NCBI RefSeq assembly: GCF_016433145.1
Contig: NC_058135.1
Span: 298,805,093 to 298,869,092, forward strand
Source of the DNA: Gracilinanus agilis
Taxonomy: Eukaryota
Length of the DNA stretch: 64,000 bases
Direction of reading: 5' to 3'
A program made the position numbers and the translations under genes. Shown here one piece after another: positions 1-64,000 of the stretch; position 1 is the stretch's first letter, and each line of letters begins with the position of its first letter. Under the pieces are notes generated by a model that worked only from the letters and a program-made list of their open reading frames with translations, made no database searches and was not told where the DNA came from.

Positions 1-320
1 GCTCTCTGCCCGGCTCTACCTCTGCCCGGCTCTCTGCCCAGCTCTCTGCCCGGTTCTCTGCCCGGCTCTCTGCCCAGTTCTCTGCCCGGCTCTCTGCCCG
101 GCTCTCTGCCTGGCTCTACCTCTGCCCGGCTCTCTGCCCAGCTCTCTGCCCGGTTCTCTGCCCGGCTCTCTGCCCAGCTCTCTGCCCAGTTCTCTGCCCG
201 GCTCTCTGCCCGGCTCTCTGCCTGGCTCTACCTCTGCCCGGTTCTCTGCCCAGCTCTCTTCCCGGCTCTACCTCTGCCCGGCTCTCTGCCCAGTTCTCTG
301 CCCGGCTCTCTGCCCGGCTC
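1..320. repeat. Minisatellite (12/16-bp units GCTCTCTGCCCG / GCTCTACCTCTGCCCG) in an ODF3 intron; runs off window start
   Basis: Tandem units read directly; 1-60 and 101-160 differ at one base, giving a 100-bp higher-order period (7x12 + 1x16). Confidence 0.95.
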
Positions 321-535
321 CCTGAGCCAGCTGCTGGAGAGAGCTCCGGAAGGCCAGGCAGCTGCAGATCCAGCCTCACACACAGACTACGAGGCGTGTG
401 CCCCAGGCCGGTCCCTTCACTTCATCTCTCAAATGGGGCTATCCCGGGGGTGGGGTGGGGTGGGGTGGGGAGCGGCTCCCCCTCCTCCCCGGCTCTGGCC
501 CCTCTCCCTTGCTCCGGGCTCCCTCGGGTGCTGAC

Positions 536-1670
<1,135 letters not shown>

Positions 1671-2866
1671 TCACCCCGCCTCCAGGGCCGGTGCCAGCCC
1701 GAGGGGAGAACGTGGAGCCAGCGTGGGCGGTCATGCATGTGGGGAAGGGGTCGGACCTCCGGCGTCCCGCCCGGCTTTGGCCCGCGGGCCCCCCACCGGC
1801 TCCGGCGGCCTCCCCAGAAGGCCCGGGCCTGCCGTCCTGGGGCCGCCGTGCACGCTGGGGCCGGGCCTCACCTCTCCGGTCCAGGGGCCGGCTAGCAGTC
1901 AGGCAGCTCGTGGCTCATCCAGGGTGATCGCACCCCGTCCCGTCACTCAGCTCCCCTCTGGCAGCCACAGAACTGGAGGGACATCCAGCCCCTCCGTCTT
2001 GGCCACCCGGGGGCTCCTGAACAATGGGGCACTAGGGAAGCCCCCCGAGTTCTAGAACCGGCCCCTGTGTGATGGCGACAATCGCCTCCTGGGGAGGGTT
2101 CCCTGCGGCCCTTGTCCGGGGGCTCCAGCCCGGGGCTGGCGGAGGGCGCGGGAGGAGAGGGAGCCCGGCCTCCCCTCACGCCGGCCTTCGTTGGCATCTC
2201 AGGCCTCACTCACGTCTGCCCCCGCCCCGTGGCTCGGGCTTTGTTCCTCTCACTCTGCTCCCGGCTCGGGGCCTCTGGAGGCGGGAAGACCCGGGACAGT
2301 GAGCGGCGCCGGAAGCCTCCCGTGCAGGCATAGCTCAGAGCTCAGGCCGAGGGGGGTTCAGGTGCTCTGGGGCCCCCCCGACCTTCCCCCTCAGCCCTGG
2401 GCCTGCCGGGTGCCCCATCTCCGGCCTGGCCGGGCCTCCCAGGAGGCTGCCGCTCCGTGCCCATCGGCCTGGGAGAAGGGGGGGAGGGACGGGACTTCTC
2501 GTGGAGTCCGCGGGGGCCCTGGCCGGAGTTCCAGTTCACATGAGAAGTGGGGTGCCGGTGGCGGGGTCTGTGCGGGGAGTCTGGCCTCCACCCCTGGGCC
2601 CCAGGTCCCGCCTCCCTTGCCGACCCCGACCCCGTGCCCGGTGGGAAGCGGGGGCCTCGCTCGGGCTCCTCTCTTGGGGGAAGACCCCGGGGCCCGCCGC
2701 CTCCCCATTTCCTCGCCGGCCCTGCTCCGAGTTCTCAACGCGTCGCCCGTCGGTGCCCGAGCGCGCCGGGCAGAGGCAGGTCTCGGAGGAGGCTCTCGGC
2801 GGCCCCATCCCCCCTCCGCAGCGAGGCCGGACAGAGGGACGGAGGCCGCCGAGAGCCCGCTGAGAC

Positions 2867-3549
<683 letters not shown>

Positions 3550-3619
3550 GGTGCACAGAGGGCTGGCCGGCCGCGCTGGGGTCCAGAAGTGGGAGTCGCA
3601 GCCAGCTGGCCGCCGAGGC

Positions 3620-3625
3620 TTTATG
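3620..3625 (-). promoter_or_regulatory. TATA-like box (CATAAA) of SCGB1C1
   Basis: ~70 bp upstream of the ATG in otherwise GC-rich sequence. Confidence 0.5.
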
Positions 3626-4224
3626 GGGACGGCGCTGCCCCCTCCCCACCCCCCGGGCCCTGGTGCCACGGGATTATCCTGTGGTTTGGCCAAAGGCGCC
3701 CGGGCCAGGGAGGGGGCAGGGCAAGGAGGACGGCGTGCCAGGTGGCCCCTGGGTGCCAGGAGAGGGAGGCAGGCGGAGCCGTGAGGGCCGGGTGCTGGGG
3801 GGGGCGGCTCCCTCCATCGCAGGCACGCAGTGGTTCTGCTCCTGCCAGGTTACTGGGGGGAGAGATGGCAGCGGTGGCGGCGAGTGGTCCGGTGCCCGAT
3901 CAGAGCAGGCCTGTGGCTGGGGGGGGCTCCCCTCTGGACACCCCCCAGAGCCTCCCCCAGAGGCGGCCCCCGGCCTGGCCATGAGCCTCTTTGGCTCCTG
4001 CTGCGAGGAAGATGGCTGGGAAGCCTTTCAGGAGGAGCCCCTGGATCCCCCCAGGCTGCCCCCTCTACTTTCTCCCCCATCTCCGAGCTGGGCACACCTT
4101 CCGTGTCTCTGGGTGGGATTTTCAGCCAATTTCACAGAGTGGGGGTGCTGAATAAATGCTCACTGCAGAAGTTCCCAAAGGACCCCCCCAGCCAGAAGCC
4201 CTGCTCAGGGACAGCTGCCAGTGC

Positions 4225-4400
4225 AGCGGAGAGAACGTTAGGCCTGGTGGCGGGGAGATGCGAGTTCAAATCCAGCTTCAGATGCCCAACCATCCGTGTA
4301 ACCCTGGACAAACGACTTCTCTGCTGTCTGCCTCAGTGGCTTCCACGGTGAAATGGGATCAAGGAGAGCCTTTGGCTCGTCCAAATAACCGAGAGCTCAG
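4225..4400 (+). mobile_element. Degenerate CORE-SINE (MIR/MAR1-type)
   Basis: tRNA B-box-like GAGTTCAAATCC followed by core-like CTGCCTCAG...GTGAAATGGG. Confidence 0.55.
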
Positions 4401-4849
4401 GTGAGCTCCGTGTTGAGCAGCTTTTATTTTGCAGGAGGGATGGCCGGCGCTGACAGAGTGGCCTTGGTCCTGTCAAGGCCCTTGAGGGCCTCGGGGGGGG
4501 GGGTCACTTGTTTGGGGCCCTCCTGATGGGATGTGACGCTGCGGCAAGTACCCCGGGGTGATAGCTGGGACTCAGCTTTGCTCTTTTCTGCAGACGGATG
4601 GAGGGTGGGAGCGAGGGGACTGAGCCGTGCTTGAGCCCGGGCCTGCGTGACTGGGAACGGAACCCCCCCCCCCAGCTAAGGCTGATGGGACGCTGTTTCC
4701 CATCCCTGGGAATCCGGGCAGTGGCTGGCTCATCCGGGAGGTGGCCCTGGCGGGTGTCTCTGCTCCACAGGCTCTCGAGAGGACCAGGGAGCCGGGACGG
4801 CCCAGCTCCGGCTGTACGGCGCAGGCGCTCAATAAAGGCGAGAGGCTCT

Positions 4850-5310
4850 TGCTTGATTTATTGGGGGGGGGGGGGAGGGGAACAACACCTGGTTTTCCCA
4901 AGCCGCGTCACAACCGTTTCCCACATTCGCCTTCGGAAGGTAGAAGATCTGAATCGCTTCCCTCCCCCTTCCCTGAGCTGGCAGGCAACCCGATCTGGGT
5001 TATGCAAGGATTAGCTGTTCCCTGTTGGGGGGAAGAACAGTCAGAGAACAGCAAACCCGAGTGACCTCCGGTGAGCTCGAAGTAGCCACGTGTGTCACTC
5101 TCGACAGTCCCGTGGCGGCGGTGGCCGTGTCCGGCGCTCTCACTCCGCAGCGGTCCACGTAGGCCTTCCCAGCTCTTCCCAAGATGGTGCTCTGCGTCGT
5201 TCCTTACAGCCAATCGCACCCCATCCCCGCCATGGACCACAGTCTGGCCGTTCCCCCGCGGAGGGGCGTCCCCTTCATTTCTTTGCCATCCCGGAAAGAG
5301 CTCCAGAACC
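4850..5310 (-). mobile_element. Possible LTR remnant
   Basis: CCAAT box, CCATCTT motif and minus-strand AATAAA (4857-4862); termini not defined. Confidence 0.3.
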
Positions 5311-5800
5311 GTTTTGTACGAGCGGGCCCTCCCCCGCCTTCTTCGGACGCTTTGGGATCCAGACCCAGGAGTGGGATGACCGGCTCAGCATGTGCCACTG
5401 CCCTCTGGGCCTGGTCCCCGATTGCCCTCCAGGATGACTGGCTCATTTGCCAGCCCCACCAGCCTTGCACTAGTGTCCTGACTGCGCCACATCCCCGCCA
5501 ACACCAACCGCTTTCCTTTCTCGTCCTATTGGCCAATCTGCCAGCTGTGGAGGGGAGCATTTCATCTGGAAACAGCGCTTGAGCCTTGGGTGGGGCCTTG
5601 CCCATGGCCAAGGCCGACACCCTCATGCACAGACCATTGAAGTGGGATGGGCTCCTTCCCTCTTTCCCTTCCTTTTCTTCTCCTGCTCTTTCGGCTGGGG
5701 TGTCGGAGCTCTTCCTTGGGCATGTGGATGTCTTGGTGTTCCCCTGGAGGAAGCCTCGGCTGGTTCCTGGACTGACCACGCGGAGCAAATTCTCTCTCTC

Positions 5801-5982
5801 TTTTTTTTAACCCTTAACTTCGGTGTATTGTCTCATAGGTGGAAGGTTGGTAAGGGTGGGCCATGGGGGTCAAGTGACTTGCCCAGGGGCACACAGCTGG
5901 GAAGTGTCTGAGGCCAGATTTGAACCTAGGACCTCCTGTCTCTAGGCCTGACTCTCCATCCACTGAGCTACCCAGCTGCCCC
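5801..5982 (-). mobile_element. Young SINE1_Mdo-type SINE
   Basis: Full-length body starting GGGGCAGCTGGGTAGCTCAGTGG on minus, A-tail, 12-bp TSD AGCAAATTCTCT (5784-5795 / 5983-5994). Confidence 0.9.
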
Positions 5983-6199
5983 AGCAAATTCTCTTTTGAT
6001 TCCTCCCGGTAGTGGCCGGAAGGGCCCGCCGTATGGAGAGCTTCCCCTGCGTCTGGAGGAGAGACTGGTTAGGGGCCCTTCCAGGCTCATAGGAAGAATG
6101 GAAAGGGAAAGCTCTGCCCTCCTGTGAGGGTCTCAGGAGAGAGAAGCAAAGGCGGGGTGGGGGTGGGGGTGGGGGCACTACTGACACCAAAGGAGCCCA

Positions 6200-6750
6200 G
6201 TTCCTCCTCACTGGAGGAGGAGGAGGATCAGGGAAACAGCTTGCTGCCCTCACTTGCCAATCAGTGGCTTTGACGAGGTGCGCACCTTGTTCACTCTCTT
6301 CTCTGCAAAGAGGGGAAATCCCGAGAGTGCCGACCCTGAGCAGCAATCCAGTGGCGCGGAGCCCAGGCTAACATGGTGCTTGGAGCAAACACACTTACAG
6401 CGTCCAGATTGCCCTGCTGTCCATCCGGCTGCATTCTGGAAGAACTCGGGAAAGGAGGGGGGCCGTTCGGACCTCGGATGAGGCGCCCCATGACACAGTC
6501 AGGGAGGGACACCAGAGACCATGGCAGGAGTGCCGAAGCAGGGAGGGGAAAAGCCAAAGAACCCGAGCTGAACAGCCAATGACCGGGAAGGCTTTATCAA
6601 AGCTCCAGGGGAGGGCTCCGACGATTCCCGAACGAGGCGCCAAATGAGTGTCTCCAAGAGGCCTGGCCAGAAGCGAGGGCAGAAAGTCGGAAACCCTAAA
6701 CACATCTTTTTACTTGGCGCAATTCAATCAAATCCTTTAAACTTCAATGG
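6200..6750 (-). mobile_element. ERV 5' remnant: U5 end, PBS (6642-6625) and leader
   Basis: Minus strand reads ...ACTCA-TT-TGGCGCCTCGTTCGGGAA, the CA-TT-TGG geometry of gammaretroviral U5/PBS junctions; GTAAGT donor in the leader. Confidence 0.5.
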
Positions 6751-6914
6751 AGATCAATGCCAGCCTAAAGACCTGGTGAGCCAGAGGACAAAATCCAGAC
6801 TGGAGGCAAACAACATGGCATGAAGCAGGCCTTGAGGGGGCTGTTGTTGTTGAGTTGGGAACGACTCTTTGGGGCCCCACTGGGGGCTGTCTCGGTACAG
6901 GTTTCCTTCTTTGG

Positions 6915-7035
6915 TTCATTTCATAGACGAGGAAATTGAGGCAAACGGGGGGGGGGGAGGTGACTTGTTGAACCCCGAAGAGTTTTCCTGACTCCAAGCC
7001 CCAGCGCTCTATCTAGTGCGCCCCCTAGCGGCCCA
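6915..7035 (-). mobile_element. MAR1/MIR-type SINE fragment with CTCF consensus at its 5' end
   Basis: Minus strand TGGGCCGCTAGGGGGCGCACTAGATAGAGCGCTGGGGCTTGGAGTCAGGAAAACTC..., then core GCCTCAATTTCCTCGTCTATGAAA. Confidence 0.7.
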
Positions 7036-7412
7036 GGGGCTCCCTCCACATTTATGAACAAAAGAGTGAAAGGAGGGATTGATGGAACTAAGAAAAGGAA
7101 GAGCCAAACCCTCCACTTTGCCCCCAGGCTGGAAAGTCTAGAAATGAAAAGAGAAGCAGACCGGACACCGTTGGCCAATCTGCTGGAGAGATGCCACTGC
7201 CAGAGATGGATAAGAAATGAGAAGACCGAAAGGAAACGAGGAGCCACTAATGGCCCTGCCAACTGCAGACCTGGCACTCCATTCACTGTGCTGCCCGGCT
7301 AACGGGAAACTCCTTTTCAAACCTTCCCCTCTTCCTACAGTTTCTATTACTAGAGAGGGTTCCCCTATCCTCCTAGTTCCTCAGGTTCCATATAAGAGTC
7401 GTTTTGGACTCG

Positions 7413-7590
7413 GGGCAGCTGGGTGGCAGCTTGGTGGATTGAGAGTCCGGCCTTGAGACACGTAGTCCTGGGTTCAAATGTGCGCTTAGATGCTTCCTAG
7501 CCAGGTGACCCTGGGCAAGTCACTTCACTCCCTTTGCCTGGGAGCCAACACACAGTATGGATTCTAAGACAAAAGGGAAAGATTCCAAAA
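7413..7590 (+). mobile_element. SINE (SINE1_Mdo-related)
   Basis: GGGCAGCTGGGTGGCAGC...GGTTCAAAT...GTGACCCTGGGCAAGTCACTT. Confidence 0.75.
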
Positions 7591-8808
7591 ACGTCATTTT
7601 GTTCTCGCTGTCAAGATGCCGCTAAAGCCTTTTACGGGCTGGAGATTTCCTCGGTGCTGCCTCTGCCCCCGTTCAGATCCTCCTCACCCCACAGCTGGCC
7701 CATTGCCGCAGCCTCTGCCTGCCTCAGTCTCTTCCCTCTCCAAAACGATTCTGCTGAAGTGCAGGTCTGAGCATGGCGGCCCTCCTCGCCATCCCTAATG
7801 GCTCCCTCTAGGCTCTCGGACCAACTAGGAAATGCCGCTTGGCATTCCAAGCCCCCCCCCCCTTTCCGGGCTTCTCATGCCTCACTGCCCAAGTAGTACC
7901 GTCTGAGCCAGGGACGTGGCCTCCGGGCACCCCAGGGCTGGGCTCTGGCTATTTCTCTGGCCGTCTCTCCTCCATCTCTGGAAAGCTGTTGTGCCTGGCG
8001 CCTCCTCCTCCAGGAAGCCCTGCTTTCTGCTCTTAGTTATCAATGATTATTTGCCCTGCTGAGAGCTTGCTTGGTGTCTGGCTGTTGTTTATATCCCCAG
8101 AGCCTGGCACGCAGTAGGGGCTTAACAGATGTTGATTCACTGATTGCTTGCTATATGTGCCAAAGGGTTACTTGGAAGAGCTGGAAAAAGGGAAGTCAGT
8201 CAAGCAAGTGGCTCCTTTTTGTTGCCCAGCGTGGGGGCTCCCGGGGACTGGGTGGGGGGAGGTTCTTGGCAAAGAGACTGCAGTGCTTTGCTGTTGCCTT
8301 TTCCAGCTCATCTGACAGATGAGGAAATGGAGGCAAAAAGAGTGCAGTGACTTGCCCAGGGTCACCGGGCTAGCAAGCGTCTGAGGTCAGATTTGGCTGC
8401 CTGCCCCCCTGCAGTACTGTGCTGGTGGGCTGTGACAGCAACCAGGAATCCTGGGAGTGAGGGGCAGCCAGGCCAAGGCACCCCTGGGGGGGAGGGCCCG
8501 GTTTCCTTCTGGCTACTCGGCCCACAAGCGACCCTGGCGGTGGCTCCCTTGGAGGAGACGGGAGGGGGGGAGCCAATGGACGGACAGCGGGACGGAGGAG
8601 AGCCGTGCTCCAGGGTCTGAAGGGCCGTCCTGGCCAAGGGGGCTTCCCTTTGTGCTCCTTGGCCACCCCGCCCCTCCCCGCGAGGCCGATTCCCAAAGGG
8701 TCCCGGGGAGGCCCCGCCTGCTTGTCGGCCTGCCTCTCCTCCAGGGTGGACAGTCCCTGGTTGGCGGGGTGGGCGGCGAGAAGACCCAATCGGCCTGCCT
8801 TTGGCCTT

Positions 8809-8881
8809 GTGCTCTGCTGCCCTCTGGTGGCCAGACCCCGCCCAGCAGGCTCGTCGGTGCTCTGCTGCCCTCTGGTGGCCA
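8809..8881 (-). promoter_or_regulatory. Two tandem CTCF motifs in a CpG-island-like segment
   Basis: 25-bp perfect direct repeat GTGCTCTGCTGCCCTCTGGTGGCCA at 8809-8833 and 8857-8881; reverse complement contains GGCCACCAGAGGGCAGC. Confidence 0.65.
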
Positions 8882-8974
8882 CTCCAACTCCGGAGATGCA
8901 AGTTAGCCAGCACAGGAGGCCAATGAAAGACAAAGGCCCGCCCCGCCCCCAGGCTCCCTGCTGAAGGAACAGCT

Positions 8975-9010
8975 CCAGGCCCAGGCCCAGGCCCAGGCCC
9001 AGGCCCAGGC
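8975..9010. repeat. (CCAGGC)6 hexamer repeat
   Basis: Read directly. Confidence 0.9.
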
Positions 9011-9839
9011 CAGAAGCGGGGGGCCCAAAGGCTGCCTCTCTCCTCACACGCCCTGCATGGAGCGGGGAGAGCTGAGGAAGCTCCAACCTTCTCAGGGCTC
9101 CAAGCGAGAGGCCCTCCCGGGGCCCCCCGCAGGACTCGGGTTGGCGCCTCCCCCTCGGAGGTCCTTTGGGTGCTCCTGGCTCCCGGCTTCCAGAGAGAAG
9201 ATGGAGGAGGCCGACCCCCCTTGATGTTGCTGCCGGGCAGACACAGGACAAGCCGGCAACCTCCATGGCTTCCCCCGGAGCCTTCGAGGGGCTTCCCTGG
9301 GGGGAGGGAGAGCCAAGACTGGCTCTCGCCTGCGCAGCCTCCTCTGACCTCCACTCTGCTGCCACTTAGATCACGGGATCTCGTCTCCGCCGTTGGCTCT
9401 GTGGGCCCGGGCAAGCCTCGCATCCAGAGCTTGGGGGCCTCTTTCCCCCCACAGTAGATGGTGCCGATCACGTCCCCCATGGATGGATGGAGGAAAGCTG
9501 CTTCTGGCGGTTCTCCCTCCCTCTGGGAAGAGCGCAGGAGCTTTCCCTTGTGGGAGGAGTTCGAGCGTCTCCCTTGGGGCGCACCCGGCAGGCCTTCCTC
9601 CCCGAGGGAGCTCCCTGCCTGCTGGCTCCCAGACTTGCCAGGTCTGGTTCTAGGTGTGGGGCACGGCCAGAGAAGATGCCCAGAGAGGCTCCGGCGGGGG
9701 GCTGACGAAGGGCCTTAAAGCCTCCATTTGGGCGGGAGCCGGGGCCGGGCACCTCCGCCTTTCTCTCCTGGCCTCATCAGACTGGCAGCTCCTTAAGGGC
9801 TGTGCCTGGCCCATCTGGCTCATCCTGGATTCAGCTCGG

Positions 9840-10020
9840 AAGCGCAGTGGATAGCGCCCCAGGCCTGGAGACAGGAGGCCCTGCGGTCAAAGTGGCCTCA
9901 GATGCTTCCTAGCTGTGGGACCCTGGCCGAGTCACTTACCCCCCTGGCCGGCCCCTATTGATCTTCTGCCTTTCCAGCGGATCCTTAGTGTGGCTTCCAA
10001 GGCAGAAGGTCAGTTTTCAA
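9840..10020 (+). mobile_element. Degenerate SINE
   Basis: GCAGTGGATAG...CTGGAGACAGGAGG...CCTCAGATGCTTCCTAGCTGTG...GAGTCACTTA. Confidence 0.6.
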
Positions 10021-10961
10021 ACCAGCATTCAGCAGGCAGGGGCAGTGGGGGGGGGGAGGGGCAGCATATTTGACAGATGGTGGAGGGTGAAATCCACAGG
10101 CTTCGGCACCATCTTGGTTCTGGAGGGCGAGAGACCGCCAAGGGAGCGGCGGGGTGGCGGGCGGGGCTGCGAACAGCAACCAGGAAGGGCTGTGGCTGTG
10201 GGCCTGCTTGGCCAGACTAAGGGCAAGCTTTGGCCACGTGCCGAGGGAGGCCCCGAAGGACGGGCTAGCCCAGGAGAGCAGCGATTTGAAGGGGGCGGGC
10301 ACGGCGGGGAAGGCTGCAGAGGGAGCCAGCAGAGGCCAGGAGATGTGGCGAGTGCAGAGAGGCGGCACTGAGAGGAGAGGCAGAAGGCGGGCAGGGCCAG
10401 AGCCACTGGCCAAGACGTGGCAAGAGTTAAGCCAGCCTACAGCTGCTGCTGGCCTAAGTCCCGCCCAGGGAGAGAGAGTGTCAGTTGGCCTGGGGGGGGC
10501 AGGGATTCCGGGAAGCCTCTTGGGGAAGCCGGGGCACAGCCAGCCGGGGCACAGCCAGCCGGGGCAGGGGGCTTTCAAGCGAATCCACGGAGTTTTCCTG
10601 AGACTTTTGGGAAGACCACAGCAGCCACGTGTTCTGCCGTTACTCCTTTGCCCGGAGGAGAGCCCGAGCAGCCATTTGGGGGCTACCAACCTTGCTCTGG
10701 TCCTCCATGTCCGCACTTGGGCACAGACACACTCTCTGAAGGAATGCCTGGGTCTAGGGCGCCGCCTCACCCCCTTCGCCTGCTAGCCTTTGCCCTCGTG
10801 GCCTGTGAGGGGAAGGCGGGCCGCCCTCCGCTTTGAGCCGCCGTCTGCCTCAGGGGAGCGCGGAGGCTCCTTTGCGCGGCAGCATCACCCTCGAACTTCT
10901 CATCCCTAACTTGCCACAGAGGGGGGCCTCCCCTCGGGCAGCAACCCCAGGCGTCTCCCCA

Positions 10962-11607
10962 GTAAGGAGGGCTGCTGTTTTACTGGGCGAATAGTAAAAG
11001 GTTTGGTCGCCAGAGAACGGAACAATGATCAATCCCCAAAATGATTTTAGTGGTTTATTTACAAAATGTAGGAGAGAGAGATGAGAAGAGGGTAGAGGAA
11101 GAGATTGTAGTCAAGTCTGGGCTTTGCTCAGGCAGGGCTCCAGAGGCCCAGCCAGAGCCTAAAAATCAATTAACAAGGGGTTTAGCCACAAGGGCTTCTC
11201 CCAGTCAAGGGAGCCTCCCGGAGGCTAGTACCTCCTGGGAGGTTAAAGGAGTCAGCCTTCTGCACTCAGCACGTGTAGTTCCGAGAGATTTAAGAGCAGT
11301 CTCAGGGTCCCAGGTCCAGAGCGCCTCCACATTCAGGCAAGAACCAGAAGAGAACTCTCAGCTCACTCAACTTTCTCTTTTAAAAGGAGCCTCTTTTGCA
11401 ACACTTCTTGTGCCTTCCTCTTAGTTTACGTGTCCAATCACAACAGATGCTCTTTTTAGGACTGCCCAGGAGGCACGCAGTCAATTCTGATTCGACACTC
11501 ACTCTAACACATGTGGGTTACAGACCTCCCCACTTGTGAGTTAAGTGGAGATGTTTGCACCTTTGGTGATTAAAGATGGGCAGGGTAGATTTAATCTCAT
11601 TATCACA
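10962..11607 (-). mobile_element. Solo LTR (same family as 14374-15133)
   Basis: Minus strand starts TGTGATAATGAGATTAAATCTACCCTGCCCATC; has a TATA-like TTTTAAAAG and AATAAA; homologous to 14374-15133. Confidence 0.8.
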
Positions 11608-12479
11608 TAGCTCTGGCCCACAACCATTCAATGGGGGGGGGGTGTTACCAGAACACACTCCAACCATCGCTCCCCCTTCTTACAGGGGCTAGCAGAGATT
11701 GTAAGGCAGTAGGAAGAAACTGAGTAGCAGGGAGGGCGAGGGGACAAATCAAGGGCTGAATTGTTGGAGGGGATGACACGGAGCCAGATGGCCAGGCAGA
11801 AGAGGCAGCCTTGGTAAGGAGCAAGGCCACCTCATCATGTCAGCCAGGGCTGCAGGAAAAGAGAGGGGCAGAAGGCCCTTGGGGGTGGGAGAAGAGGGAG
11901 CATGGCGAGAATAGCTTCCATTTTTTTCTGTAAAATCTGAAGCAGGGCGAGGGTGCTGGGGAGAGCCAAGGGGCAGCAGAGGAGAGATGAGAAGGTGTCC
12001 AAGAGCTGGGGCAGGTGGGAGAGGAAGATGACAAGGAAGAGCAGGATTGCCTGGCAGCAGTTGGGCCAGTGGAATGTGTGGACCAGAACAGTTAGGATGG
12101 CTTCCTGAATTCTCCATCTTTCTTCAGCAACACCTATGTGATGGAGCCAAAGTAAGGATGGCGAGAGCTCCTTAAGGCTGAGGCTTGGCTGGGCCCAGTC
12201 GGGGATGACAAGAGGTGAGGGGCTGAGGAGAAGGAGTCAGTGCTCAGCTGAATCACTTCCCCAAGGGGCTGAGATGGAACAAAGAAGAAAGTGGCTCAAG
12301 CAGGGGCCATCCACCGCCTGGCACAGAACTGAAGGATCAAGGACTGGAGATCCTGGTGAGGACCAGGAACAGGGCTCCCGACTTAGGAAAGCAGAGGATG
12401 GTCGGCTAAGGGGACTTCAGAGCTCTTGAACGTGGAGTTGATGCCCTCGGGAGTGACAGCATGGTCAAAGGAATGCCCG

Positions 12480-13100
12480 TCTCCACGCGGCCGAGGAGGA
12501 GTGGATGGGCAGGTCACGGGAACCGAGTGGGTGGAGTATCTGGAGGAGTAGCGACATGAATGTCCTTGTCTCCTGGGGTGAGGGCATGAGTGTGGGAGAA
12601 GAGAAGAATCATGTGCCAGGAAGGGAGGGCAGCCCCCCCCCCCGGGGGGCTGGAGACAACAGCTACAGGGATTGTGATTGGTTAGGAGATATGCAGAGAA
12701 TGAACTGTCAATCGAGGGAGGTTCCTGAGCCATGGAGGCAAGGAAAGAACCTGTGAGTGGTGATGGGGAGTGAGACTTATTCCAACTTCCCTCACATCGA
12801 CCCGTGAGCCTAGAGGCAAACGTGGGGACCCTAACGCGGCAACAGGCCAGCACACGACAGGGTTGCCAACATCCAACCCCCTGATGCTCTAAGATCTTAG
12901 GGCTCCCCCTTGTTCTCCCCACGGGGGCCTCCATAGTCAACTCTCTTGGCTTTGGGCTCCCCCTTGCTGACTCTTTCTTCCATTCCCTCACCCAATGGGA
13001 CTCCCTCTTCTTCTTCCCTCCATTAAAGCTTTGCTCTATTGTCGTACTCTGATCTCATTGTCTCTTGCGCCAAACCTCTGCCCCACTCAGTTGGACTGAG
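12480..13100 (+). mobile_element. Probable solo LTR
   Basis: LTR-like composition with ATTAAA at 13022-13027 followed by U5-like tract; ends approximate. Confidence 0.45.
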
Positions 13101-13179
13101 TGAAGGTGCAGCCAGTCCTGGAAAGGCTGTGTCATGGGAGGTGTTGGTGCTCCTTGAATGGCCACCAGATAGCCAAGGA

Positions 13180-13370
13180 TGTGACTCGGTGGCTCAGTGG
13201 ATAGAGTGCTGGGTCTGGAGGCAGGAAGTCCTGAGTTCAAATTCAGCCTCAGACACTTCCTAGATGGATCCACCAGAGAAGGAAATGCCCAACTCTTCCG
13301 GGATCCTTGCCGAGGAAACCCCTTGGATAGTTCCGGTCCATGGAGTCCCGCAGAGACACGACTGGACAAA
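13180..13370 (+). mobile_element. MAR1-type SINE (tRNA head plus RTE-derived tail)
   Basis: GGTGGCTCAGTGGATAGAGTGC...GAGTTCAAATT head; tail GAAGGAAATGCCCAACTCTTCC...GGTCCATGGAGTC...ACACGACTG resembles the RTE 3' end. Confidence 0.75.
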
Positions 13371-13639
13371 ACCAGCCCTAGTCCAATCCCCCTTCCCTGA
13401 AGAGCAGGAAGAGTGGCTGCATGGGACTCCGGGTTCCCCTAGCACAGCCCAAATTCTAGCAGTGCTTCAGGCCAAACTGGGAGCAGGACAGCTCCTTTGC
13501 TTCCTTGCATTCCTCGTGAATGCTGAGGAGAAGCAGAGACCCCTGAGAGAAATATGCCCCTCGGCTTGGAGATGGACACACAGAGGCCCCTCCAGGCTAG
13601 GCTTCGATACCACCTGGTTGTGTCCAAGATGCCCACTCG

Positions 13640-13930
13640 CTGCCCCCTAGACTATGAGGGTCGCCCCCGTGTCTTCAGGACCCAAAGCCCTGTCAGATAA
13701 CAAACATCCCCCCAGGTCCTGCCCAACGTCATTCCTGGTCATGGAGCCCCTGCCTATGTAAGAGTGTAAAAGCCCCAGAGCACCCCCGCGGAGGAGGCAC
13801 TTTCCCCTTCTAGGCTGTCCTCCTAGCCAAACTCAATGGGACTTCCAAGTGATTAACTTTCTCTTTTTATGTGTAAGCTAAGTTAGGGAGGCTTCCATCC
13901 CGAACCCAGGGGGCTCACCTCAAGCCCCGC
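13640..13930 (+). mobile_element. Possible solo LTR
   Basis: TATA-like TGTAAAAG, R/U5-like tract; termini uncertain. Confidence 0.35.
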
Positions 13931-14373
13931 CCCAACAGCAGGACTTTCCTTCATGGGCACAGGGCAGGGAGCTGGCAGGAGTCAAGGACAACAACATCTT
14001 TCCCTGCCAGGGGCTTCGAGCAGCCTTTGGCTCCCCGCTCAAGTGCCTCTGGGAAGGAGAGTGGCTCCCGGCTTTGTGCCAGCACTCAGTTCAGGCTCAG
14101 CGGCCAATCCAGAGGCGGGTCTCATCTTCATGTGGTACATCCTTGGAGGGGATGGATTGGCACACACACACATTTCTGGGAACAGGGTTGTCAGGCTCTT
14201 CTGCTGGACAGGAAGCAGGCCATCGAGCAGTGGGACATTGGGCGCTGTGGAGAGTGCCAGCAGGCAGGTCTACAGTCTTCCTAGTCAGGGAACCTGTCCA
14301 GGGTGGTCACCGCTGATGGCACTGTCCACCTCCTGTGTCCTCGGTGGGGATAAAGGAGATGCCAGAAGGCGAC

Positions 14374-15133
14374 GTAATGGTAAAAAGGGGTTTTGATTGG
14401 TAAATATTAAAGGGTTTGGTCGCCAGGAGATTGAACAATCATCTGTCCCCAGTTAAAGAATAACCTCAAGGTAAAATGACTTTTATGGAAAATTTATTTA
14501 CAATAAGAGAAGAGGAAGAAGAAATAAGGAAATAAGAGAGAAGATAAGATAGGATAAGTAATCTAACACAGTAGGCTATTTGCTCCAACCCGCTAGTTTA
14601 ATCCAGGTAGATCTAATTAACCCTCAGCCGAGGGAAATCCAGCCTCGATCCCAAGGCCAGAAACTTGGAGGGCCAGAGGCCAAGAGGGCCAAAGGGCCCT
14701 GAGGCAAATAAAGCAAAAGCTTCAGTCACAGAATCTCTTTGAATTAAGGAAAGTTCCTTAAGAGAAGTTCAGGAAGATTCAGTCTTTACACTCACCACGT
14801 GGAATTCTAAAGGAAAGATTTAAGAACAGTCTCACCAGCTTCAGGGCTCCTTCAGGTCCTGTTCACAAACCACAAGAGAGATCCCAGCTGACTGAGGTCT
14901 CTTTTAAAAGGGACCTCTTTTGTGTCACTTCCTGTGCCTTCCTCTTAGGTTTACGTGTCCAGCCACAACAGCCGCTTAGGACTGCCCAGGAGGCAGTCAG
15001 TCAATTCTGATTTGTTACTCATTCTAGGTCACATGGGTCACAGACCACCCAACTTGTGAGTTGAGTGGAGATGTTTTCACCTTTGGTGATTAAATCTAAA
15101 GATGGGCAGGGTAGATTTAATCTCATTATCACA
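14374..15133 (-). mobile_element. Solo LTR
   Basis: Same terminus as 10962-11607; candidate 5-bp TSD GCGAC/GCAAC (one CpG-type mismatch). Confidence 0.8.
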
Positions 15134-16530
15134 GCAACCAGAAGGCAATGCCTGGGGACCTACCTCCTGCAATGGAGACAGAAGACCTCTGGGATTCCGG
15201 CTGAAGGCTGAAAGTAGAGCCTCAAGGACAGGGACCATAGTGGGCAGAGGGCCAGGGCTCAGATCTGAAAGATGGTTCCTGTCTTCGACACATCTTTAAG
15301 CTTCCTCAGCCCTCTAACAGCTAGCTGCCCCTTGGCTTGGGGAGAGGGAACTTCCTCCCTGGGAGCTGACTCACCAGTGAGATAACAGAAGCAAGCTCAC
15401 CTTTCTCTGTCTTCCCCTGATGTCTGCTTAGGGCTCTTGACAAGATGTTTCATGAAACCCTCGAGCACTCCGGAATCCCCCGACATAGGATTAGTAGGCT
15501 TGTCTGGGACTGAACAACAAGCTATGGAGCACCCATTGGGTCCCTGGAATAGGAGGGATGGAGACCATCTAACCTTAAGCATCCTTTCCTCTTAGAAGTT
15601 TCTCCCTTTGCGTGGAGGCCTCCCCCAGGGAGTCTAGCCCCTGGCTGAACTCCTCCTTCCCTGCTAAGCCAATCATTGTCCTTCCTTTCCTTTACTCCCC
15701 ACAGTGTAGAGAAGCCCCCAAGTTCTTCCCAGAGTCCCAGATCTGGCCAGAAGTGTGGTGGCCAGAAGAGCCCTGGCTCCCTTGTCCTGATTCTCAGGTT
15801 CTGTTTCTCAAGGTAGACGCGCTCGAGGTGAGGAATGTATGGGTTCATGGGTTCGCAGGCAGAACAATTGGAGGGATTCAGGAGGTACCCACAGTGGGAG
15901 AAGTCCCCTGGCACTGACTAGCCCTGCCCCTCCCTGCACCTGCCAGGTAAACAGGAGCAGAGCCCAGAGGCAAATGGGAGGGGCAGGCATTAACGCCTCT
16001 CAGGCAATGATTACCCAGTTGGTGCCTGTCCTTAGATCGGGTTCTCCTCATGATGACTCGGGGTCAGGTGGCTTGTTTTTCTGGTCCCTTTCTTCGAATC
16101 CAATCATCCCCAGGGCTGTCCCCAGAAGCGGCTGCTCCCAGGAGGGAGTATCCCGGGCCTGACTATTTGAGAGACCACTTGTGGGACCGCCCACTCCTAG
16201 GAGAGACTTCCCAAGAGGCTGAACATTCTCAAGAGGGATCGCCTAAGGGAGAGACTGTTCCCAGGCGGGATGATCCAAGGGACTGAGCACTTCGGAGAGG
16301 GACCGTTCCCAGGTGAGGTCAGGATCTGGCCTCAAAGCTCCATTGCCCTCCTCTCCTTTCTCTCCCAGGTAAATTATTCACCCAGCTCCACCCACCTACA
16401 CCTGGCTCTGCCACTTCCTCTTGGGCCCTCTCCTTTGTCCTTTGTCCTTTGGTGACTGTATGGCTCCTCGGAGGGTGGGGAAGGTCCCAGGGTTCCCTGA
16501 AAGATCCCAGCAGCTGAAGAAGTGGGCACC

Positions 16531-17391
16531 ATGCCGGAGCTGACGCTGGTGCCCCGGGCCCTCGTCTCCCTGGTGGGCCTCCTCCGGCTGCTCCAGGTGG
16601 TCCTGTGCTGTGTCACCTTCAGCCTGGCTGCCTCAGGCCCCAGCTTGGGCTCCCCATTCGGGGTGTGGTGTTTGTGCTCCTGGTGTCTCTGTTTCTTGCT
16701 GTCGCTGGCCATCTTGGTGCTGGAGCTCCTGGGCTTGGGGCCGCAGCTGCCGCTGTCCTGGGAGGACTTCACTTCGGCGGCAGCCATGCTAGCCACCTTG
16801 CTGACCTTCACCGCGTCCATCATGTATCCCAGCATCTTCGTACCAGAGGCCCCGAGCGGCTGGTCCCACACGGCGGCAGCCACGGCCACGGCCCTGTCCT
16901 GTGTGTGTTTCGTGACTTATGCGGTGGAGGTGGGGCTGACTCGGGCCAGGCCGGGGCAGCTCCGGGGCTTCCTGTCCACCGTGCCTGGCTTGCTGAAGGT
17001 GTTTGAAGCCTACGTGGCGTGTGTGATCCTGGCCCTGGTGGATGTGGACCACATGTATGCCGAGAACCCAGGGTGCCAATGGTGCATGGCTGTGTTCTGC
17101 CTCTGCTTTGGGATGGCCCTGCTGATCATCGGGCTCACCATAGGTCAGTGTCTGGGCTCCCTGCCGTGGCCCGTGGATCGCGTCCTCGTGGCCCTCACGG
17201 GCTTTGCTTCACTGCTCTACCTGTCAGCCGCCATCACGTGGCCCATCTTCATCTTCAAGTCACCCCGTTCCAGAGGTCGGTGGAAGAGCGCGGCGGTGGG
17301 AGCGACAGTCCTCACCTACGTCAACCTCCTGGCCTACGCGGCGGACCTCTTCTTCTCCAGCCGGATGGTGTTCCTCACGCAGTCCACATAG
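16531..17391 (+). CDS. Myeloid-associated differentiation marker family protein (MYADM/MYADML2-like paralog), single coding exon, 286 aa, two MARVEL domains
   Basis: Intact ORF with Kozak GGCACCATGC. Eight hydrophobic segments; motifs LRLLQ, LSWEDFTSAAAMLATLL, YAVEVGLTRARPG, VPGLLKVFEAYVAC, QWCMAVFCLCF, LLYLSAAITWP, TYVNLLAYAADL align to recalled MYADM/MYADML2. Confidence 0.9.
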   Translation: MPELTLVPRALVSLVGLLRLLQVVLCCVTFSLAASGPSLGSPFGVWCLCSWCLCFLLSLAILVLELLGLGPQLPLSWEDFTSAAAMLATLLTFTASIMYPSIFVPEAPSGWSHTAAATATALSCVCFVTYAVEVGLTRARPGQLRGFLSTVPGLLKVFEAYVACVILALVDVDHMYAENPGCQWCMAVFCLCFGMALLIIGLTIGQCLGSLPWPVDRVLVALTGFASLLYLSAAITWPIFIFKSPRSRGRWKSAAVGATVLTYVNLLAYAADLFFSSRMVFLTQST

Positions 17392-17929
17392 CCCACGAGA
17401 GGCGGCTGGCCTGGAGTCGGGACAGCCTCCCGGCAATCTCCAGGCCGCAGAGAGGAAGAGAGCCAGCAGGGACTCTGGCGGCTCCGGCCCCGGGCTGCCT
17501 TCCCGGATGTGCTTCCATTAGAGAGGGGCAGGGGTGCGGGTGGGAGGCCTGGGGGCGCTCTTGGGAGAGTGGGCTCGGCCTGTGGAAGCCTCTGGCCTTG
17601 GGGGAGACCGCTGCCTTCCCACGCCCCAGCCCCCCCCCCAAAGCTGGCATTGCCAACCTTTGGCCGGGAGGAGTGAAGGGGGATGGACCCCCCCATCCCG
17701 TAAGTGCCCACAGGCTCTTCCACAATGGAGGAGTCCTTCCACCCTGTGCGTGCTGAGTGGTAGCGAGGGGGATGGGGTGAGGAGAGGCCACTGGACAGTC
17801 CCCACGAGGCCGTTGTGCATCACGTGTGGCTCGGTCCTCCGTAGGGCAACAGGGAGGGTCCAGGGTGGGCCCTGGGGAGCCTGGACTGCCCTCTGCAGGC
17901 AAAGGAGGCTCCAGGAACCCCCCCAGGGG

Positions 17930-18369
17930 AGCAGAAACACCTCCTATAGGGCCAAAGGCTCAGCTGAGAGCCAGACGCTGAGCATCCCTTGATTAGCTAC
18001 CCTTAGAGCTGGGCCTGGAATCCAGGAGGGGCCTCATACATGCCTGCTGATGGCTTGATTTTTGGTTTGAACTCCCTGTTAGCCAGTTCTGCCTTCTCCT
18101 CCTCTTCTCTGGTCTCACGTGGTTTGAGAGCCAGCCTCTGAGCCAGTAAGACCTGGGTGCGAGTCCTCCCCTCAGACCTCTGGGCACTCCATCTCAGTTG
18201 GCCTCCAGGCAACTCTCTCTGGAAGTCTCTGAGCTCCCCACATCAGTGACATCACGAGGCTGGGGGGTCCCCTCTTCTTCTCCTCTAGCTCCCCCCACCC
18301 CGTGCTCCCAGGGGGCGCTCCAGAGGCAAAAGGGAGCTGCTCCTTGTTGCCTTTGAGGGAGGAGCCACA
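17930..18369 (-). mobile_element. Probable solo LTR
   Basis: Minus strand starts TGTGGCTCC; purine-rich R-like body; explains the short ORF 18003-18212. Confidence 0.4.
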
Positions 18370-19559
18370 GGAAGTGGCACTCTCGTGGCCGCCTGCTTAT
18401 GCCGCCCCTGGGGCCAGCCTCATCTCCGGCTCCAGCACAATCTGCTCATTCTGAAGATGGTGCCTCGGCGGCCCCTCTGCAAGCCTGAGCTCTGGTTCTC
18501 TGGTGTGGGAGTGAGGGCGGGCGGGCAGGCCCCGGGGAGCGAGACGAGCCAACCCAAAGTCGAGCCCCTCCAGAAGGGCATGTGGAAGCCCAGCTGCCTT
18601 AGTCTCAAGGACTTCTCAGCCATTTGTCCAGAAGAGGCGCCGGAGAGGCTGAGGGGCCCCTTGTTCCCGGGACATCGGCCACAGAGCCCTGGGCAGCCGC
18701 CCCTGCTGCCTCCTGACTGGGGGGACTCGGGGCCCAGAGGCTCAGTCTGGACAAAGGGGAGGCCATGGCGCGAACCTCTACCACGTTGGCACTCACCTTT
18801 CTCAAGAGAAGGAATAAATTTGGGTCTCTCGTGCCCCCCCTGCGTGGCTCCAGGCTTTTCACTTCTGTGGGTGGGGGGGTGGGGGCTCATTTTTATCTCA
18901 CGCCTGCCTGGCACCCCATTCCTCACCCGGGAGGCCTCCTTGAGGCATCCTCCACTTCCTCACGTCCTGCCCTTGGGGGGGAGAAACAGCAGGACAGGCT
19001 CTCCTCAGACTCGATGGTGAGCAGCACAGGAAGAAGGGAATGGGGGGGGGGGGTTTCAGAACAGCTGGAGCTGGGCCAATGCAGAGAGTTCTCTGGGCCC
19101 TGTTTGGCAGCCGCTGTCTGCGCTGGAACGTCTGGCATTGGAGGTGGAGGGACGCCACAGAGGAGTCTTGGGTGGAATTCCCCCTGGGAGACGGGGCGCT
19201 TCCACGGACTCGGTCAACGAGGAAGGGGCCTCCTACCACCAGCCGTGACCGAGCTGCTTCTCTGTGGCCAGGGAAGGGGGGAGCCCGAGGAGGCTGGGGC
19301 TGCGGAAGGGGGGCCGCTTTACTTTGGAGGGGGAGGGTTCCAGCAGCAGTGCTCCCAGGAGGGAAGAGAAGCGGGTGCTGAGGGAGGGCAGGCTCTTCTT
19401 CCCTGGGGGAGGACTGAGGGGTCGAGGCGGGAGGACTCTACTTTCTCCTAGGCGGAGGCCCCGGGAGCAGCGGGAGAGCACAGGTGCAGCGAGGTAGACA
19501 AAAACAGCCCAGAGAGGGTACAGAGAGGCCAGGGACACAGCGGGGAGGGCCCTACCATG

Positions 19560-19680
19560 GTCAGTGATGATGGAGCCCTGGGCCAGAAGCCCCGCCTCAT
19601 CCTTACTAGCTGTGGGCCCCTGGGCAAGTCACTGTCTATTTGCCTCAGTTTCCTCATCTATAAAATGGGATAATAGCGCC
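19560..19680 (+). mobile_element. MIR core fragment
   Basis: CTGGGCAAGTCAC...TTTGCCTCAGTTTCCTCATCTATAAAATGGG. Confidence 0.75.
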
Positions 19681-19797
19681 ATTCCCCAGTAGCCAAACTG
19701 TGGTCAAAGGCTATGAACGGTTTTCAAAGGGCCTACAAGCTCTTCCCAGCCACGTGGCAAAGCCTCCAGACTCGTAAAAGGGCTCGTTAGCTTAGAG

Positions 19798-19989
19798 CAG
19801 GGGTTCCCAAACTTCTCTGGCCTGCCGCCCCCTTTCCAGAAAGAATCTTACTCAGCCCCCTGGAAACGAACTGTTTTTAAATTTGAATAGCAATTAATAG
19901 GGAAGATCAATGCCCCTGTGGCCATCACCGCCTTCTGGATCGCTGCAGCACCCACCAGGGGGCGGTGACGCCCACTGTGGGAATCGCCA
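19798..19989 (+). mobile_element. hAT-superfamily MITE (192 bp)
   Basis: Left TIR CAGGGGTTCCCAAACTT, degenerate right TIR ...GTGGGAATCGCCA; 8-bp TSD GCTTAGAG/GCTTAGAT. Confidence 0.85.
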
Positions 19990-22340
19990 GCTTAGATGAA
20001 AGGGATTGTGAACAGTGCTGCCTGGAGGAGGGGCCCCAGACCTTGGAAAACCGCCTCCAGGCAACCAGAAACCCTGCTCAGAGGCCTTTAGGATCGGGTG
20101 GGCCAGCCAGAGCCCAGGCGGACACCCAGGATGGCAGAGGCCCTGCTTGGACAAAAATCCCCTGAGCGGCCCTGCGGTGGGGGGAAGCACTGGCCGTGGC
20201 CAGGACGAGGCGGACGAAGGGAGCACGTGCGGGGGGCAGCCGAATTGCCAGAGGAACAGCCCTCCGTGGCCCACCTGCTTCTTCTCAGCAATGCGGCGAC
20301 CCCCGGCTGTCTTCCGAGAAGGGACCCAGGAGCCCGAACGCACACTCGAGGGGTCTCGCCTCGTCTTCTCGGCCCCCAAATAACCGGCAGGGAGAAGTCA
20401 GCACACGGAGCCGGAGCCGGGAGGCTGGATTGCTTACTGCTTCAGGGAGACAGGAGGAGGGGGAGGAGGAGAAGCATTTTGAACTCAGAACTTGAATAAA
20501 AGAACGCAAGAGACTGTTTGCACACGTCATAGGGGGAAAAGACAGATGGCTCGGAGCCGCGCTCTTTCAGAGGTTGCAGCCGGAGATGAGCCAGGAGGCC
20601 TCTGGACACGTTGCTTCAAACTCTGGAATCCCTGGGGGCAGCTGGGCGGCTCAGGGCTCCCACGTGGCCTCAGACACTTCCCAGCTGTGGACCCCAGGCA
20701 GGTCTCTCAGCCCTTCGCACTCTTCTGCCTTAGAATCAATCCACAGAGGCGGAAGGTAAAGGCGCAGAACCCGCCATGGGCTTCCTGGCAGAGCGCTTGT
20801 CTCTGGGGACTCTTCGTCTGCGGGGTCACGTAAGCCCGAAGCAGTTCGTGGGGTTGCTGACCAGCCCTCTCCCCCTTCCCCTTGGCCCTGCACTGAGCGC
20901 CTAATGGCACAGGCTCTTTTGGCAAGCCAGCCAGGGCTCGAGTTCATCCTCTGGTCGGGGCTCCAAGAGCACCCTAAGAGCTGCTGGGACCCCTTCCTCT
21001 TCCTTCCTGTTGGGACCACTCCAGGGACGAATTAACCCCACAACTGGGGGCGGGGAGGGAGGCTACTGTCGACCTGGGGGTGGGAACGCTTTCCGCCAAG
21101 ATCCAGGGAGAACAAATCCCCGGGAGCCAGCCTAGAGCCAGCTGCAGACCTGTGGAGGCAGGCCCTGGGCCTGAGATGCCCTGTGCTCCTGGGGCCATGT
21201 GGCCACGCTCTAGGAAAGGGCACGCTCCCAACAGTGCCCGCCACCCAAAAGCGGAAAGGAAGAGCCCCCTCTAAGGAGCCCCCGGGGTCTCGGCTCTTGC
21301 TGCTCCGGGCACTCTGGGACTATCTGATCATCTCCTCAGTGATGCTTCAGGCATGAGAGGGCTCCCTGGGCCCACCTGGGTCCTGTTTGGCTCCTGCTCT
21401 GCCTCCAGACGCTCTGGGGGCCCCATTTCCCTCTTGTTATTAGCTGCCCTAGTGATGTCTTCCATCTCCTGGAGGGAGCCCTGCGGGTTTTGGGGGTCTT
21501 TCCCTAATGCTATCAGCTGGCTCCACCGTGCCCACGTCCCTCTCCCAAATTTGTGGCCAGCGATTAGCCCCCTAATTCCACGGAGCCAATGAACATCAAG
21601 GAGCTCTTCCAAAGGGATGGAACGCCCACTGGTGGGGATGTGCTCTGCCCTAGACCTCCTCGGGCGCCGGCAGAGTGGGCTCACCCTTAATATGGCTTCC
21701 GCATAGCCCCATCCAAGTGCTGCATGAATCTATGTGTCTCGGCTGCCGGGCTGGGTCCTAAAGACTGTTCCTTGGGTCGGAGCTATGCTGATGGCCGCCA
21801 CGTCACCCGGCACGGATCTGGTTCCTGATCCTCAGGCGGCTCACTCTCCTGCCTGGTCCCAGAAGCACTTACAGGATGTCCCAGCGAGCTCCAAAGCAGG
21901 GAGTGCGGAGCCTCCCTCATCCCTCATCCCCCCCCCCTCCCCATTCCTGCCCCCATCTTATACCTTTCAAGTCTGAGCTCGTGTCACCGTTAGAAGCAGC
22001 CCTCATGGGAGAAGGCCCTCAGCGGTGGAGCCGTCACCCCATCCTCACACAGTGTGATGGCCTCACACTGACTTTCCATATTCTGCATTTTCTCCCACTT
22101 GAATTCCTTGAGCAAAGGGTCTCTTTAGTCCCGGCCATTTACTCCCAGTGCCCAGCCCCTGCCTGGTAAGTGGTAAATGGCTAAAAGTCCAGCGAATCAG
22201 AATGTTGTGGACGTAAAAGCATGAAACGCCATCCCAAAATAAAAGTCCTGACAAGTTAATGGACACGAAATCACCGATTACTGACACAGGACTGAGGAAA
22301 ATCAGCTGTTTGTGGGCTTCCAGACCGGGAGAGGTTAGAC

Positions 22341-22538
22341 CAGCGATGGGCACGCTACGGTCCGCAGGCCAGAGGCCGCCCGTAATGTTCTATCCCACCA
22401 GCCGACGTATTTCCTAATTTGACGAATACAACCAGTGGGATACAATACGATGAAACTTGGAAAGAGTTGCCTTAGAAACAGACTGACAGGAATGTTTCCT
22501 TTCCTTTGGCCCCTCTGTAAAAAGTTTGCCCATCGCTA
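22341..22538. mobile_element. hAT-superfamily MITE (198 bp), second family
   Basis: TIRs CAGCGATGGGCACGCT / AGTTTGCCCATCGCTA; 8-bp TSD GGTTAGAC/GGTTAGAG. Confidence 0.85.
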
Positions 22539-22677
22539 GGTTAGAGCAAAGATCCAAGTCAAAACTGAATCATGAAAAGAATAAACGTGAGATAATATAG
22601 TCCGCAAAGAAGGCAACCCCAATGTGACCAATTCAACAAGTTGGGGACACCCCAAAGCGGGAAACAGATAAATGAAC

Positions 22678-23200
22678 TGTTATGGACCCAGACCATGGAC
22701 ATGCCAATGAAAGGTCAACGTGTGAATCAACGGCTATAACAAGGAGGCCAGAAATGCTTGGCATTAGCCAGGCTGCAAACACTCATCTCCTTCCCAGGAG
22801 GACTAACATGGCGGCTAAAGGCAACCTTGATATTCTAGGCTCGTATATAACCCTACCAAGGAACATGCGGAGGGAAGGCCAGAAATGCTATCTGCCACTT
22901 CAGAAACCTGAAAGGGAAAAAGGGAGAAGAGAGACCTGACTCGGCCCACCGTCCCCAGGCCACGTGCTTAGGGAGGCCAACACACCAATGGAGATCTGAG
23001 GAGATCTGCAGATGTCTATCCAGAATGGCTTCCGCCATCCATGGGGGTGAGGAAGGAGGGATGGCGCTCGCCCTAACGAGATGGCAGGGACAGCCCAAAT
23101 CCATCTCCCATGTCAACAGAATCCTTCAGCTACAATCCAGCAGGACTTCTGGCAACAGGAAGTTGTGAGTTATCCCTTTGCCTTCTGACGTCCCTAAACT
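22678..23200 (+). mobile_element. LTR; a related fragment lies at 23580-23807
   Basis: Starts TGTTATGG, TATA GTATATAA near 22845; 22930-23100 is homologous to 23620-23790. Confidence 0.55.
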
Positions 23201-23299
23201 GGAGCTTGTTTCTCCATTGACTTTAAAGGCATTTGTGGGAGAAAGTGTGCTAGGCCTTTGAGGTGGACAAATGTTTTGTACCAACTCCTCCTAATATAT

Positions 23300-23570
23300 C
23301 ATATCATCAAACTGGAGGTGTCCTAAAGGTTCTGTCCTGGAATCTTTCTTAGCAATATACATACCAGGTCATTTGGGGATCTCATCAGCTTGCTGAGATT
23401 CAGTGATCATTGCTCTGCTATTGATTATCAGTTCCACAAAGCCAACTCCAACCTCCCTGCTGACCTCTAATCTTGCACCTCCAACTGCATATTGGATGGC
23501 CAGTAGAGATTGTCAAATTCAACATGTCTGAAATAGACTCCATTATCTTTTACCTTCACATCCTCATCCC
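23300..23570 (+). mobile_element. L2 LINE remnant
   Basis: CTCCAACTGCATATTGGATG...CAAATTCAACATGTCTGAAATAGACTCCATTATCTTT resembles the L2 3' region. Confidence 0.55.
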
Positions 23571-24410
23571 CTCAGGCCACTGAGAAGTGACAGAAGAGGG
23601 AAATTCTACAAAAAGTGTGAAGAGAGACCCGACTCAACCCGACTATCTCCAGGACATGTGCTTAGGGATGAAACGAGACAGAGGTCCACACACCAATGGA
23701 AAGTTGAGATTTGCAGAGATGTCTATCTGGAATGGCTTCCACCATCCATGGGGGCGAGGAAGGAGAAACAGCCCTAGCCCTAACAAGATGGCAGGGGTGT
23801 TATAAACAAAACACTATCTGGGGTCAACCTTAACAAAGTAACATTTTTCTCTTTGGCAAAACACTGTTCCCTGGGATTGGTTTTGCTACCAATTCTATCC
23901 CCTGGGTTTCTCACTTCATCCAGCATAGCTCTTAACTCATTACCTGCAACAAAGCTTCTCTGGCTGGTTAGCCTTAAGTCTCTATTACTTCTATCTAAAC
24001 GCTTGCCATTTTGTTTCGCTCCTTCCATTGAAGTCTGTGACAACTCAGTATTTTCCACAAGAGATTATCTCTCCCCATAAATTTCTCTGTGTAATTTCCT
24101 CAACTCATTTTCCATTTCTAATTCAGCAGTGGACTTATGTCTATTCTCCAGTGTGGTGTATTGATTTCCATCACTAGTGCCTATCATTAAAATATTGGCC
24201 ACATCCTGATTCTTGAGCTCTCTGCTCTCTCTACAATCATTATTCTTTCCTGACTTAGATGTATTACAGATTAACTTTCATGCATTTCTTGGCCTAGCTC
24301 CCAACTTCAAAAATTTCTCCATTTCTTCCACAGATGGTTTGTTAGAAACAGATTTACACTCATGCTGACAACAAGCTTGTTTTTTGAGGTTTGCTATTAA
24401 CAAAAGTCTT

Positions 24411-25731
24411 TTACTGGTAGTTGCTAGCTCTGTCTTTGGAAAAATCTATTTGCTTTCTAAATCTACAATTCTTAATCAAATGGCCAGGTCTGTTACATAA
24501 AAAACACTTTGGGACTTTGTTGTAAGATCTCTTTGGGTTGGAATAAGTTTCTTTTTTCTTAATTTCATGGTCTCTGGTTGTTTGCAACACAAAATTTCTA
24601 AATTCTTTTCTTTCTTTTTCCCTTCTGACTTCTTTCAGCTATCTTTTTAACTCCTGGATAGTTCTGTCCTTCTCTGAGTCTAACTCAGTCCTAATTTGTT
24701 GTTCCTTGCTTTTGGACTCATGAATATAGGTTGCATGCTTTCTAATGTCTTCTAGAGACAATTCTTCCCACTGTGGACAACTCTGTTTAAAATAGACTTG
24801 GAATTGGAATGCAAGTTCCCTTTATGAATTGGCACCTGATATGGGGTAGAGCTTCCTCAGATTGGTCTTTGTTAAAGCCTAGGAAATTTTCTGAATTTTC
24901 AATAAACCTGTCTAAAAACAAGCTAGGGTGCTCATCCTCAGCCTGCCTCATTTTTACAAACTTATTCCACCCATTAGGTCTTTTAGCATGTATTTTTACA
25001 GCCTCGAGTAAATCAGTTCTGCATTTCAAAAGTGCTTTCATATTTTCCGGTTCTGTCAAATCAATCACTTCATGCCCACATGGCCACAAAACCAAATTTG
25101 GGTTATCTCTTGTTTCAGCAATGAATTTGTCTTTTTCACTGGGGGTAAAGAATTCATCTAAAATAAATTCAGTGTCCTGGTAGGATGGATTAAAAAGGTT
25201 GAAGGTCCTTTTTAACTCCTTGGCTAATTTATATGGGGACAAGAAATATTTGGGGAACCTCCTCTTTAGCACCTCTAAATCTTGTGCAGTAAAAGCTTTG
25301 TATGTCTTCATGCTAACAGGTTCACCATTTGGTCTGAATTGGGTCTGATCTATAATCGGGAACAATGACACAGTGGTAAGGGCAATTGCTCCATTTTCAA
25401 TCTGGGTAGCCTCATTAATATCAAAATCAGTCTGGGTACAACTGTCCACCATCTTAGATCTTGGAGTTTCTTTGGCCTTAGGCTTGTATGCATTCTCTAT
25501 GATGTCTAGCTGTAAGATAGTATGTTCATCCAGTGCCTGTCCCTGCTTAATCTTACTATTGATTTCCACCATCAGCCTGAGCTGTTCCTTCATCACAGAA
25601 AACATATCTTCATTGTTTTGTTTGCCTTTCCCAAAGATCAATTGACTTATTTTCTTCACTGCCAAAATCCCTCGGATTGTTGTCACAAACATCACTACAA
25701 TTGCTGTTAAGTAGGACAGGAAATCTGCCAT
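24411..25731 (-). pseudogene. ERV gag: 314-aa open frame (25731-24787; TM segment, coiled coil, capsid) plus disrupted nucleocapsid tail
   Basis: ATG in strong Kozak (TTCACCATGG). Capsid-like YKAFTAQDLEVLK...FNPSYQD; MHR-like MRQAEDEHPSLFLDRF. After two frameshifts and one stop comes CCHC knuckle CFLCNRPGHLIKNC (24506-24465), then TAA at 24413-24411. Confidence 0.85.
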
Positions 25732-25802
25732 GGTGAATGCCAAGTACTTATAGGCATCATATGTTAGAATTTTTATAAAATAGTCTGAGATGACTTGTTT
25801 TG

Positions 25803-26392
25803 TGAGGATTATTTAGGTATTCGTTTATATACAGTTAATGTGGACCTAGCAGGAAGAGCTGGAGAATTCCAAGATGGAATGAAGAAGCAGGAAGTGTGTT
25901 TCTTGCTCACTGAGAGAGACTCCATGGTGGTTGGGACAAGCAGCAACTGACAACTAGGAGACACCAGATTTACCAGTGATCCTGTGGAAAGACTGTCACC
26001 TACTGGTGGGAGATTTTGGTAGAGACTGCTAAATCCCAACCTGAGGGGTCAGCTCCCAGAATCTACCCACCTGGAAGAGTGCAGCTGGTGCTCCGGAGGA
26101 GCAGAAACATCACTGGAGAGGCTGAACACTACTGCTGTGAGGATACTCACTCCTGTCCTGCTTTCCCCTGGGCCCTGTTATGCTTAGGTCTTAATTTAGT
26201 GTAGTCAAGTCCTTCCCCTGTCCCTGTGGTTTGCCCTTAGCTTGTTAGTGTAGAATCCCAATCCCCATCCTTTATCTTGTAGTCCCTGATTAAAAACTGT
26301 TATAAACCATTGCCTTTTGCCTGCTGGTTCCATAGGCCCTTGCCTAGGTGGGCTGAGTGACTGTTGGGGCCTAACTGCCACTTCCAGTAACC
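25803..26392 (+). mobile_element. Solo LTR inserted in the ERV leader (same family as 61257-61818)
   Basis: Reverse-complement homologous to 61257-61818; ATTAAA near 26289; orientation inferred. Confidence 0.75.
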
Positions 26393-26648
26393 GTAACCTC
26401 CTAGTAGTTAAATTTGGTCTCCCTACCTCGTTTGATCCTGTTCATGTCATTCCTGTCTCTCTCACCCCAGTGTGAACCCACAAATAATAATAGTTAACAT
26501 CCCTGCTAACCCTCCATTATACTTGAAACCATAGCCTTATCACACCTTGGGTGAAGAAATAGATGAACAGTGAGATGGTGCTAAAAATGAAAGTTGCCAA
26601 CCCCATCTTATTCCCTTTTCCCTTTAGTTAGCCTAGATTCTTTGCCCT

Positions 26649-27002
26649 CTGGCTTCACCAAAAACTGTTATAAACAAGAAGGGGTCCTAAGGAGATATCG
26701 ATATGCAGTGATGTGAATGTATCTAGCTGTATTCTCCCCAGCTGCAGGTGATGGAGGAACACCAACTCTGATCACCCTTTGTGGGAAGCCGTTTGATGTA
26801 TTAAATAGCCTTTGGAAAAATAGGATCAAATCTAGGGCCTGTTATCTGGATTCCCTACGTGACCAATCCAGACTGAGGCAGTCTTTGTGTTTGGTTCTGG
26901 TCACCTGAGCCCCGAAAAGCTCTGGTACCAGCAGGTAGGTTAATCCAAAATCAACTTGATCCCTCCAAGAGGCTATTAGGAGTCATTTAGAGAAACAGAG
27001 TC
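26649..27002 (-). mobile_element. Probable 5' LTR end and degenerate PBS of the gag-bearing ERV
   Basis: Minus strand ...GTTTATAACA-GTTTT-TGGTGAAGCCAG, resembling a tRNA-Arg PBS (TGGCGAGCCAG). Confidence 0.4.
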
Positions 27003-27670
27003 TGTAACAGATATTTTATCTGGATCCCATTACAAAATCATCGGCAAGTAAAACTGTGTGTATGATTTTTCTGCACTGCATGTCAGGAATGCAGACAGAA
27101 TGGGCCATCTAAGATAAAAATCTGAGGCTCCTCTTTTGACTCAGTTTTGATCCCCACCTTTCTTAGAACTCCTATTGGAAAACTTTGAAGTGGCAGACCA
27201 GCATCTACTGAGTTAATGATTCCTCTCCTTGATAATTAAGAAGCCCGAACCCTAACAAACATTACTTAAGATAAGTCTGCATACTTAGATAAGTATGGCG
27301 CTTTTAGTCTTGACTTTATTTGTCCAGGTGCCTATAATCCTGGAAGACAGAACTCAATAAGTGAGCATCTCCATAAAAATATTTCCTCTCCCAGAATTAT
27401 CCCTACTAATTGATGGTCGGAAATTGGCCATTGTCTTGGCACTTATACCTTTACTCTTTAGACTTTAATGGATTATGTATGACCTGTTACCCCTTCATAA
27501 CTGTGACTCTTTCTTTGTGTTCTTTGTTTGAAATCAGTATATAATAAATCCCAAGCCCACAGAATTTGGGACAGCATGGGCTAAACACTAGTCTGGCTGT
27601 TCTCATTTTTCTTTTTCCTGTCTTATCAATCCGACTCCGTAGACGCCACTCAGAACCCCCATTTTTATCA
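27003..27670 (+). mobile_element. Solo LTR
   Basis: TGTAACAG...TATA/AATAAA (GTATATAATAAA ~27538)...ends TTTTATCA. Confidence 0.6.
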
Positions 27671-27689
27671 TATAGGAGGCTGGCCCCCT

Positions 27690-28457
27690 ATAACCCTTGA
27701 TAATTGTTATGATTTCCCCTTTCCTTTAACAGTTGCCCAGGGAGGACCCTCAAGAGACTAAATGGATGGGTAACCTTTCCAGGTCCAACCTGGGATTGGA
27801 CAGATTAACATAGGGCTTTTGATTTGCCTTGGATTATGTTTTATATTTGACTGAGTTGACTCCCTCCCCAAGGGTCCTGATATAAGGACCACTCAGGAAG
27901 GTACTTATTAAACTCTATAATCAGGGAAAGGATAAACAGGACAAGGATTGCGGATTGGCAACCCTATCAATCTATTATCTATAAACTAGTTGACAGTCAG
28001 ACTGGAGGCTACTGATCATGTAGAAGCTGGAGCTTTATTCTCTCCACTACCTCTGGCCCAGCCTGGTCACAGCCAAGCCAGAGAATAGGGACTGCTACTG
28101 ATGCAGCTGTGTTGGTGATCTTATTCTCTCAGCTTTCTCACTACCAGTGTTTGGTGATGCACTAGCTCTCCCAGTCTTTCAGGAAATATTCAGATCTATT
28201 CCTACCCTCTTCTTCATAGACCTCCCTGCCTCCCTTCACCACCCACTCAGAGATTTCCCAGTCCAGAGACTCCTGTCTAGAGATCTCCAGAGCCCAGAGA
28301 GAGACCTCTTTCAAGTGGCTGTCAGGGGTATATATACTCCTGGGGCCAACCAACATTTGCCCCTGGCTCACGGCACCTGGGAACATTCCGAGTCTTCCAA
28401 CTGCCATCCCTGCCATTCAAGGTGGCATCCATCACTTCCCAGATTATGAATATAACA
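27690..28457 (-). mobile_element. Solo LTR (same family as 33896-34677)
   Basis: Minus strand starts TGTTATATTCATAATCTGGG...GATGGATGCCACCTTG; homologous along its length to 33896-34677. Confidence 0.8.
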
Positions 28458-30104
28458 GGGGCAGCTGGATCCCCAGGCTGCTGGGTGTGTGAAGGGTGAA
28501 GGCATGGAGCGATCCCTTCTCCAGCCATGACAAAGAAAGGCACCAGATGTTTGGGTCTGTGGGCACGCAGACCTTTAGGAAACGTTGCCGAGACGAAGCT
28601 ACAGACTTGTCAAGGGCATCTCTGACGAATGTGTGGAAAGGGAAGAGGCAGGCTTTCCCAGGGGAGAAGCAGCAAACCGTCTCTTTGCAGGCACACGGCT
28701 GACACGTGCAGAGACCTCAACAAGATCTCCGAGTAGGCTCCTTATTTAACGATCAAAGCCAACGGAGTCTGCCTTCACGGCTCTTCTTCGGCGGGCTGCC
28801 TCATGTGTGTGTATCAGAGTCCCGGAAGGGCGTAATAATGGCCAATAGCTTTGCCCACTCCGGATATGAAGGGAGGCAGACAACGGGGGAAAGCGTTCTG
28901 GTTGGCGGTCGGGTCCGGTGGGGTCGGATCGTATCCGGGAAGTCGTGCGGAGCTTCTCGTGACCCCGGCTTCTCCCCGGACCAAAGAGGCTCCTCGAGCC
29001 CATCCCCAGGGCCCTTCCCAACCAAAGGCCCACGTGAGTCACCTAAATATTTGGACCCAGGGAGGGAGGGGCCCGATGATGTCTTGAGACTCTCTGGGCC
29101 AGGCTGTCCTGGATTGAGGAAGGGAAGTGCAAGGCTGATTAGCCCGCCAGGGAGGAGCCCATCTAATAAGGCCCAGGGGGCTGCTGGGATATTACCACTC
29201 TCTGCCTGCTTCCCTTCTAATGAGACCGAGGAGAGGCAGCCCCAAGGGCCTCCGTCCCTTCCTTAGCTCACGGGGCCCTCCTGGGACAGACACCGCTGCG
29301 GCCAGGGACCTCGTTAGCCAGGCCAGGCCAGAGTCGGGTCTCGGTTCCCAGCGCCACTCTCCAGGGAAGGCCGCTTTCCTCCCGACAGACCCTACCCCGA
29401 GCCTTTGTTCCCCCAGGCGGCCTGGGCCCGGGCCCCTCCCTTCTTTTCTGTCAGGACCACTTCTTCATCTCTTCCTTTGTCTGTTCCCTCATTCATTCAC
29501 TGGGTGAGCCTAAACCCCAAAAGAGGAGACCAGGAAGGCCGAGGGAGGGACAAGCCCCGAGGTCACGAAGGATGAAGCGACCTGGCCAGGGCCAAACAGC
29601 TAAGGGGTGTCTGCAGCTGGCTCTGAACCCAGGCCTTCTGGCCCTCCCGCCCATGTAGCTGCCGAGGTCACGACAGGGCAGGCCTGAAGGCCATCCCTCC
29701 TCGCTTCTGCGCTCAGGGCCCGGGGCTGGGTGGCCACCGAGGGCAGGAGACAGAGCTCCGAGTTCGACTTGCCGGGAGGGGGCCGAGACAGGCACACGAA
29801 TAACTAGAAGACTGTGCGGGGAAGAGCGTGAGAAGCGTCTTGTGAAAGGAGAAGATGGTGCCTGGGGGGGGGGGGGGGGGAAGGGGGCCTCAGAGGAGAA
29901 GGACCACGAGGAATCTCGGGAGGCAGGGTGGCAGGCGAGCCTGGGCATCGTCGAAGCTTTGCCCCAGACATGGTCCTCTGTGAAGCCCCCAGGTCCTCCC
30001 CGACCCCCTTCAGCCATCTGGCTGACCCGCTGGGTCTCTTTAACGAGGAGGAGGGGGGAGGGGGAGAGGGGGCCGCCGTGCGGGGCGCCCTTCCCCCGCC
30101 TCCC

Positions 30105-31052
30105 TCAGTCCCCCGGGCCCCCCAGCCTCCTTGCCACGGCCCTCCTGAGGGCAACTTTGACCTCCTTGTTTCTGAGGGTGTAGATGAGGGGGTTGAGCAG
30201 GGGCGTGATGGCCGTGTAGAGCACGGCCACCACGCGGTCCTGGGACAGGGTGTGTCTGGAGCGGGGGCGGAGGTACATGAAGCCAGCACAGCCGTAGTGG
30301 ATGACCACCACGGTCAGGTGCGCGGCGCACGTGGAGAAGGCCTTCCTGCGGCCCTCCCGGGAGCGGATGCGCAGCACGGCGGACGCGATGAGCACGTAGG
30401 AGAGGAGGGTGAGGGAGAAGCAGCCCAGGACCAGGAAGCCCGTCACGGCAAACAGGAGGAGCTCGTTGGTGCGCACGTCCGAGCAGGCCAGCTTGAGCAG
30501 GGGCGCGATGTCACAGAAGAAGTGCTGGACGCGCCGCCGGCCCCCGCAGAAGCTCACGCGGCTCATCATGGCCACGTGCAGCAGGGAGTGGAAGAAGCCC
30601 ACGGCCCAGACGAGGCCCGCCAGGCCCAGGCAGAGGGGCCGCGTCATGAGCAGCGGGTAGCGCAGAGGGTTGAAGATGGCCACGTAGCGGTCGAAGCCCA
30701 TGAGCGTGAGCAGCATCGCCTCGGTGCTGCCCAGGAAGTGGAAGAAGAACATCTGGGCCAGGCAGCCCCGCCGCGAGATGGCCCGGGCCGCCGCCAGGAG
30801 GTCGCCGAACATCTTGGGCACCGTGGTGGACGAGTAGAAGACGTCGATGAAGGACAGGATGCTGATGAAGAAGTACATGGGGGTGTGCAGCGGCCGCTCG
30901 CTCCAGATCACCAGCATGATGGCCACGTTCCCCGCCACGTTGGCCACGTAGATGAGCAGGAAGACGGCGAACAGCAGGGTCCGCAGGTCGGGGGCGTCGG
31001 AGAGCCCCAGCAGCAGGAACTCCGTGGCCAGCGTGCCGTTGCCCTCCTCCAT
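30105..31052 (-). CDS. Olfactory receptor, class II (family 12-like), intact 315 aa
   Basis: N-glycosylation site NGT; motifs LHTPMYFF, GSTEAMLLTLMGFDRYVAI, HFFCD, KAFSTCAAHL, PLLNPLIYTLRNKEVK; no lesions. Confidence 0.95.
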   Translation of the reverse strand: MEEGNGTLATEFLLLGLSDAPDLRTLLFAVFLLIYVANVAGNVAIMLVIWSERPLHTPMYFFISILSFIDVFYSSTTVPKMFGDLLAAARAISRRGCLAQMFFFHFLGSTEAMLLTLMGFDRYVAIFNPLRYPLLMTRPLCLGLAGLVWAVGFFHSLLHVAMMSRVSFCGGRRRVQHFFCDIAPLLKLACSDVRTNELLLFAVTGFLVLGCFSLTLLSYVLIASAVLRIRSREGRRKAFSTCAAHLTVVVIHYGCAGFMYLRPRSRHTLSQDRVVAVLYTAITPLLNPLIYTLRNKEVKVALRRAVARRLGGPGD

Positions 31053-31946
31053 GCCTCCGACCCTGCCAAGGGGAGGGGACCCTGGCCGAGAGGAGAGACG
31101 GGAGGGGTCGGCGGGGGGGCCGGGCCCTAAGAGGCCCCCCGGCTCTGGCCTCAGCCCCCTCCTCTGCAAAGCCGTGCCCCGTCGCCCTCTGCCCTTCCCG
31201 CCTAGGGGAGCCGGCCTGGCCTGACCCGCCCGGCGTCCCTCTGAGCCCTCCCTTTCTCGGAGAGCTTCCCGAACCCCGGCAAAGGGAACCGCGAGCGGCA
31301 CCGTGTGCGTGGCCTGCCACCGTGTGGCACCTGGGCCTCAGTTCCCTCCTCTCGGAGAGATGGCATCTGCCCCTTTGCGGTCTAAATCCCGCTGGCTGCT
31401 CCTGGCAGGGCACGGACTCGGGTTCCCGAACGCGTGAATCTTCTGATCCTGGCCCTATCTGAGCCCATCCCCCAAAGCAGCTGCCATCGCAAGCCCCAGC
31501 TCCAAAGGCAGGCCTGGAGGGGGAATGGGGGAGGTCGGGAGGGGGGGAGTGCTGGGGCCTGGCCCAGGCCAGCAGGGAGGCTTCCCTCAGGGCATGTTGG
31601 GGCCTAGGAAGGCCTGGTCTGGGAGGAGAGGGAAACCCTGAGCCTTCACCATGCCCCACCGCTCTGCGTACTGTGGGAGGGCCTGGCTGGCCTTCAGAGG
31701 AGGCAGATCCTGGCTCCGAAGGCCCAGAACCGGCCTCTCTCTGCCCCTCTTCTCCCTCTCGGGGCTAGGGCGGAAGGAAGGTGGGGCCCCAGACGCCCTC
31801 TGAGAGCTTGCTGGGACCTTCCCTTCCATCCTTCCGCCAAGGTCTGTCCCGGTGCCCACTGGGTAATCCAGCCAGACGCAGCTTCCGTGTGGGAGGCCAA
31901 TGAGAGAGACAGTGTCCAAGAGCCCCCTCGAAAGCTCCTCTGCTAG

Positions 31947-33118
31947 TGTAGTGCAAATAGGGTGCATGTCAGCCCTGCAAAGCCTCACTGCAGAATTTCT
32001 GACAGTTGAGAAGGGTTTCGAATCTTGAGGAGTGCAGTTGACCCTGCAGACTCGTGGAGAGGAGAAGGGTCAATCTGAGCTCTGTCTTTGGATGGCAAAC
32101 CTGGACTGTATTCTGCAGCTTTTCTCTTAAAATTTGTTAGTTTAACTATTTCCTTTAGATCTCCCTCACCTCCCCTATTCCCAATTGCCATTTTCCCTTC
32201 CTAAATTTCTTGGGGATTTGAAAAGAGGGTGGATCTGGGGTCAGCTTTCAAACTTGGTAGACATAGTTTCCCCGTAGTCAAATAGGGCTTATCCTTGTTG
32301 CAAATTATCTCCTGAATCAGTGCATCCAACTCTCCCAACCCTACAGGCTACAAAATCTTGGGCTGATTCAGGCAGGTTCCTAAATCAGTCTCACACTCCT
32401 GTCTCCCTCCCCCACCTGAAGCTTTCTCTAGGCGGCTGTTAGAGTTACCTTGTGCCCCTCCATCCCTTCCAATCAACCCTATAAATCAATAAACCCAGTC
32501 TGTCAAGTAATCAAACCTTGACTAGTTCATTAGTTGATTGATAAGAGAGGGAGAGGGGAAGAAAGGAATTGTATAGTCTCTGAGTCGTGAAGGGAGTTGG
32601 AGGCGTCCATCTTGGAGGAAGTGAGATCTCGGTGCTTCCTCTGAGCTCTTCCTTTGTGAACCTGAGAAACTGACGAGCAGCCCTCTAGTCACTTTCAAGC
32701 CATTCTTGGCTGGCCCCAACCTTGGTCAGTAGAAGGGCCCTTCCTGCCTGGAGGGCTCAGTCTGATCCCTTCAGTGTCTCTGTCTCAAACCTGTGTCCCA
32801 GTCTGTGTCTCCCAGGCGGTAGCTGTCTGCCCAAATACCTCATCCTATCCCTTACAACTCCTTATACCTCCGTGTTTATATTCCCTAAACTCAGTCATTC
32901 CCCTTACCTCTCCTCCCATCTCAATCTAGTACCTTCCTTATCCACTTTACTGCCTTAGGGATCCACAAAACCCTATCCACTGTGCCTTATCCCCTATTCA
33001 CTCTACCTTTAGTCCCTTACCTGCCTTATTCCCTATTGCAACCTTACTTTGCCTTAATCTCCCTATTACCACACTACCTTAATCCCCTTATAACATCTGC
33101 CTAAATTCCCTTATTACA
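31947..33118 (+). mobile_element. Long solo LTR
   Basis: TG...CA ends, TATAAA 32480-32485, AATAAA 32488-32493, short-repeat U5-like tail. Confidence 0.65.
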
Positions 33119-33895
33119 TCCCTGCCTGAGCTAGCCAGGACATGGCTCCTGCCTCCTCTTCTGAGCCCTTTTCTTACTGGAAAAGTCCTCAGCAGAGCAG
33201 CAGTGAAGAGGTTCAGCGTTTCTCTTTAAGGCAGACATGGAGAGTCTTAGGCCTTCAGGCCCTGGAGACTCTCTCCAGATGGCCAGGGCCCAAGTTGGAC
33301 AAAACCTCACTGAGCTTCCTGGTAACAAGGCGGCTGGGATCACGCCTCTGCCCTGTTCTCTTCTGCACGATCCCTACCTGGAAGTCACCGACGCTATTTT
33401 GATGGGACATAATTTGTATTTGCTGCCCAACTGCCAAGTTTCTTTGTGCCTCTGTGTGAAACGGGGTTTGAATTCCGTATATATTCAACTTGTGCCTCGG
33501 TGGCACTTGGGAGAAGCAGCCACGAGCTGACAGAAAGGTTGTCTCCCACGTGGTCCGCTTCTTTCTTATCACCTGAGCCAACCCTATCAGAGTATCGGGA
33601 AATGCTGGGTAGCTTTCAACACCTCCAGCCATTCCTTCCCTGTGTGCTTGTACAGCGTGTCCCGGGCGCCCCCTCCCCCGGGGGATCCCGCCTCTGAGAC
33701 TCCTTAGACTGCCCTCCCCTCGCCCAGGGAGCCATTCCCCAGGTCCCCCCTGGCCCCGGGCCTCCCTCCTGTTGGGGGGGGCTCAGCGGCCCCCTCCCGC
33801 CCTCCTGGCAGGCCACGCACTGAACTGTGTCCCCTCCCCGAGGGAAGCCCTGCCCCGAGGCTTTCCACAAGGGCCAGGGCAGCTCTCTTCACTCC

Positions 33896-34677
33896 TGTTA
33901 AAATCATTATCTGGGCAGAGATGGATGCCACCTTGACTGACAGGGCTGGCAGTTGAGAATTTGGAATGTCCCCAGGTGCCATGAGCCAGGGGCAAGTGTC
34001 GGTTGGCTCCACCCTATAAATACCCCCTCAGAAGAACAGCTGTGAGCTCAAAGCTCAGAGCAAGAACTGGGACAGAGGGAGGTGAAGGGTGCAGAGGGTC
34101 GGCCTCAACCTGAACCTGTAACCTGTACCTGACTGAGAGAGAGCTAGTGATCAATCAGTGCCATTGATAGCAGAGCTGAGAGAGCACAGAAATCATCTAG
34201 CAGCATCAACATCAATTAGCCTTCCCTAATCTCTGGCTTGGCTGTGGCCAGGTCAGGTCAGAGTTAGAGAGAGGGTGAAGAGCCTCCAGCTTCTACCAGC
34301 CTGGCAATCTCCAGACTTGATCAAAGATCAGCTTAGTAGCCAAACCAATAGCAATAGGGTTCCCACAGTGCTCAAACCTATTACCTTGTTTTCCTTTCCC
34401 CATTAAGAGTTAATACAGTGATTTACCAACAAGTACCTTTCCTGAGCAGTTATTCTACCACAGCCCTTGGGAAGGGGAGATCAATAGGCAGTCAGATACC
34501 AACATTTCCAATAGCCAATCAAATAGCCTTATCAACAACTAATCCAACCTCAGTTTGGGACCTAGAGAGGTTAACCATCCATTCAACCTCTCAGGGGTCC
34601 CCACCCTGGGCAACTGTTGGAAGCCACTGATGGGCTTAACCAGCCAAGCCTGTCAGGGAGGAGAGGGATAGGTTACA
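33896..34677 (+). mobile_element. Solo LTR
   Basis: TGTTAAAATC...GGTTACA; TATAAA 34015-34020; paralog of 27690-28457. Confidence 0.8.
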
Positions 34678-36879
34678 TCCCTAGCTATTGTGAGAGGAGT
34701 GTGCTTCCTCCCTTGCCAACTCTAGGTGCCTTAGGCCTTGGGCCCCTGATCCCTTCTCCATTCATATTATCCCTGAGATAGCATCCCTCCTCTAATATCT
34801 AGAAGGGAGATCCAAAGGGGAGACATACAAAGATATCATCAGTAAGGGCCAGGAGATCTCATTCCTTTTTAAGACTCCTGACCAGAGTCTTAGCCACGCA
34901 CATCTCAGGGGCTCCCTAGCCAAGGTCGGGCGCTCGGCCACTGGGCGCCGGAGACCCCTTCCCTGGGGCGGGGGGCCCTTTAGGAGTCCGCTTGGGATGG
35001 AAAACCCTAGGTTCGAGAGCCTTCCTAGCCAGGCGACCTTGGCAGGGAATGGCTACTTCCTGGGCCTCAGTATCCCCGGCTACAAGGAGAGAAGGTAGCA
35101 AGATGCTGTCTTCTAGATCTGACATTCTGTGGCCTGATGCCTGGCTGGGGCAGGGGGGATGAGGAGGCAGGGAGCCCAAGGGAGGCCTCCTCGAACCCTA
35201 ACGTTTTCTGTCCTCGGCCCCCTCGGCCCAGCTCCCCGTGATCCTTGTCTCCCGGGATCATGGCGTGGACTTTGCCTGGGGATCTCGGGCTCTGGGATCC
35301 CCTGAGGCCTGGCAGGCTCCCCCACCTTCCTCAGACTTAAGAGTCGGCTTTGCTTTAACTGCGTGGTTGGAGGGGTAAAGTATGGGGGTGGGGGGGGTGG
35401 GCCTGGGCTGGCACGCTCGTAGGAGCTTCCCTTCTGTCTCAGAGGCCAGGATCCCCTCGATCTCTGGCCTTCCTGGGGAGTGTCCCAGCCGGGAAGGACG
35501 GGATAACGTGGGGGCTGCTCAGAGGAGGGAAAGAGCACTTCTCTGTCAGGGTGGGGGGCGGGCAATGCTCCACGCTGTCCTGCGGGTGGGCAGCTGGAGC
35601 GGCTCCGGCTCACAGACTGGAAGAAAGGCTGCCCGGCAAAGCGAGTGGAAGATCCCTCACAGCTCTGCCCCTCGGAGGGTGGTCCGGGGGGGCGGACTGG
35701 CAGCCAACGGTAGGGCCGCGGGCTCTGGTTGGGGGGGGGGGCCCGCTCTGAACTGCAGGCTTCTGGGATTCTGCGCTGGGAACTCAGGCCTCCCACCTCT
35801 GGCCTGCAAGGAAGCTGGCAGCCTCGGGGAAGGAGGAGCAGGGGGACGGGACACCGGAGGCGGCAGGGATTGCGCGGGTGGCCTAGCGCGCCCCTCTCGC
35901 TTACGGGAGTCGAGGCCCGGGAAGAAAGAACAACTGGCTTAAGTGGGTGCTGGAAACTCCTGCTTGTCTCCAGGGGAGCTTGTTGGGAACCAGATGCAGG
36001 CTCAGGAAGCAGGAAGTAGGGAGAGTCTCACACTTACTGAGTTCTCAAGTATGGTAGTGAGATCCCCAGCGCGGGAGGTATGCAGGAAGAAGCCAGATGA
36101 CAAGCTGCAGCCGCACAGGAGATTCCTACATGGGGCAAACCGTTGGGAAAGAGGGACTTCATGCAGCATACAGCAACAGTCCCAAGCCCAGAGCTGGGAA
36201 GGGTCACAAAACCCAGCCCCCGCGCCAGGCCCCCACTGCCCAGAGTCCGGGGGAGAGGCGCCACAAGGCTCTTGCTTGTGCTCTACAAAAGCTAAGAGAG
36301 GGTCAGTGGCTGATGGCTGTCCGGGACTCTCTCCTCAGTCACCAATCCCCAAACTACGGAGGCAGAGGGCCCTTCTTCTCCCGGCCTTAGCCTCTCCAGA
36401 TGGACATTAAGGCCTGGGGTCGGGGGATCTCTAAGCACCCTTTGGGGACCTAGAGGACAACGGGCAGGGCCGGCACCACAGGGTAGGGTTAGGCTCCCTC
36501 AGAAGGACAGCCGGGCCAGAACACTCACCTCCTTTCTGTCTGCCTGCTCAGCCAGCTTCCCATCCCGAGTTCTGAAGGGCCCCGAACTGGGATTTAGGCT
36601 GGGCCATATGAAGGAGGAGCTGCCTGGGGAAAGGGGGCCTCGGGCTCCCCAGGGCAGGGGGCGACTGTTTACCAGAGACGCAGCTCCCAAGGAGCCGGGA
36701 GAGAAGCCAATTAGGCTGTGCGGAAAGTCTCGAATGCCACCTCTCCAGGGAAACGCCTACAAAGAGTCCCAGGGAGCATGTCTCTGGGGCACGGAGAGAG
36801 GGGCCTCCTGAGCGGAAGCAGAGACTCTCCAGGGTGGGGCGGTGGGCTCCATTCCCTGCACAACAGTAAATGGACCTCG

Positions 36880-37470
36880 TGTTTGATAAGCCCAAAGATC
36901 CAGGCCTGGGCAGGGGAGACAAAAACTCCTTACCAAGCCAAAATGGAGACGTGGCTTCCTCATAAAGGGGCCTACCATGAGCCAACGGAGGGAGCACGGC
37001 ATAGTTTGCCTGTCGGATCCATGGAGAAGGCAACAATGAATGATCCAAGAAGAGACAGAGAGCATTCCGGGCTAGGCAAGGATTCGGTGTAAGAGGAGAT
37101 GCACAAACAAAACCAATGCAACGAATATCAGAAGGAAAAGAGAAAACTGGGAGGACACTTTTTGGCAAGCTAGCGTCCCTGGCTGAAGAAGGCCCCCTTT
37201 CCCAACTGCAGGGAGAACTCGGCCAGATGTATAACAAGACAAGGCGTTCCCCAACTGTCGAAGGGTCAAAGGAGATGAACGCCACCGGCCATTGACAGAA
37301 GAAGAAGTTGAAATGAGCCAGAACCACATGAAGAAATGGTCCAAATCACGCTGAGGAACCAAAGGCAGATTCAGCTGAGTCAGAGGTGCCTCCTCGCACT
37401 CGGCACATTGGCTAATACAACAGAAAAGGAAAACGATAAGCTGTTGGAGGGGATGCGGGAGAACTGTGTT
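36880..37470 (+). mobile_element. Old L1 ORF2 fragment, GC-shifted
   Basis: Collinear with L1 ORF2 3' region (GTGTTTGATAAGCCCAAAGATCC...CACAAACAAAACCAATGCAAC...CACATGAAGAAATG...TGTTGGAGGGGATGCGG) and with 43670-44480. Confidence 0.8.
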
Positions 37471-37499
37471 ACAAATAATATGGATATAGATGGATATAT

Positions 37500-38960
37500 T
37501 CAAAAATATTAATAGTTTATTGTATCCACATTGTTAATTAAGAAAGCCACGTGCCTGCTAAGAAGATCTAATCCAAAATGCCCTCCATACCTTCACTCTC
37601 GCTGCTTCATAGGAAAGAGAGCCTCTCAATCAAGTTCTGAGGCTTTATACCTTTGTCTACGTAATCACGCTTCCTGCCCACCTGTATTACACAAGGGGAG
37701 TCGTGGGAAATGTAATGTTCAAGTCCCCTAAACGTCCACAGGAAGTTTATACCCGAGACCTCAATATTAAAGCTCAATGAACCCCAAATTTCCATGATCA
37801 CATTCCCCCCTGAGAGCGAAGAGAGACTCGTCTCCTCGAAAGCTCTGGTAAACACAACTCTGAAATTACAGAAATTGGGGGATAAAAGAAAAAAGGACAA
37901 AAGCAACGAACCAATGAGTGCTAGGCGCATTGACAGAAAGCCAACTGGGGCAGTCCCCTTTGGCATAAGAGTGTACATTCCAAACAAATGCATTCAACTC
38001 CCCATAGTCCAGTCAACTGCACCCCAAAATTCATTTTGGATCCTCATGATCCAGTGAAGGCTCTTCAGGCATCTTCCTGGCGACTTCTCCAAACAGGTTC
38101 GTCGACTGGATTCTGGGGAGACGGCAAATTTCTTATCCTAAAGTTACTCTCCAAGAATTTAAACTGTACATTACGGATGATAAAACCTACACCCCCCCCC
38201 CAATTACTCTCAAAAGAGTTAAAATGTTACATTATACATTATAATAGACATTGTGATTATAAAACTTACACCCCCTCCAGGAGAGTCAATATCACATTCT
38301 CCCCTGAAGGGGGTACCCCAGGTCAGCTAAGGATACACGGCTGGGTTTGGGGGGTTGTGTAAAATCAATTGGCAAAAGAAAAAATAATAATAAAATCCAA
38401 ATAAAAGAGCAAAATTAACTTGTGAATGAAATGTAAAATGTCAAAAGTCTTATGTGCAAAAAATGTGAGGAACAATCAACTGATAGTGAAGCCGTCCAGC
38501 AGCTCCACGAAGATTCCCGGTGGGTGGGACACTCAGAGAGGGGAACCGAGGCCTGAGAGAAAATGGGTTACGGGCTAAGGACTAATGGAGAGAGAACATG
38601 AGGCGAGAACAAAGACACACAGACAAAGAGCGTTCTGGCGTAAGGTAGACAGTGAGTGAGCTCTGGTGGTCAAGAGCTTGGATGGTTCAGAGCTTCATCC
38701 TCACTCAGGTGCCATATTGCTACTTTTATTGGGGTTACAACAGTATAGGGGGAAGGGGAGAGCCGAGTGCTCTGATACATTCACATTATGAGGTCATCAT
38801 CAGGAGACACAAACTGCCAGAGCCTAAACCAGTAGGTAGAGCTCACACCTGGATCAGGAGCTGATATGGCCTGAGGCATCTGCCGATGTTTGGTACAGAC
38901 GTTAATTGATCATTGTAGTTAGTAAAGTGAGGAGACTGAGATCGCTGAGCAGCCTTCCGG
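37500..38960 (-). mobile_element. ERV 3' LTR (37802-37500) with PPT and internal/LTR remnants
   Basis: PPT AGGGGGGAA (37811-37803) directly before TGTGATCATGG; TATA and AATAAA in the LTR; second LTR-like block ~38640-38960. Confidence 0.65.
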
Positions 38961-39763
38961 AGTGTAGCCTTCGGGAAGGGCTAGGAATCTGGCCAGGTTG
39001 AGGTTCAATTTAACCCCAAGATTCCAGAAATCGATCGTGAGCCATACAAGAGCCAGTCTTTGAGCACTCTTAGAATAATATCACAATTGATGTATACCTG
39101 GATCGCTACATATAACAGGTCCTTGATCAAGGCCCAATTAAGGTGATTTAAGCAGTTTGCAATTACCCATTCAGGAGCCAGGACTACAGAAAGTTGCCAT
39201 TCTATATACAAGAGAAACAACAGGACCCAATACGTGTGCAAGGCAAGTGTGTCTTTCCCTGGTCTGATTTGCCTGCAGAGACCACATACTGCACCAGAAG
39301 ATCCAGAGTGAACTTTGAGACACGGTGAATTTGAACTCTGGGGGGAGGGGTCTGAACGTATTTATTTTGAATGGATACTTTTATGCCAGAAAGGGGACTG
39401 CCCCCTAAATGGCCTTTTGTCAACGCACCAAACATTGGTTTTGTCCTTTCTCCCTTTTATCTCCAAATTGTTGGGAACTTTAATTTGATTATGTTTCCAT
39501 GATCCACTGGGGAGACTGGTCTCCCAAAGGATCACAGGGGGGGAATGTGAAGTTGAAAAGACCTTGTACCCCTTTAAACTACATTACCCAAACTCCCTTT
39601 CACCATACCCACAAGCCCTTAAGCCTTTTCCTATGGGTCGTTGGTTTTTGTGGGCTGTATTGAAATGGGGGTTTTGGTCTCCAGTCTTTGGCACAGTTGG
39701 CTTTAATAAATCCTTATCAATATCACACTTTGGAGGCACTGAATATTAATTTTAAAACTTACA
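38960..39763 (+). mobile_element. ERV 3' end: internal remnant, PPT and LTR (39546-39763)
   Basis: AGGGGGGGAA (39536-39545) then TGTGAAG...CTTACA with AATAAA at 39705. Confidence 0.65.
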
Positions 39764-40744
39764 ACTGCAAGAGCCGAGCTCCGCTCACTGGCTGGAGTTG
39801 GGGGAGGGCTTTGGGGGGCAGGTGAAGGGACATCTGTCTGTCTGTCCATTGGGGAAAGGCTGGACCAGCGAGGGTGGCCAATTGTATGGGCTCCGAGAAA
39901 GAAGGGGGGGGGGGGAGGGGTGTCAGAAAAGCCGAGGAAGACCTCCGTGAACTGCTGCACAGCCTCAGCCCAGCAGCCCCCTCGGGAGCTGTGAAGGACA
40001 CCCCGCCTCAGTGGTAAGAGGAGGGAGAAAGAGGCGGAGCCATCGGAGCGCACGAGGCGCGGGACACGGAAAGGTGACGCCCTGAGCCATTGGGGGGCGG
40101 GGCTCGAAATGGTACAAAAGGAAGGCGAAAACGGAGCTCACATAGAATTAAAACCATCCAGAGACTCTGGCACGGGGAAGGACAGCCCTGCTTCCATTTT
40201 ACAGACGAGAAAACTGAGGCCCAAAGAGAGGAAGGTGATGCTGGTAGTTGGAACGGAGGCCACAGGATCACAGTCCCTTGTGGAGGGCTGGACTCCCTTT
40301 CCCACCGGAGAGTGGGGGCGGGGCGGGGCTGAGGGGTTAGGCTTCTCCAGCAGTGGGGAGGCCCACCAGGCTGGGCCATTCCAGCCAGCCTCCGCTCCCC
40401 CCCCCCCATCCCACCTCCGCCTGAGGCATTCCAAAGCGCCCCTCCCCCCTCCCCGTGCAGGCCTCCTGGCTGGAACTGGCCTCCCTCCCGCGGCCCGCTG
40501 GGCCCCGGGGCTAGGCCGAGGCAAACCGGGCGGAAAAGCTCCGCGCCGTGCTGTGCGGACCCCCAGAGGCACGTTTGGGCCGCGGACCCAGCGCGGCGGG
40601 GCGAAGGCCGCACGCGGGTCCGTGCCCAGACGGCGTCGGCCAGACCCGTCAGTGGCGGAACGCAGGCTTCGCCATCTCGCCGCCGCCGCCGCCGGCCCGC
40701 AGCATAAACTTAGCACAAAAGCAGCCCCGAGCCGGGCGGCCCCG

Positions 40745-40788
40745 CGAGCCAGCCAGGAGTCGAACCTGGAATCTTCTGATCCGTAGTC
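40745..40788 (-). tRNA. tRNA-Arg-ACG: tRNA-Arg(ACG), 3' 44 nt; 5' part lost in the assembly gap
   Basis: Minus strand GACTACGGATCAGAAGATTCCAGGTTCGACTCCTGGCTGGCTCG matches the recalled mammalian tRNA-Arg-ACG 3' half; Pol III TTTT terminator at 40720-40717; sits in a CpG island. Confidence 0.9.
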
Positions 40789-41288
40789 NNNNNNNNNNNN
40801 NNNNNNNNNNNNNNNNNNNNNNNNNNNNNNNNNNNNNNNNNNNNNNNNNNNNNNNNNNNNNNNNNNNNNNNNNNNNNNNNNNNNNNNNNNNNNNNNNNNN
40901 NNNNNNNNNNNNNNNNNNNNNNNNNNNNNNNNNNNNNNNNNNNNNNNNNNNNNNNNNNNNNNNNNNNNNNNNNNNNNNNNNNNNNNNNNNNNNNNNNNNN
41001 NNNNNNNNNNNNNNNNNNNNNNNNNNNNNNNNNNNNNNNNNNNNNNNNNNNNNNNNNNNNNNNNNNNNNNNNNNNNNNNNNNNNNNNNNNNNNNNNNNNN
41101 NNNNNNNNNNNNNNNNNNNNNNNNNNNNNNNNNNNNNNNNNNNNNNNNNNNNNNNNNNNNNNNNNNNNNNNNNNNNNNNNNNNNNNNNNNNNNNNNNNNN
41201 NNNNNNNNNNNNNNNNNNNNNNNNNNNNNNNNNNNNNNNNNNNNNNNNNNNNNNNNNNNNNNNNNNNNNNNNNNNNNNNNNNNNNNNN
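40789..41288. other. Assembly gap (500 N)
   Basis: Run of n. Confidence 1.
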
Positions 41289-41598
41289 AGGGGGAAACCG
41301 TTCAAAACTAGAATAGTCCACTTTTCTCTCTGAATTTGACTGCTTTTGCTAAACTAAATACACTGGGGTGACTGCAAATCTTGCTCCTAAGTCATCCTGA
41401 AGGAAAATCAAATCCAGCTTTGCGATGCCATCTGTGGGTTGACAATACCAAAAAAAAGAAAAGAAAAGAAAGAAAAGAAAAAAAAGCCTTTGGAAAATCA
41501 CACACGGATTATACCCGTTGAACCCAGTGGAATTGCTGGTCAGTTCTGGGACGGGGCAGGGAAGAGGGAAGGGAGACTACATAAATCATTTAGCTTTG

Positions 41599-41669
41599 GG
41601 AAGGAAGGAAGGAAGGAAGGAAGGAAGGAAGGAAGGAAGGAAGGAAGGAAGGAAGGAAGGAAGGAAGGA
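41599..41669 (+). repeat. (GGAA)~17 microsatellite
   Basis: Read directly. Confidence 0.95.
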
Positions 41670-42199
41670 GAATCATGGGGTGATAGCCCCGAAGATGTGT
41701 CCTAGAAAACTTGGTTTAGGGGTGATTATTTATGCATTCATTCAACTCAGCTCTTTTCCCCAGATCTGTGTTTCTTTGCCCACAAAATAACCAAGAATTC
41801 AAGCTCCTTCCTGGGTGGGAGGTGGGAGGGAGAGGGCAGGGAGGGGAGGGGAGGGGAGAGGAGACATCGAGATACACACACACACACAGTAGGGAGGGAC
41901 TGCTCATTTTCTTAAGAGCAACAGGAATCTTGGCAGTGGCAAAGGGAGATCTTTGGCGATGTGATATTAGGGGATTGAGGGGGGTGGGGCTCGGGGAAGG
42001 TGCAGTCTTTTAAGGATCTGAGGGTCCTAAAAAGCTTGGCGAGAGCTAGGGAGTGGCCTTCTGAAGGAAGCCATTGGACAATCTCTATCACTGACCATCA
42101 TCATTAACAGGATGAGGTGGGGGCGGGGGACTGAGTGCGAAGGGACTTTGAAAGGATCATGCCACCAGGCATCTATATGTCTCTGTCTATGAGATTCCC

Positions 42200-42697
42200 C
42201 TGCTTCTGCTCCATGCACTCTGCATCAATTCCTGGAGGCCGTTCCAGTTCATGTGGAATCCACCACCACCACCACCCCCATATCCAAGGCACATTTCCAC
42301 TGGTTTTAACATATGTGATCAGTCAAGACTTATTTACATATTTTTTTAATATTTTATTTTTTTTAGAAAGATTTTCTATGGTTACATGATTCTTGTTTTT
42401 ACTTTCCCCTTCACTCCCCTTTACCTCCCCCCATATCTAATTCCCATATCCACTGGTTTTAACATGTGAGATCAATAAAGACTTATTTACATATTATTGA
42501 TAGTTGCATTGGTGTGTCACATCCCCAACCATGTACCCATCAACCTAGGCACTCAGGCGGTTGTTTTACGTCTGTGTTTCCACTCCTGCAGTTCTTCCTC
42601 TATATGTCGGTAGAGTTCTTTCCCATAAATACCTCAGAATTGTCCTGACTCATTACATTGCTGCCAGTACCGAAGTCCATTACATTCGATTTTACCA
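42200..42697 (-). mobile_element. L1 3' end fragments; main piece 42697-42345 with A-tail
   Basis: Marsupial L1 3'UTR (TGGTAAAATCGAATGTAATGGACTTC... on minus); a partly duplicated copy lies at 42280-42340. Confidence 0.8.
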
Positions 42698-43399
42698 GGT
42701 GTGAAACAAGGATGACCATTATCACCTCTTTTATTTAACATTGTACTAGAAACACTAGGGTTAGCAATTAGAGAAGAAAAAGAAATTGAAAGTATTAAAA
42801 AAGGCAGTGAGGAGACCAAGCTATCACTCTGCAGATGATATGATGGTCTCCTTAAAAAATCCTAGATAATCAACTAAAAAGCTAGTAGAAATAATCAACA
42901 ACTTTAGCAAAGTGGAAGGATACAAAATAAATGCACATATATCATCAGGATTTCTATATATTTCCAACACATCACAGCAGCAAGAGGTAGAAAGAGAAAC
43001 CCCATTAAAAATCACCCTAGACAATACAAAATACTTAGGACTCTATCTACCAAAACAAGCACAGGAATTATACGAACACAGCTATAAAACACTTTCCAAT
43101 TAAAACTATATCTAAACAATTGGGAAAACATTGATTGCTCATGGGTAGGATGAGCTAACACAATAAAAATGACCATTCTACCCAAACTAATTCACTTATT
43201 TAATGACATACCTATCAAATTACTAAGAAACATTTTTACAGAATTAGAAAAAAAAACTATAACAAAGTTCATTTGGAAGAACAAAAAATCAAGACTATCA
43301 AGGAAAATAATGAAAAGAAAAGATGAAGGAAGGTGGTCTAGCAGTACCAGATATTAAACTATACTATAAACCAGTGGTCATCAAAACAATATGGTACTG

Positions 43400-43584
43400 G
43401 GGCAGCTGGGTAGTTCAGTGGAGTGAGAGTCAGGCCTAGAGACAGGAGGTCCTAGGTTCAAACCCGGCCTCAGCCACTTCCCAGCTGTGTGACCCTGGGC
43501 AGGTCAATTGACCCCCATTGCCCACCCTTACCACTCTTCCATCGTATGAGACAATACACCGAAAAGTACAAGGGTTTAAAAAAA
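43400..43584 (+). mobile_element. SINE1_Mdo-type SINE inside L1
   Basis: 17-bp TSD AAAACAATATGGTACTG (43383-43399 / 43585-43601). Confidence 0.95.
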
Positions 43585-43915
43585 AAAACAATATGGTACT
43601 GACTAAGAGACAGAAGGGAGGATCCGTGGAATACGCTTGGGGTAAATGACCTGAGCAAAACAGTGTATGATAAACACAAAGAGCCCAACTTTTGGGACAA
43701 AAATCCACTATTTGACAAAAACTGCTGGGAAAATTGGAAAACCACATGGGAGAGATTAGGTTTAGATCAACATCTCACACCCTACACCAAGATAAATTCA
43801 GAATGAGTGAATGACTGAATATAAAGAAGGAAACTATAAGTAAATTAGGTGAACACTGAATAGTATACTTATCAGATCTCTGGGAAAGGAAAGATTTCAA
43901 AACCAAGCAAGAGAG

Positions 43916-44058
43916 GGGGCAGCTGGGTAGCTCAGTGAATTGAGAGCCAGGGCTAGAGATGGGAAGTCCTAGGTTCAAATCTGACCTCAGATACTTCCCA
44001 GCTGTGTGGCCCTGGGCAAGTCACTTGACCCCCATTGCCTAAAAAAAAAAACAAAAAA
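43916..44058 (+). mobile_element. Truncated SINE1_Mdo-type SINE inside L1
   Basis: GGGGGCAGCTGGGTAGCTCAGTG...CCCCATTGCCT plus A-tail. Confidence 0.85.
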
Positions 44059-44602
44059 AGTTAGGAAAAATTACAAAGTGTATAATAAATAATTTTCATT
44101 ACGTTAAATTAAAAAGTTTTTGTACAAACAAAAACAATGCAACCAAAATCAGAAGGGAAACAACAAACAGCGAAAAATTCTTTATAACAAAAAACTCTGA
44201 CAGAGATCAAATTACTCAAATAAACAGGGAGTTAAATCAATTGTATAAAAAATCAAACCATCCCCCAATTGATAAATGGGCAAGGGATGTAAATGGGCAA
44301 TCCTCAGATAAAGAAATCAAAAGTATCAATAAGCACATGAGACAGTGTTCTAAATCTCTAATAATTAGAGAAATGCAAATCAAAACAACTCTGAGGTACC
44401 ACCTCACACCTAGCAGATTGGCTAAAATGACAGCAGGGGAGAGTAATGAATGTTGGAGGGGATGTGGCAAAATTAGGACATTAATGCACTGCTGGTGGAG
44501 TTGTGAATTGATCCAACCATTCTGGATGGCAATTTGGAACTATGCACAAATAGCTCTAAAAGACTACCTGCCCTTTGATCCAGCTATACCATTGCTGGGT
44601 TT

Positions 44603-45660
44603 TGTAATGAACAATTCTTGACAAGCTTGCTTCTTTGTTTAATCATAGTAGGATAATTAGTAAACGTCAATCATATGATATTTCAAAAGTTAATGTGTAA
44701 TCTTTAATGTATGGGAAATCCAAAACCTGTATGAAATCATAATGAAAAAAGGGTATAAAAATAAAAATCAGCAGATGGCACCAGAGAACAGCCTCTGCAA
44801 TTTCACTTGCACCCTGGCTCATTTTCATTTTGTTTTGCCTTGCTGTTCCACCTCCAGAGAACACAGGGCAAAGAGCAGGCTCTTAGCTTACCGGCACTTT
44901 TAGAACAGGGACTCTTGGACACAGGTAAGACCCCCAAACCCCTCTCCCAAAAAAGCTGAGGATACTTCCAATTCGGATGGCTAAGGCCCTTGACCAAGGA
45001 ATTGCAAACCCTCACTACGGAAAGTGAGTCAGAATGGCAAGAAGATCAGAACTTTTAAGACCTCTGCCACACAAAAGACACTAGGATAGATAGCATGCTA
45101 AAGTAAATAGAAACTTTGGGAAACAGCAGATCAAAGGAAAGAAAACTTTATCGAAATCACTAAGCATACCCTAGAGAAGAGGGGAGTAAAAGTAAGCAAA
45201 CAGCAACTGGCAAAATACCTTAATTTTATCCAAATTTGCAGCCCTTGCTTTCCCAACAAAGGGACAGTGAATTCAGAAATCTAGGAGAAAAGTGGCCTTG
45301 ACCTGCTATGCAAAATATGGCCCAGAAAAAGTCCCTGTAGAGACCTTTTCTTTTTGGACTCTAATTAGGGATGCTTTAGATCCTGCCCATGAGGCTACTT
45401 GAATTGCACAATCTCTTACCAATATCACAGTTACTAAAAATATCCCCCTATTGCCTAGACAGAATTCTGATACTGGAATCATTAAGGCGTCAGTCTCAGA
45501 TCAAGATTCAAACAAGGAGAATGATGATGAGGATAGGCTTTTCTCTGATGAAGAGGCGCTGTCAGAAAAGGAGGTGGCAGCCTTTAACCCTGACTGGAAC
45601 TTTCCAGCATGAGTGAAAAAAACATCCTTCTGGCACCTGCTGTGCTAAACGTCACAGGCT
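44603..45660 (+). mobile_element. Betaretrovirus-like (ERV2) remnant: LTR 44603-44891, Lys3-type PBS 44892-44912, gag MA from 45116
   Basis: PBS retains GAACAGGGAC of TGGCGCCCGAACAGGGAC. Degenerate gag GNSRSKERK...RGVKVSKQQL...FPNKGTV...GPEKVPVETFSFWTLIRDALDP resembles betaretroviral p10 matrix; start codon is now TTG. Confidence 0.8.
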
Positions 45661-46080
45661 TTCATGGCTTCCCGCAGCTGTGTCCCGGGAGAGAGAAAGG
45701 AAGAAAGGGTTGGGAGGGAGGAGTGCCCAGAAATCCCTGCATTCCCAAGGTGCCTGGGCTGCTCTGGTCCAATAATAAGAACAGCAGCTCACTCTGATAA
45801 TGTCTCTGTGGGCAGATTTGGGGTGTTGGCAAAGATTTTTTTTCAGGATTCTCTGTCTAGTCCTGATGACTTGGAAGTTCCTCCAACATTGTGCTCTTCT
45901 GGAGGCAGCTCTTCCACTCGAGCCCTCAAGCCTCCACACCCCCAAGTGCCTCCAGCTGTCACCTTCTGAGTGGTGTGACCTGTCTCCTCCCGCCCTGCAG
46001 TGATTTGCTCCCAATCCGCTCACCCCACCCCAGACCTATTTCCAGCCTGCTAAAGTATAGAGAATGATCCTAAGTGGCCC
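45660..46080. mobile_element. Possible LTR
   Basis: LTR-like composition only. Confidence 0.3.
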
Positions 46081-47504
46081 TTCATCCCCCCTCCCCCCCA
46101 GCCTGGGCCTGTTAATGATCCATTGGCCCTCGGGGCCAACGAGGATGGGTGACCAAGCCCAGAAGCCCTCCTACCTGGGCAGGCCAGGGCCAGTGGGCAC
46201 CGACCCACAAATGCACCCAGGAATGCCCAGCAGTTAGGACCAGGGGCTCACAAGGTAGGGGAGGTTCAGCATGATGGGCACAGCGGGACACTAATTCCGA
46301 CGCGGCTAGTGCTCCAGGTTTTGCTTCCTCCCATTCCGGGAAAATCGAATTTAGGGTGAGGGTTACACAGCTGGCTACTTTGTTGCCCAAGTGGATACAC
46401 GATGTTCCATTCCCCTTCCCCCAGCACCAGAGCCCACCTGCAGCAGCCCCCAGCTAGCCCTGCCCTCCACTTGGCCCCCCAGGGAAGACTGAAAGTTCCT
46501 GGAGGCTGGGGCGCCACGATATGAGGGGACAGGTTTCCCAGAGGGTGAGGTTTAGCACCCTCAGAGTGGGGGGAAGGGGATCAGCCCACCCTCCCAATGC
46601 CCCTCTTGTCCCTGAGCTCTTTGGCAATCTGCACCTTCTGATGGCTATTGGTGAACCTTTTGGCCCAGTCCCATCTGCACTTCAGAAAGGATAAGTAGAG
46701 GCAGGGGAGCTGGTGCTTCTGAGGGAAATGCCCCAGGGGTCCCTGGACTGCTAGCCTCATTTTGATTAATCCATCTTGGATCAAACTAATTTGGGGAGCA
46801 CAAGGGGCCTGGGGCCACTTAGAGAAGTCTCTAAAGGAGAAAGGCGTCCAGCCTAGAGGAGGTGACCCTGGATTTTCTGGGAGCTGCCCTCCAGCTGGGG
46901 AAGTTCTTCTGGGAACAAGGAGAAAGGGGTATTGCAGAGCCTTGAGGCCTTCTCCCCTAGGAAAGGATGCTAAGGGCTAACACAAAGCCAGAATCCATGG
47001 ACACCCAGGGCAGCACTCTAGAGCCCAAGATGGCCCTTGGCTCTTGGGGATCCTGGCCTTGGCCTGAAAAAGGAGGTCTTTGAGAGGTGGGGTCCCCCTC
47101 AAGAACTGGCTAGTCAGCCACGATTTAGGGATCTCTTGTCTCAGATAGAGTAGATGGGGAGCCCCCAATTGAATGGGTGGAGACTTTATTTAGTGAGGAT
47201 GCCCAAGGGCAGAGAGAATTGCCCCCCACTGACACACACCTCACTGTCTTCCCTCAGAACTGCCCAAGCTAGGGGTGATGATGCTTCATGAATACAATTG
47301 GTTCTGACCTTAGGGTCTCTGAAGGGCTGCCCCTTATAGGCGAGAATTAGCCTTGTCCTGCTCATCCCCAGGGTAGGGAGGCCATCTGGACAGCCCTTCG
47401 GATGGGGAGGGGAGAGGGGTTGATGGGGTCCCTCCTGCTCTCATAGGCCCTTCCTCTGCCATTCTTGCCCTTCCCACTGGTGACCAGACAGGTGCTGAGA
47501 CACA

Positions 47505-48057
47505 ATGCTGTACAAATTAGTGGTGTTAGGCAGCTGTGCCGTGGGCAATAATGCATTGACCATCCAGCTGGTCGAGAACTGCTTTGTCCCCAACTGATCC
47601 CATCAAAGACTCCTACAGCATCCAGCTGGTGGTGGATGGGGAGCCCTGCCAGCTGGACATCCTGGACACCACAGGCAACAAGGAGTGCCAGTCCCTCAGC
47701 CATGAGTCCATGCGCCTCTGGTATGGATTCCTCCCTATCTATGCTGTGGATGACACCAAATCCTTTATGGACATGAACATCTGGGACCAGCTGTGCAGGA
47801 TCAGACATCGACCATGTTCCCGTAGTCCTGGTGCCCAACAAGACAAACAAGCCTGGTGACCTGGGACCTGTGCCAGGAGGCAACCAAGAGCTTCAAGGTG
47901 CCCTTGGTGGAGACATCGGCCAAAACCAGGTCCGCTGTGGAGCACGCCTTTCAGGAGCTGGTGCGAGATTCACTGCTTCAGCTTCCAGGAGCACAAACAC
48001 TGCCGAAATACTGAGCATAACCAAGGCTGCAGGTTCAAACCTTGCAAGGTAATGTGA
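47505..48057 (+). pseudogene. Intronless Ras-family pseudogene (at least four frameshifts)
   Basis: YKLVVLGSCAVGNNALTIQL, DP-IKDSY, VVDGEPCQLDILDTTG, VPVVLVPNK, VETSAKTR, VEHAFQELVR, C-terminal CKVM-stop; no introns at the canonical HRAS positions. Confidence 0.9.
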
Positions 48058-48912
48058 GACAGTGCCTACACCAGAATCTCCCAGGAGCCCCTGGCTGCAT
48101 CTCCTAAGCATTTCTCCACCCAGGCTTTTCAGATTTTTATTTTTCCCTTTGAGAAGGAATGACTCCGAGTGACCAGCCCAGAGAAGATGCCCACCCACCC
48201 TCCTCCCCAACCTCTCTTCCCCATCCCTCACCATCCTCCTCAGCAGTCTCCTCTCCCCTCCTGTCTGGGCTGGAAAGGGGGGCTTTTTTCTCCCACTTTC
48301 CTACTCTGATTCAAAGGCCACTGTTTTTCTTGTTCTAAGATTGATCAGAAATCAAGGTTGTTGGTTTCTTTATAAGTGTATTGCTGGTGATTTCTTGGGG
48401 GACTCTTCTGAGAGCCCCTCAGGGAAATAGGGTCTTTATCAGGATACCATCAAAATCAATGTAAACCCTGTTTTAATTCTTGTGGCCTGAAAATGGGGCC
48501 ACAGGATGGATGGATTACCCAATCAGACCCCTCTGTGTGACTCTCTTTTGACCAACACTTTTTATTATTGAAATTATAATCTATATTTTTAAGATAGCCT
48601 CAAATTTTGTAATATAGATATAAAATCCCCTAAAAAATTCCCTTTATATAAATCCCCTAATTAAATAATAAACCAGCATTTAACAAGTTAATAGCTTAGA
48701 CCATACCCTCAATAAAAGAGCAGAAGCTGCTTTCATCTTTTCCTCTCTGTCTCAAGAGTATGAAGGACACAGTATGGCATTTCCAAAAAAAAAATATTCT
48801 CAATGGATGACTTTCTCATGCTGAGTTTAACCTGAGGAACTTAAACGTTCTCATGCTTTAACCACTTTTGAAATATGTTGAAGGTTCTTTTTATTAAAAT
48901 ATAACTTACATA

Positions 48913-49100
48913 GGGGGAGCTGGGTAGCTCGGTGGAGTGAGAATCAGGCCTAGAAACAGGAGCTCCTAGGTTCAAACCCGGCCTCAGCCACTTCCCAGCT
49001 GTGTGACCCTGGGCAAGTCACTTGACCCCCATTGCCCACCCTTACCAATCTTCCACCTATGAGACAATACACCGAAGTACAAGGGTTAAAAAAATATATT
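48913..49100 (+). mobile_element. SINE1_Mdo-type SINE
   Basis: 11-bp TSD TAACTTACATA (48902-48912 / 49101-49111). Confidence 0.95.
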
Positions 49101-49863
49101 TAACTTACATAAAGGAGGGTGTTCTGATAGCCTGGAAGACTGTTTAGACTAGGTATAATCTATATGTAGAAATACATTTTGTGTGCCAACTTTTATGTAA
49201 CTGGCATAACCTTGAACTCTTTTCTGTTTGGGTTTGAAATGTAAATTTTCCCAGAAGTTATATGACTGAGAGAGAAAGGTATAAAAAAAATCAAGATTTC
49301 CAGAAACTTCTCAAAATAGTTTCCAGAAATCCACTGTCTCTGACTCTCTCTTTCTTTCTAAACTGTCACACCTCTCAAGATAACTAGATCTGCTTGCTGG
49401 CTTCCAGCAGGGGTCTTCTGTTTGGAATTGGAATAACGGGAGTGCTGTGTAGCCCAGTGTCCTTATATGAAAGATGTAGGGAGTTGGAGGAGGATTTCAG
49501 GTAACGTCCAACTCTAGGATTTATTTCTGTTGTTAAATTGAAATCCTATGAAACCCTGGCTTCTGGAACCCGAGTTTCCTTATCTGTGAAATGGGAATAT
49601 TGACACCTGATTCACCTGGCTTTGGTCAGGCTAAGTAAGACGTTACACATATATAGAGGAAATTCTTTAGTGACCTGGAAGCCTGGTAACAGTCATTACT
49701 GGTCCCTTTGTAAATAACTAAGGTCCTAGAGAATCGAATGAAAAAATAGTTGAAATAATTAGTAAAGTTGAAGGACATAAAATATATCCATCTAAATCAT
49801 TGGCATTTCTACATAATATCAAAAAAGGTCAGCAGCAGAGAAATCCTGTTTAAAATAACTATA

Positions 49864-50010
49864 GGGGCAGCTGGGTGGCTCAGAGGATTGAGTCAAGCCT
49901 AGAGACAGGAGGTCCTACGTTCAAATCTGGCCTCAGACACTTCCTAGCTGTGTGAACCTGGGCAAGTCATTTGACCCCCATTACCTAGCCCTTACCACTC
50001 TTCCGGTATC
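49864..50010 (+). mobile_element. SINE
   Basis: GGGGCAGCTGGGTGGCTCAG...GGCAAGTCATTTGACCCCCATT. Confidence 0.85.
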
Positions 50011-51148
50011 AAGGTGATAGATGCATGGTGATTTTCTATGTGAAATAATTATTTTCATTACACATTCAGCCTAATGGAAGTAATTGGATTACCAATAGTT
50101 TTATTCCATATTTGAAATCCAAAATACCATTTGTTATTTTTTTTCATTTCTGCTTTAGAAGAATTTTTGGGAAAACATTATATGGGAAATGACACTAACT
50201 ACAAATGATTTCTAAAGAGCAAAGATATTGTTTCTTTCCTATATTAACTCCTCTAGATCCAGATGCCATGAAATGATGAATTAAGGCATTTGAGAATAGG
50301 GTTAGAATTTTTTAAAACTTAAATACTTAATTGTACATATTGTCATAAAGCAAATGATAATTTCTTGTTTCCACTTTTAATGTATGTTGCATTTGTTTTG
50401 CTTGTAGTTTTATATTTAACACGAGAATTAACTTTTAAATCTCATGTCATCTATTTCTTATTTGATCATGAATTCTTCCCTTATCAATAAACTGACCTGA
50501 AAGGCAAATTATTCTATGCTCCCTTCATTTGTGTGTGGGATCACACTTTAGGGCTAAATCATATGCCCATTTAGACCTAATCTTAGAAGCACTGATGACA
50601 TCGTAGAGTGAATTGTCAGATTGAGAGCTAAGTGTGAATGTCTGTGGTTTCTGTGATACATAGTATAAGAGAGAAAATGAGACTGACCCTAAATTATTTT
50701 TATCTGATCCAAAGTAGCAGGGGGAAAGATGGAAAAATAGGAGAGATATACTTTCCTCACTACTCCATTTAGCTTGCTATTCTCTGGCCAGCATTAGAGG
50801 GCCCTAGCCATGCTCACTGAGAAGTCCTGCCAGCAACAAAACTAAAAGAGAAAAGCTTGGATATCCGCTCTTGCCTCGGTTTACCAAACCCTTTCTCTGC
50901 CCACTAACTCTCAGAAATATCATCTGAGGAGCCAAGCATGTCTTTCTATTTTACCTGTCTCATGATCTCCTGACTCTATTGGTGCCTTTTTGCTGCTGCC
51001 ATTCTATCCTTCATTCAATGGTATCATTTATGTAATCCTGAGTCAAGTTCAGGATCATGCCAGGTGTGCTGCCTGAAAAAGGGGGAGGGTTAATTTCCTT
51101 CACACAATAGCAAGACTGGAGATACATCTTTCCACATAGCCTGTGTTC

Positions 51149-57166
<6,018 letters not shown>

Positions 57167-57279
57167 TGTGAGAGTCACCAACGTGCCAGAGCCCCAGTCA
57201 CAGAGGTAGGAGCTGGGGAAGGTAAAAGGCAGGCGAGGGGAGGAGAAGGGGTTTTTGTACCTGCCCCCAGAACTAACTG

Positions 57280-57473
57280 GCTCTCTGGGCTGGGGGTTTG
57301 TCTCTGAGCTTTCCTGATCTCTTGATCTCTGGCAAGCCCAGCCTGAGCAAGCTGAATTAGGAATGCGATCTTGAAAGGCTGAGACCTCTCCCCCCGCTCT
57401 CTCTCATACTCTCTCTACCAATAAATGCTTATCAATCTGTTAATGAGCCCCCAGATCCATGCTTACTTATAAC
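57280..57473 (+). mobile_element. LTR 3' part
   Basis: AATAAA ~57420 followed by U5-like tract ending TTATAACA. Confidence 0.45.
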
Positions 57474-58447
57474 ACTATGGAAGGCACTGAAGTAATACCA
57501 GACTATTCTAAATCCATGAGAAAGGAGAGAATGTGTTCCAGAGAGCCCAGAGACTCAGGACGCAGCCCAGGTGGCCTATCCTCAGAGAAGGCTGAGCTGA
57601 TCTTGGATCATTTCTTTACTGATCCTGCTTACCAGTAACTGCTTTTTTCTGGTAACTGCCTGAGTCCTGGTTCTCTGCCTCCTGACTCAGCTCCACAGTC
57701 AGCCAGCCTATAATAGGTGAAGTGCAGAATCCAGCTCTTGGGCACTTCATCACTGTTTTGGCCCCATTTCAAGGCATTAGCTGGCCTTAGAAGACCAGGA
57801 AGTCATGTCTAGTCTTTCCACACCCCAAACCCATCTCAGATATGTCTGGGTTGCTGCCCAATCAGGGTCCTGACCTTGCACTGAGCTCACACAAGAATCT
57901 CTTCTTAGTCTGAGGAGAGAAGAAGGGCTGGGGCATTGCTGGCCCCTTATTACTGATTATTGCAGTCAGTCACAGTGTCCCTGATTATCCCAGCTCTATA
58001 ACCAATGGTGATCCTCCATCCTAGGATAGAGATCACTTAGCCTGTCTGTTCTTTTTTTCTGGGCTCCCCCAAACCTATCAAAGAGATCTATCCTTCTGCT
58101 CAGTGTTTGGAGCATTAACAGAGGCAAGCCCCTAAGTCCTTTTATTGATAGGCAGCATTCCCCTCCTTGTCTTCCTTGGAGAGCTGCCTCAGTTTACACT
58201 TTGGTTAAATATCACCTCTAAAACCTGCAAATATGAGCTTTGCAATGTTGGACAGAACAGTAGATGTTCGCTAATGAAGACAAATCTATAGTATTTTTAG
58301 GAAGAGACCCCAAAGGGAAGAGATGATTTGCTTCTTGTACACCCTGAGCAGCAGAAATGCAAGAGGAGTGAATAACTGAAGAAAACAGTAGCAGCAGCAG
58401 AACATCAGAGAGACCAGAAAGAGGCTTCTTTTAAAAACTACAGACTA

Positions 58448-58642
58448 GGGGCAGCTGGGTAGCTCAGTGGATGGAGAGCCAGGCCTAGAGACAGGAGTTC
58501 CTAGGTTCAAATCCGGCCTCAGACACTTCCCAGCTGTGTGACCCTGGGCAAGTCACTTGACCCCCATTGCCTACCCTTACCAATCTTCCACCTATAAGTC
58601 AATACACAGAAGTTAAGGGTTTAAAATTAAAAAAAAAAAAAA
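58448..58642 (+). mobile_element. SINE1_Mdo-type SINE
   Basis: Full-length with A-tail; TSD TACAGACTA. Confidence 0.95.
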
Positions 58643-59199
58643 TACAGACTAAGAGAAAGGGAGGAAGGAAGAAACCCAGGAGGGCCAAAGATGAAGGCGA
58701 AGACAGAGAGGATCATGAGAAGAATCTTGTGACGTCCCATCTGCTCCAGGAGGATGCTTGTTGTGTTGGACTGCAGGACCACAGGGGAGAAGAGGAGGTA
58801 GATACAGAGAAGACAGGGACACACACGGGGCATCTCAAGAACGAGAAACTCTCATTTCCATTCCCTCTACATTCAGCACCTGTTCTGCATTTCTGGGGAT
58901 TCCCCAAGAGGCAAAAGATAGTCCTTGCCCTCCAGGAGCTCACAGTCCAATGGGGAAGGGAGGCAATCCACAGACACGTGTGGAAACAAAACAAGCTGTC
59001 TAGAAGAAATGGGGAAGAATGGAAAGAATGAAGGTACTCTTAAGAGGGACGAGGGAATGTTTCCTGTAGAAAGCTTTTAGTCTTTAGTTGGGACTGACAG
59101 GAAGTTTAAAGGGGTCAGTGATCTGAAGTGTGGAGGAAAAATATTCCAGACATGAGATAAAGCTACTGAAAAAGCCTGGAAATAGACACAGCCAGATCA

Positions 59200-59370
59200 C
59201 AGGGTGGATTGAATGCCAGATCTGGAATCAAGAGGACCTGGGTTCAAATGTGACCTCAGTCACTTCCTAGCTATGTGATCCTGGGTAAATCACTTAACTC
59301 AGCCTGCCTAGCCCTCATCACTCATCTAACTTAGAGCTGATTCTGAGATGGAAGGTAAGGGTTAAAAAAA
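59200..59370 (+). mobile_element. SINE
   Basis: GGGTTCAAATGTGACCTCAG...CACTTCCTAGCTATGTGATCCTGGG plus A-tail. Confidence 0.75.
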
Positions 59371-59451
59371 AACCACACCTTTTCCATTTGGGGGCAGTTA
59401 GGTGACTCTGTGAATAGAGAACTAGAATTAGAGACAAGAGGTCCTGGGTTC

Positions 59452-60205
59452 TATAAGATGGTCATTTGACCGGTGACTGGGTTAATTGAGACCAAGTCTG
59501 TTGATGGTGATTCCTCCCTCGAATACAGAGCAAGATGAATACTCTATATCCTAGGCCTCTTAGACACGCAATCTGACTCTAGCTTTCAAAGAGAAACAGG
59601 TTTATTATAGATGATAAACTAGATTAGGTAAGGACTGAGGGCTAGGAAATTCCCTACCTTTCTACCTTTCCCAGACCACTGACTTTGCAAAAAGGCACTT
59701 CAGTCCCCATCAGAGTCGGGGCTACATTGGCTCCCTCTGACTCAAATCCCCAGTCCTGTCTAGCTACCCTAAGCTAAGCCCATGCAAATATAGTCTTTGA
59801 TGAAAGCCAGAAATAGCTGGTGACTCAGGCACTGGTGCCAGGAGTGACCTAGTCACTCAGGTGTAGGCAAAGCCCACCAAGGTAACTCAGAAGTCCAGAT
59901 CCCTGTCACTGGCAGGTTCTCTTGAGAGGTCAATAGATGTTACTTCTGTGGCTGGGATCACAGAGGGAAAACTGGAACAGAATAGATGACTCAGGTAGAT
60001 TTCCCACAGGATGAGGAGAGAGATTAAGTCAGGAGCTGTTTCCTTCTCCACAGTCCCCCACTCTCTCCCAGCTGACTATTAATTAACCTCCTCAGAATCC
60101 TTCCCCAGGAGATCGCCTCCTGTACTTCCTGGTTTCTTGCATTATGTCAACCTTCTGTCTCTCCACTCCGGTCTTTTACCTTTTTTCCCAAATTCCTCCT
60201 TATGA
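59452..60205 (-). mobile_element. Solo LTR inserted into a SINE (SINE halves 59391-59451 and 60206-60300)
   Basis: SINE splits at its B-box; 4-bp TSD GTTC (59448-59451 / 60206-60209); minus-strand AATAAA ~59605. Confidence 0.75.
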
Positions 60206-61256
60206 GTTCAAATATGACCCCCTACCTATGTGACCCTGGGTAAGCTACTTATCCCCAATTGCCTACCTCTTACCCATCTTCTGAGGGTAATCAAAAAAAT
60301 TAAAAAAAATGCCTGAGGAATCAAAGCTCTGCGCTTCTGAGCACATCAACTTATTAAAGCAAAGCGTACCAACTGCCTGACCAATAAGGACGAGGCCCTT
60401 TCCTGGGCTTAGGGCTGGACATCGAAATCAGGAGGGAAAGAGACTGATCTACCTTAGAAGAGATGAATTAAATTAGACCAACGAATGCAAAGGAAATAAT
60501 CCAATGCTGGATCACCTGCTTCCTATTTGGAGAAAAGGTTAGGGACCTGCCAAGATGAGACGGGGAAGAGAAACAGAGGAAGTTCCCTGAAAAGGGGTTC
60601 CCCTCCTTCCCAATGTCTGTAAACAATCAAAAGAACAAAGAAGCAATAAGTGATTGATTAATATGGACCCAATTAGGAGCTAAGACTCACTGAAAGCCTG
60701 AGACTTACAATTAGGAGAAAACTCCTTCCATCCGTCTCAGAATCTGGCTGTGTTTCTGGTCAACCTAAGCTCAAGCCTTAGCTGAGGGTCTCTAAACAGC
60801 AGGTACAGGCGGTCCAGTTTCCCAGCCAGGCAGGGGAGGTAAAAATAATGTAATGTGGCTTTCTCCCAATTTTCCCCATTGAATAAACTTACCTCTCCAG
60901 ACAGAATTTGGACGAGGCACACAGCTGAACAGAAGGGAACCGAGCCAGCTCCAGAACTGAGTGACAACATGGAGAATGTTTCCATAATTCACCTCTTGCT
61001 GCCCCAAAGCCCTCCCCCCTTCCTTCCCAAGAGGGAATCAGCTCAGTAGATGGCACAAGGTCGGGCTGTCCCAGCTTCTTCACACACCCTACAGGAAATG
61101 CTGAGACCATGCTTTAGGGGAATTATTATGGGGAAAACTAGGGGAGTTGACTTAAATATTAAATGTGGGTCCAGAAGGATGTGAGGGAGACAGGAATGAC
61201 AGAAGGTAGGACCAAACAAGGAAGGGAGACTGGGTTATAACTGCTAAGGAAATATC

Positions 61257-61818
61257 TGTTAACACAAGTGGCAGTTAGGCCTAACTGCCACTCTGCACCA
61301 TCTAGACAAGGGCCTATGGAAACTAGCAAGCAAATGGTAAGAGTTTATAACAATGTTAATTAAGGAAACTATGGTAAAGGATGGGAATAGGGTTTTCTAC
61401 ACTTTCAGACTAAGGGCAAACCACAGGGTCAGGGGAGGGACTTATCTACACTCAACTGAGACCTAAGCAAGACGGGGTCCAGAGAATAGCAGGACTGAAG
61501 TGGGTATCCTCAACACACAGTCCAGACACACTCCAGCGATGTACCAGCTCCTCCAGGACCACTAGCAGTACTCTTTCAGGTGGGTAGATTCTGGGAGCTA
61601 ACCCAGCCCAAGTTAACCTGCAACTCAGGTTGGGATTAATAGTCTCTACCAAAATCTCCCACAAGAAGATGTCAGTCTTCCTTCAGGATCTCTGGAAATC
61701 TGAGGTCTCCTAGGGTCAGTTACAACTTGTCCCATCCACCATGGAGCAAGGCCCATTTCCTGCTTCCCCATTCCATTTGGAATTCTCAAGCCCTTCCTGT
61801 TAGGTCTCCTAAATAACA
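61257..61818 (-). mobile_element. Solo LTR (paralog of 25803-26392)
   Basis: TGTT...AACA termini; reverse-complement homology to 25803-26392. Confidence 0.8.
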
Positions 61819-62049
61819 ACTAAGTAATCCTCCTCACAACAGAATACCGAGAACAGAGATTTTCTGGAAACAGCAGCCATGTCAGTCTCAGCATCTTTCC
61901 TCAGAGAGGGGGAGCTCCACTCTTTGGTCCACATAAATTTCTCTAGTGAAACCTCACAGAAGCAGCTTCAGATTGAACAGAATTCTTAGAGTATGAAATC
62001 CAAAAATATAATCCAGGAGAAAAAAATGTTATTTCACCCCTCGTGAGAG

Positions 62050-63250
62050 GGTATCTGACAGGGCTAAATAAAATCATAACAAAATTCATTTGGGAAAAAC
62101 AAAAGATCAACCATATCAAAGAAAATGATGAAAAGAAGCCGGGATAACTGGGGAACAGCCCTGCCAGAACTCAGACCAGATCACAAGTCAGCAATCATTC
62201 TAAACCTGGGGTTCTGGTAAGACAAGTAGATAAAGCAATGGAGCAGATGAAAGAGAATACCTCCTGCCAAGTGGCAAACAAGCAATTTGGGAGAAAATTC
62301 CTTATTTGGTAAAAACTGCTAAGAAAACTGGAATGCAGCCTAGAAGGAAATGAGGCTCAGAGCATAAGCCTACACTAAACTCTACTAGACATGGTTTAAG
62401 GAAATGAGAGCTTAATATTAAAGATCTCACTATAAGAAGGTAGGAGAGAGACAGCTCATACACATCATCTCATAGCTACAGGGAGACGGATAGAGAATAT
62501 TTTATTTTCTCCCCAATTAGAGGCAAAAACAATTTCTAACATTCATTTTTTTTTAAATTGTGTCCCAAATAGTCTCTCTCCCTCCCTTCCCCCTCCCTGA
62601 GAGAGTGAGCAATCTGATCTAGACTTTAGCTGAGCAATCAGGTAGAATATTTTTCCTTATTAGTTATTTTGTGGAAGAAATCTCAAACCAAAGAAAACAA
62701 ACGTAAGGAAAAATGGGAAGCATGCTTTGGTCTGAATTCAGAGTCCATCAGTTCTTTCTCTGAAAGCAGATGGTTCTTCTCATCACAAGTTCTTTGTTCT
62801 TGTTCTACACTGAATTACTGTAGAAAGTTGAATTGTTCACAGCTTCTGATCACACTATGTTGCTGTTATCCTATAAAATGTTATTCCTCATAGCCCAACG
62901 GAGTTATACACCACAACTTGTTCGGCCACTCCCCATTTCCAATTCTCTGCTATCACAAAAAGATCTACTATATAAATATCTTTGTATAAATAGGTTGCCT
63001 CCCCCTCTTGGGGATCTCTCTGGGATACATGCCTAGGTCAAAGTGTATGCACAGTTTGAAAGCCATTTGAGCAAAGTTCCAATATGGCCCCCCCAAATGG
63101 TCAATCAATGGACAACAACTCCACCAACAATGCACGAGCATCCTAGCTTTCACACATCTCCGAAGTGATCATTTTCTTTTTTGCTGGCACGATGGCCAAG
63201 ATGACAGGCATGAGAGGGTGCCTCAGAGGTGTTTTACTTTGCACTTCAAG
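62050..63250. mobile_element. Old L1 fragments: ORF2 (+, ~62050-62500) and 3' end (-, ~62510-63250)
   Basis: ACAAAATTCATTTGGGAAAAACAAAAGATC... (ORF2) and GGCATGAGAGGGTGCCTCAGAGGTGTTTTACTTTGCAC (antisense ORF2 end/3'UTR). Confidence 0.7.
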
Positions 63251-64000
63251 GAAGTGCCAAACTTGAGATAAAGGCAATTACCAAAAAAAAAAAAAAATTG
63301 AAGTTTGATTACATAAAACAGAAAAACTTCTACATAGAACCTTAATCTCTGTTTGCCTCAGTTTCCTCAACTGTGAAATTATAGGAATAAAAACATTTAC
63401 CCCAGAGGGTTATTTTACACAGAAACCTAAACATTTCTGACTGGCCCAAACTCCTTTTATATCATAGGGATAGCTTCCCTGTTTGAAGGGTCCAGCCTAT
63501 TTCCTCCCTGTATCTTCTGTCTCAAGCCTTCCCTACACTCAACTATCCCCTTCATTCCTCCTCCAAATCACCTCATCACCTTTATCTCTCCTCACTACCC
63601 AAATTGCCTGAGACCCGCCTAGATTACCCACTTCTTTATAACACAGGCACACATCAGGGTGTTCCTCCACACTGGCTGACTTGGGCTAAGAAGTCAGAGA
63701 GAAGAAGGAGACAGAGAGACCCGTGAAGACTTGAGGCAGAAGCCAGTAAGCAACACCAGGGGATAATGTCTTCCCTGAGGAAGGCACAGACCAGGGGACA
63801 CCCTCAGGCTCTGCTCCAGACCAGACTCAAGAGGGAACAGGTGAAAGGAAGCAGAGAAAGACAGTACGAGTGTCACCAGGCAAGCAGAGAGAGCAAAGAC
63901 ACAATCCCTAGACAGAGGAGTCAGTAGTCATCCTCAACACTCACTTGTGCCCAGGGAAAAATCCTTCATGGGGGGCAGTGCCTGGGGGAAGCTCTTGGGG

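Follow-up and report, generated by a model that had tools for sequence, protein, structure and literature searches.

A decayed class I endogenous retrovirus of Gracilinanus agilis belongs to a family whose Gag starts with hydrophobic segments and has no recognised matrix domain

Introduction

Retroviral Gag normally gets to membranes via its matrix domain. The known switches to an intracellular life, those of the mouse elements IAP and MusD, involved changes at the Gag N-terminus, and IAP itself is betaretrovirus-like, with a short hydrophobic leader placed on a matrix domain. In the portions of the IAP literature used here, changes at the Gag N-terminus send particles to the ER or the cytoplasm while env decays (PMC2791754), and SRP delivers IAP Gag to the ER, but the protein is not translocated (PMC3945221). 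MLV glyco-Gag is presented, in the sections of PMC3423011 drawn on here, as a CUG-started 88-residue extension of the full Pr65 Gag with type II topology. The Gag-only elements BHIKHARI (Bik-1/Bik-2) and ERNI/ENS-1 have, according to excerpts of PMC12067270, a coiled coil before the capsid, an N-terminal membrane association and no pol. Fv1, as outlined in excerpts of PMC3948346, is derived from gag and has an N-terminal coiled coil and a C-terminal part containing the MHR.

We analysed a window of 64,000 nucleotides from Gracilinanus agilis (contig NC_058135.1, positions 298,805,093 to 298,869,092 of the forward strand), in which an earlier note, made from the letters of the DNA, had described a Gag with an N-terminal membrane anchor. 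The family to which this gag belongs shares with IAP a hydrophobic N-terminal Gag segment, recognised by hydropathy only, and by analogy with the mouse element its Gag N-terminus may redirect assembly to the ER membrane, a mechanism that we infer for this family. Unlike IAP, whose family proper has a betaretroviral (class II) capsid, the family in the window has a capsid and a linked reverse transcriptase that are class I/MLV-like, apparently no matrix, and up to two long hydrophobic helices together with a coiled coil. It resembles MLV glyco-Gag (gPr80) in being a gammaretroviral Gag with a hydrophobic N-terminal part coded near the primer-binding site, but it starts with ATG, no matrix comes after this part, and its charge bias suggests a cytosolic capsid. 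It differs as well from the canonical gammaretroviral arrangement, in which Gag has a Gly2-myristoylated matrix, apparently absent from this family, and protease follows right after the gag stop, where the window locus has none.

The Bik and ERNI elements are like the window locus in having a coiled coil ahead of the capsid, an N-terminal membrane link (predicted here) and no pol in the element. They belong, however, to the Lokiretrovirus and ERV-L-sister lineages, their copies are young and intact with host roles shown, and the passages considered mention no transmembrane segment, whereas the copy in the window is a broken one from a family with a CCHC knuckle. Fv1, in the excerpts cited, is derived from ERV-L, has lost LTRs and pol, and has been kept across Mus with positive selection (PMC3948346), whereas the window locus lies within the remains of a provirus whose family is multi-copy.

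Our full-text literature search, which covered mainly open-access papers, turned up no description of a marsupial Gag with a transmembrane anchor, and LOC103106438, one of the genes discussed below, is not mentioned in the literature searched. Such a Gag is not described in the parts consulted of a 2026 review of ERV structures (PMC13709493) or of a survey of marsupial ERVs (PMC11334065), the words 'transmembrane' and 'myristoyl' being absent from those parts of the latter. The family may well have a name in a repeat library already.

Structure of the provirus remnant

The whole provirus remnant occupies 23798..28457 on the minus strand. Its termini are TGTTA...TAACA, and a direct repeat of 4 bp, which reads CCCC on the minus strand, flanks it on each side. 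It sits within a copy of a local repeat, and its flanks, when joined, resemble an unbroken copy of that repeat near 23070-23115. The 5′ LTR of the element (26666..28457, minus strand) is split by a nested LTR-like insert (26780..27693, no strand assigned) with 5-bp repeats at its flanks; in all three sequencing runs, contigs from other copies jump from 26772/26777 to 27717/27727 and thereby bypass the insert. The contig depth over the 5′ LTR is 10-100x that over gag. The LTR matches a solo copy at 33896-34618 at 68-83%. This copy is part of a probable solo LTR at 33896-34874 (plus strand) with CTCC flanking repeats, in which clear homology extends only to 34618, the right end being uncertain.

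The 5′ LTR of the element terminates in ...TATAACA, shortly ahead of a TGG that lies 5 bases past the LTR end and marks a primer-binding-site-like position (26643..26660, minus strand), assigned by its place in the element. The leader between this position and the start of gag measures only ~36 nt. On the other side of gag, ~0.5 kb of internal sequence (23798..24277, minus strand) is present in other copies too. It holds a nearly open frame of ~160 codons with one stop, which may represent another reading frame of the element besides gag and which gave no significant match in Pfam. As the earlier note had said, no protease follows: none of the three minus-strand reading frames in the 0.5 kb that follows gag (24300-23790) contains the D[TS]G motif, and pol is absent from the locus (23798..28457). 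The internal sequence ends in 12 bases identical to the end of the 5′ LTR, and there is no 3′ LTR, which suggests that a deletion took the 3′ part.

Locus-identical contigs have a depth of 51-66, whereas the gag bins total 950-2500; such a sum of contig depths gives no measure of copy number and serves here only as a rough contrast. At one gag position, 51 contigs differ from the window, and gag is covered by pieces of other copies at 85-90% identity, from which we conclude that gag is multi-copy. The observed/expected ratio of CpG is 0.08 in gag compared to 0.40-0.54 in two flanking regions. The locus is a broken member of a multi-copy class I ERV family, and it is likely dead and not a gene tamed by the host.

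An inserted LTR and the native start of gag

A solo LTR of another high-copy family (25798..26521, 724 bp, no strand assigned) lies within gag and has a 4-bp flanking repeat. It is a 75% match to a solo LTR at 61124-61841, which carries GAAT flanking repeats. In tblastn searches, residues 30-131 of P0010, a 150-residue relative (see below), align to 25797-25495 (E 1e-22), and its residues 3-30 align to 26606-26523 (43% over 28 residues, E 0.007, window only). Furthermore, contigs of other copies from sequencing run X1 bridge the LTR site, two of them joining 25792 to 26521 and one joining 25762 to 26523, and one further bridging entry from this run joins 25759 to 26523. The shorter side of these contigs measures just 27-40 letters, and run X1 alone spans the site; X2 and X3 do not. 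Since P0010 matches both sides and other copies are without the LTR, we regard the LTR as an insertion that interrupts gag near codon 28. The one poly(A)-like hexamer that it contains, at 26289, lies on the plus strand, and the LTR is probably antisense to gag.

The first 28 gag codons are found at 26523..26606 (minus strand) and include the first hydrophobic segment (Kyte-Doolittle (KD) score 1.76). BLASTP of this upstream piece against P0027 gave no match, so its homology stands on the weak P0010 match and the contig joints. The homologous start of gag is at 26606, and the likeness to gag runs in frame from MADFLSY up to the LTR edge. The ATG at 25731, at which Gag had been thought to begin with MADFLSY, is therefore ruled out as the native start, as homology continues upstream of it to the LTR edge and again at 26523-26606. 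The LTR had also been placed ~70 bp upstream of this ATG. Its edge is indeed 67 nt away, but a plain spacer between gag and its promoter is ruled out, because the LTR splits the coding sequence near codon 28. A Gly2 had been reported missing; while none of the six hydrophobic-start relatives has one, the upstream piece in the window opens with Met-Gly, in this case without the Ser/Thr that the myristoylation consensus has at position 6.

The open frame and the 3′ part of gag

The open middle of gag (24787..25797, minus strand) codes, in order, for the end of the N-terminal region, the second hydrophobic segment, coiled-coil-like helices, a flexible linker and the capsid, the last comprising the N-terminal domain, the MHR region and the first part of the C-terminal domain. 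It includes the 314-codon ORF from the internal ATG (25731-24787), which is uninterrupted as previously read. This frame opens with MADFLSY and has a hydrophobic segment at residues 7-25, which includes one Arg and reaches a KD score of 1.99 over 19 residues. The ~22 hydrophobic residues noted before are thus present, but as the second of up to two segments in the family rather than as the beginning of Gag. The AlphaFold model of the frame has helices after the hydrophobic segment, and its top fold match is the MLV capsid (Foldseek, E 6e-5), in agreement with the coiled-coil-like stretch and capsid that had been described. The MLV capsid is also the best solved-structure match for the frame (E 0.004), and residues 151-288 resemble Pfam Gag_p30 (22 bits, E 1.3e-4, under the cut-off of 27.4).

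Using P0001 in tblastn, we obtained three successive frames, 25779-24790, 24800-24444 (with one stop) and 24373-24251, and hence the two frameshifts and one stop that had been claimed for the last part of gag. The first frameshift lies near 24800 and the in-frame stop at 24639-24641. The rest of the capsid C-terminal domain, a charged helix and a CCHC zinc knuckle were found in 24411..24800 (minus strand) by tblastn with P0001, P0008 and P0012 and by Pfam. The knuckle, at ~24462-24509, had been considered removed; it is unreachable from the open frame, but its DNA is intact (zf-CCHC 20.9 bits, cut-off 20.8). After the second frameshift (~24444 to 24373), a third frame contains the gag tail with the GARP motif of the family (24278..24400, minus strand) and closes at a stop. 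The tail matches residues 493-522 of P0027 (43%, E 4e-8) and also residues 477-506 of P0001, so that gag homology extends to ~24280, beyond the end at 24411 given earlier.

In the model of P0027, the capsid C-terminal domain consists of helices 303-318, 325-338, 341-350 and 359-375 and is followed by a charged helix (382-413). The frame in the window aligns to about residue 347 of P0027, its last few residues being out of frame, and its model finishes at the helix equivalent to 325-338. Its product would therefore be without ~30 residues of the C-terminal domain. That the frame ends right after the capsid is ruled out, since the stop falls within this domain. The 314-codon frame is the part of gag that the lesions spared by chance.

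A family of Gag proteins with a hydrophobic start

A full HMMER search gave 26 relatives, and 29 were fetched in all. Three of these are named, all from Monodelphis domestica; among them, LOC103106438 (P0001) and LOC130457502 (P0007) are labelled uncharacterized. A word-index search with the ORF found no homologue among 817 candidates, and in scans for related loci none of 144 metagenome and none of 27 viral-contig pattern matches was confirmed. The ESM Atlas returned generic Gag clusters only, below 0.9, for the ORF and no usable match for the N-terminal 135 residues of P0027, results that say nothing on novelty.

We defined a hydrophobic start as a 19-mer with a KD score of at least 1.6 within the first 120 residues. 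Such a start is present in six of the 29 relatives (P0001, P0002, P0003, P0007, P0010 and P0027; KD 1.87-2.64). P0002, P0010 and P0027 have two such segments, while the second segment of P0001 scores only 1.51. The 19-mers of P0027, P0002 and P0007 are free of charges and reach 2.4-2.6. After the second segment, K/R outnumber D/E in the window and in five of the six relatives, and a coiled coil usually comes next. P0001, P0007 and P0027 have the same architecture as the family in the window, and no matrix family was found by Pfam in any of 11 relatives scanned.

In a capsid tree of 23 rows, rooted at the midpoint only and with seven sequences left out for a short or missing capsid (P0010 among them), the window groups with P0001, P0027, P0002 and P0003 (support 100/99), P0003 being on a long branch. 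An 11-row clade (100/99) holds the window and all five capsid-bearing relatives with a hydrophobic start; opposite are 12 rows including six Gly2 Gags, and in none of these 12 does the KD score exceed 0.98. Five clade members are without the segment. P0004, P0008 and P0011 begin at or within the capsid. P0005 and P0028 have sequence upstream of the capsid but no hydrophobic segment, and these two speak against a trait shared by every member, provided that their starts are correctly predicted.

The model of P0027 (pLDDT 67, pTM 0.31) has helices at 4-46, 53-86 and 94-123, which a disordered linker separates from the capsid; the long N-terminal helices in the AlphaFold models come with a pTM of 0.31-0.43 from 13 sequences and are silent on membranes. 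P0001 and P0027 are full-length and intact from the hydrophobic start through the GARP tail, with 36-38% identity to the open stretch in the window. Between them the capsid is 68-80% identical and the coiled coil with linker 26-35%, a contrast that reflects either constraint in an active family or co-option. Gag_p30 scores above the Pfam cut-off in P0027, P0002, P0004, P0005, P0007, P0008 and P0028, and a single zinc knuckle is present in each of P0001, P0027 and the window, where it is out of frame.

For both models, that of the window and that of the relative, Foldseek ranked the MLV capsid first, ahead of the HML-2 capsid in the comparison that included the latter (E 3e-8 versus 5e-4). P0004, which belongs to a sister subclade near P0007, is a predicted protein joining capsid to reverse transcriptase, and the closest solved structure to the latter is MLV/XMRV (E 3e-43). 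Based on the capsid fold and this reverse transcriptase, we place the family in class I. The class I marks at the locus are the 5′ LTR, the TGG after the LTR end and the 4-bp flanking repeats, with the 3′ LTR missing; a target-site duplication of 4 bp is usual for class I ERVs. Late-domain motifs were found neither in the pieces of gag in the window nor in any of the six hydrophobic-start relatives; as only three of six Gly2 controls have them, we do not take their absence as evidence.

Judged from sequence, a family of Gag proteins without matrix and with a hydrophobic start is real, and it is unusual. The suggestion of an ERV lineage with a transmembrane-targeted Gag was borne out as a family trait to the extent that the hydrophobic start recurs in six of 29 relatives and in none of the 12 rows outside the clade. 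A dead copy at this locus combined with a hydrophobic-start Gag as a trait of its lineage is very probable.

A proposed mode of membrane anchoring

We favour, at a probability of roughly 0.6, the reading that the locus is a broken, dead class I copy of a family in which hydrophobic helices and a coiled coil replace the matrix, with predicted membrane insertion and assembly at the ER. Taken by itself, the step of a membrane-inserted, ER-assembling Gag has a slightly better than even chance, insertion of the N-terminal helices being predicted from hydropathy only. In intact members, the first hydrophobic helix would act as a co-translational signal-anchor and the second would bring the chain back to the cytosol, with the basic residues coming after it. 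The coiled coil and capsid would oligomerise on the cytosolic face of the membrane, the zinc knuckle would package RNA, and particles would bud into internal cisternae, like those of mouse IAP. Through such budding the element may spread as an intracellular retrotransposon. The subfamily may have no pol adjoining gag, in which case a helper would be needed; the MLV-like reverse transcriptase mentioned above belongs to a related subfamily. In a broader and more tentative proposal, to which we give somewhat less than an even chance, a marsupial class I clade swapped its whole matrix for a hairpin of helices that spans the membrane, together with a coiled coil, leading to an integral-membrane Gag and to particles assembled on the ER. 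If so, the IAP lifestyle would have been reached independently in a gamma-like lineage, one with a pol-less subfamily whose full-length frames are still intact in opossum.

Against membrane insertion, the segment in the window contains an Arg and has a hydrophobic moment of 0.92. These features would suit a dead copy of a family whose helices are amphipathic or coiled-coil binders at the plasma membrane or another surface and do not span it, comparable to zebrafish Bik-1, the N-terminal coiled coil of whose Gag binds membranes in the excerpts of PMC12067270. Hydrophobic moments of 0.6-1.0 in five of seven segments fit such binding as well, as do the estimated insertion energies, which are marginal for most second segments. 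However, the charge-free 19-mers of P0027, P0002 and P0007 and the basic clusters after the second segment argue for spanning helices, and we consider peripheral binding unlikely.

The place of the hydrophobic coding sequence, which begins ~36 nt past the primer-binding position and thus where a leader normally lies, would fit a second alternative, a glyco-Gag-like type II glycoprotein with its capsid in the ER lumen or outside the cell and an N-terminal extension derived from the leader. MLV glyco-Gag is itself a type II membrane protein whose start lies in the leader, according to the sections of PMC3423011 used here, and N-x-S/T sequons occur in P0001 (three) and P0027 (six). Such a topology is nevertheless improbable: there is neither a downstream matrix domain nor a conserved second Met-Gly start, the open stretch in the window has no sequon, the charge bias points to a cytosolic C-terminus, and the conservation of the capsid (at the identity between P0001 and P0027 given above) and of the zinc knuckle is of the kind expected for particle assembly.

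While the window locus itself is an ordinary decayed ERV, the interest lies in its family. If the favoured reading of a membrane-inserted Gag is true, a class I integral-membrane Gag would be a further independent route to intracellular life, would offer a system to test whether lattice assembly and budding can proceed with a transmembrane anchor in place of matrix, and could go some way to explain the high ERV load of opossums. Moreover, opossum genes labelled uncharacterized can now be assigned to this family, and as candidates for co-option they are stronger than the copy in the window.

The open stretch and chance

For the chance calculation, 24815 was used as the frameshift position; the position estimated afterwards lies a few codons further along gag. 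The clustering of lesions, proposed earlier as a check, gave a P of 0.11 for a clean stretch of at least 327 codons when four lesions fall over ~533 codons, 0.23 with three lesions and 0.05 with five. With three point lesions after the LTR, P is 0.17 for the clean stretch and 0.04 for the clean one coming first. Identity before and after the frameshift is 53 versus 55% for P0012 and 36 versus 36% for P0008, while identity to P0001/P0027 falls from 58-60% to 36-38% past the frameshift, the earlier part including the MHR. The context of the ATG at 25731 is strong (A at −3, G at +4); two out-of-frame ATGs overlap this start, and its Met is not conserved among the relatives.

A co-opted Fv1-like gene (anchor, coiled coil and truncated capsid), transcribed from a neighbouring LTR, would agree with the strong start context, with the low P for the clean stretch coming first and with the N-terminal coiled coil and MHR that Fv1 likewise has (excerpts of PMC3948346), but it is very improbable given that the locus is what is left of a multi-copy provirus, with its 3′ LTR missing, that gag is split by a probably antisense LTR, that the start is overlapped and its Met unconserved, that P0012 and P0008 are equally similar on either side of the frameshift, that CpG is depleted in gag to the ratio given above and that the longest clean gap has a P of 0.1-0.2. 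Because both ends of gag are broken, the capsid is truncated, the length of the open stretch is within chance and the family is multi-copy, the capsid-only ORF kept open by selection, which the earlier note had offered as its second reading, is unsupported.

Other features of the window

Rfam and ARAGORN gave no matches within the 64-kb window, and its SINEs resemble opossum SINE1. A 286-aa ORF on the plus strand (16531-17391) has two MARVEL stretches in Pfam and is presumably MYADM-like. An intact olfactory receptor gene of 315 aa lies on the minus strand at 30105-31052 in GC-rich surroundings. At 51045-51830 (minus strand), an 84-bp tandem repeat codes for C2H2 zinc fingers, the best frame containing five canonical fingers and one stop. 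A 500-base assembly gap of N occupies 40789-41288. Finally, 10977-11607 and 14390-15133 form a pair of direct repeats ~3.5 kb apart with 76-87% identity.

Follow-up and report, generated by a model that had tools for sequence, protein, structure and literature searches.

The locus and its surroundings

The window, as we call the whole stretch of 64,000 nucleotides analysed here (Gracilinanus agilis, NCBI RefSeq assembly GCF_016433145.1, contig NC_058135.1, positions 298,805,093 to 298,869,092 of the forward strand), carries the remains of a Ras-subfamily gene. The features recognised in it, in order along the window, are the following.

16531-17388, plus strand: MARVEL/MYADM-like gene, intact, 286 aa (P0267)
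24787-25740, minus strand: gag remnant; weak Gag_p30 match (E 1.3e-4), below the Pfam cut-off
30108-31052, minus strand: olfactory receptor, intact, 315 aa, Pfam 7tm_4 E 1.5e-57; lies in a very GC-rich stretch; annotated product
44400-44600: 3'-end fragment of L1 ORF2, upstream of the GC-rich block; identified by eye, with no repeat library
~45600-48400: GC-rich non-repeat block enclosing the relic
47505-48057, plus strand: Ras-subfamily relic
~48915-49060 and ~49860-50010: elements recognised by eye, which we take to be tRNA-derived marsupial-type SINEs, in AT-rich sequence downstream of the GC-rich block
51149-51925, minus strand: C2H2 zinc-finger array reading frame, zf-H2C2_2 E 3e-54; ~3 kb downstream of the relic

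The gag reading frame is the remnant of an endogenous retrovirus, ~22 kb upstream of the relic, and the C2H2 reading frame resembles the terminal exon of a gene of KZNF type. The MYADM-like protein has a Monodelphis counterpart, XP_056659529.1, in the same 90%-identity cluster. Positions 1-22000 of the window have a GC content of 56-73% and hold many long, overlapping reading frames on both strands, for example 2547-4151 on the plus strand (534 aa) and 8362-9480 on the minus strand (372 aa). No Pfam match was found for these long frames, which are probably artefacts of the base composition, or else exons not recognised as such. Among the ten long reading frames scanned across the 64-kb window there is none for HDAC6, PCSK1N, DLC1 or TRMT9B, and the window holds no second Ras copy.

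Three-frame translation resolves the relic into five colinear pieces that together span 553 bp, with no intron-sized gap between them.

47505-47594, plus strand: piece 1, frame 0; start codon and residues 1-30, MLYKLVVLGSCAVGNNALTIQLVENCFVPN; P-loop GSCAVGNN; Pfam Ras E 0.004
47595-47597, plus strand: first break; in-frame TGA produced by a deletion of ~2 nt inside the Tyr32 codon, with the Thr35 codon missing just downstream
47596 to ~47808, plus strand: piece 2, frame +1; DPIKDSY...DILDTTGNKEC...AVDDTKSF...RIRH, comprising the switch I remnant DP-IKDSY, beta2-beta3 and G3/switch II; Pfam Ras E 1.6e-9
~47810-47849, plus strand: piece 3, frame +2; DHVPVVLVPNKTNK; G4 motif NKxD decayed to NKTN (D119N)
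~47850-47969, plus strand: piece 4, frame 0; LVTWDLCQEATKSFKVPLVETSAKTRSAVEHAFQELVRD; G5 motif SAK retained; Pfam Ras E 1.7e-4
47971-48054, plus strand: piece 5, frame +1; HCFSFQEHKHCRNTEHNQGCRFKPCKVM; hypervariable region, upstream Cys and CaaX box CKVM
48055-48057, plus strand: TGA stop codon closing piece 5

Set against its intact relatives, the relic shows four frame-shifting deletions, at ~47595, ~47808, ~47850 and ~47966. The Pfam Ras family (PF00071) matches three of the five pieces. The two larger pieces are matched by PDB chains of H/K/NRAS, with E values of ~2e-16 and ~1e-5; these are the best matches in the PDB, which contains no MgRas protein (the marsupial family described below). 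Judged from these scores, the Ras identity of the relic is far beyond chance.

Aligned with HRAS, the P-loop of the relic reads G10 S11 C12 A13 V14 G15 N16 N17 and its switch II region reads D57 T58 T59 G60 N61 K62 E63 C64. Towards the C-terminus the relic keeps ETSAK, and its CaaX box, CKVM, is preceded by a cysteine eight residues upstream. A sequence-only reading of this DNA had described an intronless Ras relic with C12, A13, T59 and N61 that preserved the effector remnant DP-IKDSY, ETSAK and a CKVM box with an upstream Cys, and both descriptions are borne out by the HRAS alignment and the three-frame translation, the Thr35 codon being absent from the effector remnant.

Membership of the MgRas family

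Marsupial gonad Ras, or MgRas, has been described by Petrohilos et al., Mol Biol Evol 2026 (PMC12866920), as a marsupial-specific family of single-exon genes encoding proteins of 155-390 aa, almost exclusively expressed in the gonad and falling into three clades. Most of the genes sit in a cluster close to DLC1 and TRMT9B; some species also have a few orphan copies, and the family has expanded by tandem duplication (PMC12866920). The grey short-tailed opossum has two of them, from clades A and C (PMC12866920). Judged from the ten long reading frames scanned in the 64-kb window, the relic is not in the DLC1/TRMT9B setting; linkage over a longer distance is possible.

To find relatives of the relic, 1.84 billion representative proteins were scanned with HMMER, profile-free, the longest unbroken piece of the relic serving as query. 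The useful matches were two marsupial proteins, P0003 and P0017; their identity is 57-58%, and they have the unusual motifs of the relic. The top-scoring entries, P0001 and P0002, together with P0004, were set aside: they are gene predictions with a tandem-duplicated Ras domain, which is matched twice and inflates the score, and are probably annotation artefacts. A word search with P0017 then gave 34 intact marsupial proteins titled 'NRas-like' or 'ras-like', from the genera Trichosurus, Petaurus, Monodelphis, Gracilinanus, Sminthopsis, Antechinus, Sarcophilus, Dromiciops, Vombatus and Phascolarctos. Intact paralogs are present in at least 11 marsupial species, and one of them, P0159, lies within the Gracilinanus agilis assembly GCA_016433145.1.

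With an X written at every break so that the relic reads as one protein, its closest intact relative is P0159, 'GTPase NRas-like [Gracilinanus agilis]', at 66% identity. It is followed by P0162 of Monodelphis domestica at 64% and by the Dromiciops and Trichosurus orthologs at 57%, with H/K/NRAS at only 44-47%. The last six residues of the relic, KPCKVM, are those of P0159. In a maximum-likelihood tree (IQ-TREE) the relic groups with P0159 and P0162 with support of 100/98, and a clade of seven rows, in which each species is represented by a single gene, is supported at 99/95. The marsupial genes, with the relic among them, form a group apart from canonical Ras (100/100) in this tree, which takes in no ERAS or further Ras-subfamily gene. 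From the species table of the published study we infer that the branch formed by P0162, P0159 and the Dromiciops gene is its clade C (PMC12866920). A position of the relic basal to P0159 plus P0162 is weakly supported (95/55) and could reflect long-branch attraction, the terminal branch of the relic being 0.38. This is 4-5 times the length of those of the intact didelphid genes, as is expected of neutral decay. The gene just upstream of P0162 in Monodelphis has a 664-aa product with a weak SWIB match and a RING domain (zf-C3HC4_3), a domain pair like that of MDM2/MDM4.

How much of the peculiarity of the relic is decay, and how much was inherited? The relic departs from four of the 26 columns that are invariant across 42 intact Ras and MgRas proteins, K16N and D119N among them, and differs at 11 of the 52 columns conserved in MgRas, including the loss of T35 and G75W. 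Membership of the family was scored as at least four of the five G boxes (GxxxxGK[ST], T, DxxG, [TN]KxD and [CS]A[KLT]). The relic has two of them, G3 (DTTG) and G5 (SAK), and so falls short of that number: G1 is without K16 and S17, T35 of G2 is deleted, and G4 reads NKTN. Nor does it offer the open frame, with start and stop, to which the published catalogue is confined (PMC12866920), given its four frameshifts and one in-frame TGA, and these breaks make it a pseudogene of the MgRas family rather than a working member. With K16, S17, T35 and D119 lost and four frame-shifting deletions gained, the relic cannot make a GTPase. N16, N17, N119 and the loss of T35 are decay specific to the relic. 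The residues C12 and A13 in its P-loop are, in contrast, of the family type.

The relic probably split from the functional didelphid gene around or before the divergence of Gracilinanus and Monodelphis. C12, T59 and N61 were inherited from a working parent; the four frame-shifting deletions and the losses of K16, S17, T35 and D119 came after the split.

We conclude that the relic is, with high probability, a unitary, non-functional pseudogene, and a dispersed duplicate that belongs to the didelphid branch of MgRas, the single-exon family specific to marsupials. The family is already known, and the relic is an ordinary pseudogene of it. On its own it changes nothing; its value is as a pointer to the family. 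It does tell us that the didelphid MgRas lineage has dispersed at least one copy to a site away from the cluster already known, and that this copy is now dead. The open-frame rule leaves relics such as that at 47505-48057 outside the published catalogue, implying that copy counts that list open frames only understate the turnover of MgRas genes.

Alternative readings and the origin of the copy

Independent DNA bears on the breaks in the frame. A public DNA data set, X1, contains 55% of the sampled words of the stretch. One X1 contig spans 47430-47628 and crosses the first break without a gap, and another is identical to the window over 47885-48037, last frameshift included; the sharing of the first and last breaks implies that at least two of the breaks are real. 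One X1 contig has AAG (Lys16) at 47547-47549, where the window has AAT (Asn16), and two or three have 2 extra bases behind 47964-47966, the site of the last frameshift. X1 also has contigs that diverge by ~10% over the 3' half, and a gap of 117 bp (47733 to 47851) interrupts one of these; further close copies of the relic, or very divergent haplotypes of it, therefore exist.

The contigs with Lys16 and with the 2 extra bases count in favour of a functional MgRas gene whose frame has been broken only by assembly or sequencing errors. This reading is nevertheless highly improbable, since it would have to account for four separate frameshifts and, at sites conserved in the family, for a missing T35 codon together with D119N, G75W and further changes, and for a terminal branch 4-5 times longer than in intact didelphid genes, and since X1 itself reproduces the first break and the last frameshift. 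An even slighter probability attaches to a processed pseudogene of canonical HRAS, KRAS or NRAS mRNA that has drifted far. Such a retrocopy would share with the relic its lack of introns and its CaaX end, and canonical Ras chains are the best matches of the relic in a PDB devoid of MgRas. Against this stand the lower identity to canonical Ras than to didelphid MgRas (64-66%), the fully supported separation of the marsupial clade, relic included, from canonical Ras, and the family-specific motifs GSC-VG, DTTGN, AVDD-KSF, QAFQELVR and GC-FKPCKVM. A third reading, a marsupial ortholog of eutherian ERAS that has decayed in place at the ancestral locus, draws on the single exon and the non-glycine residue at position 12, and the published tree does place MgRas next to eutherian ERas (PMC12866920). 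It was set aside, and is likewise of very low probability: the relic lies between MYADM-like, olfactory receptor, gag and C2H2 zinc-finger sequences, and HDAC6 and PCSK1N, which flank ERAS in eutherians, are missing from the ten long reading frames scanned; in a tree that contains no ERAS sequence, the relic groups within the didelphid part of MgRas, next to an intact paralog; and ERas was not found in the Tasmanian devil, the sole marsupial searched for that gene (PMC12866920).

Accepting a didelphid MgRas parent, the manner in which the copy reached its present site is more evenly balanced. No poly(A) tract occurs within ~700 bp of the relic, the nearest A-run being an A10 at 48786-48795, ~730 bp past the stop codon. 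No convincing target-site duplication was found around it either; the sole flanking 14-mer pair, at 47060/48483 (13 of 14 matching), has no preceding A-rich tract and is, by rough estimate, at chance level. Both absences favour a DNA-level event, whether segmental or ectopic duplication or the separation of the locus from an MgRas cluster to which it was ancestrally linked, as do the extension of the GC-rich non-repeat block ~1.9 kb upstream of the ATG, the tandem duplication known in the family (PMC12866920), and the location of the MYADM-like counterpart and both MgRas genes of Monodelphis on one and the same 311-Mb record. In Gracilinanus, on the other hand, the relic is a solitary dispersed copy, P0159 being on another chromosome record, and no neighbour was duplicated along with it. 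The parents are intronless and germline-expressed (PMC12866920), which makes them ideal substrates for L1, and at the age of the relic erosion would in any case have removed a poly(A) tail and target-site duplications. Retroposition of a germline-expressed, intronless mRNA and duplication at the DNA level are about equally likely, with a slight lean to retroposition on priors only, so that a DNA-level origin has not quite an even chance.

Several expectations of the sequence-only reading can be judged against these results. It had held the relic to be too divergent for a simple H/K/NRAS retrocopy, as the identities (44-47% against 66% to P0159) and the 100/100 split in the tree confirm. It had noted the absence of an adjacent poly(A) tail, which the distance to the nearest A10 upholds, and had suggested a duplicate of an established single-exon gene with intact paralogs elsewhere, now found in at least 11 species. 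Its caveat that N16 and N17 might postdate inactivation was well placed, both being decay specific to the relic.

Hydrolysis residues in the intact family and comparison with known Ras systems

Are the oncogene-type residues of the relic peculiar to a dead gene? The 34 intact marsupial proteins answer that they are not. Glycine is found at position 12 in one of the 34, where the residue is mostly cysteine (21) or serine (7), and at position 13 again in one, mostly replaced by cysteine (21); no protein has glycine at both. Threonine occupies position 59 in 28, and alanine in one. Glutamine at position 61 is not found in any of the 34, this being the second most variable site of the G domain. 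The nucleotide-binding residues present a very different picture, with G10, G15, K16, D57, N116, K117, D119, S145 and A146 each retained in 34 of 34. The effector-loop residues Y32, P34, T35, D38 and Y40 are kept in 31-32 of the 34, positions 36, 37 and 39 being more variable, and the cysteine of the CaaX box in 31. Since non-G12, non-G13, T59 and non-Q61 are common to the intact relatives, they are traits of the family and not products of decay. The sequence-only reading had named a lack of intact paralogs, or G12, A59 or Q61 in them, as evidence that would speak against it; intact paralogs exist and, as tabulated, 33 of the 34 are without G12, 33 without A59 and all 34 without Q61, so that its interpretation is supported, constitutive activity being a prediction from sequence.

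Side chains at positions 12 and 13, and the loss of Gln61, block GAP-assisted hydrolysis, as is established in Ras biochemistry, and Thr59 is the residue that is autophosphorylated in viral Ras. G12 and Q61 mutants of H/K/NRAS, and ERAS, have been found by experiment to be GAP-insensitive and mostly GTP-bound. In the intact MgRas proteins the residues that serve intrinsic as well as GAP-assisted hydrolysis of GTP, G12, G13 and Q61, are replaced while the motifs for nucleotide binding, effector contact and lipidation have been conserved, a pattern that would yield a membrane-anchored Ras that is insensitive to GAPs and mostly GTP-bound, as ERAS and the G12/Q61 mutants are. By this analogy, the intact MgRas proteins are most likely GAP-insensitive, largely GTP-bound and membrane-anchored. 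Taking the residue pattern across the genes further, we think it rather probable that the whole family, including its dasyurid and bandicoot expansions, is natively 'pre-activated', that it is controlled by gonad-restricted transcription and not by a GTPase cycle, and that it forms a marsupial counterpart to ERAS.

That catalytic residues are replaced throughout the family while nucleotide binding is kept is possibly a new point: the main text of the published study makes no mention of G12, Q61 or constitutive activity (PMC12866920). That study proposed that more MgRas copies provide more targets for activating mutation (PMC12866920), an idea that would be recast if the genes are already pre-activated. 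If GAP-insensitivity is true, the question moves from Ras mutation targets in cancer-prone dasyurids to the silencing, outside the gonad, of dozens of Ras genes that are already activated.

Comparison with known systems places the relic closest to MgRas itself, whose members go under NCBI titles such as 'GTPase NRas-like' or 'ras-like protein' (P0159 and P0162, for example). It shares with them a marsupial genome, a single coding exon, the Ras-subfamily fold and a place in the didelphid branch, together with the non-glycine residues at 12 and 13, T59, the non-glutamine residue at 61, the motifs AVDD-KSF and GC-FK-C-aaX, and the identical KPCKVM end. It differs from them in the four breaks in its frame and in the disappearance of K16, S17, T35 and D119, and from the main MgRas cluster in being, within 64 kb, a lone copy among MYADM-like, olfactory receptor and zinc-finger genes. 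The processed pseudogenes of KRAS and HRAS are, like the relic, intronless and away from their parental locus, but they are near-identical to canonical Ras, whereas the relic has less than half of its residues in common with it and belongs to another clade. A single-exon KRas4B duplicate has been reported in opossum (PMC12866920).

The viral and tumour forms of Ras, among them v-H-ras (G12R and A59T), v-K-ras (G12S and A59T), KRAS G12C and the Q61 mutants, are altered at the same positions as MgRas, with a residue other than glycine at 12, threonine at 59 or a residue other than glutamine at 61. The difference is one of origin: the changes in these proteins are somatic or viral, whereas those of MgRas are germline-encoded, ancient and common across species, the copy in the window being dead.

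Finally, the literature describes ERAS as an atypical Ras with constitutive activity (PMC8834437). Like MgRas, it is a single-exon gene of the Ras subfamily with a deviant residue at position 12 and a restricted expression of early or germline type, and these likenesses suggest it as the best functional analogy for the intact MgRas family. In its catalytic residues human ERAS would differ from MgRas: it keeps A59 and Q61, whereas 28 of the 34 intact MgRas proteins have T59 and none has Q61. It also has a long N-terminal extension and an X-linked position between HDAC6 and PCSK1N.
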